Below, one piece after another: positions 1 to 64,000 of a DNA stretch of 64,000 nucleotides. This stretch comes from a virus. Location of the stretch: IMG/VR virus record IMGVR_UViG_3300036981_000286, positions 1 through 64,000 of that record; one strand, written 5' to 3'. The notes beneath the pieces are model-generated. The model was not told the origin of the DNA and searched no databases. It saw nothing but the letters and a program-made list of their open reading frames with translations. The first letter of the stretch is position 1, and every line of letters begins with the position of its first letter. A program made the translations under genes and the position numbers.

Positions 1-61
1 TGACGCCGTGCGCAACAAGTTATTTGACGAGTTGAGCGACAGAAATATTGTGCTGGAATGA
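1..61 (+). CDS. 3' end of a gene truncated by the window edge
   Basis: Frame 2 reads open (DAVRNKLFDELSDRNIVLE) to TGA at 59-61. Confidence 0.4.
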   Translation, partial: DAVRNKLFDELSDRNIVLE

Positions 62-92
62 TCTTTGTAACTAAATATTAAAGGACAATTTA

Positions 93-494
93 ATGGCCGA
101 TTTAATTACCCAAGGAACTGCTGAGGCTGCTATTGCCGTGAGCCTGAGTGGCTTGACAGTAGAGTTGATGGGCAAGGGCGCTGAAAACATCAGGGCCCGA
201 GTTATCGCTGATACTGTACTGATAAGACTAATCGGCTCGCTGACAAATACTGAGCAGCACTTAGCCTCGACGCCGGACGGCTGTGAATTACTGCAGTTGT
301 TCAGACGGCGCTTGATGGTTACTGGCATTGGCCCGCCTTTGCGCGTAGCCATAGAAAAGCTGCTTTGTACGGCTGTGTTAGGTATGTTTTACGACTGCAA
401 CGTCCTAATGAACGAAGAAATCTTTGTATTTACCTTGCTTGCGGCGCCTGTGTTCCGCGCTAACGGGAGAGATAAAAAAAGCACGTGGAGCTAG
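93..494 (+). CDS. DUF2294 / MpsC-like family protein
   Basis: TQGTAEAAI...MGKGAENIRARV...LIGSLTNTEQHL...EEIFVFTL matches the DUF2294 pattern; SD aagga upstream. Confidence 0.75.
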   Translation: MADLITQGTAEAAIAVSLSGLTVELMGKGAENIRARVIADTVLIRLIGSLTNTEQHLASTPDGCELLQLFRRRLMVTGIGPPLRVAIEKLLCTAVLGMFYDCNVLMNEEIFVFTLLAAPVFRANGRDKKSTWS

Positions 495-513
495 CAACTC
501 CGCGTGTTTTTTT
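475..513 (+). terminator. Intrinsic terminator
   Basis: aaaaaagcacgtggag-ctagcaa-ctccgcgtgttttttt hairpin with U-tract. Confidence 0.75.
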
Positions 514-514
514 A

Positions 515-562
515 GCTATTCCAACTTACTGGTAATTCCAGATAGTTGCGCTGACAGCTAAA
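515..562 (+). repeat. 48-bp direct repeat, copy 1 (inter-cassette spacer)
   Basis: gctattccaacttactggtaattccagatagttgcgctgacagctaaa, identical to 949-996. Confidence 0.95.
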
Positions 563-610
563 AAAGATCTTTGCAGGTTGATATCAAAACTAAATAACTA
601 CGATATCTTT

Positions 611-622
611 GGCATATTAAAT
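611..622 (+). promoter_or_regulatory. Putative phage early promoter motif GGCATATTAAAT
   Basis: Motif recurs at 1013, 3164, 3687 and 56717, always upstream of a terminator-bounded unit. Confidence 0.65.
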
Positions 623-702
623 GAGCTACGGGCGCGGTATCCGTAGTTTGCCAGCGTGTGGTTAGCTTTAACCCGCGGCTACACATACCGAAGGAGCGCG
701 TT

Positions 703-903
703 ATGTTTACTATTATTCTGGCGGTGATCACGGTAGCCCTCGTGGCCGATAGAATCAGGCTAAGTTTCTTGGTCCACGATCTGGAAACGGATCTGGATCG
801 CAGTCAAGGGGAGGCTATATTTCTCTGGTCCTGCATCAAGGACAAGGAAAAGGAAATCTGCCGGCAGCACGAACTGCGCGCCCAGCAGCGCAAGCTGGGC
901 TGA
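703..903 (+). CDS. Small membrane protein with coiled-coil tail (early cassette)
   Basis: SD aaggag then ATG 703 (track ORF starts at 658); N-terminal hydrophobic helix. Confidence 0.6.
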   Translation: MFTIILAVITVALVADRIRLSFLVHDLETDLDRSQGEAIFLWSCIKDKEKEICRQHELRAQQRKLG

Positions 904-953
904 AGAAAAGCGCACCTGGGCGAAAGCCTAGCTCTGCGCTTTCTTTTTGCTAT
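902..953 (+). terminator. Intrinsic terminator, 52-bp repeat copy 1
   Basis: aaagcgca...tgcgcttt stem with U-tract; identical to 1486-1537. Confidence 0.8.
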
Positions 954-996
954 TCCAACTTACTGGTAATTCCAGATAGTTGCGCTGACAGCTAAA
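949..996 (+). repeat. 48-bp direct repeat, copy 2
   Basis: Identical to 515-562. Confidence 0.95.
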
Positions 997-1012
997 TATC
1001 TACGATATCGTA

Positions 1013-1024
1013 GGCATATTAAAT
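1013..1024 (+). promoter_or_regulatory. Putative early promoter motif GGCATATTAAAT
   Basis: Preceded by ctacgatatc, as at 598-607. Confidence 0.65.
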
Positions 1025-1074
1025 AAGGGACATACCGCCGTCCCAAAATTGGCGGCAGTTAAAAGGAGAAAAGC

Positions 1075-1485
1075 ATGTACACGATCTGGACTAGCTCTAC
1101 ACGTTTTGAGTACCACCCGCCCCTCGACGCCGACAAGAGCCGGGGCAATGTGCAGGAAACTGCATATTGGTTCGAGCCGGTCGCGGTCGCCTCGGGGCTC
1201 TCGCATGTGCAGGCCATCGGCCTGATCCGAGAGCTCTCGGACGCTGCCGTCATCCCTGGCGCGGAAAGGATTAGGTCTGCCGGGTACGGCCCGCGGGACC
1301 GCCGCGAGCTCGCCGCCGAAATGGCCTTCGGCAACAAGACCACCGTCACCGTCCGCTCGTACTGGGCCACCCAGGACGGTGTAGGCCCCGAGGGCGAACT
1401 GTTGATGGACACGGTGGCTGGGGAAGCTACCCCAGCTGGGAACTTCAGCGGTGGTCTGTTCTCGTGCAGTTCCCCGCCCGCCTGA
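1075..1485 (+). CDS. Hypothetical protein (early cassette)
   Basis: Strong SD aaggag; GC-rich third codon positions; lies between promoter motif and terminator. Confidence 0.7.
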   Translation: MYTIWTSSTRFEYHPPLDADKSRGNVQETAYWFEPVAVASGLSHVQAIGLIRELSDAAVIPGAERIRSAGYGPRDRRELAAEMAFGNKTTVTVRSYWATQDGVGPEGELLMDTVAGEATPAGNFSGGLFSCSSPPA

Positions 1486-1537
1486 GAAGAAAAGCGCACC
1501 TGGGCGAAAGCCTAGCTCTGCGCTTTCTTTTTGCTAT
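1486..1537 (+). terminator. Intrinsic terminator, 52-bp repeat copy 2
   Basis: Identical to 902-953. Confidence 0.8.
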
Positions 1538-1633
1538 CAGCCCGGGCTTATGCTTGTGCGCGCCCTGGCCTTCTGCGAAAATAGCTTTGCATTCAGCTTG
1601 GGAAGCTTTTTATTACCTTATGGTAATTCTCTT

Positions 1634-1954
1634 ATGACACCATATGAATTTGGCCGAAGTATAAAGCTCGCTGTAACTAGCGCGCAGCCACCAGCCCCGA
1701 CAGCTTATGAGAAGACATGGCAGCCCAAGCAGCAGTCTTACGGTGGCACTACCAAGCTCATTCCCCCGATGACGCCTGCCATGGCTGCCCCAGGGCGCTC
1801 AGGTGGGACGTATAGGCACGCTATTGCTCGCCCGGCCCAGCTCAAGATCCAAGGCCGCCCCGAGCAAACTGAGCAGCTACGGCTTTCTCCAGACGGCGAA
1901 ATGGAGATCTATAACCCGCAGGCTGAATACGACGCCCGGCCGAATAACACATAA
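1634..1954 (+). CDS. Putative virion internal protein with N-terminal YEFG..KLA motif
   Basis: MTPYEFGRSIKLA resembles the FG/KxA motif of other ORFs; the track's 1451 start would run through the terminator. Confidence 0.6.
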   Translation: MTPYEFGRSIKLAVTSAQPPAPTAYEKTWQPKQQSYGGTTKLIPPMTPAMAAPGRSGGTYRHAIARPAQLKIQGRPEQTEQLRLSPDGEMEIYNPQAEYDARPNNT

Positions 1955-1980
1955 AATATCTTTGTAGGAATATACCAATT

Positions 1981-3066
1981 ATGCCTTTTCGTTCAGAAAA
2001 GCAACGTAGATATTTATTCTCTAAACACCCTGAACTTGCCAAGCGGTGGGCGCAGGAATACCCCGAATCGAATAAGGGCTTGCCAATGTATGCGCATAAT
2101 AACAAAAACCAGCATTCTGACGACTCTGTAAGCAAAGAGCAAGGAATCAAGCAGGGTATCTTGGGAATAATCAAAGCTTCTAGGTATATGGGTAAATTCC
2201 CTAATGATATCTTTGTAGCTCGAGTAAAACAGCGTAATTCCCCAGTAAACACCAAGGTTTCCAACTCTATTTTGAATTACGTGGCTGTTCCGCATAGTAG
2301 CCAGCCAGTTTCAGCCGGCGAAGAGCAAGTAATGTCTGCGGGTGCTGTCCTTGGGAATAAAGACAACGATAAGTCTTTGTCAGTAAGTAATAAAAACCAA
2401 GATCCTGTAGAGAGATTATTTGGGATCTCGAGCAAGTGTTCTTCGGCTTCGGCAAACCCTGCGAATGCAGAAATTGCGCCGATACTGAAGGAATTAGGCT
2501 TAGCGTGGCAGAAAGCTAGTGCGGTGATGAAACCCGGGAAAAACGTGCAGGCGATGATCCAGGCGAACATGGCAGCAAAGGATAAAGCGCAGAATGTGGC
2601 TCGTGGAATATTGGGCTCGGCGCGTGGGCTAGATCGTGGAACGGCCCAAATTTCAGCTCCCGACCCCTATCGCTTCTCTTCCCAGCAAAAAACTGATGGA
2701 TTAAACCTCCCGGCACTTTCCCGCGGTGTGAATACCCTGAAATTGCAGCGCCAAATGGCTCAAAACCCACTACCCTTGGGCCATCCGAGCGGAAATGGGC
2801 AGCAAACCCCGAATAATACCCCTGTTGCGAGCTATCCGGGTATGGCTAGTTCTCCTCCTCCAGCGAACACGCGATTGAACAGCAACGTAGCCGCTGGCCG
2901 AAGTGCCCGGACTGATCCTATTGGGAAACAGGGCCCGCTAACTATGGAAAACGGCAAGCCAAGCTTTACTCAGAATTTAACTGGGAATAACGCCCTTGGA
3001 GGCGCCGGGAATATGCACGGACTCGAAGGCGGGATCTCAAGCTTTGGTATCAAGCGCATGTCGTGA
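1981..3066 (+). CDS. Low-complexity putative virion internal protein
   Basis: N-terminal MPFRSEKQRRYLF...AKRW motif of a type seen in phage proteins; N/G/P-rich remainder; QKAS junction. Confidence 0.65.
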   Translation: MPFRSEKQRRYLFSKHPELAKRWAQEYPESNKGLPMYAHNNKNQHSDDSVSKEQGIKQGILGIIKASRYMGKFPNDIFVARVKQRNSPVNTKVSNSILNYVAVPHSSQPVSAGEEQVMSAGAVLGNKDNDKSLSVSNKNQDPVERLFGISSKCSSASANPANAEIAPILKELGLAWQKASAVMKPGKNVQAMIQANMAAKDKAQNVARGILGSARGLDRGTAQISAPDPYRFSSQQKTDGLNLPALSRGVNTLKLQRQMAQNPLPLGHPSGNGQQTPNNTPVASYPGMASSPPPANTRLNSNVAAGRSARTDPIGKQGPLTMENGKPSFTQNLTGNNALGGAGNMHGLEGGISSFGIKRMS

Positions 3067-3163
3067 TAAAATACCTAGAGAGATATTCAGAGAGAGATAT
3101 TTTCTAGCGTTTCTGGCCCCACCCCCAGCAAACTCCTGATACCTAAAAAAAAGCTGAAATACT

Positions 3164-3175
3164 GGCATATACTAT
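3164..3175 (+). promoter_or_regulatory. Putative early promoter variant GGCATATACTAT
   Basis: Same motif family; precedes an ORF-less structured region. Confidence 0.55.
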
Positions 3176-3538
3176 GAGGGAGCTTATGCTCTCCTCATAA
3201 GCTCGTCTCCGGACCCAGCCCCCTGCGCACTTGTCGAACACCCAAGTGCGTAGGGCGAGGCTGGGTTCAGGCGTTTACGGGCGTGTCAGCAGCAGGGCCC
3301 ATACTAAAAGCACTGACTCTCTCGCCCCAACGGATCTGCAGCGCGCTAGATCCGTGGCAAAGTTGCTCGTTTCGCAACTGGGCGAGAGATGAGCCGAAAC
3401 GCTTAAGCTTAAACGCTTAAGAGTAAATCATGTACACCAGAGAAGCTTAGTCAGCGCGCGACTCGGCTTCTCTGGCGCGGTATCCAGCCGTAGTGACGAA
3501 AGTGGACTAGAGCAGGCTTCGGCGCTGCTCTTTTTTTT
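3174..3538 (+). ncRNA. Candidate ~350-nt structured non-coding RNA
   Basis: No ORF in the track; bounded by promoter motif and terminator; several long stems (cccagcc/ggctggg, tgcgcacttg/caagtgcgta, ctctcgccca/tgggcgagag, ccagagaagc/gcttctctgg). Confidence 0.6.
3509..3538 (+). terminator. Intrinsic terminator
   Basis: agagcag-gcttcggcg-ctgctct followed by a T run. Confidence 0.8.
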
Positions 3539-3686
3539 GATATTAGCGCTTAGGGATATAGCTGGGTTATATCTCTCTAGCTATCTCTCTGGCATTACTG
3601 GGGCTAATACTAGGAGTATAAGCACGCGTAATACTCGGGTTATTAGCCCGAAAGCTAGCATTGGGCTAAATACAGGCCAAATACCC

Positions 3687-3698
3687 GGCATATGAAAT
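3687..3698 (+). promoter_or_regulatory. Putative early promoter variant GGCATATGAAAT
   Basis: Same motif family, upstream of ORF 3785. Confidence 0.55.
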
Positions 3699-3784
3699 AA
3701 GGAAGATTATGGTGTTCCGAGGGTATTCATCCTCGCCATGTTCTTCTCTGGGGACTAGCACCCTAAGCTAGAAGGAGAGTTATC

Positions 3785-4327
3785 ATGTCCAATAACAACA
3801 CCGCCGTCGAGATCACCACCCCGGTCGAGGCGGTCGTGGCCGAGACCCCGGTCGTCGAGACGCCCAAGGCCCCCGAGGCCAAGGCGCCGAAGATCGACAT
3901 CGTGACCCGCTTTAAGGCGGACGCGGAGTCGGTCAAGAAGGCGTTCCAGGCGCGCTTCTCGGCGGTGAGCATCAAGACGCCCACGGAGATCGGCATCGCC
4001 TGCCTGATCTGCCTGATCGTCGGCAGCCTCGGGGCTACGACGATCAACGCGGCCTCGATCGCCGCGGCCGAGAAGGCGAAGGTGCAGGCGGTGGAGGAGG
4101 CCGACAAGGCCGTGCGGGTGGCGAAGGCGGAAGCCGGAGTGCCCCCGACGTTCCTGCAGAGCCTGTACGGCGTGACGGTCCGGCCCGTGTCGGACGCCGC
4201 GCAGTATAGCTACGGCGCGGCGAAGAACGCGGACGGTCGCGCTTATGGCGCGGTCACGTCCACGTTCGCCTCGGGCTCCTCCGAGGCCCCGACGGTCAAG
4301 GTGGTGGCTCCGGCTGCGACCAAGTGA
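3785..4327 (+). CDS. Membrane-anchored Ala-rich hypothetical protein (early cassette)
   Basis: SD aaggag; very high GC3; central hydrophobic segment IGIACLICLIVGSLG. Confidence 0.75.
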   Translation: MSNNNTAVEITTPVEAVVAETPVVETPKAPEAKAPKIDIVTRFKADAESVKKAFQARFSAVSIKTPTEIGIACLICLIVGSLGATTINAASIAAAEKAKVQAVEEADKAVRVAKAEAGVPPTFLQSLYGVTVRPVSDAAQYSYGAAKNADGRAYGAVTSTFASGSSEAPTVKVVAPAATK

Positions 4328-4373
4328 TCTAGTAGGCGTTACTCACGGGTAACACTCACGGGTAACGCCTACG

Positions 4374-4428
4374 AAAGAAAGCGCATGGGGTAACGCCCAA
4401 GCCCTGTGCGCTTTTCTTTTGCTATCAG
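4374..4428 (+). terminator. Intrinsic terminator related to the 902/1486 copies
   Basis: aaagcgca...tgcgcttt stem then tcttttgctatcag. Confidence 0.75.
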
Positions 4429-4642
4429 AGCTTCCATGTATAAAGCCTAATACAGCCTAGGCCTAGCCTGCCCCGGGGTACACCTCAATGAAGTGTTTTT
4501 TAAAAAACAAGGGGGGTGGGGTCGAGGAGTCCCTGGTTTATAAATTCCAGAAAACAAAGCAAATCGTTATTTTGGTACTTTTTGAGTTTGCTAGTTTTTT
4601 TGCATACGCTGAGTTAAAATCAGCATATATTCGGAGTGTGCT

Positions 4643-5809
4643 ATGCCTGAAAATTCTGCGCCGACTGTAGAAAACACCCCCGCAGGTGTACAACCGTATA
4701 GGGGTCACTTTTCGGATCCGTTAGCGACCGGCGGTGTGGGTGCGCTTTTTGGCGCTGCTATAGGTGGCGCACACGCTCCAAAGGGGAAGTTGCTGAAATA
4801 CCTATTAGGCGGAGCTGGCATAGGTAGTGTTGCTGGCGCGACAACCAGTTTAGGCCGAAATATGGGACAGTACGCCGCGAATCACGTTTCTGACAAATAC
4901 CAGCTTACTGGAAATTCTGAAGCGCTCGCCCAGCTCGGTCTTCCGATCTCTGGAATTATTGGCGGCGGATTACTCTCGTTGCCAGTAATTCACCGGATCA
5001 ACGAAGAACTCGAGCACAACCCCGAAGCTCGCCAGCGCAAACAAGAAAAAACAGCGGCGTATAAATTTGGCAAAAGCATAGCTGACAATCTCTCGACGCT
5101 ATCGCTGGGGAATTCTTCGGCGCCGGCCCAAAATAAACTTATGACTAGCGGCTCGGGGATGTCTTTACCGCCTATGCCAAAATCACCGCCCCCGACATAT
5201 TCTGGCGGCAATGGTTATACCGGCAAAACTCCGTCGTGGTCTAATCTAGCAAACAATATGGCGGCAAACTCTGGTCGGGTAGGCAACGGTATTCTATCGA
5301 CCGCCGCGGGAAGTGTTGGCGCGCTCGGTGGTTCTGTAGCGGCCTTGGGAAACAGCATGTGGAACGCTGTCACGCCAAAAAGCATGAACACGTCTGACAA
5401 TTTTACTGCCGGCATTAGCGATGGCATAGACGCGTCTGGCGAGTTTGCCCTCAATGGCGCACAAGACGTTTATGGGGGCCTGGGCGGCGACACAAATTAC
5501 CAAACACAAAACGCATGGAATCAAATGGAGCGCGCGCAGAACGACTCAAGCGTTTCGCCAGCGCTCAGGACTACATCGCAAATATCTAGCAATGTCGGGT
5601 ATGGCGCAATGGCCGCGGCTCAGGCGTTAGCAAATCCCGCCAAAGCTGGTTTAGGTTACGCCGCGCTTGGAACTGGGCGGTTTGGCTCTGGCCTGCAAAA
5701 CATGTCAAATGTAAATCGCGGCGCAAAGACGCTCGCTACAATAAATAACGTCGACACCGTATCCGGTCTTGGCCAAATGGGTAACAGCTTTTTAAATGCC
5801 GCACAATAA
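4643..5809 (+). CDS. Glycine-zipper putative virion internal/ejection protein
   Basis: GxxxG-rich helices; EKTAAYKFGKSIA junction. Confidence 0.65.
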   Translation: MPENSAPTVENTPAGVQPYRGHFSDPLATGGVGALFGAAIGGAHAPKGKLLKYLLGGAGIGSVAGATTSLGRNMGQYAANHVSDKYQLTGNSEALAQLGLPISGIIGGGLLSLPVIHRINEELEHNPEARQRKQEKTAAYKFGKSIADNLSTLSLGNSSAPAQNKLMTSGSGMSLPPMPKSPPPTYSGGNGYTGKTPSWSNLANNMAANSGRVGNGILSTAAGSVGALGGSVAALGNSMWNAVTPKSMNTSDNFTAGISDGIDASGEFALNGAQDVYGGLGGDTNYQTQNAWNQMERAQNDSSVSPALRTTSQISSNVGYGAMAAAQALANPAKAGLGYAALGTGRFGSGLQNMSNVNRGAKTLATINNVDTVSGLGQMGNSFLNAAQ

Positions 5810-5829
5810 AAAGAGCACAGGAGTTAAGC

Positions 5830-7497
5830 ATGAGCGACGCTACTAATTTTGGAAAACAAGCTGCTAATGCCTGGGGCGCAGCTGGAACTCTTGCAAGAAG
5901 AGCAATTACGGGTTTAACCGGCGCAGGAACGCCGGCAGCGAAGGCTACAAATATGCCGAAAGTCACGATCTCGCCTGCGGATGTTGCTCAAGCCGGCCGG
6001 CAAATGCCTGCTCCGGCTATGCCCAAGCCCCCGACCGCGCCCAAAATTACAGTCTCTCCCGCCGAGGCTGCTGCTGGTCGGGCTAAAGTCACAATTACAA
6101 ATAATGATCTTGCGGCTAAACCTTCTGCGGCGGCCACTGCGACGCCACCCAAATTAACGCCTGTGGAAATGGCTGAAATGAAGCGCATGAACGCCGCTGG
6201 CCAAGGATATACCCTTCCGACTAATCGAGCTCCCGTCGTCGCGCGAGCTACCCAGCAAAACGCAGACGCGGCCATGCGAGCGCGACTTAATGCTGGCGGC
6301 GGAACTCCTCAAGAACTGCAGAAAGTTTTGGGCCCGACATTTGGTGAAAATGCCGCGCGTGTTGCTGGTGCGGGCAAAGCTCAGCCAGCCATGCCTCCTG
6401 CGGCGCCAATCAGAATTTCGCCATTGGAAGCTGCTGCCGGCCGGGCTAAAGTCACAATTACGCCCGAAGAAGTGGCTGCTGTGAAATCTGGCGCGGCTAA
6501 GTTTGGCCGCAAGGTCGCAAACCGCGTGGACTTCTACGAACGGGCCCCAAAAGACGAAACTAAAAAGAAGCTGCCTGACCACGAGATTTTTAACAACGCG
6601 CTCATGCGGGCCGAAGCTGCAGGCGAGAAGCCGAGCGCTGAGTTATTTAACAGCATCGGCAGCGAATACAAGGAAAAAGCTAAAAAAGAAGCTAAGAGCA
6701 AGTGCGTTCCGTGTGATTCGGGTATGTACAAGAATTATGACCGCGGCGTGTATCAAACTGGCCCGATGCAAGCTATGGACGCCGACGAGGCCATTTCAAA
6801 AGCTAATGGCGGCGTAGAAGCTACTGAAGAGACCGAGCACGCTGAAAAAGACATTCACAACTCTGGCCAAAAAAGCGCTTACGCGTTTGGCTGGAAGGTT
6901 GCATTTGATTTAGAGAATTTAACGGGTAATGTTGCGCCGTCCTCGAGTCGGCCGATGCGACCTAATATGCTGGATCAAATGCCTGCAAAAGTGTCGCCGT
7001 ATTCTTCTGAGTATGCGCCCGGGCAAGCACCGTCGCGAATGCCGCCAGTGTCGCCGCAGAAACTTGACCTTGTTCCAGAAAAACTTACGCTGCTGGCGTC
7101 GTTGCTTAATGCTGGGCGTAGTGCTGGGCGTAGTGCTAGCAACGCAATAAGCTCGGGCGTGTCTGCGGTAAACGACGCACGGCTTAGCACCGGCAAAGCA
7201 ATAGGCGAGGGCGCTCATGCGCTCAGCGCGTACGGCCCTGAGCTTTGGACTGGCCCTGCAAAACCGGGTATGACACCGGGCTACAAGGCCCCTAAAGCTG
7301 ACGCCCCTAAAGCTGACGCTCCTAAAGCTGACGCCCCTAAAGCTGACGCGCCGGGTGCTGCGGCTGGTTTAGCTGGCTTGCCGTGGGGCACAATTGGCGG
7401 TGCTGGTCTTGGCGCTGCTGGGTTATCCGCGCTGGCGTATCACCTCATGAGCAAGAAGAAGAAAAAGAAACAAGACGGTAGCGACGAAGAAGGTTGA
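5830..7497 (+). CDS. Ala/Pro-rich modular putative virion protein
   Basis: Three FG/KxA junctions (NFGKQAA, KFGRKVA, KSAYAFGWKVA); C-terminal Gly-zipper plus poly-K. Confidence 0.7.
   Translation: MSDATNFGKQAANAWGAAGTLARRAITGLTGAGTPAAKATNMPKVTISPADVAQAGRQMPAPAMPKPPTAPKITVSPAEAAAGRAKVTITNNDLAAKPSAAATATPPKLTPVEMAEMKRMNAAGQGYTLPTNRAPVVARATQQNADAAMRARLNAGGGTPQELQKVLGPTFGENAARVAGAGKAQPAMPPAAPIRISPLEAAAGRAKVTITPEEVAAVKSGAAKFGRKVANRVDFYERAPKDETKKKLPDHEIFNNALMRAEAAGEKPSAELFNSIGSEYKEKAKKEAKSKCVPCDSGMYKNYDRGVYQTGPMQAMDADEAISKANGGVEATEETEHAEKDIHNSGQKSAYAFGWKVAFDLENLTGNVAPSSSRPMRPNMLDQMPAKVSPYSSEYAPGQAPSRMPPVSPQKLDLVPEKLTLLASLLNAGRSAGRSASNAISSGVSAVNDARLSTGKAIGEGAHALSAYGPELWTGPAKPGMTPGYKAPKADAPKADAPKADAPKADAPGAAAGLAGLPWGTIGGAGLGAAGLSALAYHLMSKKKKKKQDGSDEEG
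7291..7350 (+). repeat. 15-bp tandem repeat x4 (PKADA)
   Basis: cctaaagctgacgcN four times, in frame. Confidence 0.9.
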
Positions 7498-7528
7498 AAA
7501 AGCGGCTCACACATTAGGAAGCTTTTTC

Positions 7529-8797
7529 ATGTCAGACTTCACCGTTGACGACGCAGCGCAAATTGCACAGACAGACCCCACGCTAAGTGCAAACACTGAG
7601 CCGGGGTTTACGAACACGTACACGCCATACTCCAATATCCCAAAGGGTTATTTGGCTGCTGGCGTGCCTCTTGCAGGCGTCGGCGCACTTGGCTTAATGC
7701 TGCTGTATAAACGGCATCAAGAAGACCAGCAGCGTAAGAAACTTTTAAAAGCTGCAGACTGGCAGAGCATTAAAGCGCAGCTGCCGGGTGTGCATGCCAA
7801 GGATATTTTGCTTGGAGCTGCTGCGGGAGCTGGTGGTGGCGCGCTTTATGACCTGTTTTCTCCGACGCCTAAAGACAAGAAAAAATTACCGACAGCATTG
7901 CGGCGTATTCTTACGGGCGCGGCGATCGGTGGCGTGGGCGCAAATGTCGTCGGTGACCGCGCGCGTCGGTATATCTCTAACGTTAAAGTTCCGATTGGGT
8001 ACGGCAGCGCTGATTTAACGCCTAAATCTTTTGCGCAATTTGGGCGCGCGTTTTTTGCCGACAAGCCAGCCTACGATCCCGAAGAGCTCAAGGCACTTTT
8101 ACCCGCGTTTGGCGGGAACAAGGCCATACTCGACGACGTTGTGCAATCGCGCCGTGAACTTACTCGGCGGTCTTTTGGCGTGCATAGTGACGCGGGGGCA
8201 GATTACTGGCAGAAAAATAAAGGCGGCAAAGGCCCGGACTATTATTCGCTTAACGAGAAAGCGCCGGACTATTTGCAGCGCTTGAATAATTTGTTTATGC
8301 CGTCGCCTCGGAAACCAGAAGTTGCTTACAAAGGCCAGAATTTTACGCTCAGTAATCCGCAGAAAGCTATAGCCGCGCTAAATAACGCGGGCATGTCAGG
8401 GCAACACGTACAGCCAATCGACATTTTTGGTAGTAATACTCTTGTGGGCGACCAGCAGCTTGCTACAAAGCCAGACGGTAAAAACCTGGAAGGCCGTGTG
8501 CTTGATCGGTGGGACGTTACGCCAACTTCTGCCGAGAAGAAATACATCTGGGACGCGATCACCGGCCGAAAAGTTTTAAATCCTCGGTGGTATGGCGCGC
8601 AAGCAGAGCTGCCCGGTTATTCAAAAGACCAAACAAATACGTCTTTTATCGGCAGCTTGCTTGGCCGGCTTTTCTGGGACAACGTGCTTACTGAAGAGCA
8701 CCCGTGGGTAAGTCAGCGGTTTCGGTTTACAGAACCAAAAAGCATGCAGCTTATGAATGAAGCTGGTACGCCGCAATTAGAGCTTGAAGGCAAATAG
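7529..8797 (+). CDS. Glycine-zipper hypothetical protein
   Basis: Hydrophobic helix, LKAAD junction, GAAAGAGGG...KKK...GAAIGG hairpin, globular C-terminus. Confidence 0.7.
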   Translation: MSDFTVDDAAQIAQTDPTLSANTEPGFTNTYTPYSNIPKGYLAAGVPLAGVGALGLMLLYKRHQEDQQRKKLLKAADWQSIKAQLPGVHAKDILLGAAAGAGGGALYDLFSPTPKDKKKLPTALRRILTGAAIGGVGANVVGDRARRYISNVKVPIGYGSADLTPKSFAQFGRAFFADKPAYDPEELKALLPAFGGNKAILDDVVQSRRELTRRSFGVHSDAGADYWQKNKGGKGPDYYSLNEKAPDYLQRLNNLFMPSPRKPEVAYKGQNFTLSNPQKAIAALNNAGMSGQHVQPIDIFGSNTLVGDQQLATKPDGKNLEGRVLDRWDVTPTSAEKKYIWDAITGRKVLNPRWYGAQAELPGYSKDQTNTSFIGSLLGRLFWDNVLTEEHPWVSQRFRFTEPKSMQLMNEAGTPQLELEGK

Positions 8798-8891
8798 CAG
8801 CCGTCGCGCCTCTTTTCGATAAACTGTAAGTTAACGCCGGGGGATACTATGCACATTTTATAACGCAGCACTCAGCCGCAAGGAGGCGAAC

Positions 8892-9725
8892 ATGCGACGC
8901 GTCAATCTATTGCTATCTTTAATTTTGGGTATTACGTTTCTACTACCAACCCCAAGTTACTCAGGCACTCGCGACCCCAACACTCCAGACACTAAATATC
9001 TTGTTTATGGCGCAAAATTTAATTGCGTCGCTCGCGTGCAGGCTGTCTACCCCCGCAAAACTGGCCGCACAACGGCTTTTGCGTCTGCTGTACTTATACG
9101 GCCTAATTGGGCAATCACAGCCGCGCACGTGCTACATGAGTCTAACGAAGCTGCGCTAATGCTTGACGACGGCCGTACGGTGCCGGTTGCAAAGCAGATT
9201 ATTCACGCAGACTACACACCAGAGCCGCAGATTTTGGGCCTGCACGACATAGCGCTGTGTTATATTGCCGATGATATGAAATTAGCGTTTTATCCAGAGC
9301 TCTATAAAGACTTTGACGAGCAAGACCAGATTTGCAGCTTAGCCGGCTATGGCTCAAACGGCACATTCTTGACGGGCCCAAACGCCGATGACGAAAAACG
9401 CCGCGCTGGAAGCAATAAAGTAGAGCTTGCCCGCGGACCTGCGCTTATTCTTACGCCTAGCCAGCAAAACCGAACTGAGCTTGAGTACTTAATTTGCTCA
9501 GGAGACTCAGGCGGCGGGCTTTTTCTTGGTAACAAATTAGCCGGTATTCACTCGTTTGTCATGTGTGAGATCGGAAAAAAACCTGACAGCCGGTATCATA
9601 CAGAATCCGGCCATACGCGCGTGAGCCTGTACTACGACTGGATTAACGCGCAAATCGAGCTGCATGAGCTCACCATTCAAAGCCGGTTAACGCTGAGTCC
9701 TACCCTCCCCACACTAGAAAAATAG
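8892..9725 (+). CDS. Secreted trypsin-like (S1) serine protease
   Basis: Signal peptide; triad motifs TAAHV, HDIAL, GDSGGG. Confidence 0.9.
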   Translation: MRRVNLLLSLILGITFLLPTPSYSGTRDPNTPDTKYLVYGAKFNCVARVQAVYPRKTGRTTAFASAVLIRPNWAITAAHVLHESNEAALMLDDGRTVPVAKQIIHADYTPEPQILGLHDIALCYIADDMKLAFYPELYKDFDEQDQICSLAGYGSNGTFLTGPNADDEKRRAGSNKVELARGPALILTPSQQNRTELEYLICSGDSGGGLFLGNKLAGIHSFVMCEIGKKPDSRYHTESGHTRVSLYYDWINAQIELHELTIQSRLTLSPTLPTLEK

Positions 9726-9729
9726 ACTT

Positions 9730-9978
9730 ATGGAAAGCCTTGCCTTATTAGTTGTATGGTTATTTATTCTCACCCACCTGTGCGGCCCGTTGGCGCTGGT
9801 TTTATCATTTAGCACGTATTGGCTGAATTTATGGCTAGCGGTACTTATTGGCTGTTTAGCTGTTTTTTTAGGCGTGCACTGGTTTACCGGGGTTTACACG
9901 TGGCCGCGCTATCTTGGGTTAATTTCGGCTGGATTTGGTATATTTGCAGTTTACAAGGCAATAAAGAAACTGTTTTAG
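9730..9978 (+). CDS. Small multi-pass membrane protein
   Basis: Three hydrophobic helices. Confidence 0.65.
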   Translation: MESLALLVVWLFILTHLCGPLALVLSFSTYWLNLWLAVLIGCLAVFLGVHWFTGVYTWPRYLGLISAGFGIFAVYKAIKKLF

Positions 9979-9987
9979 GGCCGGACA

Positions 9988-10212
9988 ATGCCCGACGCAA
10001 AATCATATTTGGCCATTTGCTACCGGCCGCCGCGTGCAGATAGCGCAGGCGGTTACGTGATGATGCCGGTTGATACATGTGATCCAGATGACGTTTTTAT
10101 GCAATTAGAGTCGCGTTTTGGCGGAGAACTGTGGTCGTGGCCAATTATTGTTAAAAATGGCGGCACACACCCCGAAGCTGTAAATCACAGTACAGAAAAC
10201 AAATTAACGTAA
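9988..10212 (+). CDS. Hypothetical protein
   Basis: Fills the gap between neighbours with tight spacing. Confidence 0.55.
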   Translation: MPDAKSYLAICYRPPRADSAGGYVMMPVDTCDPDDVFMQLESRFGGELWSWPIIVKNGGTHPEAVNHSTENKLT

Positions 10213-10213
10213 C

Positions 10214-13198
10214 ATGCCAGCGCCAGCTCACACAGCGGTTATCATTCGCGGCAACCCGAAGTTTATTACGGGCAACCCGGCTGCAGACAAATTCTATGCC
10301 GAGCTGCAAAAACACATGGAACAGCAAGGCTACTCTGTTACTCAAGATGCAGGCGAGCCGAAGACCTCGCCGCCAGCCGCAAATGTGTGGCTGGGACATA
10401 GTCGTGGTGTAGACCGCTTTCGCTTTGCGCCAGAAGGCACGCGCACTATTGGATTAGGGGCGCCAGACGGCATTAATCACCCAGACGACACCGCCATGGC
10501 CCCCGGTGACGTGCCAACTTCTGCGCATTACAAACTGACGCCAGAGATGCTCAAAGCTCTTTCGGCGCAGCTACAGCAAAAGCAAGCCACTGACACCGCG
10601 GCCAAGTTCCAGCCTGATTACACCCCCGAACAACTCGAAGCTCTGGGCGTGTATGACTCGCTGTATAGGGGCCAAGGGCCAAGGTTAGCCAGTCTGGGCG
10701 AATGGAAGCCTGAATGGGTCTCTGAGCACGACCCAAAGGGCTGGGCGCAGTGGTACAAGCGGTATTCGTCTGGCCGGCGGATTCCCGAGGAAGACACCCG
10801 GCAGATTAAGCGTTGGCTGAGTTTTAAAGCGCGCCATGGGAAGCCATTTGCTAAAAACCCGACTCCAAGGCGCGGCTGGGCGTTACGTAACTGGGGTATC
10901 GACCCTGCGAAACTGGTCACTAACGAGCCGCAAAATGGTGCAGTAGACGAAATGCTTGATACCTACAAAACAAAAGCCATGCAGAAGTATGTGGCAGAGA
11001 AAGTGGCTGACCTGCTGCCTGAAGTTAACCTTCAGCCGCATCAAGAGCGCATTCAAGATGCCGTAGACGACGAAAACCCGCGGATGATTGTGTATCACGG
11101 GTTAGGCTCTGGAAAGTCACTCTCGGCCCTTGCTGCTGCTGAGGCCGCTAAAAAGAAATACCAAGACGACTACGGTATCGTGGCCCCGGCAAGTTTGCGG
11201 GGGAACTTCCAGAAAGAAGTCGAGAAATTCACGACCGGCTCAAGCCCCGAGATCTTGAGCTATACAGCGCTCGGCATGGGCAAGAAGTTTAAGGGCGCTC
11301 CGCAGACGCTCATTATGGACGAAGCGCACAGGCTTAGAAATCCCGGGGGCTCTGCGGCTCAAGCTGCTCGCGACGCTGCTGATCAGGCCAAGCGCGTCTT
11401 ACTGCTGACCGGCTCGCCCATCACGAACTCGCCGACCGACCTTGCTAACCTTATTTCGATTGTTGCGCGAAAGAATATTTCCCCGCAAGAGTTTGAGAAG
11501 AAGTTTATTGGTTACAAGACTGTTCACCCGGGTTTGTTTAATTTTCTTGGCGGCGTAAAACCCGGCGTAAAGCCTGTTATTAAAAACGAAGCGGAGTTGC
11601 GCAGCTTGCTTGAGGGTCGCGTTGATTACCAAGCCAGCAAAACTCCCGAAGGCGTGAACGTCAACGAAGAAAAGATTGAAGTCCCGATGTCTGGTTCGCA
11701 GCAGAAGATCCAGAAAGCGCTGCGTACAAAGATTCCGCCGGGTTTTCTTTGGAAACTAGACCGCGAATTTCCGCTTAGCAAAGACGAGTTGTCAAAGCTC
11801 AATAGCTTTTTAACTGGCTTGCGGCAGAACTCCGTGAGCACTCGGCCATTTCGTCAAGATAACGACGCGTTTAAGTCATTCCAGCAGTCTGGAAAGCTTC
11901 AAAACGCCTATTCCAAGTTACAGGAAATGCTTGACTCTGATCCGCGCAAAAAAGCGATTATTTACTCAAATCATATTGGCGCAGGTGTAGAGCCTTATGC
12001 CGCAGCGCTAGATAAATTCAATGTGCCGTACGGCGTGTTTCACGGCGGCGTCCCAATGAAAGCGCGACAGAAGGCACTTTCGGATTACAACGCCGGCAAG
12101 CTTCGCGCGCTGTTAATTGGCCCTGCTGGCGCTGAGGGCTTGTCCACAAAGGGCACGAACTTGATTCAGCTTCTTGACCCGCACTGGCATGAAAGTCGGA
12201 CACAGCAGGCGCGTGGCCGTGGCTTGCGCTTTGACAGCCATGACGATTTACCGGAAGAGCTCAAGGACGTGCGTGTGCAGCGGTTTATCTCAAAGTCAGA
12301 AGAGCCGAGCTGGTTGGGCAAGTTAATGGGCCATCGCCGCGAACGCACAGGAGACGAAATCTTGGAAAGACTATCTAACGAAAAAGAAAAGCTCAACGAA
12401 CGTTTCCGAGAGTTGCTCCGCGAAATGGGCACTAAAAAGACAGCTGCGTTTGATTTTGGCAAACGCTCTGCGGGTAATGAAGCATTAGCTGCGCTTACCA
12501 GCATGAATCTTTCACTGCCCCCAGACCCCGAAGATTTAGACATCGACGACGAGTGTTTTTCAGATACCGCAGAGGGCAAAAATCAAAAAGAAGCCGGCGG
12601 AACGCCGGCTTGGCAGCGCTCAGAGGGCAAGAACGAAGAGGGCGGGCTCAATGAAAAGGGCCGGAAAAGTTACGAGCGCGCGACCGGTGGAAATTTAAAA
12701 GCGCCTGTCACAGAAAGCAAACCGACCGGCGAACGAGCAGATCGGCAGAATTCGTTTTGTTCCCGCATGTGCGGCATGAAGCGGGTGAACACCGGCGCAA
12801 GTACCGCTAACGATCCTGATTCGCGTATTAACAAATCACTACGCAAATGGCGATGCAAGTGCAGCGCGGAACTTATGGAGTTTGGTAAGCAGGCTGGTTT
12901 TCGATGGTATAAGCGTTTTCCAGTAAACGAAAATATGGCGCTTAATTTATCGCTTGGCGGGCCGAGCCTTACACTGAAAAAAATTATTCCCGGCACAAGC
13001 ATGACGTTTGGAAATCGCGCTCCCCGGTTATATGTCGGCACGCCGATTCCGGGGCTGGCGTATCAAAAATATCTCTCGCCAAAGAAACACAAAGTAATAG
13101 CTGAAAAAGAATTTAAAGACGAGCCAGAAGATAAGCGGACAACTTACGAAAAGCTCCGAGATTTCCTAATCGGCTCAGACCCTAACGCCGACGACTGA
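10214..13198 (+). CDS. Modular polyprotein: mini alpha/beta-hydrolase + unknown domain + SF2 (Snf2/NPH-I-like) helicase + small phage domain + DUF4236-like
   Basis: GHSRG; YHGLGSGKS, DEAH, TGSP, QARGRGLRFDSH; TPAWQRSEGKNEEGGLN; GFRWYKRF...LNLSLGGPSLT; modules separated by KQA/KVA/KTA/KEA. Confidence 0.85.
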   Translation: MPAPAHTAVIIRGNPKFITGNPAADKFYAELQKHMEQQGYSVTQDAGEPKTSPPAANVWLGHSRGVDRFRFAPEGTRTIGLGAPDGINHPDDTAMAPGDVPTSAHYKLTPEMLKALSAQLQQKQATDTAAKFQPDYTPEQLEALGVYDSLYRGQGPRLASLGEWKPEWVSEHDPKGWAQWYKRYSSGRRIPEEDTRQIKRWLSFKARHGKPFAKNPTPRRGWALRNWGIDPAKLVTNEPQNGAVDEMLDTYKTKAMQKYVAEKVADLLPEVNLQPHQERIQDAVDDENPRMIVYHGLGSGKSLSALAAAEAAKKKYQDDYGIVAPASLRGNFQKEVEKFTTGSSPEILSYTALGMGKKFKGAPQTLIMDEAHRLRNPGGSAAQAARDAADQAKRVLLLTGSPITNSPTDLANLISIVARKNISPQEFEKKFIGYKTVHPGLFNFLGGVKPGVKPVIKNEAELRSLLEGRVDYQASKTPEGVNVNEEKIEVPMSGSQQKIQKALRTKIPPGFLWKLDREFPLSKDELSKLNSFLTGLRQNSVSTRPFRQDNDAFKSFQQSGKLQNAYSKLQEMLDSDPRKKAIIYSNHIGAGVEPYAAALDKFNVPYGVFHGGVPMKARQKALSDYNAGKLRALLIGPAGAEGLSTKGTNLIQLLDPHWHESRTQQARGRGLRFDSHDDLPEELKDVRVQRFISKSEEPSWLGKLMGHRRERTGDEILERLSNEKEKLNERFRELLREMGTKKTAAFDFGKRSAGNEALAALTSMNLSLPPDPEDLDIDDECFSDTAEGKNQKEAGGTPAWQRSEGKNEEGGLNEKGRKSYERATGGNLKAPVTESKPTGERADRQNSFCSRMCGMKRVNTGASTANDPDSRINKSLRKWRCKCSAELMEFGKQAGFRWYKRFPVNENMALNLSLGGPSLTLKKIIPGTSMTFGNRAPRLYVGTPIPGLAYQKYLSPKKHKVIAEKEFKDEPEDKRTTYEKLRDFLIGSDPNADD

Positions 13199-13292
13199 GA
13201 AGGAGGCCGTTTCAGTAAAATAGCTCTACCCCCAAAGTACATACTGTGCGACACTGACTAACCGCAAAGACTGCGGGATAAGGAGCCAAGGA

Positions 13293-13640
13293 ATGGCCAA
13301 TTTCAAGACTTATAGAAACCTGATTAAGGCGCTTCGGGCGGCGGTACCTGCCGCATACCCCATATCAGTTCGCCGCGTAAAATTAAATAAAAAACTTGAG
13401 GGTCGCTGCTGGAAACACGGTAAAAAATTTCTTATTCAAATTGACACCTCGCTGGACGAAGCCCGCGCCATGGATGTGTTAGTTCATGAGTGGGCACACG
13501 CGCGAGCGTGGAACCACATGCTCGACGCCGCACCCACCGACGAGCTGTTCAATAAGCTTGCGCATGACCCGGCGTGGGGCGTTGCATACAGCGAGGTGTA
13601 CTCGGCGTACGAACGTAGTTTTATGCAGTCTGTACTATGA
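13293..13640 (+). CDS. Small HExxH zinc-metalloprotease-like protein
   Basis: VLVHEWAH plus downstream H(DPAW), SprT-like layout. Confidence 0.65.
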   Translation: MANFKTYRNLIKALRAAVPAAYPISVRRVKLNKKLEGRCWKHGKKFLIQIDTSLDEARAMDVLVHEWAHARAWNHMLDAAPTDELFNKLAHDPAWGVAYSEVYSAYERSFMQSVL

Positions 13641-13885
13641 AAGACTTTGACCCGCAGACTGCGTTTACTATTTTTTGCGTGTACGTTGTAATTGATGTAC
13701 TCTACGCATGGTATATTATTGCTGTAAACAACCGGCAGCCGGTCGTTGCGGCAATGATGACGTCGGGGATTTACACGTTGGCCGCGCTTGGCGTTATGAC
13801 GTACTCAAGAAACCCAGTTTATATCTTACCGCTAGCCGCCGGCGCATTTCTTGGAACGTATCTTGTGGTCAAATTTAAAAAATGA
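13637..13885 (+). CDS. Small membrane protein
   Basis: Three hydrophobic segments; ATGA overlap with upstream gene. Confidence 0.7.
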   Translation: MKDFDPQTAFTIFCVYVVIDVLYAWYIIAVNNRQPVVAAMMTSGIYTLAALGVMTYSRNPVYILPLAAGAFLGTYLVVKFKK

Positions 13886-14037
13886 CAAAACCGCTCACGG
13901 CCGAACAGCTTTTAAAGTACGGCCGGTGTTGCGGACACAAATGTAAAAACTGCCCGTACACTCCCAAGTACAAAGCTGGAAGCACTGAGGTGATAGCATG
14001 CAGCAGCTCGTCACAGGACGCGAAGACATCGGGCTAA
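13882..14037 (+). CDS. Small Cys-rich protein (DUF5522-like), absent from ORF track
   Basis: MTKPLTAEQLLKYGRCCGHKCKNCPY...; ATGA overlap with upstream stop. Confidence 0.65.
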   Translation: MTKPLTAEQLLKYGRCCGHKCKNCPYTPKYKAGSTEVIACSSSSQDAKTSG

Positions 14038-14528
14038 GCCTCTACGCAGATTTTATTACGGTAGAAGAAGAAGCTGCGCTTATCGCTACGCTCAACAACA
14101 CCGAGCGCAAAAAGCAATTAAAGACTTCCGGCCGCTCGAGCGTTCAACGCTTTGGCTCGAACATTCCGTACAATTCGTTTATGCAGGCTAAGTACGTTCC
14201 TGACTACTTGGACAATTACTCAGAGCGGCTACTGGCGCATAATTTACTGCTCACCAAGCCTGACTCTGTTTCAATTAACGAATACGAGCGCGGGCAGACT
14301 ATCCAGCCGCACGTTGACAGTAAAAACTCTGGCGCCATAATTACGGTACTGAGCCTCGAGTCTGCCGCAATTATGCGGTTTGACCGAGAAAAGCTTACGT
14401 TTGACGTGGAGCTCCCAAAAAGAAGTTTAGTTCAGATGCGCGGCGAAATTCGCGATATTTGGCTTCACTCTATTTTGCCGGTCCCGGGGCATCGATATTC
14501 CGTGGTTTTTCGCTGTACCGGAAAGTGA
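13998..14528 (+). CDS. AlkB-like 2OG-Fe(II) dioxygenase
   Basis: NEY...I.PHVD, WLHSI, RYSVVFR (HxD...H...RxxxxxR). Confidence 0.85.
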   Translation: MQQLVTGREDIGLSLYADFITVEEEAALIATLNNTERKKQLKTSGRSSVQRFGSNIPYNSFMQAKYVPDYLDNYSERLLAHNLLLTKPDSVSINEYERGQTIQPHVDSKNSGAIITVLSLESAAIMRFDREKLTFDVELPKRSLVQMRGEIRDIWLHSILPVPGHRYSVVFRCTGK

Positions 14529-14535
14529 GTTTGTT

Positions 14536-14643
14536 ATGTGCCCGCTGTGTTGCGTAAAAGCTATTGAAATTAGGGGCAAATTAATCTGCCCAAAATGCCA
14601 TATGATTTTAGAGACCTGCTGTGAAGGCGGGCGTTGCGGTTAG
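14536..14643 (+). CDS. 35-aa zinc-ribbon microprotein, absent from ORF track
   Basis: MCPLCCVKAIEIRGKLICPKCHMILETCCEGGRCG; two CxxC motifs plus CC. Confidence 0.55.
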   Translation: MCPLCCVKAIEIRGKLICPKCHMILETCCEGGRCG

Positions 14644-14694
14644 CTTTGCAAATAGCTAGAATTAAACCAGTTACCGACCAATTGGAGTATTATC

Positions 14695-15162
14695 ATGAGT
14701 GCTAAAGACGTACAAGTTTTACGCCGGTTTACGCAAAAGATTGCCGCAGGCGAAAGCATGCTTCCTGACTTTTCGGCTCTGTCGCAGTATATGACGCCGG
14801 AAGTTCTGGGCGCCGCTGGCGGCGCTGCTGCTGGCGGTCTTGGCGCGATGGGGATCCAGAAGCTCATGCGCTCAAAGGAAGACGAAGAGCGCGGCGAAGG
14901 TTCCTATATGCCGGCTATTCTTGGCGCGCTTGCTGGCGGCGCTGGCGGCTACGCTGCTGGCCCAGAACTGGCAAAGCTTTTAGCCGCAAAGCCGGCACAA
15001 TCGGCAGAAGTTAAGCTAAATCCGTATACAGATTTAAACCCAAAAGCGCCGCAAAGCTTTAGGCCTATTGACTCGTTTAAGCCAAAAAAGAGCAACCCTG
15101 TTGAAGAGCTTGGCGACGCTGGCGCGCTTGACGGCAAATCAAAAATGCCCGGCCAAGTCTGA
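14695..15162 (+). CDS. Glycine-zipper putative virion protein
   Basis: QKIAA junction; paired GAxxGxxxG helices. Confidence 0.7.
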   Translation: MSAKDVQVLRRFTQKIAAGESMLPDFSALSQYMTPEVLGAAGGAAAGGLGAMGIQKLMRSKEDEERGEGSYMPAILGALAGGAGGYAAGPELAKLLAAKPAQSAEVKLNPYTDLNPKAPQSFRPIDSFKPKKSNPVEELGDAGALDGKSKMPGQV

Positions 15163-15186
15163 CGCGTTTAAACTAGCGCTGACACA

Positions 15187-15226
15187 ACGAAAACCGCAGA
15201 AGCAAAACTTCTGCTGTTTTGCGTTG
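15187..15226 (+). terminator. Probable terminator hairpin
   Basis: gcagaag-caaaa-cttctgc stem followed by T-rich tract. Confidence 0.5.
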
Positions 15227-15309
15227 TTTGCTATTTTCTAAATTGCCGTTTTGTGCTGTAATACGCCTCGTACGTCATTTTCTGTATACTTGTACTGAGG
15301 AGCCATATC

Positions 15310-15726
15310 GTGGGCGCCAACCAAAAACGGTTTGTAGTTAACGCTGAGCAACGCGTATACGTTGAAAAGAAGTGGGGCTACGAGGATTGGATTTGGAACG
15401 GGCGCTATTGCGGCAAAAAGCTGTTTATTGAAAAAAGCAAAGAGTGCAGCTTTCACTACCACAAAGTTAAAGACGAGGTGATGTATCTAGAGCGCGGCAA
15501 AGTGCTTCTAACCTACGGATGGGACGAAGACGTAAACGCCGCCGCACAGTTGATACTGATGCCTGATATGGCCTTCCATATTCCGCCGGGAATGTGGCAC
15601 AAGTTTCATGGGCTTGAAGAATCGATGATGTTTGAGTTCAGCACGCACCACAGCGACAAGGACGTCGTTCGTGCTGGCCAGCCAGACAAGGATGTACCAA
15701 ATGCCGCAGAAGAAATTAGCGACTGA
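15310..15726 (+). CDS. Cupin (sugar-isomerase-type) protein
   Basis: KKWGYEDWI, SFHYHKVKDE, HIPPGMWHKF. Confidence 0.8.
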   Translation: MGANQKRFVVNAEQRVYVEKKWGYEDWIWNGRYCGKKLFIEKSKECSFHYHKVKDEVMYLERGKVLLTYGWDEDVNAAAQLILMPDMAFHIPPGMWHKFHGLEESMMFEFSTHHSDKDVVRAGQPDKDVPNAAEEISD

Positions 15727-18550
15727 GATTCTGCACCGCGAATACGCAAAAGCTTTAGTTAATTTGGCGCTGGCCCGCGCGGATAAACTAGACACTGTAA
15801 AACAAGCTGCTAATGCCTGGGGCGCGCTTGGAACTCTTGCGGGAAACGCAGTTACAGCTTTCAGAGGCGCAGCAAAGCCTGCGGCTAAAGCTGTAACTCC
15901 AGTTGTTGATGCAGCTGCAACAGCCGCAAAGCCAGCAGCAAAGGCCGTAGCCCCAGTTGTTGACGCCGCCGCAACAACGGCTAAACCATCTTTTAATTTA
16001 CCGGGCGCGCCTCTGAGTTCGCCTAAGCAGCTCGCGGCGCTCCGTGCGGCGCAGGCGCAGGCGAGGGCAACCGGCGACTCAACACCGGTTAATAAGATGC
16101 TGTACAACTCCACAAACGCGCAGGCACCGGCGCCAAAGATAGCGCCAACTCCTGCACCGGCGCCAAAGCCCGGACCAGCTCCAGCCCCCGCGCCGACACC
16201 AGCTCCAGCCCCCAAACCAGCGCCTGCGCCAGCCCCTGCGCCCGCTCCGGCCGCGGGCGGCGTGCCAGCGCCTTCGGCGCCTGTGCCTGCCCCTGCCCCT
16301 GCCGCTGCGGGCGGAAATCCGGCTAAAGCTATTTTTGATCGATGGAAGCGTTTAACCGGACTGGGTGGCCGTTACGCATATCCGGTTGCCGTAGGTAATG
16401 GTGCATTGTATCAAGGCGCACAACGAGTTGAAGAAAATACAGGCATACCTTTAACGACAAATCCAATTATTAGCGGCTTAGCGTTTCCGTTTTCGACTGC
16501 GGGAGTCGCTCTCGGCAATCTAGCGGTTGGCACTGCTGACCGTGTGGTTCCGCCCCCGTCGGCGTCTGCACCTCCCCCCGCATCTCCGATTGCGGACAAA
16601 GAGCGGCTGCCTTATGCCGCTGGTGGCGCAGGCGGCGTAGCTGCAACAGGTGCCGGTACCGTGGCTCCAGTTGCGGATAAGCCGACAAGCCAATTTGAAA
16701 CGTTCTTAGCCAATAATAACATTAGTTCGATGGATGATGTTGCAAAACTTAGCCCTGAGCTGCAAGCGCAGTTTAATACGCTAGCAGTTGACGCTGTTGG
16801 CGCTAATCCGAAACCGGAAGCGCCTCCGCCTGCGCCTCCCGCCGCGGCTCCGATTGCGGACAAAGAGCGGTTGCCTTATGCCGCGGGCGGTGCGGGCGGT
16901 GTAGCTGCTACAGGTGCTGGCACCGCGGCGCCAGTTGCTGATAAACCGCAACTTACGCCAGAGCAGCAAACTGCCGCGGCTACTGACCTGCAGGCAAAGC
17001 TTAAAACTACAACGGACCCGAAAGCGCGCGAGACGCTTATTACTGATTACGCTAGCACGTTAAACCTTGACGCGCCGACGCAAACAGCAGCAGCCGCGTT
17101 TGCAAGAGGCGAAAAGACGCCAGAGGCGCAAGCGTTTGAAAAAGAATACATGCAGCCTGCGCTCGGTAATTTTGTTAACGACGCCACAGGCGGGTCCGGC
17201 GCCAACAGTCCCCGCGAGTTTGGGCAAATTACTCAGATGTGGGAAGGTTTAGGCACTGCTGGGCAGATGGCTTTTGCCATTGGCGTACCGTTAGCGCTTC
17301 TCGGTGTGTTAGGCGGCAGCGGAGCCGGTATGTTACTGGGCGCCCTCGGTATTGGCGCGGCTGGCTTGGCCGCTGCTTCAAGCGGCTTGTTCGGCGAGAC
17401 TGCGCAAAATACTGTTGCTGGCGCAACTGACGCCGCCGCATCTGCAGCCGGTATTTCAACAAAAGCACCAGAACAGGTTCCGTTTGAATACACACCGGAA
17501 AACGCCAGTCAGATTTTAAATCAATTGTCTGGTACTGATACCGGTATGTTTGCCAATCTGGGCGCAGGCTCACAAAACTCGTTGCGGTCATTTGCTACGG
17601 CAAATAAACCCGCTTTGGAAAACATGCTTGCACGACCCGCGGAAGAGCTCGCCGGACTCGTCACAAATTTAGCGCCCGAAGCGCAAACAAACTTAGCTGA
17701 AAGATTGCAACTTATGCGCAGTAGACTACCAGATAATCCAAAAACGCCAGACGTAAACGAAACGCAACAAGGGCAGCAGAAAATTGACGCGGTGCTCGCC
17801 GCAATAAAGACAAGCATGTTTAACGAAAAATTAGCTGCTATTTTGGTTATGCGCAAAGCCGCCCGTTGCTGGGCCGGTTACGAACCAGTGCCGGGCAAGA
17901 AGCCCTACAGCAACGACTCATGCCGCCCGATTGGCGGTAAGAAAAAGAATAAAAAGACTGAGAAAAAAGCAGTACAGGCCGCGTGCCCTGGTGGTGTGTG
18001 CCCGCGGCCGCGAGCTGCCCCGCAACAACCAGCGCAGCCGCAGTATAGTACAATCCCGTTTGACCGCGCTTATGCGGAAGCGGCGTTTAAACATCACGGA
18101 ATACCCTATAACGCAGAAGCTACAGATCAGCAGCTGTACAACAAATTCACCCACCTAGGCAAAATACCGCCCAATAAACCCCCGAACAAATTTCAAGAAA
18201 TGGTTGGCGTGCATCACGGCCGCCTCCCTCCGCCGCCACTGCAGCCGACCGTTGCGCGTCCTAGGGTGATTCCGTCCACCGATATCGCTCCGCCAGCTGT
18301 AACGCCAGCGCCAGCGCCGTCTCCGTTTAAGGCAGCGCCCCGCCCTCAAAGCCCGCCAACGAGCGCTGCCCCGGCCGCGCCTGCCGAAAAGCCCATTCAT
18401 ATGCGGAACCCTGCCACGCTAGACGCGGCCGGCATGGATGCTTGGTGGGCCCACCAGTTCAAACAGCAGGCGATGGCTAACGCAGCTCGTCGGCCGCCGC
18501 CGGTAACCGCTGCGCCCGCAAAACCAGCGACGCCACCGAAAGTGCGGTAA
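15701..18550 (+). CDS. Large Pro/Ala-rich modular putative virion protein
   Basis: Likely start 15701 (track 15632); KQAANAWG junction, PA repeats, duplicated 33-aa block, Gly-zipper, RCWAGYEPVPGKKPYS..SC motif. Confidence 0.75.
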   Translation: MPQKKLATEILHREYAKALVNLALARADKLDTVKQAANAWGALGTLAGNAVTAFRGAAKPAAKAVTPVVDAAATAAKPAAKAVAPVVDAAATTAKPSFNLPGAPLSSPKQLAALRAAQAQARATGDSTPVNKMLYNSTNAQAPAPKIAPTPAPAPKPGPAPAPAPTPAPAPKPAPAPAPAPAPAAGGVPAPSAPVPAPAPAAAGGNPAKAIFDRWKRLTGLGGRYAYPVAVGNGALYQGAQRVEENTGIPLTTNPIISGLAFPFSTAGVALGNLAVGTADRVVPPPSASAPPPASPIADKERLPYAAGGAGGVAATGAGTVAPVADKPTSQFETFLANNNISSMDDVAKLSPELQAQFNTLAVDAVGANPKPEAPPPAPPAAAPIADKERLPYAAGGAGGVAATGAGTAAPVADKPQLTPEQQTAAATDLQAKLKTTTDPKARETLITDYASTLNLDAPTQTAAAAFARGEKTPEAQAFEKEYMQPALGNFVNDATGGSGANSPREFGQITQMWEGLGTAGQMAFAIGVPLALLGVLGGSGAGMLLGALGIGAAGLAAASSGLFGETAQNTVAGATDAAASAAGISTKAPEQVPFEYTPENASQILNQLSGTDTGMFANLGAGSQNSLRSFATANKPALENMLARPAEELAGLVTNLAPEAQTNLAERLQLMRSRLPDNPKTPDVNETQQGQQKIDAVLAAIKTSMFNEKLAAILVMRKAARCWAGYEPVPGKKPYSNDSCRPIGGKKKNKKTEKKAVQAACPGGVCPRPRAAPQQPAQPQYSTIPFDRAYAEAAFKHHGIPYNAEATDQQLYNKFTHLGKIPPNKPPNKFQEMVGVHHGRLPPPPLQPTVARPRVIPSTDIAPPAVTPAPAPSPFKAAPRPQSPPTSAAPAAPAEKPIHMRNPATLDAAGMDAWWAHQFKQQAMANAARRPPPVTAAPAKPATPPKVR
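16586..16948 (+). repeat. Internal duplication (PIADKERLPYAAGGAGGVAATGAGTxAPVADKP x2)
   Basis: Copies near 16586-16684 and 16850-16948. Confidence 0.85.
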
Positions 18551-18590
18551 TGTATCGCGCAATAGCTAATACTTAAAACAAGGACGTTTT

Positions 18591-19322
18591 ATGGCTAAGT
18601 CCAAACGATCAGCGTACAAATCGAGCCGCGGCGCACAACGAAAAACTACACGACAAGAAAAAAAGGAAAAAACGCAGCAAGCTATTATTGCGCCAATAGA
18701 AGTTAAGCCGCGCACTAAAGCGCAGCATGAAGCGCTAAAGTTAATTGAGAAAAATCACATTACGTTTTTGCTCGGCTCAGCTGGTTCCGGCAAAACGTTT
18801 CTAGCGATGGCGTACGCTATTAATGAGATTCTTGCGGGCACGCGTAACAAGATCGTGCTCACGCGACCTATCGTCGAGGCCGGCGAGAAACTAGGGTTTC
18901 TTCCGGGCACGTTTGGCGACAAGGTAAACCCGTACATGCAACCGCTGTACGACACAATGGATTTGCTTCTGGGCAAGCAATCCGCTGCCCGAGAGTTTGT
19001 TAATCGATCTATTATGTTGGCGCCGTTGTGCTACATGCGGGGCCGTACATTCCACGACGCCGTCTGTATCTTCGACGAAGCGCAAAACGCGACGTACACG
19101 CAATTAAAGCTGTTTCTCAGCCGTTTTGGCGATAATACCAAAGTGATCGTAACAGGTGACCCTGAACAAAGCGATCTATTTGATAAAGCGCATTACGACT
19201 ATTGTGCGTTAAGTGAAGTTCAGAAAAGACTGCAGGAATTAGACGGGGTAGGCATGATGGAGTTCGCCAACAGTGACGTTGTGCGCCATCCGCTAATTAC
19301 GCAGATTTTGAACCGCCTCTAG
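18591..19322 (+). CDS. phoH: PhoH family ATPase
   Basis: GSAGSGKT, TRPIVEAGEKLGFLPG, MRGRTF, DEAQN, GDPEQSD, VVRHPL. Confidence 0.95.
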   Translation: MAKSKRSAYKSSRGAQRKTTRQEKKEKTQQAIIAPIEVKPRTKAQHEALKLIEKNHITFLLGSAGSGKTFLAMAYAINEILAGTRNKIVLTRPIVEAGEKLGFLPGTFGDKVNPYMQPLYDTMDLLLGKQSAAREFVNRSIMLAPLCYMRGRTFHDAVCIFDEAQNATYTQLKLFLSRFGDNTKVIVTGDPEQSDLFDKAHYDYCALSEVQKRLQELDGVGMMEFANSDVVRHPLITQILNRL

Positions 19323-19407
19323 TATTGCACACTTGTGTAAGTGCCGTTACACTTGGCGCTCTGTAAAGATTGCCTTGCACAACTACGGCCCTACGCCCGA
19401 GGTAACC

Positions 19408-19878
19408 ATGTCAGTCGAGTTACTGCAAAAGTTAAACGACGCGCTTGAGCAAGAACGTAAGCATTTAGGTTTTTATCTTTACCATACTAGCGCTGTTACT
19501 GGCCTGCACGCGCAAGAGTACAGCGAGTTTTTGTTTGAGCAGGCTAAGAGCGAGCTTGAGCACGTAAAGCAGTTTCAAGACCTATTATTAGGCCTTGGAG
19601 CCTCGCTATCGCTCGGCTCCAAGGCCTTTCCGGTGTATGAAGACATCAAGTACATCATGTCATACGCGCTGCTGATAGAAGCAGAGGTCGTAGAGAATTA
19701 CACAGCTTTAATTGCCTCGTTAGATAGCGTACCGGTAGTTACGCTGACTACAGCTGACGGCGGTCCTCAGCCAGTTGGGCTTACGGCGGCAGACCTAAAA
19801 TGGATTGAGATATTTTTGGAAAAACAAATTGAGGACAGTCGGCAGGATTTAGATCGTATTAAACGGATTCTTACTTAG
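19408..19878 (+). CDS. Ferritin-like / bacterioferritin-like protein
   Basis: LNDALEQE...Y...ELEH...E.EVVENY...E four-helix di-iron pattern; start chosen at ATG after gaggt SD. Confidence 0.75.
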   Translation: MSVELLQKLNDALEQERKHLGFYLYHTSAVTGLHAQEYSEFLFEQAKSELEHVKQFQDLLLGLGASLSLGSKAFPVYEDIKYIMSYALLIEAEVVENYTALIASLDSVPVVTLTTADGGPQPVGLTAADLKWIEIFLEKQIEDSRQDLDRIKRILT

Positions 19879-19884
19879 TGAAGC

Positions 19885-20125
19885 ATTTCAGGAGAGCAGC
19901 AAGGATGGCGCGTAGTGCGACACATCTCCCTCACATCGGTGGCGCGCGCGAGTGATTCTTGTTGGTTCCGGCTGTACACATACAGCTGGAATTGCACGGC
20001 GTCGGATAAGCCGCCGTGCCGGACGTTGGTTGCTGGGTTCTAACGGTGTCCGACCGCCCCTTTCGCCCCTACGCAACACGAGCACAAGCAGGACGCGAGC
20101 GGTCCTGCTGCCAACGGTCCAGCCT
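19885..20125 (+). ncRNA. Candidate structured RNA upstream of tRNA-Ser
   Basis: Hairpins at 19966-19991, 19994-20019, 20088-20108; long-range pairing 20021-20029 with 20111-20120. Confidence 0.4.
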
Positions 20126-20134
20126 GTTTAAATT

Positions 20135-20221
20135 GGATGGGTGGCAGAGTGGTTTAATGCACCGGTCTTGAAAACCGATGAACTTTAACTTGTTCCGGGG
20201 GTTCGAATCCCTCCCCATCCG
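20135..20221 (+). tRNA. trnS: tRNA-Ser(TGA)
   Basis: Acceptor ggatggg/cccatcc, anticodon loop cttgaaa, long variable arm, T-loop gttcgaatc; CCA not encoded. Confidence 0.95.
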
Positions 20222-20282
20222 CATAGGTTGCGTTATTTTCTGTGTGCTTGTAAATTGACTGTACCTTTAAAGGAGCTTTTTT

Positions 20283-20618
20283 ATGGCTATGGACTATATC
20301 GTAGATATCACAACGTTGTTTGGCCAGAACGCGGCTATTACCGGAACTGGCGCCGCAGCTGAGCTGACGTATCGCCCGGCTGAAACCGGCAGCGGCTCAA
20401 ACTTCGGCAACCCCGAAACAGCTGCGCCAGAAGGCTTGTTACTGGCGCTTTTGCAAAAAGCGTTCGATGAGCAGCTGATTACTCTGACGCGTGCTATGGA
20501 AATTACTAAAAGCGCGATCATTTCTACTAAGGATGGCGTGCAGGTAAACGGCGAGCAGTACACAGTGCGGATCTTTTCGGGCACGGCTCTGGGCGCTCTT
20601 GATCCTGACGGGCTGTAA
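20283..20618 (+). CDS. Hypothetical protein
   Basis: SD aaggag; clean ORF. Confidence 0.7.
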   Translation: MAMDYIVDITTLFGQNAAITGTGAAAELTYRPAETGSGSNFGNPETAAPEGLLLALLQKAFDEQLITLTRAMEITKSAIISTKDGVQVNGEQYTVRIFSGTALGALDPDGL

Positions 20619-20620
20619 AC

Positions 20621-22132
20621 ATGTCTGCGCCAGTTTACGTAGCGTTTCATCACGGCCTAGGAGATTGCGCAAATTTTGCGCACCAAGTGCTGCTGTATCG
20701 CCGCCGCGGCGTTGATCTGGTGGTTGTGTGCGCAAAAAACAAACGCGCGGTCTTCGACGCCATCGGCGTTCCGACGCAACTAACTACAGAGAACGGGGCG
20801 GCTCGGCCGCATCCGTGGTACGAGCCTAACCGACACCGCGCGTTAGGTCCGGATGACTTTTTGGCTGAGAATAAAATTCGGCGAAATTTTTGCAGTCCGC
20901 CGATGCCTCCGCGCGTCAAAGCCACCACTGAGCTTTGGGACGAGTATCTCGAAAATCGCGACTTGCTAGCGTTTAAATCTTACGCCGAACGCGTGGCGCC
21001 AATTGTGGCCGATCTGCAGCGCCCAATTACGTTAATTCACGCGCAGGGCAACACGTCGGCGTCGGAAAAAAACATGCCGCCGGATATGGCTAGCGACATC
21101 GCGCGTATCTTGCTGTCAAACACGACCGGCTCCGTTATCTTTCTAGATTGGGATCACAGAACATCGTGGTTTCACTCTGCGCGCTCACGGCACATTTTGT
21201 ATCACTACGATCGTAAACTTACTGGCCCCGACGCGCTTGTTGGGTTGATCGGCCTTGCCGATTTAATAATTGGCGTAGATAGCGGTCCGTATCATCTGGC
21301 CGGCATGATTGACGCGCCGTCGTTGGGCGTGTGGTTCGGCCACAATCCGGCAAATTACGCTATTCCGCGCAAAAATTGCGTAAACATTGTTCGCAATCAA
21401 GTTGAATTAAATACAGCCAGCGCGCATATGTACAACACTGTGCCGCAGTCTGCGATTACTGCGGAGTACGTGGCGCAAGCAGCGCAGCTTATGCTCGCCC
21501 CGCCGCGCTGGATTGAGGCAAATCAGGCGCATGATGTACAGCTGCAGCTTTGCACAAAAAAGTGCGATGGCGGCGTATTAGGCGTTGCGCACGCGCCCAA
21601 CGTGCTTGTTGACCGCCACTTGAGTTTTGGCCTGATCTTCGACCATTTGGCCGCTCGTTGTCGCCCACCGGTCATGGTCGAGACGGGCTGTATACGTTCT
21701 GACAACGACTGGGCCGGCGCCGGGTACTCAACGTTTTTATTTGGTTTATTTGCGCAACGCCTAAAAGGCCGGCTGCTCAGCATCGATTTAAGCCTTACGC
21801 ACAGCGCGTATGCCGCCCGTATTTGCAAGAACCTCGCCGCAGTCACAACCAAGTGTGCCGACTCGTTGGTCGCGCTGCGAGAAATAAATGAGCCAGTAGA
21901 TCTGTGCTATCTCGACAGCATGGACACGTACGTCGCCGGCCATGAAGAGCACGGCCTCGCGGAAGCCCAACTCTGCGCTGATAAGGTAGCGCCCGGTGGT
22001 CTGATTGTATTTGACGACACGCTGTACGAAGGCGCGATGTGCCGCGGCAAGGGCGCGAAAGCCGTCCCGTGGCTGCTGAACAATGGGTGGCGTATTTTAT
22101 TCGCCGGCCATCAGGTAGTACTTACGCGTTAA
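20621..22132 (+). CDS. GT9 (heptosyltransferase-like) glycosyltransferase fused to class I SAM methyltransferase
   Basis: HGLGD and IIGVDSGPYHLA (GT9); MVETGC, YLDS, GGLIVFDD (Methyltransf_24-like). Confidence 0.8.
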   Translation: MSAPVYVAFHHGLGDCANFAHQVLLYRRRGVDLVVVCAKNKRAVFDAIGVPTQLTTENGAARPHPWYEPNRHRALGPDDFLAENKIRRNFCSPPMPPRVKATTELWDEYLENRDLLAFKSYAERVAPIVADLQRPITLIHAQGNTSASEKNMPPDMASDIARILLSNTTGSVIFLDWDHRTSWFHSARSRHILYHYDRKLTGPDALVGLIGLADLIIGVDSGPYHLAGMIDAPSLGVWFGHNPANYAIPRKNCVNIVRNQVELNTASAHMYNTVPQSAITAEYVAQAAQLMLAPPRWIEANQAHDVQLQLCTKKCDGGVLGVAHAPNVLVDRHLSFGLIFDHLAARCRPPVMVETGCIRSDNDWAGAGYSTFLFGLFAQRLKGRLLSIDLSLTHSAYAARICKNLAAVTTKCADSLVALREINEPVDLCYLDSMDTYVAGHEEHGLAEAQLCADKVAPGGLIVFDDTLYEGAMCRGKGAKAVPWLLNNGWRILFAGHQVVLTR

Positions 22133-22133
22133 C

Positions 22134-23117
22134 ATGACAACACCGCAAAAACTGATTCTAAAAAATTTCCAGAGCCCCGGCGACATAGTAATGCTACTGT
22201 ACGCCATCGCAAGCTTGCACGAATCCAATCCGGGCAAGTTTATTACTGATGTGCGCACACCCGCGCGCGAGATATTTGACGGCTGCAAATTTATCACGCC
22301 GCTGGATGACGCAGATCCAGAGGTCACAGTGATGCGGTGCGATTATCCTGCTATTCACCGCAGCAACACGCATCCGGTAAGGTTTTCGACAGCCTTCGGC
22401 GAGTTCTTAGCCGAGCGCCTTGGCGTGACAATTAAACCGACACGGTTCCACAGTTTAATTAACATTACAGACGCTGAGCAATCTTGGCTGTCTGCGGTAC
22501 ACGAGATCGTCGGGCGAGACGTGCCGTATTGGATAATCAACGCGGGACACAAACAAGATTTTACCGCTAAAGCTTGGGCGTTTTATCGGTATCAAGAACT
22601 TGTGGACAAATTCCCTGACGTGTGGTTTGTGCAGGTAGGTGCAAACGAGCACATTCATCCAACGCTAGCCGGCAAGAACGTAATTAACATGGTCGGAAAG
22701 ACTGACACGCGGCAGCTTATTCGTCTTGTTTATCATAGTTTTGGGGTTATTAGCGGCGTTAGCTTTCCTATGCATTTATCGTATGCCGTTCCGCCGCACC
22801 CGCGATTTAAGCGCAAGTCCCGTGCAAGCATTGTTATTGCGGGCGGCCGCGAACCGGCACACTGGGAGCACGGGCCGGATCAGCAATTTTTACACACGTG
22901 CGGCATGCTGCCCTGCTGCGATCAGGGCGGCTGCTGGAAAAGTCGCGTTATCCCGCTAGGCGACGGCGACAGCAAAGACAAGAGTTTATGCCTGTCGCCC
23001 GTCATGCTTGAAGACGGGCAGTGGATTGCGCAGTGCATGTTCATGATCGAGGTTGATGATGTAGCGCGCATTATCTCTCGATATATGGATAACTTGGAAT
23101 ACGAGCCTAAAAAATGA
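22134..23117 (+). CDS. GT9-like glycosyltransferase
   Basis: QSPGDIVML, TAKAW...YQELV, FVQVG, NMVGKT, SFPMHL. Confidence 0.8.
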   Translation: MTTPQKLILKNFQSPGDIVMLLYAIASLHESNPGKFITDVRTPAREIFDGCKFITPLDDADPEVTVMRCDYPAIHRSNTHPVRFSTAFGEFLAERLGVTIKPTRFHSLINITDAEQSWLSAVHEIVGRDVPYWIINAGHKQDFTAKAWAFYRYQELVDKFPDVWFVQVGANEHIHPTLAGKNVINMVGKTDTRQLIRLVYHSFGVISGVSFPMHLSYAVPPHPRFKRKSRASIVIAGGREPAHWEHGPDQQFLHTCGMLPCCDQGGCWKSRVIPLGDGDSKDKSLCLSPVMLEDGQWIAQCMFMIEVDDVARIISRYMDNLEYEPKK

Positions 23118-23548
23118 CTCCGCATAGGACGCTGGTTTTTGCGCTTGATTTTGATTGCACGTTTACAGCTGATATTGAATTTTGGCGGCTTTTCGTGCAC
23201 CTCTGTGTTGTACGCGGGCATCGTGTGTGGGTGCTCACTGCGCGGCACGATACGCCAGAGAACCACGCACAACTTGACGACGTTATTGGCGCGCAAACGC
23301 TAACGCTTATCTCCGGCACTATTTTTTCTAATCACAAGCCAAAACGAGCTGTTGCCGAAGAGCGCGACATAAAAATCGACATTTGGATTGACGACCTGCC
23401 GGAGTTTGTTGGCGACGCTAGCCAAACAGTCTTAGACCACATTAAATCGCGGCAATCCATTACTGAGACGTTGCCCGTGTTTTCGCCCGGCGCTGTAGAC
23501 CCAGCAGCTATTTGGGCGCCTAAATTACCAACACTGGGCGTTAATTAA
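23114..23548 (+). CDS. HAD-superfamily hydrolase
   Basis: ALDFDCT, VLTAR, K, IWIDD motifs I-IV. Confidence 0.8.
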   Translation: MTPHRTLVFALDFDCTFTADIEFWRLFVHLCVVRGHRVWVLTARHDTPENHAQLDDVIGAQTLTLISGTIFSNHKPKRAVAEERDIKIDIWIDDLPEFVGDASQTVLDHIKSRQSITETLPVFSPGAVDPAAIWAPKLPTLGVN

Positions 23549-23634
23549 TTTCTAAACCGCTGCTTAAAAGGTTAAATTGATATTAGCGGTTAGTTTGATC
23601 TAGCCGCGCCTACAGCACTGAAAGGACTCAGTGT

Positions 23635-24261
23635 ATGGAAAAGCGCTGGCATTATGTTTACGTTATTTTGTATCCCGCGTTGGACTACAAATTTTATTAC
23701 GGGTCACGCATAACCGACGTGAGCCCAGCGGCGGACGTTGAGTATTTTGGCTCATTAGTCACGTTCGCGCACTACAACGACGTAAAGGACGCTGAATATC
23801 AGGCAGACGCCTTAAAAGTCGTGCTGCACGCGGAGTACAGGGCTGTTTCCCGCACTAGTTTGCGGCGGCTTGCGGTGCGGGAAAATACGCTAATTAAAGA
23901 AGCATTGGAAGCCAGCCACGTCGGGCCTGCAGTCTGTATAAATCGCAATATTGGCGGTCGCATATACGCGACAACGGACGAGCGACGGCAGTGGGGCGCG
24001 CTTGGCGGTAAAAAGGCGGCAGCCTCGTGCTTAGGCGCTCACGCGCTTGTTTATGACCACAGAGGGCAACCGCAAAAACTTGGCGCAGCCATGGCGCAAG
24101 CGCAACAATCCAAAACTTTTAAATTTTTGGATCCAACTGGTAATACGCAGACCGTGCACAATTTAAGAGAATTTTGCCGCGAAAATAACTTAGACCAAGC
24201 CCACATGTGCTGCGTGCATCGCGGCTCGCGAAAAAGCCACAAAGGATGGTCTAAACCATGA
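23635..24261 (+). CDS. Homing-endonuclease-like protein (GIY-YIG variant + NUMOD-type DNA-binding tail)
   Basis: YVY...FYYGSR...YFGS N-terminus; FLDPTG...NLREFCRENNL...KSHKGW C-terminus. Confidence 0.65.
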   Translation: MEKRWHYVYVILYPALDYKFYYGSRITDVSPAADVEYFGSLVTFAHYNDVKDAEYQADALKVVLHAEYRAVSRTSLRRLAVRENTLIKEALEASHVGPAVCINRNIGGRIYATTDERRQWGALGGKKAAASCLGAHALVYDHRGQPQKLGAAMAQAQQSKTFKFLDPTGNTQTVHNLREFCRENNLDQAHMCCVHRGSRKSHKGWSKP

Positions 24262-24566
24262 CGATAAACCTTATCGTATTTTTAGGTATTTTGGGTAGTT
24301 TTGTACTTGGCTATCTTGTTGGGCGCGTAGATAAAATAGCTGGCGCGTTGCAGTCTAATACACAACAGCCCGCTAGCTTTCTAAAGGCGGCTAAAACGTC
24401 AGCTGCAGTAAAAGCAGCTGTAAATATTGACGACACCAAATACGTAGCGCCAATTCGGACGGACGGTTTAGCTAAAACGCAAGATACCGCTATTGGCAAA
24501 ACTACGACAACACAGGATGATATTCAAACCTCGGTTTCTAAACTCGCTCAGTTAAAGGGCAAATAA
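24258..24566 (+). CDS. Single-pass membrane protein coupled to the actin-like gene
   Basis: N-terminal TM helix; stop lies 1 nt before the next ATG. Confidence 0.7.
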   Translation: MTINLIVFLGILGSFVLGYLVGRVDKIAGALQSNTQQPASFLKAAKTSAAVKAAVNIDDTKYVAPIRTDGLAKTQDTAIGKTTTTQDDIQTSVSKLAQLKGK

Positions 24567-24567
24567 T

Positions 24568-25572
24568 ATGGCAAAAGGTTTAGACGTTGGTACATCGTTC
24601 ATTGTCCTCGCGAAAGACGGCGCAGAGGGCAACGTGGACTACAAAGACTTTCGCGACGCGTTTTACGCAATTAAGCCGACCACGCCAGTCGCTACCAAAA
24701 TGATTGAAAAGGGGCTTGCCGGCAAAGTATTCGTAAAAGACGAGGACGGTACCTTTATTCTGCTCGGGCAGGACGCAATCGAGAAAGCCGTTGAGCGCAA
24801 TGACTCGGCTAAGCGCCCGATGTACCGCGGCGTTGTTAGCCCTAAAGAAAAAGACGCAAAACGCGTATTAGCTTTTATTCTGCAAGAAGTCGTGGGCAAA
24901 GCCGACGAGGCGGACGAAAAGATCGTGTTCTGTATTCCGGCGCAACCCGTGGATCAAGAAGACACAGATTTTGACGTTGGGTACCACGAAGACGTCGTTA
25001 AGCTTATTTTGTCTGGGGCCGGCTATCTTGCGCGGGCTATTAACGAAGCTGAGGCGCTGTGCTACTCAGAATTTGAAAACGACGATTACACCGGTATTGG
25101 CTTATCCTTCGGCGCCGGTATGGTAAATGTATGCGTAATGCTTAGCGGCGAGCCTACTGTGATGTTTTCGACAACCAAATCCGGCGACTGGGTTGATCGA
25201 ATGTCGGCCGTGGCTGTTAACGAGCCTGATAGCGTTGTGCAGGCGGAAAAAGAGCACGGCGTGTTTCAAGTAGGCGAGCCAAACGAAAATCACATTTTGG
25301 CTGCTGTGTCGGCGTATTACGACCGACTGATTGACTACACCACAAAGCAACTTGCCGCGGCGCTAACCGGGCACAAGTCACTACCAAAGTTTAAAGATCC
25401 GCTACCTATTGCCGTAGCGGGCGGAACATCAAAAGCTGCAGGTTTTGTTAAATTATTTGCCGAAAAACTGGCTGCAAATGGGTTCCCGCTGGCCGTTAAA
25501 GAAGTTAGGCATGCAGCGGATCCGCTTCACGCAGTTGCCAGAGGCTGTTTGATTGCCGCGAAAATTTTGTAA
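24568..25572 (+). CDS. Actin-like ATPase (MreB/MamK/ParM superfamily)
   Basis: GLDVGTS (phosphate 1), INEAEA (connect 1), SFGAGMVN (phosphate 2), VAGGTS (adenosine), DPLHAVARG (connect 2). Confidence 0.85.
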   Translation: MAKGLDVGTSFIVLAKDGAEGNVDYKDFRDAFYAIKPTTPVATKMIEKGLAGKVFVKDEDGTFILLGQDAIEKAVERNDSAKRPMYRGVVSPKEKDAKRVLAFILQEVVGKADEADEKIVFCIPAQPVDQEDTDFDVGYHEDVVKLILSGAGYLARAINEAEALCYSEFENDDYTGIGLSFGAGMVNVCVMLSGEPTVMFSTTKSGDWVDRMSAVAVNEPDSVVQAEKEHGVFQVGEPNENHILAAVSAYYDRLIDYTTKQLAAALTGHKSLPKFKDPLPIAVAGGTSKAAGFVKLFAEKLAANGFPLAVKEVRHAADPLHAVARGCLIAAKIL

Positions 25573-25591
25573 ATTTCTGTTAAACTTAACG

Positions 25592-25811
25592 TGTTGTAAG
25601 TTAGTCGTGGTGGCCGACTGGTTAGGGAAGCAGCTCGTACAACAGGGATGTTTTACGGGCTGACAGGAATCCGTGGTCAGGCTTTGGCCGCGCTCACGGT
25701 TGGTGGAGCAATGAATGCCGCACGAGGTTGAGTTTACGCCTTAGAAAGTCATTGCATGCCTCGTTTCGACGAGGTCCGGGCCTGTGGAGGGGATCACAGG
25801 AGCTTACAACA
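25592..25811 (+). ncRNA. Candidate ~220-nt structured, GGA-rich small RNA
   Basis: 11-bp closing stem 25592-25602/25801-25811 enclosing several hairpins, including aac-agggat-gtt and cctcgt-ttcg-acgagg. Confidence 0.55.
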
Positions 25812-25851
25812 AATACACACACAAATTTTACATAACTTACTAGGTAGCAAC

Positions 25852-26202
25852 GTGTTAGACGAATATTTTCATTCGTTAGCTGTGTTTGCCAGCGCATTCG
25901 GGGTCGCGGCCTTTGCCGGGCTAGCGACATTTTTGCGTTTCGCCCGAAAACTCTCTAAACTGGCGTTAATAAGCGCGATGTTAAACGCCGGGTTTCTCGG
26001 CCTAGCCGTCGCACTTTTGTGGTATCAAAACTACCGAAACGCCGAAAATGTAAGTGGCTTAATTGGGATATGCGTATTAGCGGGTATGGGCGGATCAACT
26101 GTTACTGACATTTTAATTTCTATCCTGTCTGGCGCTGGAATTAAAGTAATTATTCACCACGAGCGAGATCGCGATGACACACTCCGTAACGATGACGCTT
26201 GA
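25852..26202 (+). CDS. Holin-like three-TM membrane protein
   Basis: Three TM helices, GMGG motif, charged C-terminus; GTG 25852 preferred because the track's extension overlaps the RNA candidate. Confidence 0.55.
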   Translation: MLDEYFHSLAVFASAFGVAAFAGLATFLRFARKLSKLALISAMLNAGFLGLAVALLWYQNYRNAENVSGLIGICVLAGMGGSTVTDILISILSGAGIKVIIHHERDRDDTLRNDDA

Positions 26203-26356
26203 TCAGCGCTGCCGGCTTAGCCTTGTAGCGTGGTTTTTAGCCGCTGTTTGTGCGCTTGGTTTGTTGTTTGCCGCCAGCGCCGCCGTTAGTAGCCAATCCC
26301 AAGACATCCAAACACACGATTTTAATTACAGCAGCCATAACAATACAGCTGCGTAA
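26192..26356 (+). CDS. Small membrane protein
   Basis: Single TM helix; overlaps the upstream stop. Confidence 0.45.
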   Translation: MTLDQRCRLSLVAWFLAAVCALGLLFAASAAVSSQSQDIQTHDFNYSSHNNTAA

Positions 26357-26359
26357 TTT

Positions 26360-26431
26360 TGCCCGATGGCGCAACGGTAGCGCGGAGCACTGTTAATGCT
26401 TAGGTTCTAGGTTCGAATCCTAGTCGGGCAG
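26360..26431 (+). tRNA. trnN: tRNA-Asn(GTT)
   Basis: Acceptor tgcccga/tcgggca, anticodon stem gagca/tgctt with loop ctgttaa, T-arm ctagg-ttcgaat-cctag. Confidence 0.95.
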
Positions 26432-26436
26432 CTGGA

Positions 26437-28371
26437 GTGAGTATGGATGGCATATCTTTTTTACAGCCGCTATCTCCTGAACTGCAGGAAGTTTTCTACG
26501 CGCGCGGACACGCACACGGCTGTGTAGCGCTTAATTGCAAAACTGCTGCTACAAACTATCATCTTGCCGGCCGCCTGTACCTGTCTAAAAGCGGCTGGCT
26601 GCTGCTGTCAGTGCCGAACGCTTTCGTGCGGGGTCTGTTTTCGGCGTTAACCGCGCCCGGCGCTGAGCTCCCGATCGCAGGCCTCATGAACGTCACCGGG
26701 GTGGCTGAAGACGCGTTAAATGCGCATATCTCGGTGCTCACGGCCGATGAGGTGGCGGCTATCGGCGCGGACAAGATTAATGAACGCGGGCAAATGTTCA
26801 ACTACGGGCTCGGGCCTGTAAAGGAAATACCGGTTAGCAACGTAGACGGTATTAGCCGCGTCTGGGCTGTGCAAGTTGTTAGCCCCGCGCTGACCGCGCT
26901 CCGCAAAAGTTACGGGCTAACGCCGCTCCCGCACGGCGACCACGCATTTCATATCACGATTGCTTGCCGCCGTAGACGCGTTCTTGGCAATAATGCCGTA
27001 AGTAAATTTGACGCTGCGTCTGGCCGCGGCGAGCTGAAGGCCGCATCTGACGATAAAACAACTTACGACTGCTGTTGTTCTGGTGCGTGCACCTGCCCCG
27101 CGACATGTGTTTGTAAAAAGTTTGGTTGTTGCAGTGTGCGCAAGACTGCAGCGCACGAAGGCGCGCCGTGGGATACGCCGGCCGACAAGTTACCGTGGCG
27201 CGAACGCGTAGAGGTGTACGCGCACGACCCTAAAGGCCGCATTTACGGCGGAATTTGGAATACAGACAAATCTTTTGCTGTTCCGGGGGGCGGTATAGAC
27301 CCCGGTGAAGATCCCGGGCAAGCGGCGATTCGCGAGCTTGAAGAAGAGACCGGCATAAAAGCGACAAATCCGCGTGTATTGCCGGTAGCTCCGGTAGACA
27401 ATGCGTGGAGCGAAAAACATCGCCAAGAAAAACAGCGCAATTTTGCGGGGTCTCGCACTCATTTCGTCGCGGTGGACATTCTTAATAAGTTGCAACGAAA
27501 AAATCTTGATAAGTGGGACGCAGCCCAGCGCAAGATGTATGACCCGTCCGCAGCAGCGGAAATGATGGCAGGCCACAAAAACTTTATGGCGCCAAGTGTC
27601 GCCGCCGGCCGACTCGCGGCCTTGCGGCATATTATTGCTAACGCCGCTAAAAAGACAGCCGCCGATTTACTTCTAGGCGGAGCAGCAGACAACAAACCAG
27701 ATTCAGATTTTCCGGCAGATAAACTCCAAGAGGGCACAGAACATGAGCGAGAACATACCGACAATGATCAAATCGCCAAAGAAATTGCCAAGGATCATCT
27801 GCAAACAGAACCCGCCTACTACACGCACAAAGAACAAAAAGAAGCGGTAAATAAAATACCCGCAATCATCTTGCAGCTACGTGCCGCCAAAGAACATTCT
27901 GACGCTAAACGATACGATCAAAAGAATGCTATCTTACGTGAATTAATGCTTAAGGCGCCGAACGAGTGGTATGTCGACGACCCGCTGCCGCATCACATGG
28001 GCGTCACGCATGACCCCACTAAATTCAAGTTCCACGCCGACCCGACTATTATCCCGCCTGACGTAAAGGTGCGGGCAAAAGCAGCTGAAGCTGAGCCGTA
28101 TTTAGCGCAACTTAAAGCTACGCCGGTCGCTTACAGCAAAGACGAATCGGTATGGCGAAATTTCGTAAAGCATTTAATGACCGTAAAAAATAGAGGCGAC
28201 AATCAGCTGCATATGCAGGCAAATACTGAAAGCTGGCGCAAAACACTAGACCCGGCTTACCGGCATCAGCAAAATATGGCATTAGCTCGCGGTGAGGCTC
28301 CTAAACAGCCCGGCTTCGCGACGCAGATGATTAACCGTCACGGAGGCAACGTACTCGCTGCGTTGTCATAA
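26437..28371 (+). CDS. Polyprotein: 2H phosphoesterase + Cys-rich mini-domain + Nudix hydrolase + DUF5661-like + unknown domains
   Basis: AHISV/FHITI; CCCSGACTCPATCVCKKFGCC; GGIDPGEDPGQAAIRELEEETG; EGTEHEREHT...AKEIAKDHL; KTA/KAA/KEA junctions. Confidence 0.85.
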   Translation: MSMDGISFLQPLSPELQEVFYARGHAHGCVALNCKTAATNYHLAGRLYLSKSGWLLLSVPNAFVRGLFSALTAPGAELPIAGLMNVTGVAEDALNAHISVLTADEVAAIGADKINERGQMFNYGLGPVKEIPVSNVDGISRVWAVQVVSPALTALRKSYGLTPLPHGDHAFHITIACRRRRVLGNNAVSKFDAASGRGELKAASDDKTTYDCCCSGACTCPATCVCKKFGCCSVRKTAAHEGAPWDTPADKLPWRERVEVYAHDPKGRIYGGIWNTDKSFAVPGGGIDPGEDPGQAAIRELEEETGIKATNPRVLPVAPVDNAWSEKHRQEKQRNFAGSRTHFVAVDILNKLQRKNLDKWDAAQRKMYDPSAAAEMMAGHKNFMAPSVAAGRLAALRHIIANAAKKTAADLLLGGAADNKPDSDFPADKLQEGTEHEREHTDNDQIAKEIAKDHLQTEPAYYTHKEQKEAVNKIPAIILQLRAAKEHSDAKRYDQKNAILRELMLKAPNEWYVDDPLPHHMGVTHDPTKFKFHADPTIIPPDVKVRAKAAEAEPYLAQLKATPVAYSKDESVWRNFVKHLMTVKNRGDNQLHMQANTESWRKTLDPAYRHQQNMALARGEAPKQPGFATQMINRHGGNVLAALS

Positions 28372-28372
28372 A

Positions 28373-28678
28373 ATGGCTGGCCCTGTCATAACAAAAATCA
28401 TAGATTGGTTTACGCCAAAAAAGGTAGAGCCTGATCCGGCACCCGCGCCGGCACCAACACCGCCGGAACCAGAAATTCCCGCAATCCGCCCAAGCAATCT
28501 GCAGTTCGTAAACTACATCCGCGCCTTGATGATCTTGCAACGTATCCCAATAACAAAACTAAAAAAAGAGCTTGCAAAGTTACCGTGGCTCGACATCGCG
28601 TATTTGTGCGGCATTTTTATTTGGGTTTTTATGTCTTGTTTATTTGTAGTGCAACTTTGGCGAACGTTTCTGTCATGA
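28373..28678 (+). CDS. Membrane-anchored hypothetical protein
   Basis: Pro-rich linker and C-terminal TM. Confidence 0.6.
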   Translation: MAGPVITKIIDWFTPKKVEPDPAPAPAPTPPEPEIPAIRPSNLQFVNYIRALMILQRIPITKLKKELAKLPWLDIAYLCGIFIWVFMSCLFVVQLWRTFLS

Positions 28679-29715
28679 ACACTCCACCGACACAACTTAC
28701 TCTCGCGGAGTGGCAGCAAGTTCCTGCGCGCGTGCAGGCTCTCTTGCCAACAGCTTGCGCGTTACAGTTAATGCATAACAAGGTAGCTAGCGAGACTGGC
28801 ATCCTGGCTATTGCAACAATTAGCTGGCAACCTGAGAAAAATGAAATATTTGTACATACGCCAAACCGACTGTCGACTCGCGTAAAAGAAGCGTACGCAA
28901 ATACGCTACATGCCGGCGTGCCAATTTTGTTTACGCAAACAACCCCGGACGGCACACATAGTGTTTTAATTAAGCAAGCCAGCATGACGAAAACTATTGG
29001 CGCTGGCTGGAACACAGCAAATACGGCCCTTGGCGGCCCGACCCCGCTATCAAACGCTATTGTGTCGAGCCTGCTTCTTGGCGGAATTGGTTACGGCGCC
29101 GGCACGTTAGCCGAGCAGTTATTTCCAGAGCGTTTTTTAGAGCCGGGGCAATTACGAAAACCGTTAGGGATCGCCGGCGGTTTAATTGGATTAGGTTACG
29201 GAGCGTTAAACGCCGGAGAAACTCGGCGGCAAATCCCGGGTACGGGTTATTTGGACTCTTGGGTAACCAGCAACAACGCCAAGCTACCAAACGAGCAACC
29301 GCCTGTCCCCGGAAAAAAGGCGAATTTCTTTGGCGCCGATAAAATGCAAGGCAACACTGGGTTATACGCCCCGACTATCCCTGTAGACGCGTTTAACCGC
29401 GCTGTCTGGGCTGACGCCAGCAAAGGCTACAGTCAAGCCGGTATTATCCCGCACACGAGCCCAGCGGTAGCTGCGGCCACTACCGGTTTAATGACAGGGC
29501 TTTCTACTCAGGCGCGGTCCTCTATTATTAGCCCGGCTACTGTTATTACCGGTTTAGCTTCTGCGGGCGTTGGTTTAGCCACGGCAAGTATTGCTGGGCG
29601 GACGCTCGGGGCGCTGGCTGGTTTAACGCCTATGGCCCAAGAAAAAATTCAAGATGCCGGGCTGTGGGCTGGCATGTTACACGCCGTCGTGCCGCCGCTT
29701 TTTGGCATGCGGTAA
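28675..29715 (+). CDS. Glycine-zipper putative virion protein
   Basis: KVAS, KQAS, KKAN junctions; Gly-rich hydrophobic helices; ATGA overlap start (track 28585). Confidence 0.7.
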   Translation: MNTPPTQLTLAEWQQVPARVQALLPTACALQLMHNKVASETGILAIATISWQPEKNEIFVHTPNRLSTRVKEAYANTLHAGVPILFTQTTPDGTHSVLIKQASMTKTIGAGWNTANTALGGPTPLSNAIVSSLLLGGIGYGAGTLAEQLFPERFLEPGQLRKPLGIAGGLIGLGYGALNAGETRRQIPGTGYLDSWVTSNNAKLPNEQPPVPGKKANFFGADKMQGNTGLYAPTIPVDAFNRAVWADASKGYSQAGIIPHTSPAVAAATTGLMTGLSTQARSSIISPATVITGLASAGVGLATASIAGRTLGALAGLTPMAQEKIQDAGLWAGMLHAVVPPLFGMR

Positions 29716-29789
29716 CAATGTAATTAAACAGCGTCTTGCGTTGCGCATGTTGATTAGAGAGAATATTACTTACAAGGAGATCTATTTAC

Positions 29790-30173
29790 ATGACTACAAA
29801 GAAAACATCTGCTAGTAAGCAGCCCGTTGAATCCCTTCGCGCTGAGCTGCGCGTGTTAAATAACGCCGCTACTGACGTGGCGGATGACAAAGATTGGATT
29901 ACGCCTGAGTTTGTCTCGATGGTGAGCTCGGTTGCCGTAAATTTGATTACCGCCGCTACAGTAGTTGGCTGGCTTGATGCGAACAACGCACAAGAAGTCA
30001 CAAAGGCTATTACGGCGCTTATTGCCGCCGCAAGCACAATTAGCGTTAACGGCTTTATTGTGTGGAAATACTTAGGCGGCCGCGAGGCTGTGAAAAAGGA
30101 AGCTATTCAAGCGCAATACCGCTATGCGGAAACGCTGCTTGTTGAGCGTATGCGTGCGGACAGTGCCTACTAA
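29790..30173 (+). CDS. Holin-like two-TM membrane protein
   Basis: W.TPEF motif followed by two TM helices; start of the protease block. Confidence 0.5.
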   Translation: MTTKKTSASKQPVESLRAELRVLNNAATDVADDKDWITPEFVSMVSSVAVNLITAATVVGWLDANNAQEVTKAITALIAAASTISVNGFIVWKYLGGREAVKKEAIQAQYRYAETLLVERMRADSAY

Positions 30174-30570
30174 CGATAAGTTAATCGCTAGGATCGAATC
30201 GAGTCAGGTTTTGCGGCGAGCAAGGGAAAGTCTTTTAAGTGAGCTTTCTTTTCGCGCTGACGGGCCGGCTCGATTCGACCCTATGCTGATCTTAATGGCA
30301 ATTTCGATTATCGTGCAAGTTATCATAGCGTGCCGAAATAGAAATTCTGACGCAAAGATTGTTAACTGGTTACGCAATGCTCGGACGCTTCCGCGCTTGC
30401 GCACCATTCGGCTGCGCAGAAAGCTAGACGCGCTGTGGCAAGAAACTTGCGGCAAACCAGATTGCGGCAAAAACGTGTTGTTTGATGCTTTGCTGGACGC
30501 CTCAGAAAACGCTTCTGACGAAGAGCTATCAGAAATTTTGCAATTGGCGGCGCAAGAAGGTGCTGCATGA
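30163..30570 (+). CDS. Single-TM hypothetical protein
   Basis: FDPMLILMAISIIVQVIIAC helix. Confidence 0.6.
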   Translation: MPTNDKLIARIESSQVLRRARESLLSELSFRADGPARFDPMLILMAISIIVQVIIACRNRNSDAKIVNWLRNARTLPRLRTIRLRRKLDALWQETCGKPDCGKNVLFDALLDASENASDEELSEILQLAAQEGAA

Positions 30571-30594
30571 ATAACACTTGCAAGGAAGCAAATC

Positions 30595-31410
30595 ATGGCA
30601 AAATCAAAATCAGAACAAAAAAACGTTTTATCAGCAACAGAGATACTCAAGCGGCTGCAGAAGCTTGGTTACTTCGGTAGCCAGTCGTGGGCGCAGATTA
30701 AAAAAATTAGCGGCAAGTCATTAGAAGCCGTTGTTCGCGAGTATCAGAATTTTCACGGTCTTGAGCCGACCGGCATTGTGGGCCCGCGTACGGCGCACGT
30801 CATGGCCCGCCACCGCTGTGGTTTGCCGGACTTTAATATCACGAGCAAAGATAGCGTGTGTAAATGGCCGCATAAAAACATTACGTATCACTCTAAATTA
30901 GTGCTGCCCGGCATTACTGATGTGCAGGCTACGTTGGCGTTTGACGCGGCTATTATGCAGTGGGCTAATGTGTGCGCCATCGAGCCCGTGCGTGTAGACG
31001 ACGTTAATCAGGCAAACATTTACGCGCGGTCTGGGAAAGGCCGCGGCGTGAACCTAGACGACCGCGGCGGCACACTCGCGTGGAGCGAGCTGCCGTGCGG
31101 TGTTACGCCAAACATGCAACTTGACCAGATGTACGACGAGGCGGAGGAGTGGACTTTTGACATGGCAGTAGCCGTTACCTGCCACGAACTTGGACACGCG
31201 CTTGGTTTAGCGCACCTCGGCCGCGGTAACTTAATGGCGCCCTACTACGACCCAACTGTCACCAAGCCGCAAAAAGGCGACATCGACGAGATGGTAAAAC
31301 TTTACGGCAAAGTCAGTAAAAACACACAAAAAAAGAACAAGGGCGTTGTAGACGTTAGCGGCACAATTTTAATTAATGGAAAACCATATCGGCTTGTGCC
31401 ACAGTTCTGA
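30595..31410 (+). CDS. Matrixin-like (M10) metalloprotease with N-terminal peptidoglycan-binding-like domain
   Basis: LQKLGY...YQNFHGLEPTGIVGPRT, RCGLPD cysteine switch, HELGHALGLAH, LMAP Met-turn. Confidence 0.9.
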   Translation: MAKSKSEQKNVLSATEILKRLQKLGYFGSQSWAQIKKISGKSLEAVVREYQNFHGLEPTGIVGPRTAHVMARHRCGLPDFNITSKDSVCKWPHKNITYHSKLVLPGITDVQATLAFDAAIMQWANVCAIEPVRVDDVNQANIYARSGKGRGVNLDDRGGTLAWSELPCGVTPNMQLDQMYDEAEEWTFDMAVAVTCHELGHALGLAHLGRGNLMAPYYDPTVTKPQKGDIDEMVKLYGKVSKNTQKKNKGVVDVSGTILINGKPYRLVPQF

Positions 31411-31445
31411 TAAAATACTCGTATCTCAATAAACGGAGCGTTACT

Positions 31446-31733
31446 ATGAGTTTGTTTCAAGGCGTTTTAGCCGGATTATTTTTATTTACGCTAGTTTTGA
31501 CGTACGTCAAACAACTAGCGCCTCTCGTCAAGCTGGCTGTTCCCGCTTTTTTTAACGATTCAGCCCCGAAGGTTCAGCCGTCAATTGCTGTTTCTCTCGT
31601 AGCGGATATTAAATCTGTCACAGAGTTGCGAGATCGGCTGGCCGCGGAAGGCTGCGAAGATGGCGTAACTGCGTGCACAACGCTGCTTCGCGTAATTGTC
31701 GAGTACCAACAACCGTCTAAGGGTGTTGTATGA
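31446..31733 (+). CDS. Membrane-anchored hypothetical protein
   Basis: N-terminal TM helix. Confidence 0.6.
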   Translation: MSLFQGVLAGLFLFTLVLTYVKQLAPLVKLAVPAFFNDSAPKVQPSIAVSLVADIKSVTELRDRLAAEGCEDGVTACTTLLRVIVEYQQPSKGVV

Positions 31734-32200
31734 AAAAAGTAGTTTGGTTTCTTGGAATTCTGCTGTTGCTGTCGTTCGTATTCCCGAACGGCGTAGCAGA
31801 CATTAAATTTCCTGTTAAGCCGCCTGTTGTCGCACCCGACCACGTTGTCGTCACCGATCCGACTATTGTAAAACTGCTGCAAAACGCTACCGACGCTGAT
31901 CGCGGGCGGGTGCAAAGCATTTACACGGGATTAAAGACCGTGGTAGGCCGAGATAACGGCGAGCTAGTAAACACGACAGAGCGTTTTGCGGTACTGCACG
32001 CAAACACATTAAAATTAGCTGTAGAGCAAGTAAACAAGTATCCGGGGCTTGACGTTGCGATTAATGAAGTGATTAAAGCGCAAATGGGTACCGACGAGGT
32101 CGTGCAGCTAAACGCAGACACGGTTAAAAAGCTGGTAACAGCTTGTGATATCATTGCTGATTCTGCGGTGACCAAGTCGGCACCCGCTGAGAAAAAGTAA
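31730..32200 (+). CDS. Exported hypothetical protein
   Basis: Signal-peptide-like N-terminus MKKVVWFLGILLLLSF. Confidence 0.7.
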   Translation: MKKVVWFLGILLLLSFVFPNGVADIKFPVKPPVVAPDHVVVTDPTIVKLLQNATDADRGRVQSIYTGLKTVVGRDNGELVNTTERFAVLHANTLKLAVEQVNKYPGLDVAINEVIKAQMGTDEVVQLNADTVKKLVTACDIIADSAVTKSAPAEKK

Positions 32201-32202
32201 CA

Positions 32203-32709
32203 ATGATCAGTTTTTTGCCGTTTGTAATTATAAGCGTTGTTTTGCTGGCGTATTTAACGTGGCGCACTCTAGCAGTGCCCACAAGCGCGCCAGTTGGTTT
32301 GAGGGTGATTCAACTTAGGAGTAATCAGATGGCAGATATGCTTTCATATAAAGTTTCCGCCGGCGTGCCCGTTGATGGGGATGTCGTGTCGCGTGTTGTA
32401 ACGGTAACAGTAAACGGCGAATCGAAGGGTTCGACGTCGTACGCTGGTGATTCAGTTGAGCTCGGCGTAATCTCTGTGCCGCAAGATTCGAATGTTGTTT
32501 TAACGCTTGTCGACGTCGATGACGCCGGCAATTCGTCGGAGCCCGCCACGGTAACGTTTGTTGCCGTTGATACGGTTGCCCCGACGCAGCCCGGGTTTTT
32601 CGGGGTAACGCTTGTTGGCGAGACACACGAAGCGGCAACGCAAGTCGTGGTCGATACCGACACAGTAGTCGAGCCCGCCACAGTAGTCGAGCCCGAGTCG
32701 GCTGAGTGA
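32203..32709 (+). CDS. Ig-like beta-rich protein
   Basis: DVDDAGNSSEPA...DTVAPTQP typical of bacterial Ig-like repeats; alternative start at 32329. Confidence 0.6.
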   Translation: MISFLPFVIISVVLLAYLTWRTLAVPTSAPVGLRVIQLRSNQMADMLSYKVSAGVPVDGDVVSRVVTVTVNGESKGSTSYAGDSVELGVISVPQDSNVVLTLVDVDDAGNSSEPATVTFVAVDTVAPTQPGFFGVTLVGETHEAATQVVVDTDTVVEPATVVEPESAE

Positions 32710-32726
32710 AATAGCTGGAGCACGCC

Positions 32727-33752
32727 ATGGCCGATAAAGAGCAATTTTTTGACAGCGTCTTTGACGTTGCAAAAGCGTATCAGACAGGTTTCGTGGGCGC
32801 TTACAGCAACCCCGAAGCTGCGGAAGCATTGCGCGCGCAAATTAAAAGTGCGGGCGGTATTCCGGATGGGGCCATGGCGTGCTTCGCGTATGGTCTCGAG
32901 GAAACGGGCAAAGGAAAACTTTCTGCGCCCTTCCTTGAGATCTTAAAAATTTATCCAGACTGCCTCCCGGGCGGCTCGCAGGGTCGAGGGGATTGCGTAA
33001 GCTGGTCGACTCGGAACGCCTGTCTCGGCACTATGTGCTGCGATATTACTTGCGGCATTCCTGACCCAAAATCAGGCCGCCTTGAAGGCCCGCCAGAAGT
33101 TAGCGATACAGCGCGTTTAAACGGCGTGCTCAGCACTGAAGCGTTTTACAACTGGCGGCGGCATGGGGGCGACGGCTGGAGCTGCGCTGAAGCTGCTCAA
33201 GTAGCGCTAAACGAAAGCGGCCTCTGGCTGCGTAAAAAATACGACGAGATTAACGTTGATTTTACGCAATACAGTTCGCGTAACGCTGGTCTCTACGGCT
33301 CCCGCACTCCGCCAACCTCTTGGCTTGCGGTAGGTAAAGACCACCTCGTACAAACAATCACCGAGGTCGAAATATATGAAGTCTTGCGCGACTTACTCGC
33401 TAACGGTTATTGCGTAAGTTCCTGCGGCAGTGAGGGCTTCTCGGACCAGCGCGACGCTAATGGCGTGTCTAAGCGCAGCGGGAGCTGGGCGCACGCGCTT
33501 GCTTATCTGGCCGCGGACGACCGGCCCGAGACTATTAAACTTTACGGCGAGCCGCTTATATTAGTCCAAAACAGCTGGGGCGCGTGGAATGAAGGTGGCC
33601 GCAGGATTTTAGGCACAGCCTTTGACATTCCAGTTGGCGCGTTTTGGGCAAAATGGTCTGATATCAAAAACCGATACATGGTGGCGATTTCTGGCGTAAA
33701 CGGTTGGCCGCGTAAAAAACTGCCGCATTATGGCTCGCTAGGCAATATTTAA
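32727..33752 (+). CDS. Papain-like (C1) cysteine peptidase
   Basis: QGRGDCVSW, WAHAL, VQNSWG catalytic motifs. Confidence 0.8.
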   Translation: MADKEQFFDSVFDVAKAYQTGFVGAYSNPEAAEALRAQIKSAGGIPDGAMACFAYGLEETGKGKLSAPFLEILKIYPDCLPGGSQGRGDCVSWSTRNACLGTMCCDITCGIPDPKSGRLEGPPEVSDTARLNGVLSTEAFYNWRRHGGDGWSCAEAAQVALNESGLWLRKKYDEINVDFTQYSSRNAGLYGSRTPPTSWLAVGKDHLVQTITEVEIYEVLRDLLANGYCVSSCGSEGFSDQRDANGVSKRSGSWAHALAYLAADDRPETIKLYGEPLILVQNSWGAWNEGGRRILGTAFDIPVGAFWAKWSDIKNRYMVAISGVNGWPRKKLPHYGSLGNI

Positions 33753-33779
33753 ACACCTGTTTGATTTGGAGTAGTTCCT

Positions 33780-34121
33780 ATGTTCGAGTGGCTTATGCTT
33801 TTAGCCCCGGTGACGTATGCCGAATTGCCCAAAAAAGATTGTGTCGGCATGGTCGCTGCAGAGGCTGCTTATGTTTCTTTCCTTCCTGACGCGATTCCGC
33901 CAAAAGTATTAGTGGACACAAAGGACTGCACAAGATGTAATCGTACGGGTAGAATTCCGACGGGAGACAGTAATAACCCGTGGACGGACTGCCCGGAATG
34001 TGAGCCGAAAGACGGCAAAGTAAACGCCGAGCCAAAACTGTCGCCGGTTATGAAATTACAGAAACGCGCGGTACCTGATAATTGTGCATCTGGTACATGC
34101 CCAATTCCGGCAAATAAATGA
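33780..34121 (+). CDS. Small Cys-containing (CxxC zinc-finger-like) protein
   Basis: CTRCNRTG...CPEC; C-terminal CASGTCP. Confidence 0.6.
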   Translation: MFEWLMLLAPVTYAELPKKDCVGMVAAEAAYVSFLPDAIPPKVLVDTKDCTRCNRTGRIPTGDSNNPWTDCPECEPKDGKVNAEPKLSPVMKLQKRAVPDNCASGTCPIPANK

Positions 34122-34128
34122 GGACATC

Positions 34129-34629
34129 ATGGCTGACCGCAAGGATGTGATTGGTAAGTGTTACACGTACCGCGGCCTTAAATTTTACGCACAAAACGGG
34201 TTTGTGTGTCTGCACGACGAGCAGACAGGCGAGTTCTTCGTGTTAACCCGCCGCGAGTTTTTGGAGCGTGCCACCGCGCTGAGTGCTGAGGCAAAACAAC
34301 TGCGCGAGATGATGGTTAAGAACCCTGGCAAGCGGTGGCTTTCCCACGACCGCATGGATTTACAGCAGGGCGTAGACATGATGGTCGAGTGCGCGCGTGA
34401 CGCTAAAAATCAGGGCGACAGGACAGACCCGAAAGTAGACGCGTGGTTTATGCGGCACCGGCCAAACCGTAAAAGTGCTGTTTCGCTATCCTCGTCTGGT
34501 AATTTCTCAACCGCCCTGCCCCCTTCTCTGCCTGTAGGTAGGGATACCGGCAAGCATGTATCGCCTGACTTTTCTGTTTCTTCGGGGCAATCTGGTAAAA
34601 AGAAGCTCATCCTCCCCGGAGACTTCTGA
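34129..34629 (+). CDS. Hypothetical protein
   Basis: SD gagga before ATG 34129 (track 34084). Confidence 0.7.
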   Translation: MADRKDVIGKCYTYRGLKFYAQNGFVCLHDEQTGEFFVLTRREFLERATALSAEAKQLREMMVKNPGKRWLSHDRMDLQQGVDMMVECARDAKNQGDRTDPKVDAWFMRHRPNRKSAVSLSSSGNFSTALPPSLPVGRDTGKHVSPDFSVSSGQSGKKKLILPGDF

Positions 34630-35048
34630 TGGATATTACAGAGCAGGATGCGTTCAAGCTTGGGTTTTTGACCCGATGCGCCGAGGAAAAGCTGACCGGC
34701 GACTCACTCGAGGCGCGGCTGGATCAAGTTGCTAGTTTTAATAAACGAGCTACAGAGTTAGTTAAAGTCTCGCCTGTGACTGTTGGCGGCGGAACTGCGG
34801 CTGACATGGTCGGCTCTGCCGGTAAAAGCTTGGTAGATGCTTTCCAGATGATCACCGCCGTCCCGATCGCCGGTTCAATTATTGGGGGCGCGGGGCTTGG
34901 TTATGGTACCGCCAAAATGCTTGAGCCAAAACTAGATGACGACGAGCTTAAAGCGCAAGAATTAGCCGCAACTTACAAGCTTTACGCGGATAAAGCTAAA
35001 AACCGCAAAAAGGTTCGTCAGTACCGTCTGGGGCGTGGGTCGTCGTGA
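34629..35048 (+). CDS. Glycine-zipper putative virion protein
   Basis: AFKLGF N-terminal motif, NKRA junction, GGAGLGYG helix. Confidence 0.7.
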   Translation: MDITEQDAFKLGFLTRCAEEKLTGDSLEARLDQVASFNKRATELVKVSPVTVGGGTAADMVGSAGKSLVDAFQMITAVPIAGSIIGGAGLGYGTAKMLEPKLDDDELKAQELAATYKLYADKAKNRKKVRQYRLGRGSS

Positions 35049-35395
35049 GTCTCAAAAAATACTACGGCGAAACCGGCGGCGAGTCGCATGGCGGCGAGCG
35101 GCTGCACTGGCCCGGAACAGTGGACGGGTATCCTGTCCGCGGAAATACGCTGCCGCCCGATCTTAAAAAAGAAGAGATGGAGAACATCGATCTCCGCCTC
35201 GATTTTAAGAGCAAAATGTTTGAATTATGGGATCCGGCGCAGAAAGCGGAATTTGACGACGTAAACGATAAAATAGTCAATGGATGGTATTTACTTCAAC
35301 GCCGTAACGACAACTGGGACGACGAACATAAGCATTTTCGTGTCTGGGTAGAGTGGGCGCAAGTTTACGGTATGTTGCCGCCAAAGGTGCAATAA
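35045..35395 (+). CDS. Hypothetical protein
   Basis: GTGA overlap; clean ORF. Confidence 0.7.
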   Translation: MSLKKYYGETGGESHGGERLHWPGTVDGYPVRGNTLPPDLKKEEMENIDLRLDFKSKMFELWDPAQKAEFDDVNDKIVNGWYLLQRRNDNWDDEHKHFRVWVEWAQVYGMLPPKVQ

Positions 35396-36360
35396 TGACA
35401 ACAAAAACAGCTAGCTGGCTCACTCAATACGTTACAGACCCGCTGAGTTCGGGGCTTGATTACGCTCTGGGCGGCGCAATGCCGAACGGCGCTACTGAGC
35501 AAAACGCCGCGGCGGTCGCGGCCCGCGCGGCAGCGCAGGCGGACGCCGCCTCGGCCAAAACGCTTGGCCCCGAACTGCTGAAGTACACGCTTGCCGGCGC
35601 GGGGTTAGGGCTAGGCGGCGCAAAGCTGTATCACTTACTTAGCGACATGAATAAGCCAAAACAAAAATACACAAAGTTTGGCCCGGGTTCTAAATCAATC
35701 GACGAAGACGAGAAGATCGCCGAAGCGGGCATTTTAGAGACTATTGGCAGCGCGCCCGGTAATTTGCTCAATAAAGTGTTGAGCAACCCCGCCGATCGCA
35801 ACGCAGCCCGCGCAGCTGCTTTAGTCGCGACTACCGGGCTTGGCATATACGGCGGCTCGTCGCTTATGAATGCTATTATAGCGCAAAAGAAAAAAGACGA
35901 ATTGAACGACCAAGTCGACGACGCAAAAAAAGAATATCAGCGCGCGTTAATCGGGCGTAAAGCCGCAGCGCTCGATGAGGCGTTTAATAAGTTTGCCGAA
36001 GTTACAAAAAAAGCCGATAACCCAATTGCAACTGCTATCGGCAGCACATTTTCAGGCCCGCTCACCGCAGTCTCTAGCGCCGCAAAAGCTGCAATGCCGA
36101 CTGTTGGTGGTGCCGCCAGCGCCGCGGTAGCGGCTCCGTTTGACATTATGCGGCAGTATCCGGCTGTCTGGAATGCGTACGTAATGTCAACGCTTGGGCT
36201 TGGCGCGCTGTCCGGGAAAATGACATACGACTGGACGCGTGAACGCAGCCGAGATAAGGCTGTATCGCGCGCACAGAAAGCACGAGCGCGCATTGCCGGA
36301 GCAGCGCCAATTTATGTGGACCCAGAACAAATTGCGGCTATTAAGCAAATCGCTGACTAA
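35395..36360 (+). CDS. Glycine-zipper putative virion protein
   Basis: KTAS, EKIAE, RKAAA, KKAD junctions separate helical modules. Confidence 0.7.
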   Translation: MTTKTASWLTQYVTDPLSSGLDYALGGAMPNGATEQNAAAVAARAAAQADAASAKTLGPELLKYTLAGAGLGLGGAKLYHLLSDMNKPKQKYTKFGPGSKSIDEDEKIAEAGILETIGSAPGNLLNKVLSNPADRNAARAAALVATTGLGIYGGSSLMNAIIAQKKKDELNDQVDDAKKEYQRALIGRKAAALDEAFNKFAEVTKKADNPIATAIGSTFSGPLTAVSSAAKAAMPTVGGAASAAVAAPFDIMRQYPAVWNAYVMSTLGLGALSGKMTYDWTRERSRDKAVSRAQKARARIAGAAPIYVDPEQIAAIKQIAD

Positions 36361-36377
36361 CTCGATGAGCCGCTGCT

Positions 36378-39300
36378 ATGCCACTTCCCGAACAGTCAAA
36401 CTCGATCCTAGGACCGCAGACCCGAGAATTCGGCGACGTTAACGCGTTACGTCAAAATATCTTTCAGCAATCGCAGCAGTCTGCAATTGGCGTAGCGCCG
36501 TTCGAGCCCGTTTTTACTCGAGAAGATATTTTTAATACTGCGGCTACTCAAGCCCGCGGTATTAAACCGGTCCAGAATGATCTGTATACGCTCAGCCTCG
36601 GCGATGTGGGTTACGAAGGCCCCGAGCGGTTTACAAAAAAAGATCACAAGCAAGCTGTGCTTTCTCACGGCTCCCTCGCGCGAAAGCTGCGCGGTACGTG
36701 GAACCTGACTGACAATAAAACGGGAACTGTTATCGCTCAGAAGCGGTCAACGTTGGCTAACGTGCCGTACATGACCGACGCTGGTACGTTTGTGCATAAC
36801 GGCGTGGAATATACGCTGGCCCATCAGATGCGACTTCGCCCGGGCGTATACACCCGCGAAAAAGACAACGGCGAACTTGAAGCGCATGTAAATGTGCTCC
36901 CCGGAAAAGGTCGAATGCACCGATATTATCTTGACCCCAAAACGGGTGTATTCAAGATCAATATCGGACAGGCGCAAATTCCGCTTATGCCGCTGCTCAA
37001 AGCGCTCGGCACTTCGGAGCAAGATATTCGCAAGGCGTGGGGCAACGAGCTTACCGCCGTGAATATGGAAAAGGGCGACGCCGGCACGCTAGACAAGCTG
37101 TACAGCCGGCTTGTCTACAAAGCCATACCCGGAATTGACGCCCCGGGAAAACAAAAAGCCATCGCCGACGAGTTTTTAAAAATGGAGATGGATCCCGAGG
37201 TGACAAAGCGCACGCTTGGCGAGCCTATCAAAAATTTAACGCCTGACGCCATTCTCAAGATCACGAAGAAGCTGATTGCCGTAAACCGGAAAGAGACCGA
37301 ATCAGACGACCGCGACAGCATGGCTTTTCAACAAGTTCTTGGCCCTGAAGATTTAATTGCTGAGCGCTTCTCAAAAGATAGGGCCATGCTGCGGCAATTG
37401 CTATGGAAAGCCACGGCAAAGAAAACACTCGATCATGTACCGACTGGTGCGTTTAACAAAGCGATCGTGGCTGCGCTTATTGGTAGCGGTCTCGGGTCTA
37501 GTCTTGAGGAAATCAACCCGGCGGAAATTTACGACCACCAAACGCGGGTTACCAGATTAGGCGAGGGTGGCATTGGCTCGCTTGACGCCGTGCCGCAAGA
37601 ATCGCGCAGCGTGCAGCCGAGTCACTTCGGGTTTGTAGATTATCTCCGCACGCCGGAGTCTGGAAAAGTCGGCGTGGACATGCGGTTCGCCCGCGGAGCA
37701 GTAAAAGGCTCTGACGGCAAGGTCTACATGAAAGTAAAGAATCTGAAGACAGGCGAGCTTGAGTACAAGTCGCCGCAGGACATTGCTGATATGCCTCTCG
37801 TGTTCCCGGGTGAGGATAAAAGCGACCTCCCGACCGTGGCCGCAATTGTTAACGGCAAGATGAAATACATTCCGCGCGATCAGGCGCAGTACATGGCTCC
37901 AAATATGGATGCGTCATTCTCGACGTTGTCTAACATGGTGCCGCTTAAATCCATGATGAAGGGGCATCGCGTTATCATGGGTTCGCGCATGTTTACGCAG
38001 GCGCTGCCCCTTGTTGGCGCTGAATCGCCGTTTATTCAATCAGCCATTGCCGACGACCCTTCGCGCTCGTACGAAGACGATATGGGCAAGAGCATGGGCG
38101 CCGCATACGCCGACGAGCTTTCGCAAGTTGTATCTGTTACGCCAGACGAGATTGTTTTACGCAATAAAGACGGCGAGCAAAAAACAGTTGAGCTTTACAA
38201 TGACGCGCCGTTTAACCGAAAAACTTTCTGGACACAAACAGCAGCGGTAAAACCCGGCGACACAGTTAAACCCGGCCAGCTTATTGCTCAGTCAAACTTT
38301 ACAGACAAGAACGGCACCGCAGCGCTTGGTTTAAATATGCGCGTGGGTTACTTACCGTTTCGAGGGCTTGTGTACGACGACTCAGTGGTGATATCTGAGT
38401 CGGCAGCAAAGCGCCTGACATCTGAGCACATGTATCAGCACGAAGCCGAATCGGACGACAACACGCACATAGACAAGAAGAAATTTATTAGCTTGTTCCC
38501 GAGTGAGTACGACAAAAAAACTTTAGATAACTTTGACGATAATGGCGTAATTAAAAAAGGCGCTGTTGTCACGTACGGCGACCCGCTTATTCTCGTGAGC
38601 AAAGCGCGAGAAACCACATACGGACAAGTGTTTCGCGGCAAGTCGGCTAACTTCACCAATGACTCTGTTACTTGGGAGCACCACTCGCCGGGCGTTGTTA
38701 CAGACATCGCTAAAACAAAACACGGCTACAGCGCAATTGTTAAAAGCAAAGCCCAAATGGAGGTAGGCGACAAACTTACCGGGCGATTCGGTGACAAGGG
38801 TGTCGTGGCTGGGATTATCGCTGACGATCAAATGCCGCAGGATGCGCAAGGCCGCCCAATGGAGGTGCTTGTCAGCCCGCTTGGTTTAGCCAGCCGAATT
38901 AATCCGTCGCAGATCGTAGAGGCAGCGCTCGGTAAAGTAGCTGAGAAAACTGGGCAGCCGTTCAAAATTAAAGATTTTGACGACCAGACCGACCTTATCG
39001 ATTTTGCTAAAGCAGAATTACGAAAACACCAACTCACAGATCTTGAGGATGTTACTGATCCCGAGACTGGGCGCAAAATTAAAGGCGTGCTTACTGGTAA
39101 TCGTTTTTTCATGAAACTGCACCACACGAGCGAAAGCAAAGCGCAGGGCCGGTCTACTGGCGGATACACGGCTGAGGGCGCGCCAGCCAAGGGCGGGTCC
39201 GAAGGCGCTAAGCGCGTCGGCATGCTCGATCTGGGCGCTTTGCTCTCGCACGGCGCCGGTCAGGTTATTCGTGACGCCAAAATGGTTCGCGGGCAAGCTA

Positions 39301-40826
39301 ATCCGGAATACTGGTCGCAGGTAATGGCGGGCTATACGCCGCCGCTTCCAAAGATTCCGCAAGTTTACACAAAATTCGTTGAGCAGCTTCGGGGCGCAGG
39401 CATTAACACCGTGCGCGAAGGCACAAAGACGCACATCATGGCGTTGACCGACAAAGAAATTGACAAACTCACCGGCGACCGCGAAATACAAAACGCCGAT
39501 ACGGTTGATTGGAAATCTGGCTTGCGGCCTAAAACTGGTGGGCTTTTTGACGAAAGTCTGACCGGTGGCCATAACGGTAATCGCTGGGCTAAGGTCACCC
39601 TGCACGAGCCCATGCCGAATCCGGTTATGGAAGAGCCAATTAGGCGCACTCTTGGGCTTACTGAAAAAAAGTTCAGAGATATCTTAGCCGGCCAAGAGAA
39701 GCTTAACGACGAAACCGGTCCAATGGCTATTAAGAACGCGCTAAAGCGTATTAATGTGCCTAAAGCTATAGAGCAGGCGCGTCAAGATATTCAGTCCGGA
39801 CGCAAGGTCGCCCGGGATGCTGCCGTCCGCCGATTAGCCTTTTTAAAAACCTCAGAAAAAACTGGCACACACCCCGAAGAGTGGATGTTGACCAAGATGC
39901 CGGTAATACCGCCAGCGTTTCGGCCCGTCTCGACGATGGGGCAGAAAAAACTACCGCTCGTTGCCGACGCAAATTATTTGTACAAAGAATTGCTCGACGC
40001 AAACTCTGTATTAAAAGATTCTGCTGGCGTACTTACCGACGTGGGCAACGAACGGCTAGGGCTGTACGACGCAATGAAGGGCGTGACTGGCATGGGCGAC
40101 CCTGTGCAGGCCAAGAACGTCGAGCGGCGTGTGCGCGGCTTTTTATCTCAGATTTTTGGAAGCTCGCCAAAGTACGGCACTGTGCAACGCAAACTTCTCA
40201 GCTCAACTGTGGATCTTGTTGGTCGCGCTGTAATTACACCTAATCCGGATTTGGATATGGATCAGGTCGCCCTCCCCGAAGAAAAAGCGTGGGAAATTTA
40301 TAAGCCGTTTATTGTGCGCGGGCTGGTTCGTCGTGGGTTACCGCGCATGGAAGCAATTAAGTCGTTTGACGACAAAAACAATATGGCTCGCGGTGAATTA
40401 AACCAGCAAATGAGTTCTCGGCCAATTATTATTAATCGCGCTCCGGTACTGCACCGTTACGGCATAATGGCGTTTTATCCGCGCCTTACTAAAAATAAAA
40501 CAATGGAAGTGAGCCCGCTCGTAACCAAGGGTTTCGGCGCTGACTTCGACGGCGACGCCATGCAATTCCATGTGCCGAGCACTGACGCCGCGGGCCGAGA
40601 AGCCGCTGAAAAAATGCTGCCAAGTCGTAATTTATTTGCGGCGTCAACGTTTAAGGGTCATTACACCCCAGTAGCGGAATTACAGTCTGGCCTGTATGTT
40701 GCTTCCAACCGGATTAACAAGAAGTCGCCCACGCGGGTCTTTAAATCCGCTAAAGATGCTATTGCCGCTTATCGGCGTGGCGATATTGAGGTCGACACGC
40801 CGGTGCATATTGTGGAGAATGATTAA
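36378..40826 (+). CDS. rpoBC: DNA-directed RNA polymerase, beta subunit fused to N-terminal part of beta'
   Basis: Beta motifs QMRLRPGVY, RLGEGG, TPESGKVG, GDKLTGRFGDKGV, SPLGLASRIN, MKLHH...GRSTG; beta' motifs PVIPPAFRP, GRAVI, NRAPVLH, catalytic ADFDGD. Confidence 0.95.
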   Translation: MPLPEQSNSILGPQTREFGDVNALRQNIFQQSQQSAIGVAPFEPVFTREDIFNTAATQARGIKPVQNDLYTLSLGDVGYEGPERFTKKDHKQAVLSHGSLARKLRGTWNLTDNKTGTVIAQKRSTLANVPYMTDAGTFVHNGVEYTLAHQMRLRPGVYTREKDNGELEAHVNVLPGKGRMHRYYLDPKTGVFKINIGQAQIPLMPLLKALGTSEQDIRKAWGNELTAVNMEKGDAGTLDKLYSRLVYKAIPGIDAPGKQKAIADEFLKMEMDPEVTKRTLGEPIKNLTPDAILKITKKLIAVNRKETESDDRDSMAFQQVLGPEDLIAERFSKDRAMLRQLLWKATAKKTLDHVPTGAFNKAIVAALIGSGLGSSLEEINPAEIYDHQTRVTRLGEGGIGSLDAVPQESRSVQPSHFGFVDYLRTPESGKVGVDMRFARGAVKGSDGKVYMKVKNLKTGELEYKSPQDIADMPLVFPGEDKSDLPTVAAIVNGKMKYIPRDQAQYMAPNMDASFSTLSNMVPLKSMMKGHRVIMGSRMFTQALPLVGAESPFIQSAIADDPSRSYEDDMGKSMGAAYADELSQVVSVTPDEIVLRNKDGEQKTVELYNDAPFNRKTFWTQTAAVKPGDTVKPGQLIAQSNFTDKNGTAALGLNMRVGYLPFRGLVYDDSVVISESAAKRLTSEHMYQHEAESDDNTHIDKKKFISLFPSEYDKKTLDNFDDNGVIKKGAVVTYGDPLILVSKARETTYGQVFRGKSANFTNDSVTWEHHSPGVVTDIAKTKHGYSAIVKSKAQMEVGDKLTGRFGDKGVVAGIIADDQMPQDAQGRPMEVLVSPLGLASRINPSQIVEAALGKVAEKTGQPFKIKDFDDQTDLIDFAKAELRKHQLTDLEDVTDPETGRKIKGVLTGNRFFMKLHHTSESKAQGRSTGGYTAEGAPAKGGSEGAKRVGMLDLGALLSHGAGQVIRDAKMVRGQANPEYWSQVMAGYTPPLPKIPQVYTKFVEQLRGAGINTVREGTKTHIMALTDKEIDKLTGDREIQNADTVDWKSGLRPKTGGLFDESLTGGHNGNRWAKVTLHEPMPNPVMEEPIRRTLGLTEKKFRDILAGQEKLNDETGPMAIKNALKRINVPKAIEQARQDIQSGRKVARDAAVRRLAFLKTSEKTGTHPEEWMLTKMPVIPPAFRPVSTMGQKKLPLVADANYLYKELLDANSVLKDSAGVLTDVGNERLGLYDAMKGVTGMGDPVQAKNVERRVRGFLSQIFGSSPKYGTVQRKLLSSTVDLVGRAVITPNPDLDMDQVALPEEKAWEIYKPFIVRGLVRRGLPRMEAIKSFDDKNNMARGELNQQMSSRPIIINRAPVLHRYGIMAFYPRLTKNKTMEVSPLVTKGFGADFDGDAMQFHVPSTDAAGREAAEKMLPSRNLFAASTFKGHYTPVAELQSGLYVASNRINKKSPTRVFKSAKDAIAAYRRGDIEVDTPVHIVEND

Positions 40827-40849
40827 GGCCACCAAACAAGGAGATTTTC

Positions 40850-41566
40850 ATGTCCATGATCAATTACGAACTTTTGCGCCTTGCCCGCGCGACCATGCAA
40901 AAAGCTGCCGCCGTACCACCACCGCCGGCTGATCCTGCCGCCATGGGCGGTATGGGGGCGCCTCCGATGGATCCGGCCGCTATGGGCGCTGACCCGATGG
41001 CTGCGATGGCCGCTGCGCCTATGGACATGGGTATGGGCGCTGGCGCCCCTGCCCCGGCCCCTGCGCCCGCTCCGGCTCCGGCTCCCGCCCCGGCTCCTGG
41101 CGCCGCACCTGCTGGCGCGCAGCAAAAACTTAAGCCGGAACAAATGATGCAAATGATCGATTACCGCATGTACAACATGCAGCAGCAGCTTACGGCGATC
41201 ATGAACGCAATGGGCGTGCAATTGCCGCCTGAGGCGATTGTTCTCCCGCCGGGCTCGACCAGCGCACCGTCAGTTGAGTCGGCTTTGCCGGGCGCTGCTA
41301 ACGCGCCTACGGCCGCAGCTGACCCTGCCGCTGCTGGGCAATTGCCACCGGATGTGTACGCCGGGCAAGACCCCACCCAAAACGGCGGCGCAGTAGCTCC
41401 GATCCCGCCCGCGAAAGCCGCTTGGTGGCAAGTTGACGAATCGCCAAAATCGGCTTCGTATATCGGTGACCCGGTTGCGCGCACAGAAGCGCAGCAAATT
41501 AACTTACAGGTTTCAGCGGACGCAGCTTCAGCGCTGTACAGGAGCTTGATGCGGAATGCGCGTTAA
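40850..41566 (+). CDS. Pro/Ala/Met-rich putative virion protein between the RNAP genes
   Basis: QKAAA, AKAAW, PKSAS junctions; PMDPAAMG repeats. Confidence 0.7.
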   Translation: MSMINYELLRLARATMQKAAAVPPPPADPAAMGGMGAPPMDPAAMGADPMAAMAAAPMDMGMGAGAPAPAPAPAPAPAPAPAPGAAPAGAQQKLKPEQMMQMIDYRMYNMQQQLTAIMNAMGVQLPPEAIVLPPGSTSAPSVESALPGAANAPTAAADPAAAGQLPPDVYAGQDPTQNGGAVAPIPPAKAAWWQVDESPKSASYIGDPVARTEAQQINLQVSADAASALYRSLMRNAR

Positions 41567-41798
41567 AACGCAGCACTATCTTCAACCGAGTGTTACTGAC
41601 GCGCATAGCGTTATTGTTGAAGATCGTTTTGGAAATATTCTGTACGTAGCGGTAGAAGTAGACAACGGCGCTATCGTAACGGCGCAAGCAGGCGACAGTA
41701 ATTTTGCTGCCGTCATTAAAGCGTTAGGTTTTGATAAAGTTACGACAGTGCACGATATTAAGCCAAAATCAATAGAAGAAACAAAGAGCTTGTTGTGA
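41556..41798 (+). CDS. Small hypothetical protein
   Basis: Overlaps upstream gene; stop lies 1 nt before the beta'-C start. Confidence 0.65.
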   Translation: MRVKTQHYLQPSVTDAHSVIVEDRFGNILYVAVEVDNGAIVTAQAGDSNFAAVIKALGFDKVTTVHDIKPKSIEETKSLL

Positions 41799-41799
41799 A

Positions 41800-43680
41800 A
41801 TGTTAAAAACAACGCTTGGCCAACTTCTGATAAACAGCGCGCTCCCGGCGGATATGCGCGACTACAATCGCGTATTAACAAAGAAAAACGTGATTGACCT
41901 CGCTACTGATCTTGCCACGCGGTACCCAGACAAGTACCGCGAGGTGATGAAGCAGATGCAAGACATCGGCTCTGAAACCGCGTACACGACAAACGGCATG
42001 TCTGTTGGCTTAGACGCAATCACGCCGTCGATTGCCGCGCGAAAAAAGCAGCAGGAAATTAAACAAAAATTGCGCGGCGTGCTGTCCGACGCGCGCCTTG
42101 ACGACAAATCGCGAAACCTCAAAATACTTGAGTTATCGTCGCAGGCTCAAAAAGAACTTATCGACATTGTTTACAAAGACGCTGAAGAGCAAGATAACCC
42201 GCTCTTTCATCAAGTGTCGTCTGGCGTTAAGGGAAATAAATTTCAGCTTAATAGCATTCTTGGCGCCGACATGCAGTACGTAGATCACCGCAACGAGCCA
42301 ATTCCAATTCCGGTGATGCACGGCTACAGTCAGGGCTTGCGTCCTGTAGAGTATTTTGCCGGAGCGTTCGGCACGCGCAAAGGTTTGATGGACTTAAAAA
42401 CCGCAACATCTGACGCTGGCTTTTTTGCCAAACAGTTAACGCAAATGAATCACAGGTTGCTTGTTACGTCTGACGATGAGGATCAGCCTGAGTTACTAGC
42501 CGGCGCCGATAATCGCGGCTTTCCGTCGGACGTTGACGATGTAGATAACGAAGGGGCGCTATTGGCCAGAGCCTCAGGTCCGTACAAACGGAACACGGTG
42601 CTTACGCCAAAAATCTTAAAAGACCTAAAGCAACTTGGCATCAAAGACATACTTGTGCGTAGCCCCACGGTAGGCGGCCCGGCGGATGGCGGTGTGTACT
42701 CTAGAGACGTTGGGTATCGCGAAAAGAACCGGCTACCGCCGATTGGTGATTATGTCGGAATCGCCGCCGCCCAAGCATTAGCTGAGCCGGTCACACAAAG
42801 CCAGATTTCGTCTAAACACTCTGGCGGCGTGGGCGGAGCTGGCGCTATTTCTGGATTTAAAGCTCTTAACGCTTTAGTTCAGGTACCGGAAAAATATCCC
42901 AGCGGGGCCACGCACGCGCAGCTAGACGGCGCGGTACAGGAGATTCGACCAGCGCCACAGGGCGGTCATTACGTCATCGTTGCCGGAAAAGAACATCACG
43001 TTCCAACAGACGTGGCGCTTAAAGTTAAAAAAGGCGATGTACTTGAGGCTGGTGACGTGTTGTCAGAGGGCATGCCCAGCCCGGCCGAAATAGTCAAATA
43101 CAAAGGCGTCGGAGAGGGTCGCCGTTACTTCGTACAGGCCATGAAGCAGGTACTCGGTAATAGCGGAATCACAGGACATCGGCGTAACATTGAATTGTTA
43201 TCCCGCGGACTCATTAATCATGTCCGGTTGACCGACGAATACGGCGATTACGTGCCAGACGATATCGTGCCGTATTCTATGCTGGAGCGGTCATGGCAGC
43301 CGAGAACCGGCAGCGTCCACGGTAACCCAAAAAGCCTAACTGGACATTATTTAGAAAAGCCGGTGCTGCATTACTCAATTGGCACTAAAATTGGCAAATC
43401 TGTTTTAGACAACTTTGACAAATACGGCATCAAAGACATTGAAGCCCACAAAGAGCCGCCGCCGTTTGAGCCCGAGATGGTGCGGGGTATGGCAAGCGCT
43501 ACTACAGACCCGGACTGGATGACGCGCATGATGGGCTCGTATCAGCAAAAAAGCTTATTAAACGCTACACACCGCGGTGGCGTGAGTGACACGGCTGGCA
43601 GCAGTTTTGTGCCTACTTTAGCCCGCGGAGAGACGTTTGGCCTGTCGGGCGCGACTGCCGGATGGCAATCGCAACCATAA
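41800..43680 (+). CDS. rpoC: DNA-directed RNA polymerase beta' C-terminal part
   Basis: KTTLGQ, SSGVKG, bridge helix GLRPVEYF...GTRKGLMD...TSDAGF, trigger loop GIAAAQALAEPVTQSQISSKHSGG, RRNIELL. Confidence 0.92.
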   Translation: MLKTTLGQLLINSALPADMRDYNRVLTKKNVIDLATDLATRYPDKYREVMKQMQDIGSETAYTTNGMSVGLDAITPSIAARKKQQEIKQKLRGVLSDARLDDKSRNLKILELSSQAQKELIDIVYKDAEEQDNPLFHQVSSGVKGNKFQLNSILGADMQYVDHRNEPIPIPVMHGYSQGLRPVEYFAGAFGTRKGLMDLKTATSDAGFFAKQLTQMNHRLLVTSDDEDQPELLAGADNRGFPSDVDDVDNEGALLARASGPYKRNTVLTPKILKDLKQLGIKDILVRSPTVGGPADGGVYSRDVGYREKNRLPPIGDYVGIAAAQALAEPVTQSQISSKHSGGVGGAGAISGFKALNALVQVPEKYPSGATHAQLDGAVQEIRPAPQGGHYVIVAGKEHHVPTDVALKVKKGDVLEAGDVLSEGMPSPAEIVKYKGVGEGRRYFVQAMKQVLGNSGITGHRRNIELLSRGLINHVRLTDEYGDYVPDDIVPYSMLERSWQPRTGSVHGNPKSLTGHYLEKPVLHYSIGTKIGKSVLDNFDKYGIKDIEAHKEPPPFEPEMVRGMASATTDPDWMTRMMGSYQQKSLLNATHRGGVSDTAGSSFVPTLARGETFGLSGATAGWQSQP

Positions 43681-43761
43681 AACAGTGGATCGCAAAGTCA
43701 AATACAGGTAAATTATCAGTTATCTGTTTCCGAATAGCGCAAATGCCGCATGGAGGTGGCT

Positions 43762-46164
43762 GTGTACAACAAAAAAAGTAACAAACCCGCTTGGAAGCAA
43801 CAGCTCGAGAAGTTGGGGCAATACTCCCGCTCGAATGTTAAGTACGCGGCGTTAGGCGGCAACGGTGACGACACCCCGTTTGAGCAGGCATTTAGCAACT
43901 TAGCTCACGCTTACCTGCAAGACAAAGCTCCCGGCTTACTTGACCACGAAGTCGGCTTCCAGCTCCTTGACCGCAATAACGAAAATACCAAGGCTGTTGG
44001 TGTTTTTGCGTTTAAGCTCGGGACGATGTGGCTGTACGCGCCGATGTTCTTTTTAAACGGCGACTTAAAGGGCCACGAACTACTGTACCTGAAAAATCAG
44101 GACATGTTTGTACCGCTCAAAGAAAACTGGATTAATTATCTAGTTAACCGAAAACCCGGTATTCTTGGTCACGGCGTCGACCGCAGCCTTTCCCGGCTCG
44201 GCCAACGGCAGCCTGACTTTACGCAGCTTAGCCGCTCGCCGTCTAAGTTCGGTTCGGCAAACCCGACGCTTAAAGAAATGATCACAGAAGCCATGCCGGC
44301 GTTTGCAAAAGCTGCAACGCTGAACACCTCCGCCGCATTTCAAGAAATCAGCGTGAGCCTCGATCTGGGTACTTTTTTAAAGTCGGCTCGGCTTGAGACA
44401 CTCGACTTCCTCGTTAAGGCTTGTCAGCGCGCGCCGCAACTGGCGTCGGCTATTGAGCAGTTTCACGGGCTCAATATTATCAAAGAAGCAATTGACGCGG
44501 CCAAGATTCGTGAAAACGCGCCAAAAATCGCCAGCATTGTGTCAGAGGCGCCTGAGAAGCCAAAGGCTCTCAAGGGCTTAAAGATCGTAACTATGGACGT
44601 AACGATCCAAACAATGCTGCCCCCGGGACACACAGAAGAAGATCAAGAAAAACTTCTTAACGACGGTATTCTTATCGACGATCAGCGCGACCGCGATAAC
44701 GTGGCAATTCCGTATCATATCCAAGTAGATAAGAAGCTTTTCAACCCCACTCAAAGCGGGCTGTACGACATCCTTGTTAAGCCGGGCGACATTGAACGCT
44801 GTTACGTAGCCGCGTATCCGATGGGCGCGGCCAAGCGCGCAGACTTTATTACCGTAGTTCGCGTAGACGGCAAACCGGACTGGGTTAATACCCGCGCGGA
44901 TCAAGTGTTCGCGCTAGCCCGAATTGAAGGCGAAGAGTTTGACAAGTGGTTTGACGCGCTGCCAGAAGCCAATAGCGTGTCCAAGTCTGGCCGCCACATG
45001 GCGATCTGCAAGCGCGGCGACGCAACTGTTCCGTTTCGCGTTATCCGCGAGTACGGCGAATCGGAGTACGGCACGACAAGTTACGAGGCGCATCTTGAAG
45101 ATCACTCGAAATTCCCGCCCAAGGGGCACATTTCACCGTGCTGTTACACCGACCCGCTAAATTACGATAAATGGCGCGACGGCGTGCGCATCCACCTTAA
45201 CGGCAAAAAGGGCGGCAGCTTGCGCTCAAGCATGGGCGACATCTTCGTCCCCGAGGGCTACAAGCTGCTCAAAGTCAGCAAGGGGGCGGACGACGCTGAG
45301 TCTGCCGATGACCAAGGCGCTTGCGGTTGCGGCGAAAGCGACCAGCCAGCTCTCATGCCCGGAAATCTTATTGACGCGCAGCTTTGCTTAATGAGCAAAA
45401 CGGCTTCGCTAGAGCTAACGCATAACGGCACGGAAGTCGAAATAAATGGCGGAAAGAAACTTTCCGAAAAACAAGCGTTGGTAAATCTGCTTGTTGAACA
45501 TCATCTGCGAGAAGACGCCGCCCGTGAAATTTTAACTCGGGCTGCCTCGTCCCGTAAGTTCTCTTGCCGGCTTAAGCTAGCAGCTGATCCGTATGGCGGC
45601 CCGATGATGATTAACGGCGCGCCCAGTGCGCCCACTATGCCGTCACCGGTAATGGGCGGCGAGTTTGTCATGGGTACAAATGTGCCCACGCAACTCGGTA
45701 TTGATCAGGGCGTACCGGTTCCCGACATGCTTGCTCTTAATACGGACCGCAGCGTTTACAACCCAAACCCGATGTACGACAAGGGCGTGCTGGGCTCCGG
45801 AACTGACCAAGAACTGCAACGCGTTCTTGACGCGGCGCAGTCTGGCCAAAAAGAAGTATTTGATACGGCTATGATCGGCAGCATGTTACGCGCCGTGCGT
45901 GACGACTCGCTCGTGGATCGCTACATGGGCGACTTAACCAAGGGGTTAGATAAGCTCGGCCGTATCTTGTTTATGTTCTATTGGCACGGCGACCGATTCG
46001 CTGACCGCTACGGCAAGAGCGACATGCCCGAACTTGAAGACTCGCTGCGTAACGCGTTTGAAATGCTCGGCGATGTTATTCTCTTCCTGAAGCAGAAGAC
46101 GATCGACCCGAACCCGAACAATAGCGCGCAGGATATCGACCTGAGCGCCGTAGCTAACTCGTAA
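43762..46164 (+). CDS. Large putative virion protein of unknown function
   Basis: ~800 aa; KYAA, KAAT, KSAR, KTAS, KLAA motifs; GTG 43762 follows a GGAGG SD (track ATG 43750). Confidence 0.75.
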   Translation: MYNKKSNKPAWKQQLEKLGQYSRSNVKYAALGGNGDDTPFEQAFSNLAHAYLQDKAPGLLDHEVGFQLLDRNNENTKAVGVFAFKLGTMWLYAPMFFLNGDLKGHELLYLKNQDMFVPLKENWINYLVNRKPGILGHGVDRSLSRLGQRQPDFTQLSRSPSKFGSANPTLKEMITEAMPAFAKAATLNTSAAFQEISVSLDLGTFLKSARLETLDFLVKACQRAPQLASAIEQFHGLNIIKEAIDAAKIRENAPKIASIVSEAPEKPKALKGLKIVTMDVTIQTMLPPGHTEEDQEKLLNDGILIDDQRDRDNVAIPYHIQVDKKLFNPTQSGLYDILVKPGDIERCYVAAYPMGAAKRADFITVVRVDGKPDWVNTRADQVFALARIEGEEFDKWFDALPEANSVSKSGRHMAICKRGDATVPFRVIREYGESEYGTTSYEAHLEDHSKFPPKGHISPCCYTDPLNYDKWRDGVRIHLNGKKGGSLRSSMGDIFVPEGYKLLKVSKGADDAESADDQGACGCGESDQPALMPGNLIDAQLCLMSKTASLELTHNGTEVEINGGKKLSEKQALVNLLVEHHLREDAAREILTRAASSRKFSCRLKLAADPYGGPMMINGAPSAPTMPSPVMGGEFVMGTNVPTQLGIDQGVPVPDMLALNTDRSVYNPNPMYDKGVLGSGTDQELQRVLDAAQSGQKEVFDTAMIGSMLRAVRDDSLVDRYMGDLTKGLDKLGRILFMFYWHGDRFADRYGKSDMPELEDSLRNAFEMLGDVILFLKQKTIDPNPNNSAQDIDLSAVANS

Positions 46165-46174
46165 TAGGTGAAAA

Positions 46175-46570
46175 ATGGCTGGCACTATTTGGTCTGGCGA
46201 AACAAGCTTTTCGGCGCCCTCCGCAACAGAAACAGTCGTGACGCTAAAAGTACCGCATCGCGGCGTGCTGCGTGGCTATAGCCTGACGCAAACGTCTGGC
46301 GCGAACGTTGGGGCATCGGCGGCGTTATTCACAAGCAAGCAAGATACAGCGCCAAATTCCACACTGCCTGCCGAGGCGTTCCACATACTAGACATCACAC
46401 TTGGCTCTACCAGCAAGGTAGACAATCATGATCTAAACGTGGCGTACTTAAATCGCGACGGTTCTCCGACTAATGCTCAAAGATATCTTTACTTGAAAAT
46501 CACACCTGCTGGTTCTGGCATCAAGAATTTCGTGATGTCTGTAACGATTGAAACCCCGACGCTGCGATAA
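46175..46570 (+). CDS. Beta-rich hypothetical (putative structural) protein
   Basis: Clean ORF in the structural region. Confidence 0.65.
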   Translation: MAGTIWSGETSFSAPSATETVVTLKVPHRGVLRGYSLTQTSGANVGASAALFTSKQDTAPNSTLPAEAFHILDITLGSTSKVDNHDLNVAYLNRDGSPTNAQRYLYLKITPAGSGIKNFVMSVTIETPTLR

Positions 46571-47499
46571 TGCTTCAAGCTCTGCGGGATAATCCGCTTC
46601 GCGCGCCGCACTGGCGTTGGCTGCGGGCTGTGCAAATTGATGCTGGTGGCCCAAAGCCGTCCAAAGCCGTTGACGGCTCCGACGGCTTTGAGTGGATTCG
46701 GCGCATTGTGCGGTTAAAGCGGCGGCACGCTATGGCTGCAAATAAACCACACGCTGTATACGCCTTAGTGCGTTTAGACCGCGGGTTATTCTGGGCGCAT
46801 TCAATTTGGGCAGAAGAAAAGGCCCCGACACGTTGGGCTATCGAGGCTTACATTCTGGCCGGCGCGTCTGACGAGGAAATTGCTGAAAAAGTGGGTTGCG
46901 AGCCGGACGTAATTGCCGCATACGCTGCCGTGTTTTTTGATGTGCGCGGAAAGCTGCATAATGGCAATTATATCGTAAACGTTGTGATGGCAGACGCCGT
47001 TTCCCGCGGGCTGACCGAGCGCCAATACGACCTGCTGTGGAAAATGTTTGGCTACCAAGGCGGTGTTTACGTTCTCGACGCGCTTATCGGTAAGTTCACA
47101 AATATCCATAAGCCGCAAAATGCCAACGAGGTTTCTGAGTTTTTCCAGACCTCGGCCATTAATTCTATGCGACATAAAGCCGCCGTGGCCGCGCTCACGG
47201 TGCCAATTAACACGCACACCCAGCTTCCGCTCCTCGAGTCGTACGTTAAGTACGTTGAAATCGAGCGGACCACGGAAAACACCGAAAAGTCTCAAATTAG
47301 TATTGTTCAAAATATTGGTGCTATGCTTAGTCATCTGCCGTTCAAAATTGGTACAAAGCTGGATTCCGAGGGGGATAAAATGGTACCCTTTGATAATAAC
47401 GCCGCAGAATTGCGCAGTGACGAATTAATGATTGTGGCGGCTGGCGGCAAGCTCGAAAATCAAAAGATGCTTGAGAACTTAAAGTTCCCGGGAGAATAA
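46570..47499 (+). CDS. Hypothetical protein
   Basis: TAATG overlap; possible helix-turn-helix ASDEEIAEKVGCEPDVI. Confidence 0.7.
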   Translation: MLQALRDNPLRAPHWRWLRAVQIDAGGPKPSKAVDGSDGFEWIRRIVRLKRRHAMAANKPHAVYALVRLDRGLFWAHSIWAEEKAPTRWAIEAYILAGASDEEIAEKVGCEPDVIAAYAAVFFDVRGKLHNGNYIVNVVMADAVSRGLTERQYDLLWKMFGYQGGVYVLDALIGKFTNIHKPQNANEVSEFFQTSAINSMRHKAAVAALTVPINTHTQLPLLESYVKYVEIERTTENTEKSQISIVQNIGAMLSHLPFKIGTKLDSEGDKMVPFDNNAAELRSDELMIVAAGGKLENQKMLENLKFPGE

Positions 47500-47502
47500 C
47501 GA

Positions 47503-48837
47503 ATGCGTCCTTTAAGCAAAGACGCCGAGACAAAACTGCTCTCGGCTATCGAAAAGGCCGCCGCGCTCGTGAATGACGGCGCGGAACCTAACGACGCGAT
47601 TATAAAAGTCGCGACAGCGGAGAATTTTCCCGCTAATTACGTAAACCTTATGGTGCACGCCTACAACACAGGCCGCACCACCAAACAACGTGAGCTTGGC
47701 GAGACAGTTAGCGAAAAATCAGCAGATTTTAAGCTCGCCGACGTGGACACAATTATTGACGCGCTTTACCCCAAAGCCGTAAAAACCGCAGGCGAGATTA
47801 TTCGCGACACGGCTATCTCAACTGAGTACGCGGTATCGCCGTCCGGGTTTTTAGCGCGCCGAAAAGCGACTATGGAAAAAGCGGCTGCTGCGCTTTTGCC
47901 GCTCCCGGAAAAGACGTTTACGCCGCCACCGAGAGACGAGCACGCTGCGGTCATGCGCGAGCAAAGCCGCAAGGTAGCAGAAAAGCGCGCGACAGAAGAA
48001 ATTCGCCGTGTTGCTACCGTGGCGTACAGCAAAGCCGCGGTCGCGATGGACGAGCTTGCGACGTATTTTCGGTCGCCGGGCAATATGAGTTTTGGAGACG
48101 CTGTTCGGGAGACTGAGCTGCGACTTGGCGACGAAGGCGTATCAGTGCTCAAAAAGCTTGCGGAAGTTTACCCGTGGCTGAATAAACAAGCCGCCACCGG
48201 CAAACACCACTTCGGCGACAACGGCCCGTACGCCACTGTGCAGACAGTTCTTGAAAAACTGGCTGAGTACAAGGAGTATCAGGGCAAATTTAACGCTGCC
48301 AGCCCACCGCCTAAAGAGAAGAAAGCGGAAATGGTTGTTACGACAGGCTCGATTCTGCGAAACCCCGCCGAGGAACCCGTCGAACTAAAAAAAGCTAACG
48401 CGTTGTCGGGATACCCAACCGGCCCGGTTTCGGCAACGCGTTCGCTGGGCGAGACGATGTGGCAGGGCGCCAACAGCTATATTAAATCACCAGATGAAAT
48501 GCGCAATGAGGCATTTAAAGACATTACAGATCCAGACCATGACCGGAAGCTGCGCAATATTCGAGCGCAGGGCGTGCTGGCTGATTTGGTAACTAACGAT
48601 CCTGTTATTTCAGGTCACGATCCGCGGGAGGTTGCAAATGCGTTTAATGAATTGGCTGAGGTCGCTCCTAGTTTCATGGATTCGTCCGCAACCGTGCAGG
48701 CTCTTTTGCGAAAAAGACTCGAGGCCGGGCAGCTTGCTGATTTTGACATAAAGCAGCTGTTAGAGCTTGAAAAAATTAAGGCCGAGCGGACGCGTAACCT
48801 CATTGACGTACAAGATAAACAACGTGGTTTAGTTTGA
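47503..48837 (+). CDS. Helical putative virion (inner head) protein
   Basis: Dense KxA motifs (KVAT, EKSAD, KTAG, EKAAA, EKRAT, KQAA, KKAN). Confidence 0.7.
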   Translation: MRPLSKDAETKLLSAIEKAAALVNDGAEPNDAIIKVATAENFPANYVNLMVHAYNTGRTTKQRELGETVSEKSADFKLADVDTIIDALYPKAVKTAGEIIRDTAISTEYAVSPSGFLARRKATMEKAAAALLPLPEKTFTPPPRDEHAAVMREQSRKVAEKRATEEIRRVATVAYSKAAVAMDELATYFRSPGNMSFGDAVRETELRLGDEGVSVLKKLAEVYPWLNKQAATGKHHFGDNGPYATVQTVLEKLAEYKEYQGKFNAASPPPKEKKAEMVVTTGSILRNPAEEPVELKKANALSGYPTGPVSATRSLGETMWQGANSYIKSPDEMRNEAFKDITDPDHDRKLRNIRAQGVLADLVTNDPVISGHDPREVANAFNELAEVAPSFMDSSATVQALLRKRLEAGQLADFDIKQLLELEKIKAERTRNLIDVQDKQRGLV

Positions 48838-48844
48838 GGACGTT

Positions 48845-50020
48845 ATGAACGAGCAGACAACTGAAAAATTTGCCAACCTCCTCGGTGTTTATGCGACCAC
48901 CGGCAACAGCGCCGGCCTGCAAAAAGAAGCTGCGGAAAACGGCCTAATTAAATCAGCTATTAGTTCCTTAATGTACATGCCGCTTCTCGGCGCTGGCATT
49001 GGTGGCGCTAGCGGTTATTTCGGCACATCGGGCAAGGAAAAGAAAAAGCAGCGTAACGCGATGTACGGCGCGCTAACTGGCGGTTTGGGCGGTTTTGCTG
49101 GCGCGGCATTAACGCCGGTAGTCAGAGAAATGCTCTCGGCAAAGGCTGCACCTGCCGCGGCTTCTGAGCCTAAGGGCGACGGCGGTAAAAAAGAACCGCC
49201 GGGGAGCGTTTATGGCGGGCCGAACTCGACTCCGGTTGGCGGAGCGGTCGTTGGCGCCGGTGCCGTGGCTGGCGGTTTTGGCGGCCAGCGTGCGGGCGGT
49301 CAGCTTTACGACAGAGTAACCGGCACTAAGCCGGATCACGGCTCTCTTGCGCGCCTCGCTGACGCGTCCGGTAAGGCCACGAAAGGTAAAACAGGTCCGG
49401 CAGCAAAAAACGAATACGGGGTCTTAAAGAAAATTTTTGAGGCGCATAACCAGCGCGGCCAGCCCGTCGCGGCTAGTTTAGACGCGCTGCCGGCAGTACC
49501 GCCTAGACTTAGACCGGCACCGACTATGCCTCGAAGCCCTGAAACGCTCCCCGGCTTCGCGTCCGGCCACCCGAGCAGTGTAGCTGCAATGACTGATTAC
49601 AACAACGCCGTAGCGGCATACAATAACGAGCTCAAAACGTGGCGGGGCGAAGCAGCAGCGTACAATACACAACTTAAACAATTTCAAGCCGCGCGCGCAG
49701 GATTAGCTGGAAAATTGCAAGATGCTGAAGCTATTGTGCGGACGCAAAGTCTGGGCGGAACACCGGCTGAGCAAGCCCGCCGCGCAGCAATTCTTGATGA
49801 GATGATTAGAAACAACAAAGGCGCGCCCAGCGGGCGAACACTAACAGATGTTAAGCCGCATTTAAAGGGCACTACCGGGCGGCGCATTGCGCGTGTAGGT
49901 GGCGGGGGTGTGGGTGCCGTAGCCGGCGGCGCGATCACTAACCTTCTTGGGCGGATTCTTGGCAACGTGGCAGACCGCACGCTTGGCAATGTTCCCGCAC
50001 CAACAAAGCAGGAAAAATAA
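48845..50020 (+). CDS. Glycine-zipper putative virion protein
   Basis: EKFAN, QKEAA; GAGIGG...KKK.RNA.YGALTGGLGG hairpin. Confidence 0.7.
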   Translation: MNEQTTEKFANLLGVYATTGNSAGLQKEAAENGLIKSAISSLMYMPLLGAGIGGASGYFGTSGKEKKKQRNAMYGALTGGLGGFAGAALTPVVREMLSAKAAPAAASEPKGDGGKKEPPGSVYGGPNSTPVGGAVVGAGAVAGGFGGQRAGGQLYDRVTGTKPDHGSLARLADASGKATKGKTGPAAKNEYGVLKKIFEAHNQRGQPVAASLDALPAVPPRLRPAPTMPRSPETLPGFASGHPSSVAAMTDYNNAVAAYNNELKTWRGEAAAYNTQLKQFQAARAGLAGKLQDAEAIVRTQSLGGTPAEQARRAAILDEMIRNNKGAPSGRTLTDVKPHLKGTTGRRIARVGGGGVGAVAGGAITNLLGRILGNVADRTLGNVPAPTKQEK

Positions 50021-50021
50021 C

Positions 50022-51497
50022 ATGAGCATGATCAAGGTTATCCAGCCAAATTCGCAAGACTTCAGCGAACCGGTTGCGTCGCTTATTAAAATTTCTAGCC
50101 GCGGGATTATTGGCGCCGACAAGCTTGACCTTGTGAAACGCGCTGGCGCAGAATTTGTGCACAAAATGGAGCACATTAAATTCGCAAAAGATGAAGTTCC
50201 TGTGCACTTAATTGCAATTGGCGCCACTGAAGACTACGGCCCCAATCGTAACGGCGACGGTTTTAAACGCGCCTGCTGCGAAAAATATCACGACACGTTT
50301 GTTAAACATGCGCGATTTTACCGCGACCATATCAACAAAAATCCGGCTAAAAGTTACGGGATCGTAAAGGCCTCGGCGTACCACGACCCCATGCGCCGCA
50401 TTGAACTTGTATGCGCGCTTAACGCGACAAAAGAAGCGGCTGACCGCAACGGCGGGTTATTAGCCGATAAAGAGCTTGAGAAGCTTGCCAACGGCGACGA
50501 TATCGGCGTGTCTATGGCGTGCACCATTCCGTTTGACGTGTGCAGCCATTGCGGCAACAAAGCCCGCACCCGCGCGGAGTACTGCGACTCAATTGAAAAC
50601 GGCGGGCACTGCAAGGCCGGCGGTTTAAAGCACAACATGGGCAAGTGCGCGTATGACGGTAGTATTTTATTCGCTGATAATACCCAACCTCGATTCTTTG
50701 ACATTTCTCACGTTTACCGCCCCGCTGACCGTATTGCCTATATCTCAGGGCGCCTTAAAGCGGCGTCAACTGGTGTAATTTCCGGCGCTGAGTTGGCAGA
50801 GCAACTTGGCGTCACCGCCCCTATGTTTTTAGACGTAGACGGCGTTTCAGCGCATACCCGCGGCCAGCTTATCGCCCTAGAAAAGCTATCCTCTGCCGAA
50901 TCTGACCCTGACTTTGGACGCAGCTGGGCAAAGACAGCACTGGCCGAATCGCCGGCTGTGCAAGAAACAATTAATATCGCGGAACTGGCCAACGTAAAGC
51001 TGGCTGAGGCTTTTCGCGCGCTTGCTGATGCGGGCGTTATCCTGCCTGTTAAGGATTTTTTAAACCTCACTGTTAAGGCCGCTGGACAAGAATTGGTTAC
51101 GTCCGTGACCGACGCCCTGCCCGGCATATTTTCAAAGTTGGCTGCTGAGCAAGATATTGTTTCAAGTTTGGAGCAAAATGCTTATAATCCAGCATATGCA
51201 GCAAATGCCCGACTTCACAGTTGGGCAGAACGGGTTGCAGCTACGCGAAGCATGTTGCCGAAAGCCGTTGAAAAGCGCGCTTATCTGGCTGTGATTCGTA
51301 ATGCAACGCCGGCGGCTATTAACGAAACAAATTTTCAATCGATGACCAAGAAAGCAGAAACAAGCAGTGCGGCGGTGAAAGCCCTTGCGCGTCATTACGC
51401 TCTGTATAAAATTGCTGCGTTCTCGGAAATCATGAAAAAATATGATGCTGATGGGTTGACAGCACAGCATTGTGTTATGCAGAATTATGTGATGTAA
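50022..51497 (+). CDS. Prohead (capsid maturation) serine protease, HK97/assemblin-like, with C-terminal extension
   Basis: NRNGDGF, FYRDH (His), VSMAC (Ser) followed by CSHCG, FFDIS.V.RPAD; upstream of scaffold and capsid; start 50022 (track 49947). Confidence 0.75.
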   Translation: MSMIKVIQPNSQDFSEPVASLIKISSRGIIGADKLDLVKRAGAEFVHKMEHIKFAKDEVPVHLIAIGATEDYGPNRNGDGFKRACCEKYHDTFVKHARFYRDHINKNPAKSYGIVKASAYHDPMRRIELVCALNATKEAADRNGGLLADKELEKLANGDDIGVSMACTIPFDVCSHCGNKARTRAEYCDSIENGGHCKAGGLKHNMGKCAYDGSILFADNTQPRFFDISHVYRPADRIAYISGRLKAASTGVISGAELAEQLGVTAPMFLDVDGVSAHTRGQLIALEKLSSAESDPDFGRSWAKTALAESPAVQETINIAELANVKLAEAFRALADAGVILPVKDFLNLTVKAAGQELVTSVTDALPGIFSKLAAEQDIVSSLEQNAYNPAYAANARLHSWAERVAATRSMLPKAVEKRAYLAVIRNATPAAINETNFQSMTKKAETSSAAVKALARHYALYKIAAFSEIMKKYDADGLTAQHCVMQNYVM

Positions 51498-51539
51498 CAA
51501 ACGCCGACATAAAATGTGCGGTGTACAAAGGAGACAACT

Positions 51540-52829
51540 ATGGCACGGATGCAACGTTCGCTCTTCGCGCAACTAAACGCGCTGGCTGAAGAAATTTCTC
51601 AGAACGCGGAAAAGGTCGCGGCTGCTAAGCAAGCCTCGCCGGTTCCCGCTGACCCGGGTGGGTATCAGGGCGCATCGACGCACCCCAGCGCGCACGTTGA
51701 TAACGATGTGCAGAAGGCGACGACGGGCGCTCGTGCATCTGAGTACGAGGCGGACGTTAAGAAGCAGCAGGGCGCGCTCGCTGTAGATAACACACCTGAG
51801 ATGTCGCAGGAAGGTCGTCAGGATGATGTTCAATTAAACATCAACACCAACGCCGCTGCGACAGGCGAAGATCCGGCCGCTGAAAAAGATTACAAGGGTA
51901 CGAAAGACGACCCGGGTACATCGCATCCCGCCAAGACCAACGACGGCGAGAAGTACAGCCACGTATCGTTTAAAGAAGCTCACACCAAGTGCAGCAATCT
52001 TGGTAACGAGATTCTGGCTGACCTCGTCAACTTCGGAACAGCTACTTTTAAAAAGGCTGAAAAAGACGTTGCCGAAGCGGTGACAGGAAAAAAAGACAAT
52101 AGCGGCAATTTAAAGGGCAACCAAAACAAGCTCGACGTCGATAAGGACGGCAAGCTCGAGGGTTCCGACTTTGCCGCGCTGCGTAATAACGACAAGGCTG
52201 CCGCTTTTTCGGCCGGCTACGAGTTAGCCGCTGCGCTTGGTATGGATAAGGCTGCGGCCGAGGCCAGTGTCCGCGACGTATGCGCGAACACGCTGCGCGA
52301 AGCTGACGAAATGGCTGATCTGTTCGTTGGGTTCTACACAGCGAAGCAGGCTGACGACGCCGCCGCTGAAGAAGGCGAAGATCACGCCGAAGAAGGCGAA
52401 TCCGAGGGCGGCGAAGAAGCGCCAGCTGTTAGCGTTGAAGAAATGATGGGCGGCGGGGCCCCGGCCGGTGAGCCCGGACTTGAGCAGGCTCCTCCGTCGG
52501 AAGACGAGGCGCTGCAAGAGCTGGCGATGGCGTTACAAGAACTAGGCATTCCGCCGGAAGCGCTGCTGCAGGGTCTTGCGGGCGAGGCCGGCGGCGAGGG
52601 AGCGATGGCTCCTGAAATGGCCCCCGAGATGGCTCCTGAGATGGCTCCTGAGATGGCTCCTGAAATGGCCCCGAAGATGGCGGCCGCTCGAGAGCTGCAA
52701 ATGATCGGTAACGCTGTTATTAACTTTCAGAGTTCCGGTAATTTTCAAGTCAAAGAGGCTCGCACCAAGCGGTCGCGCCATCTGCGAGATATCATGAAAG
52801 ATCATGTGCGCGAACTCGTTGGTCGCTGA
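51540..52829 (+). CDS. Scaffold-like acidic head protein
   Basis: Between protease and capsid; acidic/helical; KQAS, KAAA, KQAD, KMAA; GNQNKLDVDKDGKLEGSDF EF-hand-like motif. Confidence 0.6.
   Translation: MARMQRSLFAQLNALAEEISQNAEKVAAAKQASPVPADPGGYQGASTHPSAHVDNDVQKATTGARASEYEADVKKQQGALAVDNTPEMSQEGRQDDVQLNINTNAAATGEDPAAEKDYKGTKDDPGTSHPAKTNDGEKYSHVSFKEAHTKCSNLGNEILADLVNFGTATFKKAEKDVAEAVTGKKDNSGNLKGNQNKLDVDKDGKLEGSDFAALRNNDKAAAFSAGYELAAALGMDKAAAEASVRDVCANTLREADEMADLFVGFYTAKQADDAAAEEGEDHAEEGESEGGEEAPAVSVEEMMGGGAPAGEPGLEQAPPSEDEALQELAMALQELGIPPEALLQGLAGEAGGEGAMAPEMAPEMAPEMAPEMAPEMAPKMAAARELQMIGNAVINFQSSGNFQVKEARTKRSRHLRDIMKDHVRELVGR
52605..52676 (+). repeat. 12-bp tandem repeat x6 (MAPE x5 + MAPK)
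   Basis: atggcYccNRaR units in frame. Confidence 0.9.
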
Positions 52830-52847
52830 ACTTAAACGGAGGTTTCC

Positions 52848-53270
52848 ATGCCTGATACGAATCAGTTAGTTCAAAAAGTCATCGACTACATCGGTTTTTC
52901 CGATGCCGCGATGAGCAAGGCTGCGTCGGTGCTCGCTAATCGCGACGCGCAGCAAGAGAAGATTGCTCAGTTAATTCCCGAGGCTGTGAAGGCGTGCACT
53001 GAAAACGAGCGCATCGAATCGCACCAGAAGGAAGCGCTGGCCGCTGCTCTGCAAGACCCAGTTCGCGCTATGGAACTGGTCATTAAGTTAGCGTCGCACA
53101 AGAATGCCGCCGAAATGGCCCGCATTGGTGCGCCGATAACGCAGAAGTCAGCTGGATATGATCCGAATACCAGCGTCACAAGCTCGTACGTGGGAGCTCG
53201 TGACGGCAAGCTCAGGGCAAGTGACATTAAGTTGTTCACAGGTCTTGGTCTTAATCCGCCCACGAGTTGA
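52848..53270 (+). CDS. Head-associated helical protein
   Basis: KAAS, EKIA, KLAS, QKSAG; located in capsid operon. Confidence 0.65.
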   Translation: MPDTNQLVQKVIDYIGFSDAAMSKAASVLANRDAQQEKIAQLIPEAVKACTENERIESHQKEALAAALQDPVRAMELVIKLASHKNAAEMARIGAPITQKSAGYDPNTSVTSSYVGARDGKLRASDIKLFTGLGLNPPTS

Positions 53271-53316
53271 TTTCTAATACGTTACTTCACCACCAATAAG
53301 ACACGGAGGTCTTACA

Positions 53317-53877
53317 ATGGCTGTTTCTCCTGATCTTCCTTTCGAACATGGCCTTGATATCAAAAAGGGCTGGTTCGACATGGCGTCGCTCGACTACTCG
53401 GCTAAGCTGGGTAGTGTCAGCTTCGTAGTCCCCCGCGGCCGAGTTGTGCATCTCGAGGTTGTCGGCGGCGCAGAAGTGTTTCTGCCCGGCGTACGCAACA
53501 CCGACGTTGCAATCTTCCTGCTGAATGGCTCGTCCGATGCCGATGTGTCCAACCCGGGCACAACTGCGTCTGGTCGGTTTATGCATCAGGCGATCTCGCC
53601 GTCTGGCAAGTTGTCTGGCGTAGTTGCGACTGGCGGTTACGAAATTGACTCGACCGAGTTCAACGCCAATCTGTCGTACGCCCCCGGCGATCTTCTGACG
53701 GCACCGACTGGCACCTCTGCTGGCTCTGTTGCTACAGCCGGTGTTCTTACGAACGCTTCTGTCACTGTATACGTCACGCCGGTCGTCGGCGTCGTATCGA
53801 GCGGCAAGCATGTCAACCACAACGGCGTTGATACTCTCTCCTTTTGGAGCGTTTATCTCCCCGGCACTGCGGAATAA
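53317..53877 (+). CDS. Putative capsid decoration/cement protein
   Basis: Immediately upstream of the capsid gene; YAPGDLLT...G.L...VVGVV pattern. Confidence 0.55.
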   Translation: MAVSPDLPFEHGLDIKKGWFDMASLDYSAKLGSVSFVVPRGRVVHLEVVGGAEVFLPGVRNTDVAIFLLNGSSDADVSNPGTTASGRFMHQAISPSGKLSGVVATGGYEIDSTEFNANLSYAPGDLLTAPTGTSAGSVATAGVLTNASVTVYVTPVVGVVSSGKHVNHNGVDTLSFWSVYLPGTAE

Positions 53878-53916
53878 CTAACTCTTTAACTTCACCGGAA
53901 CACGGAGGTTCCAACA

Positions 53917-54846
53917 ATGCCCACTCAGCAAGAAATCCAGCTGCTTAACGAGACTCTCTTTGAGCAGCTTGACACCCCCGGCATGCAAAAGCAGGCCATT
54001 GATGCGGTTAACGACTTCACGCGCACCAAGATGCGTGAAGACGGGTTCTACCGGCGGATCATGCCGCCGCTGACCATCACCAACGACGAGCTCGACCGTC
54101 AGGTTGATACTGACAAGCCCGTTAAGGTTGTGGACAAGGAGCCCGATTCCCCGGCGGCTGTGTCGCTTCCGTTCGCGACGCTTCCGATTAACTTCTACAT
54201 CCGTGGCCCGCGCTACCGCGTCATGTTTGACCGGATCGTGTCGCCCCGCGCTGTAAAAGACGTCGACGAGCTGCGTACTTACGTCATGGACATCCGGCAG
54301 GTTCTGTCGGACAACATGATCAAGGACATGCTCGCCGAGGAAGACTCGAAGTTTATTGCTGCTCTTAACGCCGTTCTTGGCGACACTCCCGGCGCGACTA
54401 ACCTCGCTTCGGGCGCTGTGCAGTACGAGGAGATCTATGGCGGCATCACCCGCGAGACGCTGGTTGATGCTCTTAAGATCATGCCCCGTACGCCGTCGCA
54501 CTTTGAGGTTGAAACCTGCCTCGTGAATAACCTCACGATCAAGGAGCTCCTCAAGTTCGGTCGCGATGAGATGGGTGGTGACTTCTCGCAAGACATCATC
54601 AAGAACGGCTGGGCGGAAACCAATTTCCTCAACTGCCGTTGGATCGTCACGATCAAGACCGGTCTTGTCCCGACGGACACGATGTACATGTTCGCGTCGC
54701 CGAAGTTCATCGGCAAGAACTACGAGCTCGAGCCCACCACGATGTATATCCGTCGTGAGGCGTTCATGCTCGAGTACTTCGCCTACAACACGCAGGGCGG
54801 CTCGTTCGGTCATACGAACGGTCTCGCTCGCGTGGACTTCAAGTGA
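53917..54846 (+). CDS. Major capsid protein (probable HK97 fold)
   Basis: 309 aa, strongly biased high-expression codons, position after protease/scaffold/decoration; REDGFYRRIMPP, EEDSKF; N-terminal QKQA site. Confidence 0.75.
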   Translation: MPTQQEIQLLNETLFEQLDTPGMQKQAIDAVNDFTRTKMREDGFYRRIMPPLTITNDELDRQVDTDKPVKVVDKEPDSPAAVSLPFATLPINFYIRGPRYRVMFDRIVSPRAVKDVDELRTYVMDIRQVLSDNMIKDMLAEEDSKFIAALNAVLGDTPGATNLASGAVQYEEIYGGITRETLVDALKIMPRTPSHFEVETCLVNNLTIKELLKFGRDEMGGDFSQDIIKNGWAETNFLNCRWIVTIKTGLVPTDTMYMFASPKFIGKNYELEPTTMYIRREAFMLEYFAYNTQGGSFGHTNGLARVDFK

Positions 54847-54872
54847 TAACAACGTAACAAGGAGCACATGAC

Positions 54873-55256
54873 ATGGATCAGGTTAAGCAAGCCGCCGATC
54901 AGAGCGTTGCGGTACTCGTAAACGAACTGGCGGCGCCCTACTTCTTCGAGAAGCTTTCAGCGCACGGCATTCGGCCGCGCAATGAGAGCGAAGCCTCGGG
55001 TATGTGGGCTGCAGCCCAGAAACTTCACGTGCTCTATACGGCAGAGCAGCAAAAGGCCGCCGCGGTCGAAACGTCCAAACTGGCTAGCGCCAACGAGCAG
55101 CTCGACGCTGTTCTTGTCGCTGCCGGTCTGGCCGGCTCGGAAAAGGTTGCGGCGTTTAATCAAGCTGCCGACGTCGTGGCCCAGCAGCCGCACATCGCTG
55201 ACGCGGTGTTGCGGCTGCAGGCCGCGCTGGCGATTGCCGCTCAAGACGCAGGCTAA
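54873..55256 (+). CDS. Head-associated helical protein
   Basis: VKQAA, FFEKLS, QKAAA, KLAS, EKVAA. Confidence 0.65.
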   Translation: MDQVKQAADQSVAVLVNELAAPYFFEKLSAHGIRPRNESEASGMWAAAQKLHVLYTAEQQKAAAVETSKLASANEQLDAVLVAAGLAGSEKVAAFNQAADVVAQQPHIADAVLRLQAALAIAAQDAG

Positions 55257-55275
55257 CTAACAAACGGAGTGAACA

Positions 55276-55599
55276 ATGGCACTTGTACCCGGTTTATACA
55301 CAACAGTTAAGAACACCTCAGGCGCGGAAGCGACCTTTGGTTTTCTTGGCGCCCACGGCAAGCGGCTTGCGAACAACGGCACGTACACTGTGCCCGGCGA
55401 TCTCGTAGCTAAGCTTGGCAACGGCGGCAAAGGCTCGCAGCGCGCGTTTAAGGCGCTCGAGAAGGCGCTCAATGACGGAGACATGGTTATCACCAAGTCT
55501 CCGGCGGTTTACCTTAGCGATACAGCTGACGGCAGCATCGACGAGGTCAAGCTGACCAGCGACACGCTGGGCATCCGCTCGCCGGCGGGCTGGGACTGA
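55276..55599 (+). CDS. Hypothetical structural protein
   Basis: SD ggag; last gene before terminator. Confidence 0.65.
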   Translation: MALVPGLYTTVKNTSGAEATFGFLGAHGKRLANNGTYTVPGDLVAKLGNGGKGSQRAFKALEKALNDGDMVITKSPAVYLSDTADGSIDEVKLTSDTLGIRSPAGWD

Positions 55600-55634
55600 C
55601 AATTTAATTATTGCGATTCGTCGTGATAAGATAC

Positions 55635-55667
55635 AAAGGCTGGCCTTCGGGTCAGCCTTTTATTTTT
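55635..55667 (+). terminator. Intrinsic terminator closing the capsid operon
   Basis: aaaggctggcc-ttcg-ggtcagccttt then T-rich tail. Confidence 0.85.
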
Positions 55668-55684
55668 CCCCAATGAGGTGAAAC

Positions 55685-56692
55685 ATGGTCGTAATTGCGA
55701 CTCCCGGCACGCCGCCCGCTGCCCCGTGCTGCAATGTAAACGAACTGGCGCCATCGCCGCCTACCCCTGTATCCGCCGTTACACAAAACGTCGTCAGCGC
55801 GCCTGTTTCGACTGTTAACGGCCAGCCCGTTCTGACCCGAATGCGCGCTATCAGCATTAATCAGGGGCAGTGCGCAACAATTGACTGGCAATTGCACGAT
55901 AACGCAGGTCACCCTGTAGATCTGACAACCGTTGGATTTAGCACGGGGGCGGCGCAGGTTGCGGGGTACGCGATTACGCTTCGAGTAAAGGAGCAGATCA
56001 CGCTGGGCAACCAGCAGGCTCCGACAGAGCTAATCGGGCAAGTGACCGACGCCGCGGTGGGCAAGGTGCAGTTTGCCCTTACAGCAGCCATGGTAGCGTT
56101 TCCGGGCATATACTACGCCGAAGCTGCGCTGATGACGGTAAGTGAAGACCCGGCAGTATCCCCGTGCGTAGTTTTCTCAAATATCTTCTCGTTAATCATT
56201 TCGCGGAGCTTGCACGGAAACGCTACGCCAGACGGTCCGCCCTCGATAGCCGAAATCAGGTTGCACCTCCGCGACTCTGCTCCCGGCGAAAGCTTTCTGC
56301 TCGATAACTTAATGTTTGATGACGCGGAAATTGCTTTGGCTATCCAGCGGCCTGTGCAGTACTGGAATGAAGTTCCGCCGCCAATCGGCACGTTCACGAC
56401 GCAGAATTTTCCGTTTAGATATCATTGGCTTGAAGGCATTTGCGCTAATTTGTTTTTTATGGTGGCGGAGCAGTATCGCCGTAATCAGTTAGATTACTCA
56501 GCGGGCGGGGTGCAGATTAGCGACCAAAATAAAGAAGCTAATTACGAGCGCGCCGGGCAGGCTCGGTGGCAAACTTACCGAGAATGGGTGCGCGGTAAAA
56601 AGGCGTCCATTAACCTCGAGGGCGGCTACGGCGAGGTGGGCTCTTTATATCAATACGGCGCATACTCGTCAGGTATTCGCTCGCGTTATTAA
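55685..56692 (+). CDS. Putative head-tail adaptor/neck protein with N-terminal Ig/BppU-like domain
   Basis: PVDLT...GKVQFALT...PGIYYAE; C-terminal IRLHLRD...N.L.YSAGGVQI.D; position after capsid. Confidence 0.55.
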   Translation: MVVIATPGTPPAAPCCNVNELAPSPPTPVSAVTQNVVSAPVSTVNGQPVLTRMRAISINQGQCATIDWQLHDNAGHPVDLTTVGFSTGAAQVAGYAITLRVKEQITLGNQQAPTELIGQVTDAAVGKVQFALTAAMVAFPGIYYAEAALMTVSEDPAVSPCVVFSNIFSLIISRSLHGNATPDGPPSIAEIRLHLRDSAPGESFLLDNLMFDDAEIALAIQRPVQYWNEVPPPIGTFTTQNFPFRYHWLEGICANLFFMVAEQYRRNQLDYSAGGVQISDQNKEANYERAGQARWQTYREWVRGKKASINLEGGYGEVGSLYQYGAYSSGIRSRY

Positions 56693-56716
56693 CAGCTAAA
56701 AAACGCGCAAAAAAGC

Positions 56717-56728
56717 GGCATATTAAAT
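56717..56728 (+). promoter_or_regulatory. Putative early promoter motif GGCATATTAAAT
   Basis: Exact match to 611 and 1013, preceded by cagctaaaaaa. Confidence 0.65.
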
Positions 56729-56874
56729 AGCTAGCATTTTGTGTTAGCGTATGTCGTTTTTTGGTGCGTGTTTTTGCGCACCAAGCGGCAAGACAAGCCG
56801 GCGCTAAATTTATGGCGTCGGTTTACCTAAGGAGCGGTTATGCGTAATAACTGCATGTTCAAGGACGACAGGAG

Positions 56875-57237
56875 ATGACAATGGCAAAGAGCGCCATGCC
56901 TTGGTTGTGTGAGTGCGCGATTACGATGCGCGAAATTCGGGCCCGTATTAATTTTGGCCGTGAGCTCCGAGGACTTAGGCCGCTGACTGCACTGCGGTTT
57001 TACACCCTTCGGCAGGAGGCTGCGGAAAAGTTTCTGGACGCGCATCCGCACGGCAACAAAGGGCTGGACCGTAATCCGTTCCTTCCAGACCGGCTGATCG
57101 GAAATAACTATATCTTCAAGCCGCGGAAGGCAAATCGTTTGATTAGCCTCGGCGTGGCTGTGGAGATCAAGAACACCGGCCGAAAGCCGGGTACTCGCGT
57201 CGTATCCGGCCGAGTGCTGCAACCGGCCGGCTGCTGA
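56875..57237 (+). CDS. Basic hypothetical protein in an inserted early-type cassette
   Basis: SD aggag; Arg/Lys-rich; bounded by promoter motif and terminator. Confidence 0.65.
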   Translation: MTMAKSAMPWLCECAITMREIRARINFGRELRGLRPLTALRFYTLRQEAAEKFLDAHPHGNKGLDRNPFLPDRLIGNNYIFKPRKANRLISLGVAVEIKNTGRKPGTRVVSGRVLQPAGC

Positions 57238-57263
57238 TCTTGCTAGTTCGGCTATGTTATCTT

Positions 57264-57312
57264 AGGGGTTTCCGGTAGTCCAAGACCGCTGCCCCTTTTT
57301 TTTAGCTATCAG
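57264..57312 (+). terminator. Intrinsic terminator ending in tttagctatcag
   Basis: agggg...cccct stem with T run; same gctat end as the other cassettes. Confidence 0.65.
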
Positions 57313-57348
57313 CGCGGTCATAATAACGTTTTACTGCTTGCGCCGGTA

Positions 57349-58584
57349 ATGCCTATGTCGCTGCAAAAGTCTTACCCGTTTCGGCGCGTTTCCGTAGATC
57401 ACATGATCCGGGGCGTTACTCGCGTTTGGTGGCAGCTTGAGCCCAGTTTTAATGACCCGGGGCCGTACGTATTTCAATTGCAGACCAGCGACACCGGGCT
57501 GCCTGACGCGCATAACTGGCGCACAGTTGGGGCGCCGGTAACTAACGTCGTTTACGCTACTGACGCAAAACGCCGTAATGCCGGCGATTTAATTATTAGT
57601 CATTATCGCGTAACTTTAACAACAGCGGCTGGGGAGTACGTTTCAGCTCCGGCGTCTTGCTGGGGCGAATTGGCGGAACACGACTGGGTTACCGCGCGCG
57701 AGATTATTCGCAAAGAAACGCTGCGGCATCAAAAAGTATCGACAAGCGGCTATTTGCTTAAGATCCTGCGTTATGGCACGCCCTGCTCACGATGCCGCGA
57801 AACCCTAACGCAAGAAGCTTCCAATGGCGACTGCCCGCTCTGTTACGGCACAAATTACGAAGGCGGTTACCATCCCCCGCTCGCCATGCAGTGTTGGGAT
57901 TTAAGCCCGCAAATTATTCAAGAAGATTCAGACGACAAGCTTCGTGGCTCTACACGCGAGAATCCCGTTGTCACAGCGCGCGTCATAGGTTTCCCGGGCT
58001 TGAATTACCGCGATATTTGGGTTAACGACAAAACTGACGAACGGTGGCGAATTGACGACATAAAGGTCGTAGCGGCTATCCGTGGCGTACCGCTTATTTA
58101 TGAAGTCATCATGGGTTTAATCCCGTTTGCCAACATAGCGTATACAATACAGTTAGCGCACGACGAGCCAGATTACCCAGACGTGCCGATTCTCGGTACC
58201 GGGTGCGTCGCGGTAACTTCCAGCTACAACGGCGGCGACCTGCGATACCGCACGGCTGAAGACAACCCCGTCGCCGGCGCATACGTATTTGCGTTTGAAA
58301 AAGAAACGTTTGACGAGTCAGAACCGCAATTCCCTCCTCGAAACCGCGCAGTAGCCGCCACAACTACAGACGCAAATGGCGACTGGACTTCGACGCTTCA
58401 TTTAAATCACGGCCCTCACGTATTACTGTATGAAAAGCATCACGAGTACGGGCCTGACACAAAAGAACTAGTTATTTCGCATTTGTCTAGCAGTTCCTCT
58501 AGCGGCGCCTCGAACGCCTCGGCTAGCAGCTCCTCGTCGTCATCGGCGTCAAAACGCAAAGTTAACAATTTTTGGGATATTTAA
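57349..58584 (+). CDS. Putative head-closure/neck protein with zinc finger
   Basis: CSRC...CPLCYGT.Y.GGY; position between adaptor and tail terminator; Ser-rich tail. Confidence 0.55.
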   Translation: MPMSLQKSYPFRRVSVDHMIRGVTRVWWQLEPSFNDPGPYVFQLQTSDTGLPDAHNWRTVGAPVTNVVYATDAKRRNAGDLIISHYRVTLTTAAGEYVSAPASCWGELAEHDWVTAREIIRKETLRHQKVSTSGYLLKILRYGTPCSRCRETLTQEASNGDCPLCYGTNYEGGYHPPLAMQCWDLSPQIIQEDSDDKLRGSTRENPVVTARVIGFPGLNYRDIWVNDKTDERWRIDDIKVVAAIRGVPLIYEVIMGLIPFANIAYTIQLAHDEPDYPDVPILGTGCVAVTSSYNGGDLRYRTAEDNPVAGAYVFAFEKETFDESEPQFPPRNRAVAATTTDANGDWTSTLHLNHGPHVLLYEKHHEYGPDTKELVISHLSSSSSSGASNASASSSSSSSASKRKVNNFWDI

Positions 58585-58757
58585 TGACTGCCGAAAACGA
58601 CGATAAAATAAAATTGCAGCAGACTATTCGGCTATTAGATAAACCGTTAAAATTTGCGGATAAGCCAATAAAACTTATCGAGCCAATTAAAATTCGCCTT
58701 GAGCCCCAAACAGACGATTTTTTAAAGAATTACCTACAAAATGTCAGACGAAGATAA
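58584..58757 (+). CDS. Small hypothetical protein
   Basis: TAATG overlap; DKP(L/I)K repeats. Confidence 0.45.
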   Translation: MTAENDDKIKLQQTIRLLDKPLKFADKPIKLIEPIKIRLEPQTDDFLKNYLQNVRRR

Positions 58758-59424
58758 CTGCCCGCTTGACCGCGTCCCGGAAGACCGCATTGCGCGCGTA
58801 AGCTCACTCTGCTCTTACGGCATGCGCCCGCACGTCGTGACTGGCCTTTTACGCCAGCTGCTCATCGCGCACTTCTCCGACGCAAATAACATAGAAGAGC
58901 CGCAGCTTCGTCAGAAATTTATTGACGAGGGCCCGTGGGTTAAAAACGAAAACGGTCTGAGCAACAGCAGCATACTTATTGAAAGTATTACCCGCTGGCT
59001 CCCGAACGAAGCCGACAACCGCCCCGCTATCCTTATTAAAAGAGGCAGCTGGGCGTGGAAAAGAACCGGGATAGGCGATCAGGCTGGCGCTAATGTTTTT
59101 AGCGGTTCTAGTCAGTATCATGGTTTGTGGGAGGGTAGTCATACGTTATACTGTTTAGCGTTAACTGGCCTAGAAGCTGAGTTATTAACAGTCGAAGTTG
59201 TTAAATTTTTACAGCACTTCGGCCCATGGATTCGCGAGCAGATGGGGTTTATGCGCTTCATTGTTAGCGAAGTGGGCGGAATAGGTGAGGTGCAAGAGGT
59301 GGTACAGGGCTATGCCGTACCTGTTACCGTAGCATATGTGGCCGAGGAGTCTTGGGAGCTCCAGCCCGCTGCGCCGCGACTTAAGCGGTTTGTCCTAAAG
59401 GCGTCTGAATTGTTTGCGTGCTAG
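58741..59424 (+). CDS. Putative tail terminator/completion protein
   Basis: RPAILIKRG motif; immediately upstream of the sheath. Confidence 0.5.
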   Translation: MSDEDNCPLDRVPEDRIARVSSLCSYGMRPHVVTGLLRQLLIAHFSDANNIEEPQLRQKFIDEGPWVKNENGLSNSSILIESITRWLPNEADNRPAILIKRGSWAWKRTGIGDQAGANVFSGSSQYHGLWEGSHTLYCLALTGLEAELLTVEVVKFLQHFGPWIREQMGFMRFIVSEVGGIGEVQEVVQGYAVPVTVAYVAEESWELQPAAPRLKRFVLKASELFAC

Positions 59425-59530
59425 AAACCAACTTCATAAACTTTGTGTAGGTGCTTTTTTTGAAGTTACCGGTTACTTATACTGAGTACCAGAGCACCGA
59501 CCACAGCATTACGGCATGGAGAGCTTTAAT

Positions 59531-62419
59531 ATGGCATACGTAAAACCGCAGGTTCTTGTCTTTCAGGAATTCACTATTGTTCCGACGGAAATCACTGAAC
59601 CGCTGCGCGCACACATTTCCGGCCCGAATGCGATCCTGCATCGCTATTTAAATGCGTCTGAAAAGGCCCTGTCCGGCCTCGGCGCTTACAATTCGGCCGT
59701 TGATACAAATTACGCCTACCCGCAGCGTCGGGCTGGCTCCAAGGTCGATAACGCTTACGTCAAGCTATTTGCTGATAACGCGCTGCTGCGTTACCTCGAG
59801 CACACCACAGCCAGCGCGGACACGGTTGTTCGCGCGGTCGACGGTAAGCGTAACTGGGTCGAAGCTGTCTCGGCAAATGAGATTGGCTCGCCGTTGTATT
59901 TCAAGGCGAACGGAACATTTGAGCTTAGCGGCGCGTTCTACGACCGCGATGTAAAAATTGGTGACGTGGTCCGCCTGCGCGGCATCGTCGATAGCGGCGA
60001 GACATGCGTAGAGAAAACTTTAGAGACAAGCGTTGCCGGTTTTGCCAGCGAGACGGTTGCCTCTGTAATTAACGCCGCAGTAATGGACAGCGGTAACGCC
60101 GCTGATTTTCTTTCAGAGGGCGGCAACGAAGTGCTGGACAGCGGGCAAATTTCTGGCCCGGTTAATTGCGTTGAAATTTCTGATATTGACGCTAGCGAGT
60201 ATGACGGCATTGTTGACGGCGCTCTTAACGAGACGTACACAATTGAAGTAATTAATTCGTCAGTTGCGGGCTGCACAGGTACGCGTATGCGCGTGCGCTC
60301 GGCCAGCGGCCTTGACGATGTTGCCGAGTTAAACCCCGGCAACATCGGGGACGAAATTGTAATCGGCGCGCGTGGGTTAAAAGTTACATTTAGCGCTCCC
60401 GCGAGCCCTACGTGCACAGCGGCAGCCGCTGCGGCTGATATCGTTGCGAATAACTTTGTGATTGGGCAGAAGTGGAGCATCACTGTTCGGCAGGACTTCA
60501 CCAAAGTGCGCGCAAAGTCGAACATCAGCGGCAGCTACACTGGCAACTACAACGACACGTATATTTTAGAGTGCGTGAAGGGCGGCTACATCTCCGGCGG
60601 CGGGGAGGGCGACACGCCGCCGCAGGTAAGCGTCCGCACAACCAAGGGCCTCGATTACGCGGCGCCTTTTGAGGTAACGAGCTCTGGCACCGCAGCCGGT
60701 AATTACTTTCCGGTAGGCCAGTACGGCGTAAGCGTTGCTTTCGTAGCCAACAGCGACGGAACATCACCGATTACGGCCATGGTTAAAGGCGATAAGTGGT
60801 ACGTTTCTGTAGTGGCCAGCACGGCCGGCGCTGTAAACAAGCTTATCCTCCGCGACAATCTCCCGACCGACATGCTGGATATTACCAGTCTGGACATGAG
60901 CCTATTCATCAAAGATGATATTCAAATTTCTGAGAATCGGCTGAACACGACTTCGGGCGTTAATTACGAGCTGGAAGCTACTCAGATTGTTGTTAAGTCT
61001 GGCATGACCGCGTTCCATCCCGAGTGGACGGACGCAGGCACCGCGCTACCGCTGCCTGTTGTGCGTGGGCAGCTGTACCTTGAGTACCGCGAATGGGTTG
61101 CTGATCTGTGCGACACGGTAGAGTCTATTTCAAGCGTCGGCGACCTTGACGTTATCCCTGGCCAGCTTGACCCTGATAACCCGCTAAAGTGGGGCGTTTT
61201 CAAAGCGCTCTCAAACTCAAACGGAACAGCCGTTAAGTACACGGGCGTATGCGAGCCTGACGATCTGGACAGCTGGGCCGAGGTACTTGAGCGGCTCACG
61301 GGTCGCGACGATCTGTATAACCTCGTGCCGATGACGTTCAACAAGCAGGTGCAGGCGCTATACGCAGCGCACATCAATAACGAGTCGAATGAAATCGCGA
61401 ATAACTGGAAGGCCGGGTTCTTCGGCATTCAGTCCACTGCGACCAAACTCGTAGTCGGCGAGGGCGCGGCCATCGGCGGCGTTTCCGGCAATGTGTCTGA
61501 CGCAGTGCTTGCGACTGTCAGCGATAACGACACTGCGAGCGGTGACCAGTTCACGCTGCTTCTAGTAGAAGAGAACAACAGCTACTTTATTACAAACGGA
61601 GTGGTTCCGGGCGACATCGTTCGCTACGGTTTCGCGGTTAACGGTTTTGGCGAGACAACGTACAGCGAGTACGTTGTTGACGAAGTGCTCTCTGAGAACT
61701 CGCTGCTGCTTTACACAGGTACCGGAGCCCCGGTGACTGAAGCTGAGCGCGTTGAAGTTTGGCACAACCTGAGCCGCACAGAGATGGCCGACGATATTGC
61801 CACGCAAGCTGGTGCTTGGGGCAATCGGCGGATCGTCGCGGTATGGCCTGATCAGGTTGGTTCCGCCGGTCGTCTGCAGCCCGGGTATTATCTGGCGGCC
61901 GCGCTCGGTGGTCTTGTGTCCGGTGTTGTACCGCATCAAGGCATGACAAACGTTGAAGTTGCGGGTTTTGACGACTACACGCGCTCGTACAAGATGTTTA
62001 ACGAGACGCAGCTTAACCGTATGGCCGAAGCTGGCGTGTGGATCGTAACAGAGGATCGAGACGGCACGCCGTTCACGCGGCACGGCCTCACGACCGACAA
62101 CCTCGACCTCAACCGCCGAGAAGAGATGATTCGACGTAACGTTGACTCGCTGTCGTACCTGTTCCTGCGTCGTCTGCGCCCGTACATCGGCCGCACAAAC
62201 GCCACGCCCGGAATGGTCGACTACATCGTGAATCGCGTTAACGAAATCCTCGATTTTCTCGCGACAAGCGGTTACACAGCAGAGCTTGGCTCGCAGTTAA
62301 TAAGCGGCGAAATCCGCGTGCTGCGTATTCACCCACTGCTCAAAGACCGGATCGAGGTCGTGCTTGATTTGGTCGTGCCCGCGCCGTTGAACAATATTGA
62401 ACTTCACTTGGTCGTATGA
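59531..62419 (+). CDS. Contractile tail sheath protein
   Basis: MAYVKPQVLVFQE start; C-terminal PGYYLAAA.GG...PHQGMTN, QLNRMAEAGVWIV, RHGLTT, E.IRRNVD, PAPLNNIEL. Confidence 0.85.
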   Translation: MAYVKPQVLVFQEFTIVPTEITEPLRAHISGPNAILHRYLNASEKALSGLGAYNSAVDTNYAYPQRRAGSKVDNAYVKLFADNALLRYLEHTTASADTVVRAVDGKRNWVEAVSANEIGSPLYFKANGTFELSGAFYDRDVKIGDVVRLRGIVDSGETCVEKTLETSVAGFASETVASVINAAVMDSGNAADFLSEGGNEVLDSGQISGPVNCVEISDIDASEYDGIVDGALNETYTIEVINSSVAGCTGTRMRVRSASGLDDVAELNPGNIGDEIVIGARGLKVTFSAPASPTCTAAAAAADIVANNFVIGQKWSITVRQDFTKVRAKSNISGSYTGNYNDTYILECVKGGYISGGGEGDTPPQVSVRTTKGLDYAAPFEVTSSGTAAGNYFPVGQYGVSVAFVANSDGTSPITAMVKGDKWYVSVVASTAGAVNKLILRDNLPTDMLDITSLDMSLFIKDDIQISENRLNTTSGVNYELEATQIVVKSGMTAFHPEWTDAGTALPLPVVRGQLYLEYREWVADLCDTVESISSVGDLDVIPGQLDPDNPLKWGVFKALSNSNGTAVKYTGVCEPDDLDSWAEVLERLTGRDDLYNLVPMTFNKQVQALYAAHINNESNEIANNWKAGFFGIQSTATKLVVGEGAAIGGVSGNVSDAVLATVSDNDTASGDQFTLLLVEENNSYFITNGVVPGDIVRYGFAVNGFGETTYSEYVVDEVLSENSLLLYTGTGAPVTEAERVEVWHNLSRTEMADDIATQAGAWGNRRIVAVWPDQVGSAGRLQPGYYLAAALGGLVSGVVPHQGMTNVEVAGFDDYTRSYKMFNETQLNRMAEAGVWIVTEDRDGTPFTRHGLTTDNLDLNRREEMIRRNVDSLSYLFLRRLRPYIGRTNATPGMVDYIVNRVNEILDFLATSGYTAELGSQLISGEIRVLRIHPLLKDRIEVVLDLVVPAPLNNIELHLVV

Positions 62420-62459
62420 TTTAACGGCGAATCAAACAACAAAGCAACGGAGCTAGAAT

Positions 62460-63008
62460 ATGGCAGATAGAGCAAATATTTTTGAAACCAAAGACCAGAC
62501 AATTGGCGGCGCATTTACCGCTGAAAATTGCACGCTGGACCTTGGCGGCACTACCGGTGCCATTGTACAACGCGTGCAATTCAACATCGAGCGGCCGATC
62601 AACTTTGTTTATGAGATCAGCCCGGAGAACTCCGCTGGACAAAACGTCTATTACATCGGCGGGCGGCGACGAGGCCAGGCCACGTTTGAGCGCGTCGTAG
62701 GCGGCTCAGGTACGTTTAAAGCATTTATCGATAACTATGGACCTTTGTGCGCAGCGAAGGGTGCAGACATTATACTTAAAGCTAAGGGCGGGTGCGCGAT
62801 TGGCGGCAGCAGCCCCCTCGCCAACAGCAAAACGATTACGTACACCCTCAAAGTCCCGAAGATCACAGCGCTAGGCGGTAGCGTATCGGCACAAGATATC
62901 ATAATCATGGAGACGGTGCAGATGGTCTTCCTTGAGCTGAAGTACGAAGAGACAGCCGCCGGCGGTGGTGCGGAACGCGGCGGCGGCGAGATCGGGGCGA
63001 CTATTTAA
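62460..63008 (+). CDS. Tail tube protein
   Basis: Follows the sheath; IVQRVQFNIERPINFVYEI...YYIGG...GQATFERVVG. Confidence 0.7.
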   Translation: MADRANIFETKDQTIGGAFTAENCTLDLGGTTGAIVQRVQFNIERPINFVYEISPENSAGQNVYYIGGRRRGQATFERVVGGSGTFKAFIDNYGPLCAAKGADIILKAKGGCAIGGSSPLANSKTITYTLKVPKITALGGSVSAQDIIIMETVQMVFLELKYEETAAGGGAERGGGEIGATI

Positions 63009-63021
63009 TTACAAAACCAAG

Positions 63022-63052
63022 AGCGGCGGTTGCTTAAAACACAGCCGCCGCT
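63022..63052 (+). terminator. Probable terminator hairpin
   Basis: agcggcggttg...cagccgccgct. Confidence 0.55.
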
Positions 63053-63113
63053 TATGGTATTGGGCAGTAATGCCCGGGGCTTCGGCCCATAACCTGACCC
63101 TAGTGGTTGTAAA

Positions 63114-64000
63114 ATGCTCGATAGACGAAATCGCGCAGAGCCGTTGCCGGGCTCTGGTGAGCGCGAGCACCGCTTAGAGACTGTAGCAGGCAGCAAAGGC
63201 GGCTCGACAGCTCACGAAAGTAATTTAACGCCAACTGCCGACCCGCGCAGTCGTTACACTTCGTACGCCACAAGCTTCGGCAACAACGGCCAGCTGCTCA
63301 TCGGCGAGATCGTAGACGGCACGCCGTTAGCTAATTGCTACCGCGTGCAGTTTGAGCGCGGGACAATGCCGATTATCTGCACTGAAATAGGCGGCACCAG
63401 TCAGACATCTATCGGCGCCGTAGAAATTAAAGCTTACGTTCCCGGCACCTTAGTGCTGGCTTACAGGCATAATACGCAACCGCACGGGCTTATTTTTGGC
63501 GTGGTGCCCGAGCCAGCGACAGTCGGCCGAGAATCTGTTCACGACTGGATTACGCAAGCGTCCAGAAACCGGGTAGATGAAGCGCAAAAACGTTATCTTA
63601 ACATGGTAGATAGCGGCGGCCTTGCTAACTACAGCTGCTGGAAACCTTTTGACGGCACGCAGGCTGGCGAGTGGGGCGCGATTACGACTACCGGGCTGAA
63701 AGTCACACTTGACGATTTTATGGTCCAGATGGCCGTAAATGAGTTTACGGGTGTATTTGGTTTCTATCACGATCAGCTATTGCGCGTCAGCGGTTACAAC
63801 CTGCAAACGTGGACTGCCGGCCACGAACGTGACGCGTTCATGGACGAGGCAGAATATAACGATACGCAGGGTTATTCGCCGTATCCTTGGGAAGCGATGG
63901 GCGCGCTGAATCCCGGACAAGATATTATTCAAGAATATGAGCACAATACGTTTGCGGTCTCAGGCGGACGGCCGTATTACGCGCACTGGGAAAACAAATA
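63114..64000 (+). CDS. Partial gene, probable baseplate spike (gp5/VgrG-like OB fold)
   Basis: Open from ATG 63114 to the window end (not in track); IGEIVD...YRVQF...PGTLVLAY...G.IFG. Confidence 0.5.
   Translation, partial: MLDRRNRAEPLPGSGEREHRLETVAGSKGGSTAHESNLTPTADPRSRYTSYATSFGNNGQLLIGEIVDGTPLANCYRVQFERGTMPIICTEIGGTSQTSIGAVEIKAYVPGTLVLAYRHNTQPHGLIFGVVPEPATVGRESVHDWITQASRNRVDEAQKRYLNMVDSGGLANYSCWKPFDGTQAGEWGAITTTGLKVTLDDFMVQMAVNEFTGVFGFYHDQLLRVSGYNLQTWTAGHERDAFMDEAEYNDTQGYSPYPWEAMGALNPGQDIIQEYEHNTFAVSGGRPYYAHWENK

Follow-up and report, generated by a model that had tools for sequence, protein, structure and literature searches.

The DNA analysed here, which we call the window, spans 64,000 nt from the start of an IMG/VR virus record that is 79.6 kb long and, by CheckV, 39% complete. 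All of its long open reading frames (ORFs) are on the + strand. Complete relatives of this phage measure 198–205 kb. Among isolates, Vibrio phage D69 and Salmonella phage Arash come closest, at an RNA polymerase identity of only about 32%. The stretch under study is the gap between an actin-like gene and a gene for a 116-aa protein with three transmembrane (TM) segments. The features of the locus are as follows.

23635–24261: HNH endonuclease gene, near the RNA
24568–25572: Volactin-type actin-like gene (PF25216, E = 2e-63), upstream of the RNA
25578–25586 (+): extended −10-like element TGnTAAACT (TGTTAAACT in the window), 5 nt before the closing stem of the RNA
25592–25811 (+): structured non-coding RNA of about 220 nt, closed by an 11-bp stem
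25852–26202 (+): gene for the 116-aa, three-TM, holin-like protein, GTG start, downstream of the RNA
26360–26432: tRNA-Asn, in the same orientation as the RNA, 150 nt after the membrane gene

What kind of protein is encoded downstream? As read from its translation, it combines three TM segments with a charged C-terminus. It matched no family in Pfam, PHROG or NCBIfam. Its closest ESM-Atlas clusters are Phage_holin_3 families (score 0.89–0.90), which we treat as a lead only. In the region 26174–26432, which also includes the tRNA-Asn, the 3′ end of the holin-like gene is overlapped by an ORF of 60 aa whose N-terminus is hydrophobic. No strong terminator was found ahead of either this ORF or the tRNA-Asn and, since both share the orientation of the RNA, they may belong to its transcript.

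A conserved structured RNA in the gap

The original prediction placed in the gap a CsrB/RsmZ-like sponge RNA that titrates CsrA or, alternatively, a regulatory leader for the holin-like gene. Is there a structured RNA here at all? Among relatives, the non-coding stretch over window positions ~25592–25814 is 69–99% identical. Homologues were collected from 63 IMG/VR loci by way of the downstream protein and from 18 by way of the actin-like protein. A covariance model was built, 41 matches (38 of them distinct) were aligned to it, and the structure was refined by hand to 64 pairs. In the 38 distinct homologues 97.6% of cells at these 64 pairs are paired, and compensatory double changes occur at 45 of the 64. 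When the partners are slid by 1–3 columns as a control, 34–45% of cells pair; none of 500 shuffles reached the observed pairing measures. An independent prediction by RNAalifold from 37 sequences has 58 pairs, and 42 of these show compensatory changes. Many of the G–U pairs are invariant, which fixes the strand as +. The single-sequence fold of the window RNA is unexceptional (z = −0.99), and so is its number of GGA motifs; it is thus the comparison with relatives that carries the case.

Could the region be coding instead? If the membrane protein began at the ATG at 25756, inside the RNA, as the original prediction had allowed, the ORF in the window phage would run to 148 aa. Against this, that ATG occurs only in the window phage and in the relative whose RNA is 98.9% identical to it, while in 33 of the 34 other relatives an in-frame stop comes ahead of any equivalent ATG. 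Moreover, the protein homology begins at the 25852 start codon, and substitutions track base-pair covariation, not codon structure. We give the coding explanation almost no weight.

How far does the family extend? The RNA is present in one copy per genome and was found only in one clade of ~200-kb uncultured IMG/VR phages. All true covariance-model matches are full length and score at least 183 bits, bar one clipped by a contig end. Two pattern scans of IMG/VR, together with the covariance model, returned only full-length matches of the same clade and no distant members. The sole match in genome_contigs, in an Actinomycetes MAG, is a chance one (partial, inside a coding gene, E = 0.003). When the whole window was compared with Rfam 15 at gathering thresholds only tRNAs were found. 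At E ≤ 10 nothing matched at the RNA locus (25450–25950 searched), nor did six divergent homologues match at E ≤ 1. Likewise blastn against 50,697 phage records gave only a tRNA-sized match. Resemblances to the RNase P P4 helix, the SRP Alu loop, the T-box and the cobalamin box were dropped, as was that of hairpin P8 (see below) to the 16S 3′ end, for want of a model match. We conclude that, judged by its covariation, the RNA is a real, undescribed structured family absent from Rfam. Its interest lies in the combination: a large, well-supported structured RNA family that has no Rfam entry, is tied to a lysis-type gene and presents an invariant candidate CsrA site of the top-affinity form.

Architecture of the RNA

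The elements of the fold, in window coordinates, are listed here.

25592–25602 / 25801–25811 (+): P1, 11-bp closing stem; 99% of cells paired, double changes at 9 of 11 pairs
25603–25619 (+): P2 hairpin; 100% paired, 4 of 5 pairs covary
25608–25614 (+): P2 loop UGGUGGC, which forms the pseudoknot
25610–25614 / 25717–25721 (+): pseudoknot, 5 bp; 100% paired in 38 sequences, 2 pairs covary
25620–25626 (+): J2/3, single-stranded GGUUAGG; near-invariant
25631–25662 (+): P3 arm, a variable stem with an invariant tip; all 5 modelled lower-stem pairs covary
25643–25650 (+): P3 tip CAGGGAUG, an ANGGAX hexaloop closed by C–G; candidate high-affinity CsrA site
25671–25699 (+): P4 hairpin with internal loops CCGUGGUCAG ... 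CACGG; 9 pairs, 96.8% paired, 3 covary
25700–25707 (+): J4/5, single-stranded GG(A/U)GG(A/N); always G-rich, Shine-Dalgarno (SD)-like
25708–25714 / 25749–25755 (+): P5 (GCAAUGA/UCAUUGC); 7 pairs, 100% paired, 6 covary
within 25708–25755 (+): contents of P5, namely the pseudoknot acceptor AUGCCGCAC, hairpin P6 and a conserved nGnAAG junction
inside P5 (+): P6 hairpin; 6 pairs, 5 covary
25759–25774 (+): P7 hairpin, UUCG-type loop; double changes at 6 of 6 stem pairs
25781–25800 (+): P8 hairpin; 7 pairs, 4 covary
P8 loop (+): AGGGGA(U), invariant; second candidate CsrA/SD-like site

P1 closes a junction of six arms (a seven-way junction), and a pseudoknot joins the loop of P2 to the internal loop of P5. 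This pseudoknot, which covaries as U–A/U–G/C–G and as C–G/U–G/U–A, is the helix missing from the original description. The helices that had been named there are supported by covariation in all but one instance: the 11-bp closing stem, the AGGGAU-tipped arm (P3), CCUGUG/CACAGG (P8), GCAAUGA/UCAUUGC (P5) and the UUCG hairpin (P7) are all present. The exception is the ctgac-AGGAAT..gtcag hairpin, which falls outside the conserved fold and whose GGA occurs in only 16 of the 38 sequences.

Where does the sequence conservation lie? About 65 positions are invariant and these, mostly outside the GGA motifs, make up the pseudoknotted core. Its invariant unpaired blocks are GGUUAGG, GUCAG, AUGCCRCAC and GnAAG. 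J2/3, to which no other segment was found to pair, is invariant over its first six bases, GGUUAG, and at least 90% conserved at its final G (alignments A1 and A2). The bases of the P4 internal loop are invariant as well. Within P5, AUGCCRCAC lies 5′ of P6 and GnAAG lies 3′ of it, the junction reading AGAAAG in the window. The P8 loop A-G-G-G-G-A-U-C is invariant in 37–38 of 38 sequences, with a variable insert of 0–2 nt on its 5′ side, and the P3 arm differs by a few nucleotides in length between relatives. As read from the alignment, an invariant core of this kind outside the GGA motifs implies a precise three-dimensional fold.

Position of the RNA relative to its gene

How is the RNA transcribed, and to which gene does it belong? 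The −10-like element recurs among relatives: of 39 distinct upstream regions, 32 have a TAnRNT hexamer that ends 3–10 nt ahead of P1, and 27 of the 32 have the TGn extension. One remaining clade (L093, L103, L053, L056, L070 and L104) carries TGATAAAT/G about 26 nt upstream of P1, with an extra small hairpin between the two. A generic promoter scan left the −10-like element unflagged, since that scan requires a −35. We infer that the element is a promoter at which transcription of the leader starts, and that the RNA and the membrane gene lie on one transcript. In relatives a conserved −35-like motif, CTTTGACAA, precedes the −10-like element by ~50 nt, and an inverted repeat, likewise conserved, separates the two (e.g. 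L067:2673–2742, L093:318–387); in a standard sigma-70 promoter the distance would be shorter.

On the 3′ side, a homologue of the holin-like gene starts at most about 65 nt after the RNA in all of the ~54 loci checked (20–61 nt where the start is fixed), among them loci found by the RNA pattern alone. No terminator was found between the RNA and the gene (25811 to 25852). On the 5′ side, the actin-like gene is 0.1–3 kb away in relatives, the link from RNA to membrane gene being unchanged. Because the downstream gene is invariably linked, the upstream context varies and no terminator intervenes, the RNA is best described, on its position, as a cis-linked 5′ leader of the holin-like gene. Of the two functions originally proposed, the leader thus fits better than the sponge. 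Inserts of 0.6–3 kb stand between the actin-like gene and the RNA in many relatives, e.g. L104:7050–9067 and L103:3877–7031.

A different possibility is that this is some other trans-acting or catalytic RNA, such as a transcript-processing ribozyme or an RNP scaffold, co-transcribed with the membrane gene for convenience. The seven-way junction, the pseudoknot and the number of invariant positions are comparable to those of small ribozymes and RNP RNAs, and the co-oriented tRNA-Asn past the membrane gene may be counted in its favour. No ribozyme or RNP RNA of Rfam was matched, however, no Ro/TROVE partner is encoded, and the strict close linkage to one gene points to a function in cis. We consider such a role quite unlikely.

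If the RNA is a leader, does it act by occluding the ribosome-binding site? The SD regions of the downstream gene read UAGGUAG, AGGUGG, AGGCGG and others, none of them containing GGA. AUGGA is present at the start codon in some relatives and is not conserved. Among 36 homologues we found neither a conserved SD-sequestering helix nor a consistent occlusion of the SD or AUG. With no GGA at the SD and no conserved helix to sequester it, the classical mechanism of CsrA repression is inapplicable. In the window the 5′ strand of P1 can pair with an AACUUAC repeat that lies downstream, close to the SD; judged by eye, relatives do not conserve this pairing, and it was set aside.

GGA motifs and candidate CsrA sites

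The region was said to contain about seven GGA trinucleotides, and seven are counted, at 25626, 25646, 25666, 25705, 25786, 25791 and 25799. Homologues contain 4–10, with a mean of 6.6. Is this number exceptional? Seven GGA places the RNA in the top 1.2% of the phage's 220-nt windows, at three times the phage background; dinucleotide shuffles of the RNA contain 5.1 ± 1.6, so that the observed seven is not above chance (P = 0.18). Conservation is more informative than number. Two GGA loops, those of P3 and P8, are invariant, one junction GGA is near-constant, and the remainder are clade-specific.

The tip of P3 reads C-A-N-G-G-A-U-G and is invariant in 38 of 38 sequences except at N (G in 31, U in 7), in agreement with the canonical candidate CsrA site that had been proposed. 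The highest-affinity site of CsrA/RsmE is an ANGGAX hexaloop set directly on a stem (Duss et al. 2014, PMC4005645). The P3 tip, (R)C-[A-N-G-G-A-U]-G(Y), matches this consensus, with the caveat that in the free RNA its A might pair with its U, which would shorten the loop to 4 nt. Since N is G or U, which breaks GNRA rules, a GNRA-type tertiary role is less likely, and the variation of the P3 arm in both length and sequence suits a putative docking site.

The other two sites are less clear-cut. The P8 loop has no equivalent of the A in ANGGA and is constant at N, which suggests constraints other than, or beyond, CsrA. In 37 of the 38 sequences J4/5 retains one GGA or more; where the first is lost (GGUGG), the second is present in 12 of 12. 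These 12 cases of a switch from GGAGGN to GGUGGA probably belong to one clade and represent a single evolutionary event. The leader of the gene at 25852 therefore contains two or more GGA sites, at the P3 tip, the P8 loop and J4/5, and binding of CsrA to it is plausible. The G-rich motifs are SD-like too, and sequence alone has no power to separate CsrA binding from pairing with the anti-SD of the 30S subunit.

Elsewhere in the window, the 8-mer CANGGATG occurs 11 times, for example at 51544–51551, 18433–18440 and 15687–15694, compared with 4.85 ± 1.97 in shuffled sequence (0 of 100 shuffles reach 11). Seven of the 11 copies are on the coding strand. Some lie in small palindromic hairpins, such as GCACGGAUGC, which directly follows an AAGGAG-AUG start in the vicinity of 51540, and, at 18432, GCAUGGAUGC. 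These copies could be further CsrA sites or could reflect a codon effect.

The phage CsrA protein

Does the phage encode the protein that would bind such sites? PF02599 scores above its cut-off in all nine RNA-bearing genomes that are at least 90% complete. csrA was found in the five complete relatives first examined (E = 1e-16 to 1e-20, over the Pfam cut-off), in four of four further genomes at least 90% complete, and in a 120-kb relative, 59% complete, which shares 98.9% identity with the window in this RNA. The gene is about 72–77 kb from the RNA, lying ~77 kb beyond it in the last of these relatives. The window's own 79.6-kb record has no csrA; by synteny with relatives, the csrA of the window phage would fall past the end of the fragment.

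The phage protein has matches in PHROG (‘CsrA-like regulator’) and in NCBIfam (CsrA). Its alignment with RsmA/RsmE structures extends over the full length, and the MLxLxR(K/R) motif of β1 and the equivalent of Arg44 are retained. No FliW-type antagonist is encoded. In complete relatives csrA (L087:1360–1650, −, and its equivalents in L088–L091) specifies 64–96 aa, with a C-terminal tail that is Lys-rich and then variable. The gene sits tightly within an operon: a conserved gene of 223 aa ends ~10 nt ahead of its start, and it overlaps a small MGWND... ORF. No intergenic RNA adjoins it. Nor was a sponge-like, GGA-rich RNA found beside csrA in the clade; the gaps there hold 0–7 GGA and no ANGGA, and appear to be coding on the opposite strand.

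About 1.2% of sequenced phages carry csrA (PMC7366521), and knock-down of one phage csrA gives smaller plaques, the gene being semi-essential for plaque size (PMC11879866). Neither report mentions any RNA that a phage CsrA partners or targets. Is the RNA found wherever phages carry csrA? The covariance model matched nothing in the csrA flanks of 66 other csrA-bearing phage contigs. Since all carriers of the RNA belong to one clade, the co-occurrence of csrA and RNA is phylogenetically uninformative.

These results bear on the proposal that the RNA is a trans-acting sponge of the CsrB/RsmZ type that would titrate CsrA, either in its leader form or once released from the mRNA by processing. Its GGA content and density, the perfect match of one candidate site to the high-affinity form, a phage that encodes CsrA and no FliW, and csrA surroundings devoid of any other sponge-like RNA are all in keeping with it. 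The Salmonella fim 5′ UTR offers a precedent for an mRNA leader that titrates CsrA. On the other side, the GGA count is within that of dinucleotide shuffles, just 2–3 sites are conserved, no terminator or independent 3′ end is evident, no Csr/Rsm model of Rfam is matched, and an elaborate invariant core is unneeded in a sponge. The ‘ANGGAN-gated’ genes that such a sponge was to de-repress do not stand out either, for the ribosome-binding sites of the phage are of AAGGAG type, indistinguishable from a normal SD. A leader that controls its own gene is more likely than a CsrB-like sponge, to which we assign a small probability.

A second conserved element

A second conserved non-coding element, of ~100–120 nt, lies at window ~20004–20125 (+), just upstream of a tRNA-Ser (20135–20222). 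It is 75–86% identical across the clade and has no match in Rfam. From 14 sequences RNAalifold predicts 29 pairs, 12 of them compensatory, including a long-range stem. The element is C-rich, and in most relatives it has an unpaired conserved tract, CCUCCUUCGCCCC (CCCCUUUCGCCCC in the window), that resembles an anti-SD. Pairing between the leader RNA and this element was considered and dropped, crude RNAduplex energies being no better than those of shuffles. The highest GGA count of the phage, nine, is in the 220-nt segment from 19816, which overlaps the upstream flank of the element.

How might the leader act?

The explanation that we favour, at slightly less than an even chance, is that the RNA is a new protein-responsive leader, probably bound by CsrA, which would control the lysis-type (holin-like) gene in this clade of ~200-kb phages. 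Transcription from the extended −10 element would place the RNA and the membrane gene on one mRNA. A CsrA dimer, that of the phage or possibly that of the host, would dock on the ANGGAU hexaloop at the tip of P3, and the same dimer would contact a second G-rich site, either the AGGGGAU loop of P8 or the GGA of J4/5. Binding would alter the fold of the leader, or its accessibility to ribosomes or RNases, and the change would set the timing and amount of the lysis-type protein. The invariant core might present the CsrA sites or sense something further. Some observations count against a part for CsrA. The csrA gene is 72–77 kb away from the RNA, and csrA-bearing phages of other families lack the RNA. 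In addition, the bulk of the sequence conservation, as seen in the alignment, is outside the GGA motifs.

Could the leader work without CsrA? The core might be the aptamer or tertiary fold of a ligand-sensing riboswitch, or of some other CsrA-independent leader, acting in cis on the holin-like gene, with the GGGA(U) loops serving as tertiary-contact or ribosome-contact elements. Size, junction architecture, pseudoknot and invariant unpaired blocks are typical of aptamers. Also consistent with this explanation are the conserved, covarying structure upstream of the gene (by RNAalifold and by the 64-pair count), the strict position directly 5′ of a single gene family, and an SD that is weak or missing in many relatives, suggesting a need for activation. 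An expression platform, however, is not apparent, there being neither a terminator nor a conserved SD-sequestering helix, and no known class is matched in Rfam. Furthermore, G or U at N of the P3 tip breaks GNRA rules and fits those of CsrA, and a P3 arm of varying length is easier to reconcile with a tip on which a protein docks than with a tertiary contact of fixed geometry. We regard this explanation, the main rival of the CsrA-bound leader, as unlikely, though it carries appreciable weight.

What would follow from the favoured explanation, a CsrA-bound leader? If CsrA does bind, a concrete target is in hand for the CsrA of a phage, jumbo phages may time their lysis by a mechanism not seen before, and structural work gains a new complex RNA fold. 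A more ambitious form of it, which we advance with considerable doubt, is a self-contained viral Csr module. In it the pseudoknotted leader would be the platform on which the phage CsrA docks and the decision is taken, and CsrA, possibly with a second signal that the invariant core senses, would time holin-like expression and hence lysis. If such a module exists, no RNA before this one has been dedicated to a phage CsrA, and the leader would represent a new class of riboregulators that respond to a protein or to both a protein and a ligand. If CsrA is uninvolved, the RNA is still a candidate for a new riboswitch-like or ribozyme-like class.

Comparison with known systems

Which of the known systems does the leader resemble? 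In the moaA leader of E. coli, CsrA binds two sites inside the Moco aptamer and remodels it (PMC7652899). Like moaA, the phage gene has a long, conserved and structured 5′ leader whose GGA sites lie within the fold and not over the SD, and the action proposed for it is remodelling, not occlusion of the SD. The phage fold is nevertheless unrelated to that of moaA: it has no Rfam match, it contains a pseudoknot and a six-arm junction, and both it and the CsrA that is its presumed partner are encoded by the phage, the binding being predicted from sequence.

CsrA also represses cel, the lysis gene of ColE7 (PMC2896534). The parallel is a GGA hairpin loop 5′ of a lysis-type gene that belongs to a mobile element and that CsrA, in the phage, would control. 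One site overlaps the SD in cel, as it does in glgC and hcnA, whereas the phage leader has no GGA at its SD and is far larger and more conserved.

The sponge RNAs with which we compared the leader were CsrB/CsrC and RsmX/Y/Z (RF00018, RF00084, RF00166, RF00195, RF02144). Both they and the phage RNA display GGA in hairpin loops and in single-stranded junctions, and one phage loop is identical in form to the ANGGAX hexaloop of hcnA and RsmZ that RsmE binds. Sponges have 7–22 GGA sites, in contrast to the 2–3 that are conserved in the phage RNA. The latter, moreover, has no match to their models, no terminator and no sRNA gene of its own, and possesses an invariant tertiary core.

Finally, the S holin gene of phage lambda is preceded by sdi, a single small stem-loop that governs its dual start at the level of translation. 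In both cases an RNA structure immediately 5′ of a holin gene, class-I-like in the present one, tunes or would tune the timing of lysis. The phage element described here differs from sdi in its length of ~220 nt, in its pseudoknot and in being probably responsive to a protein.
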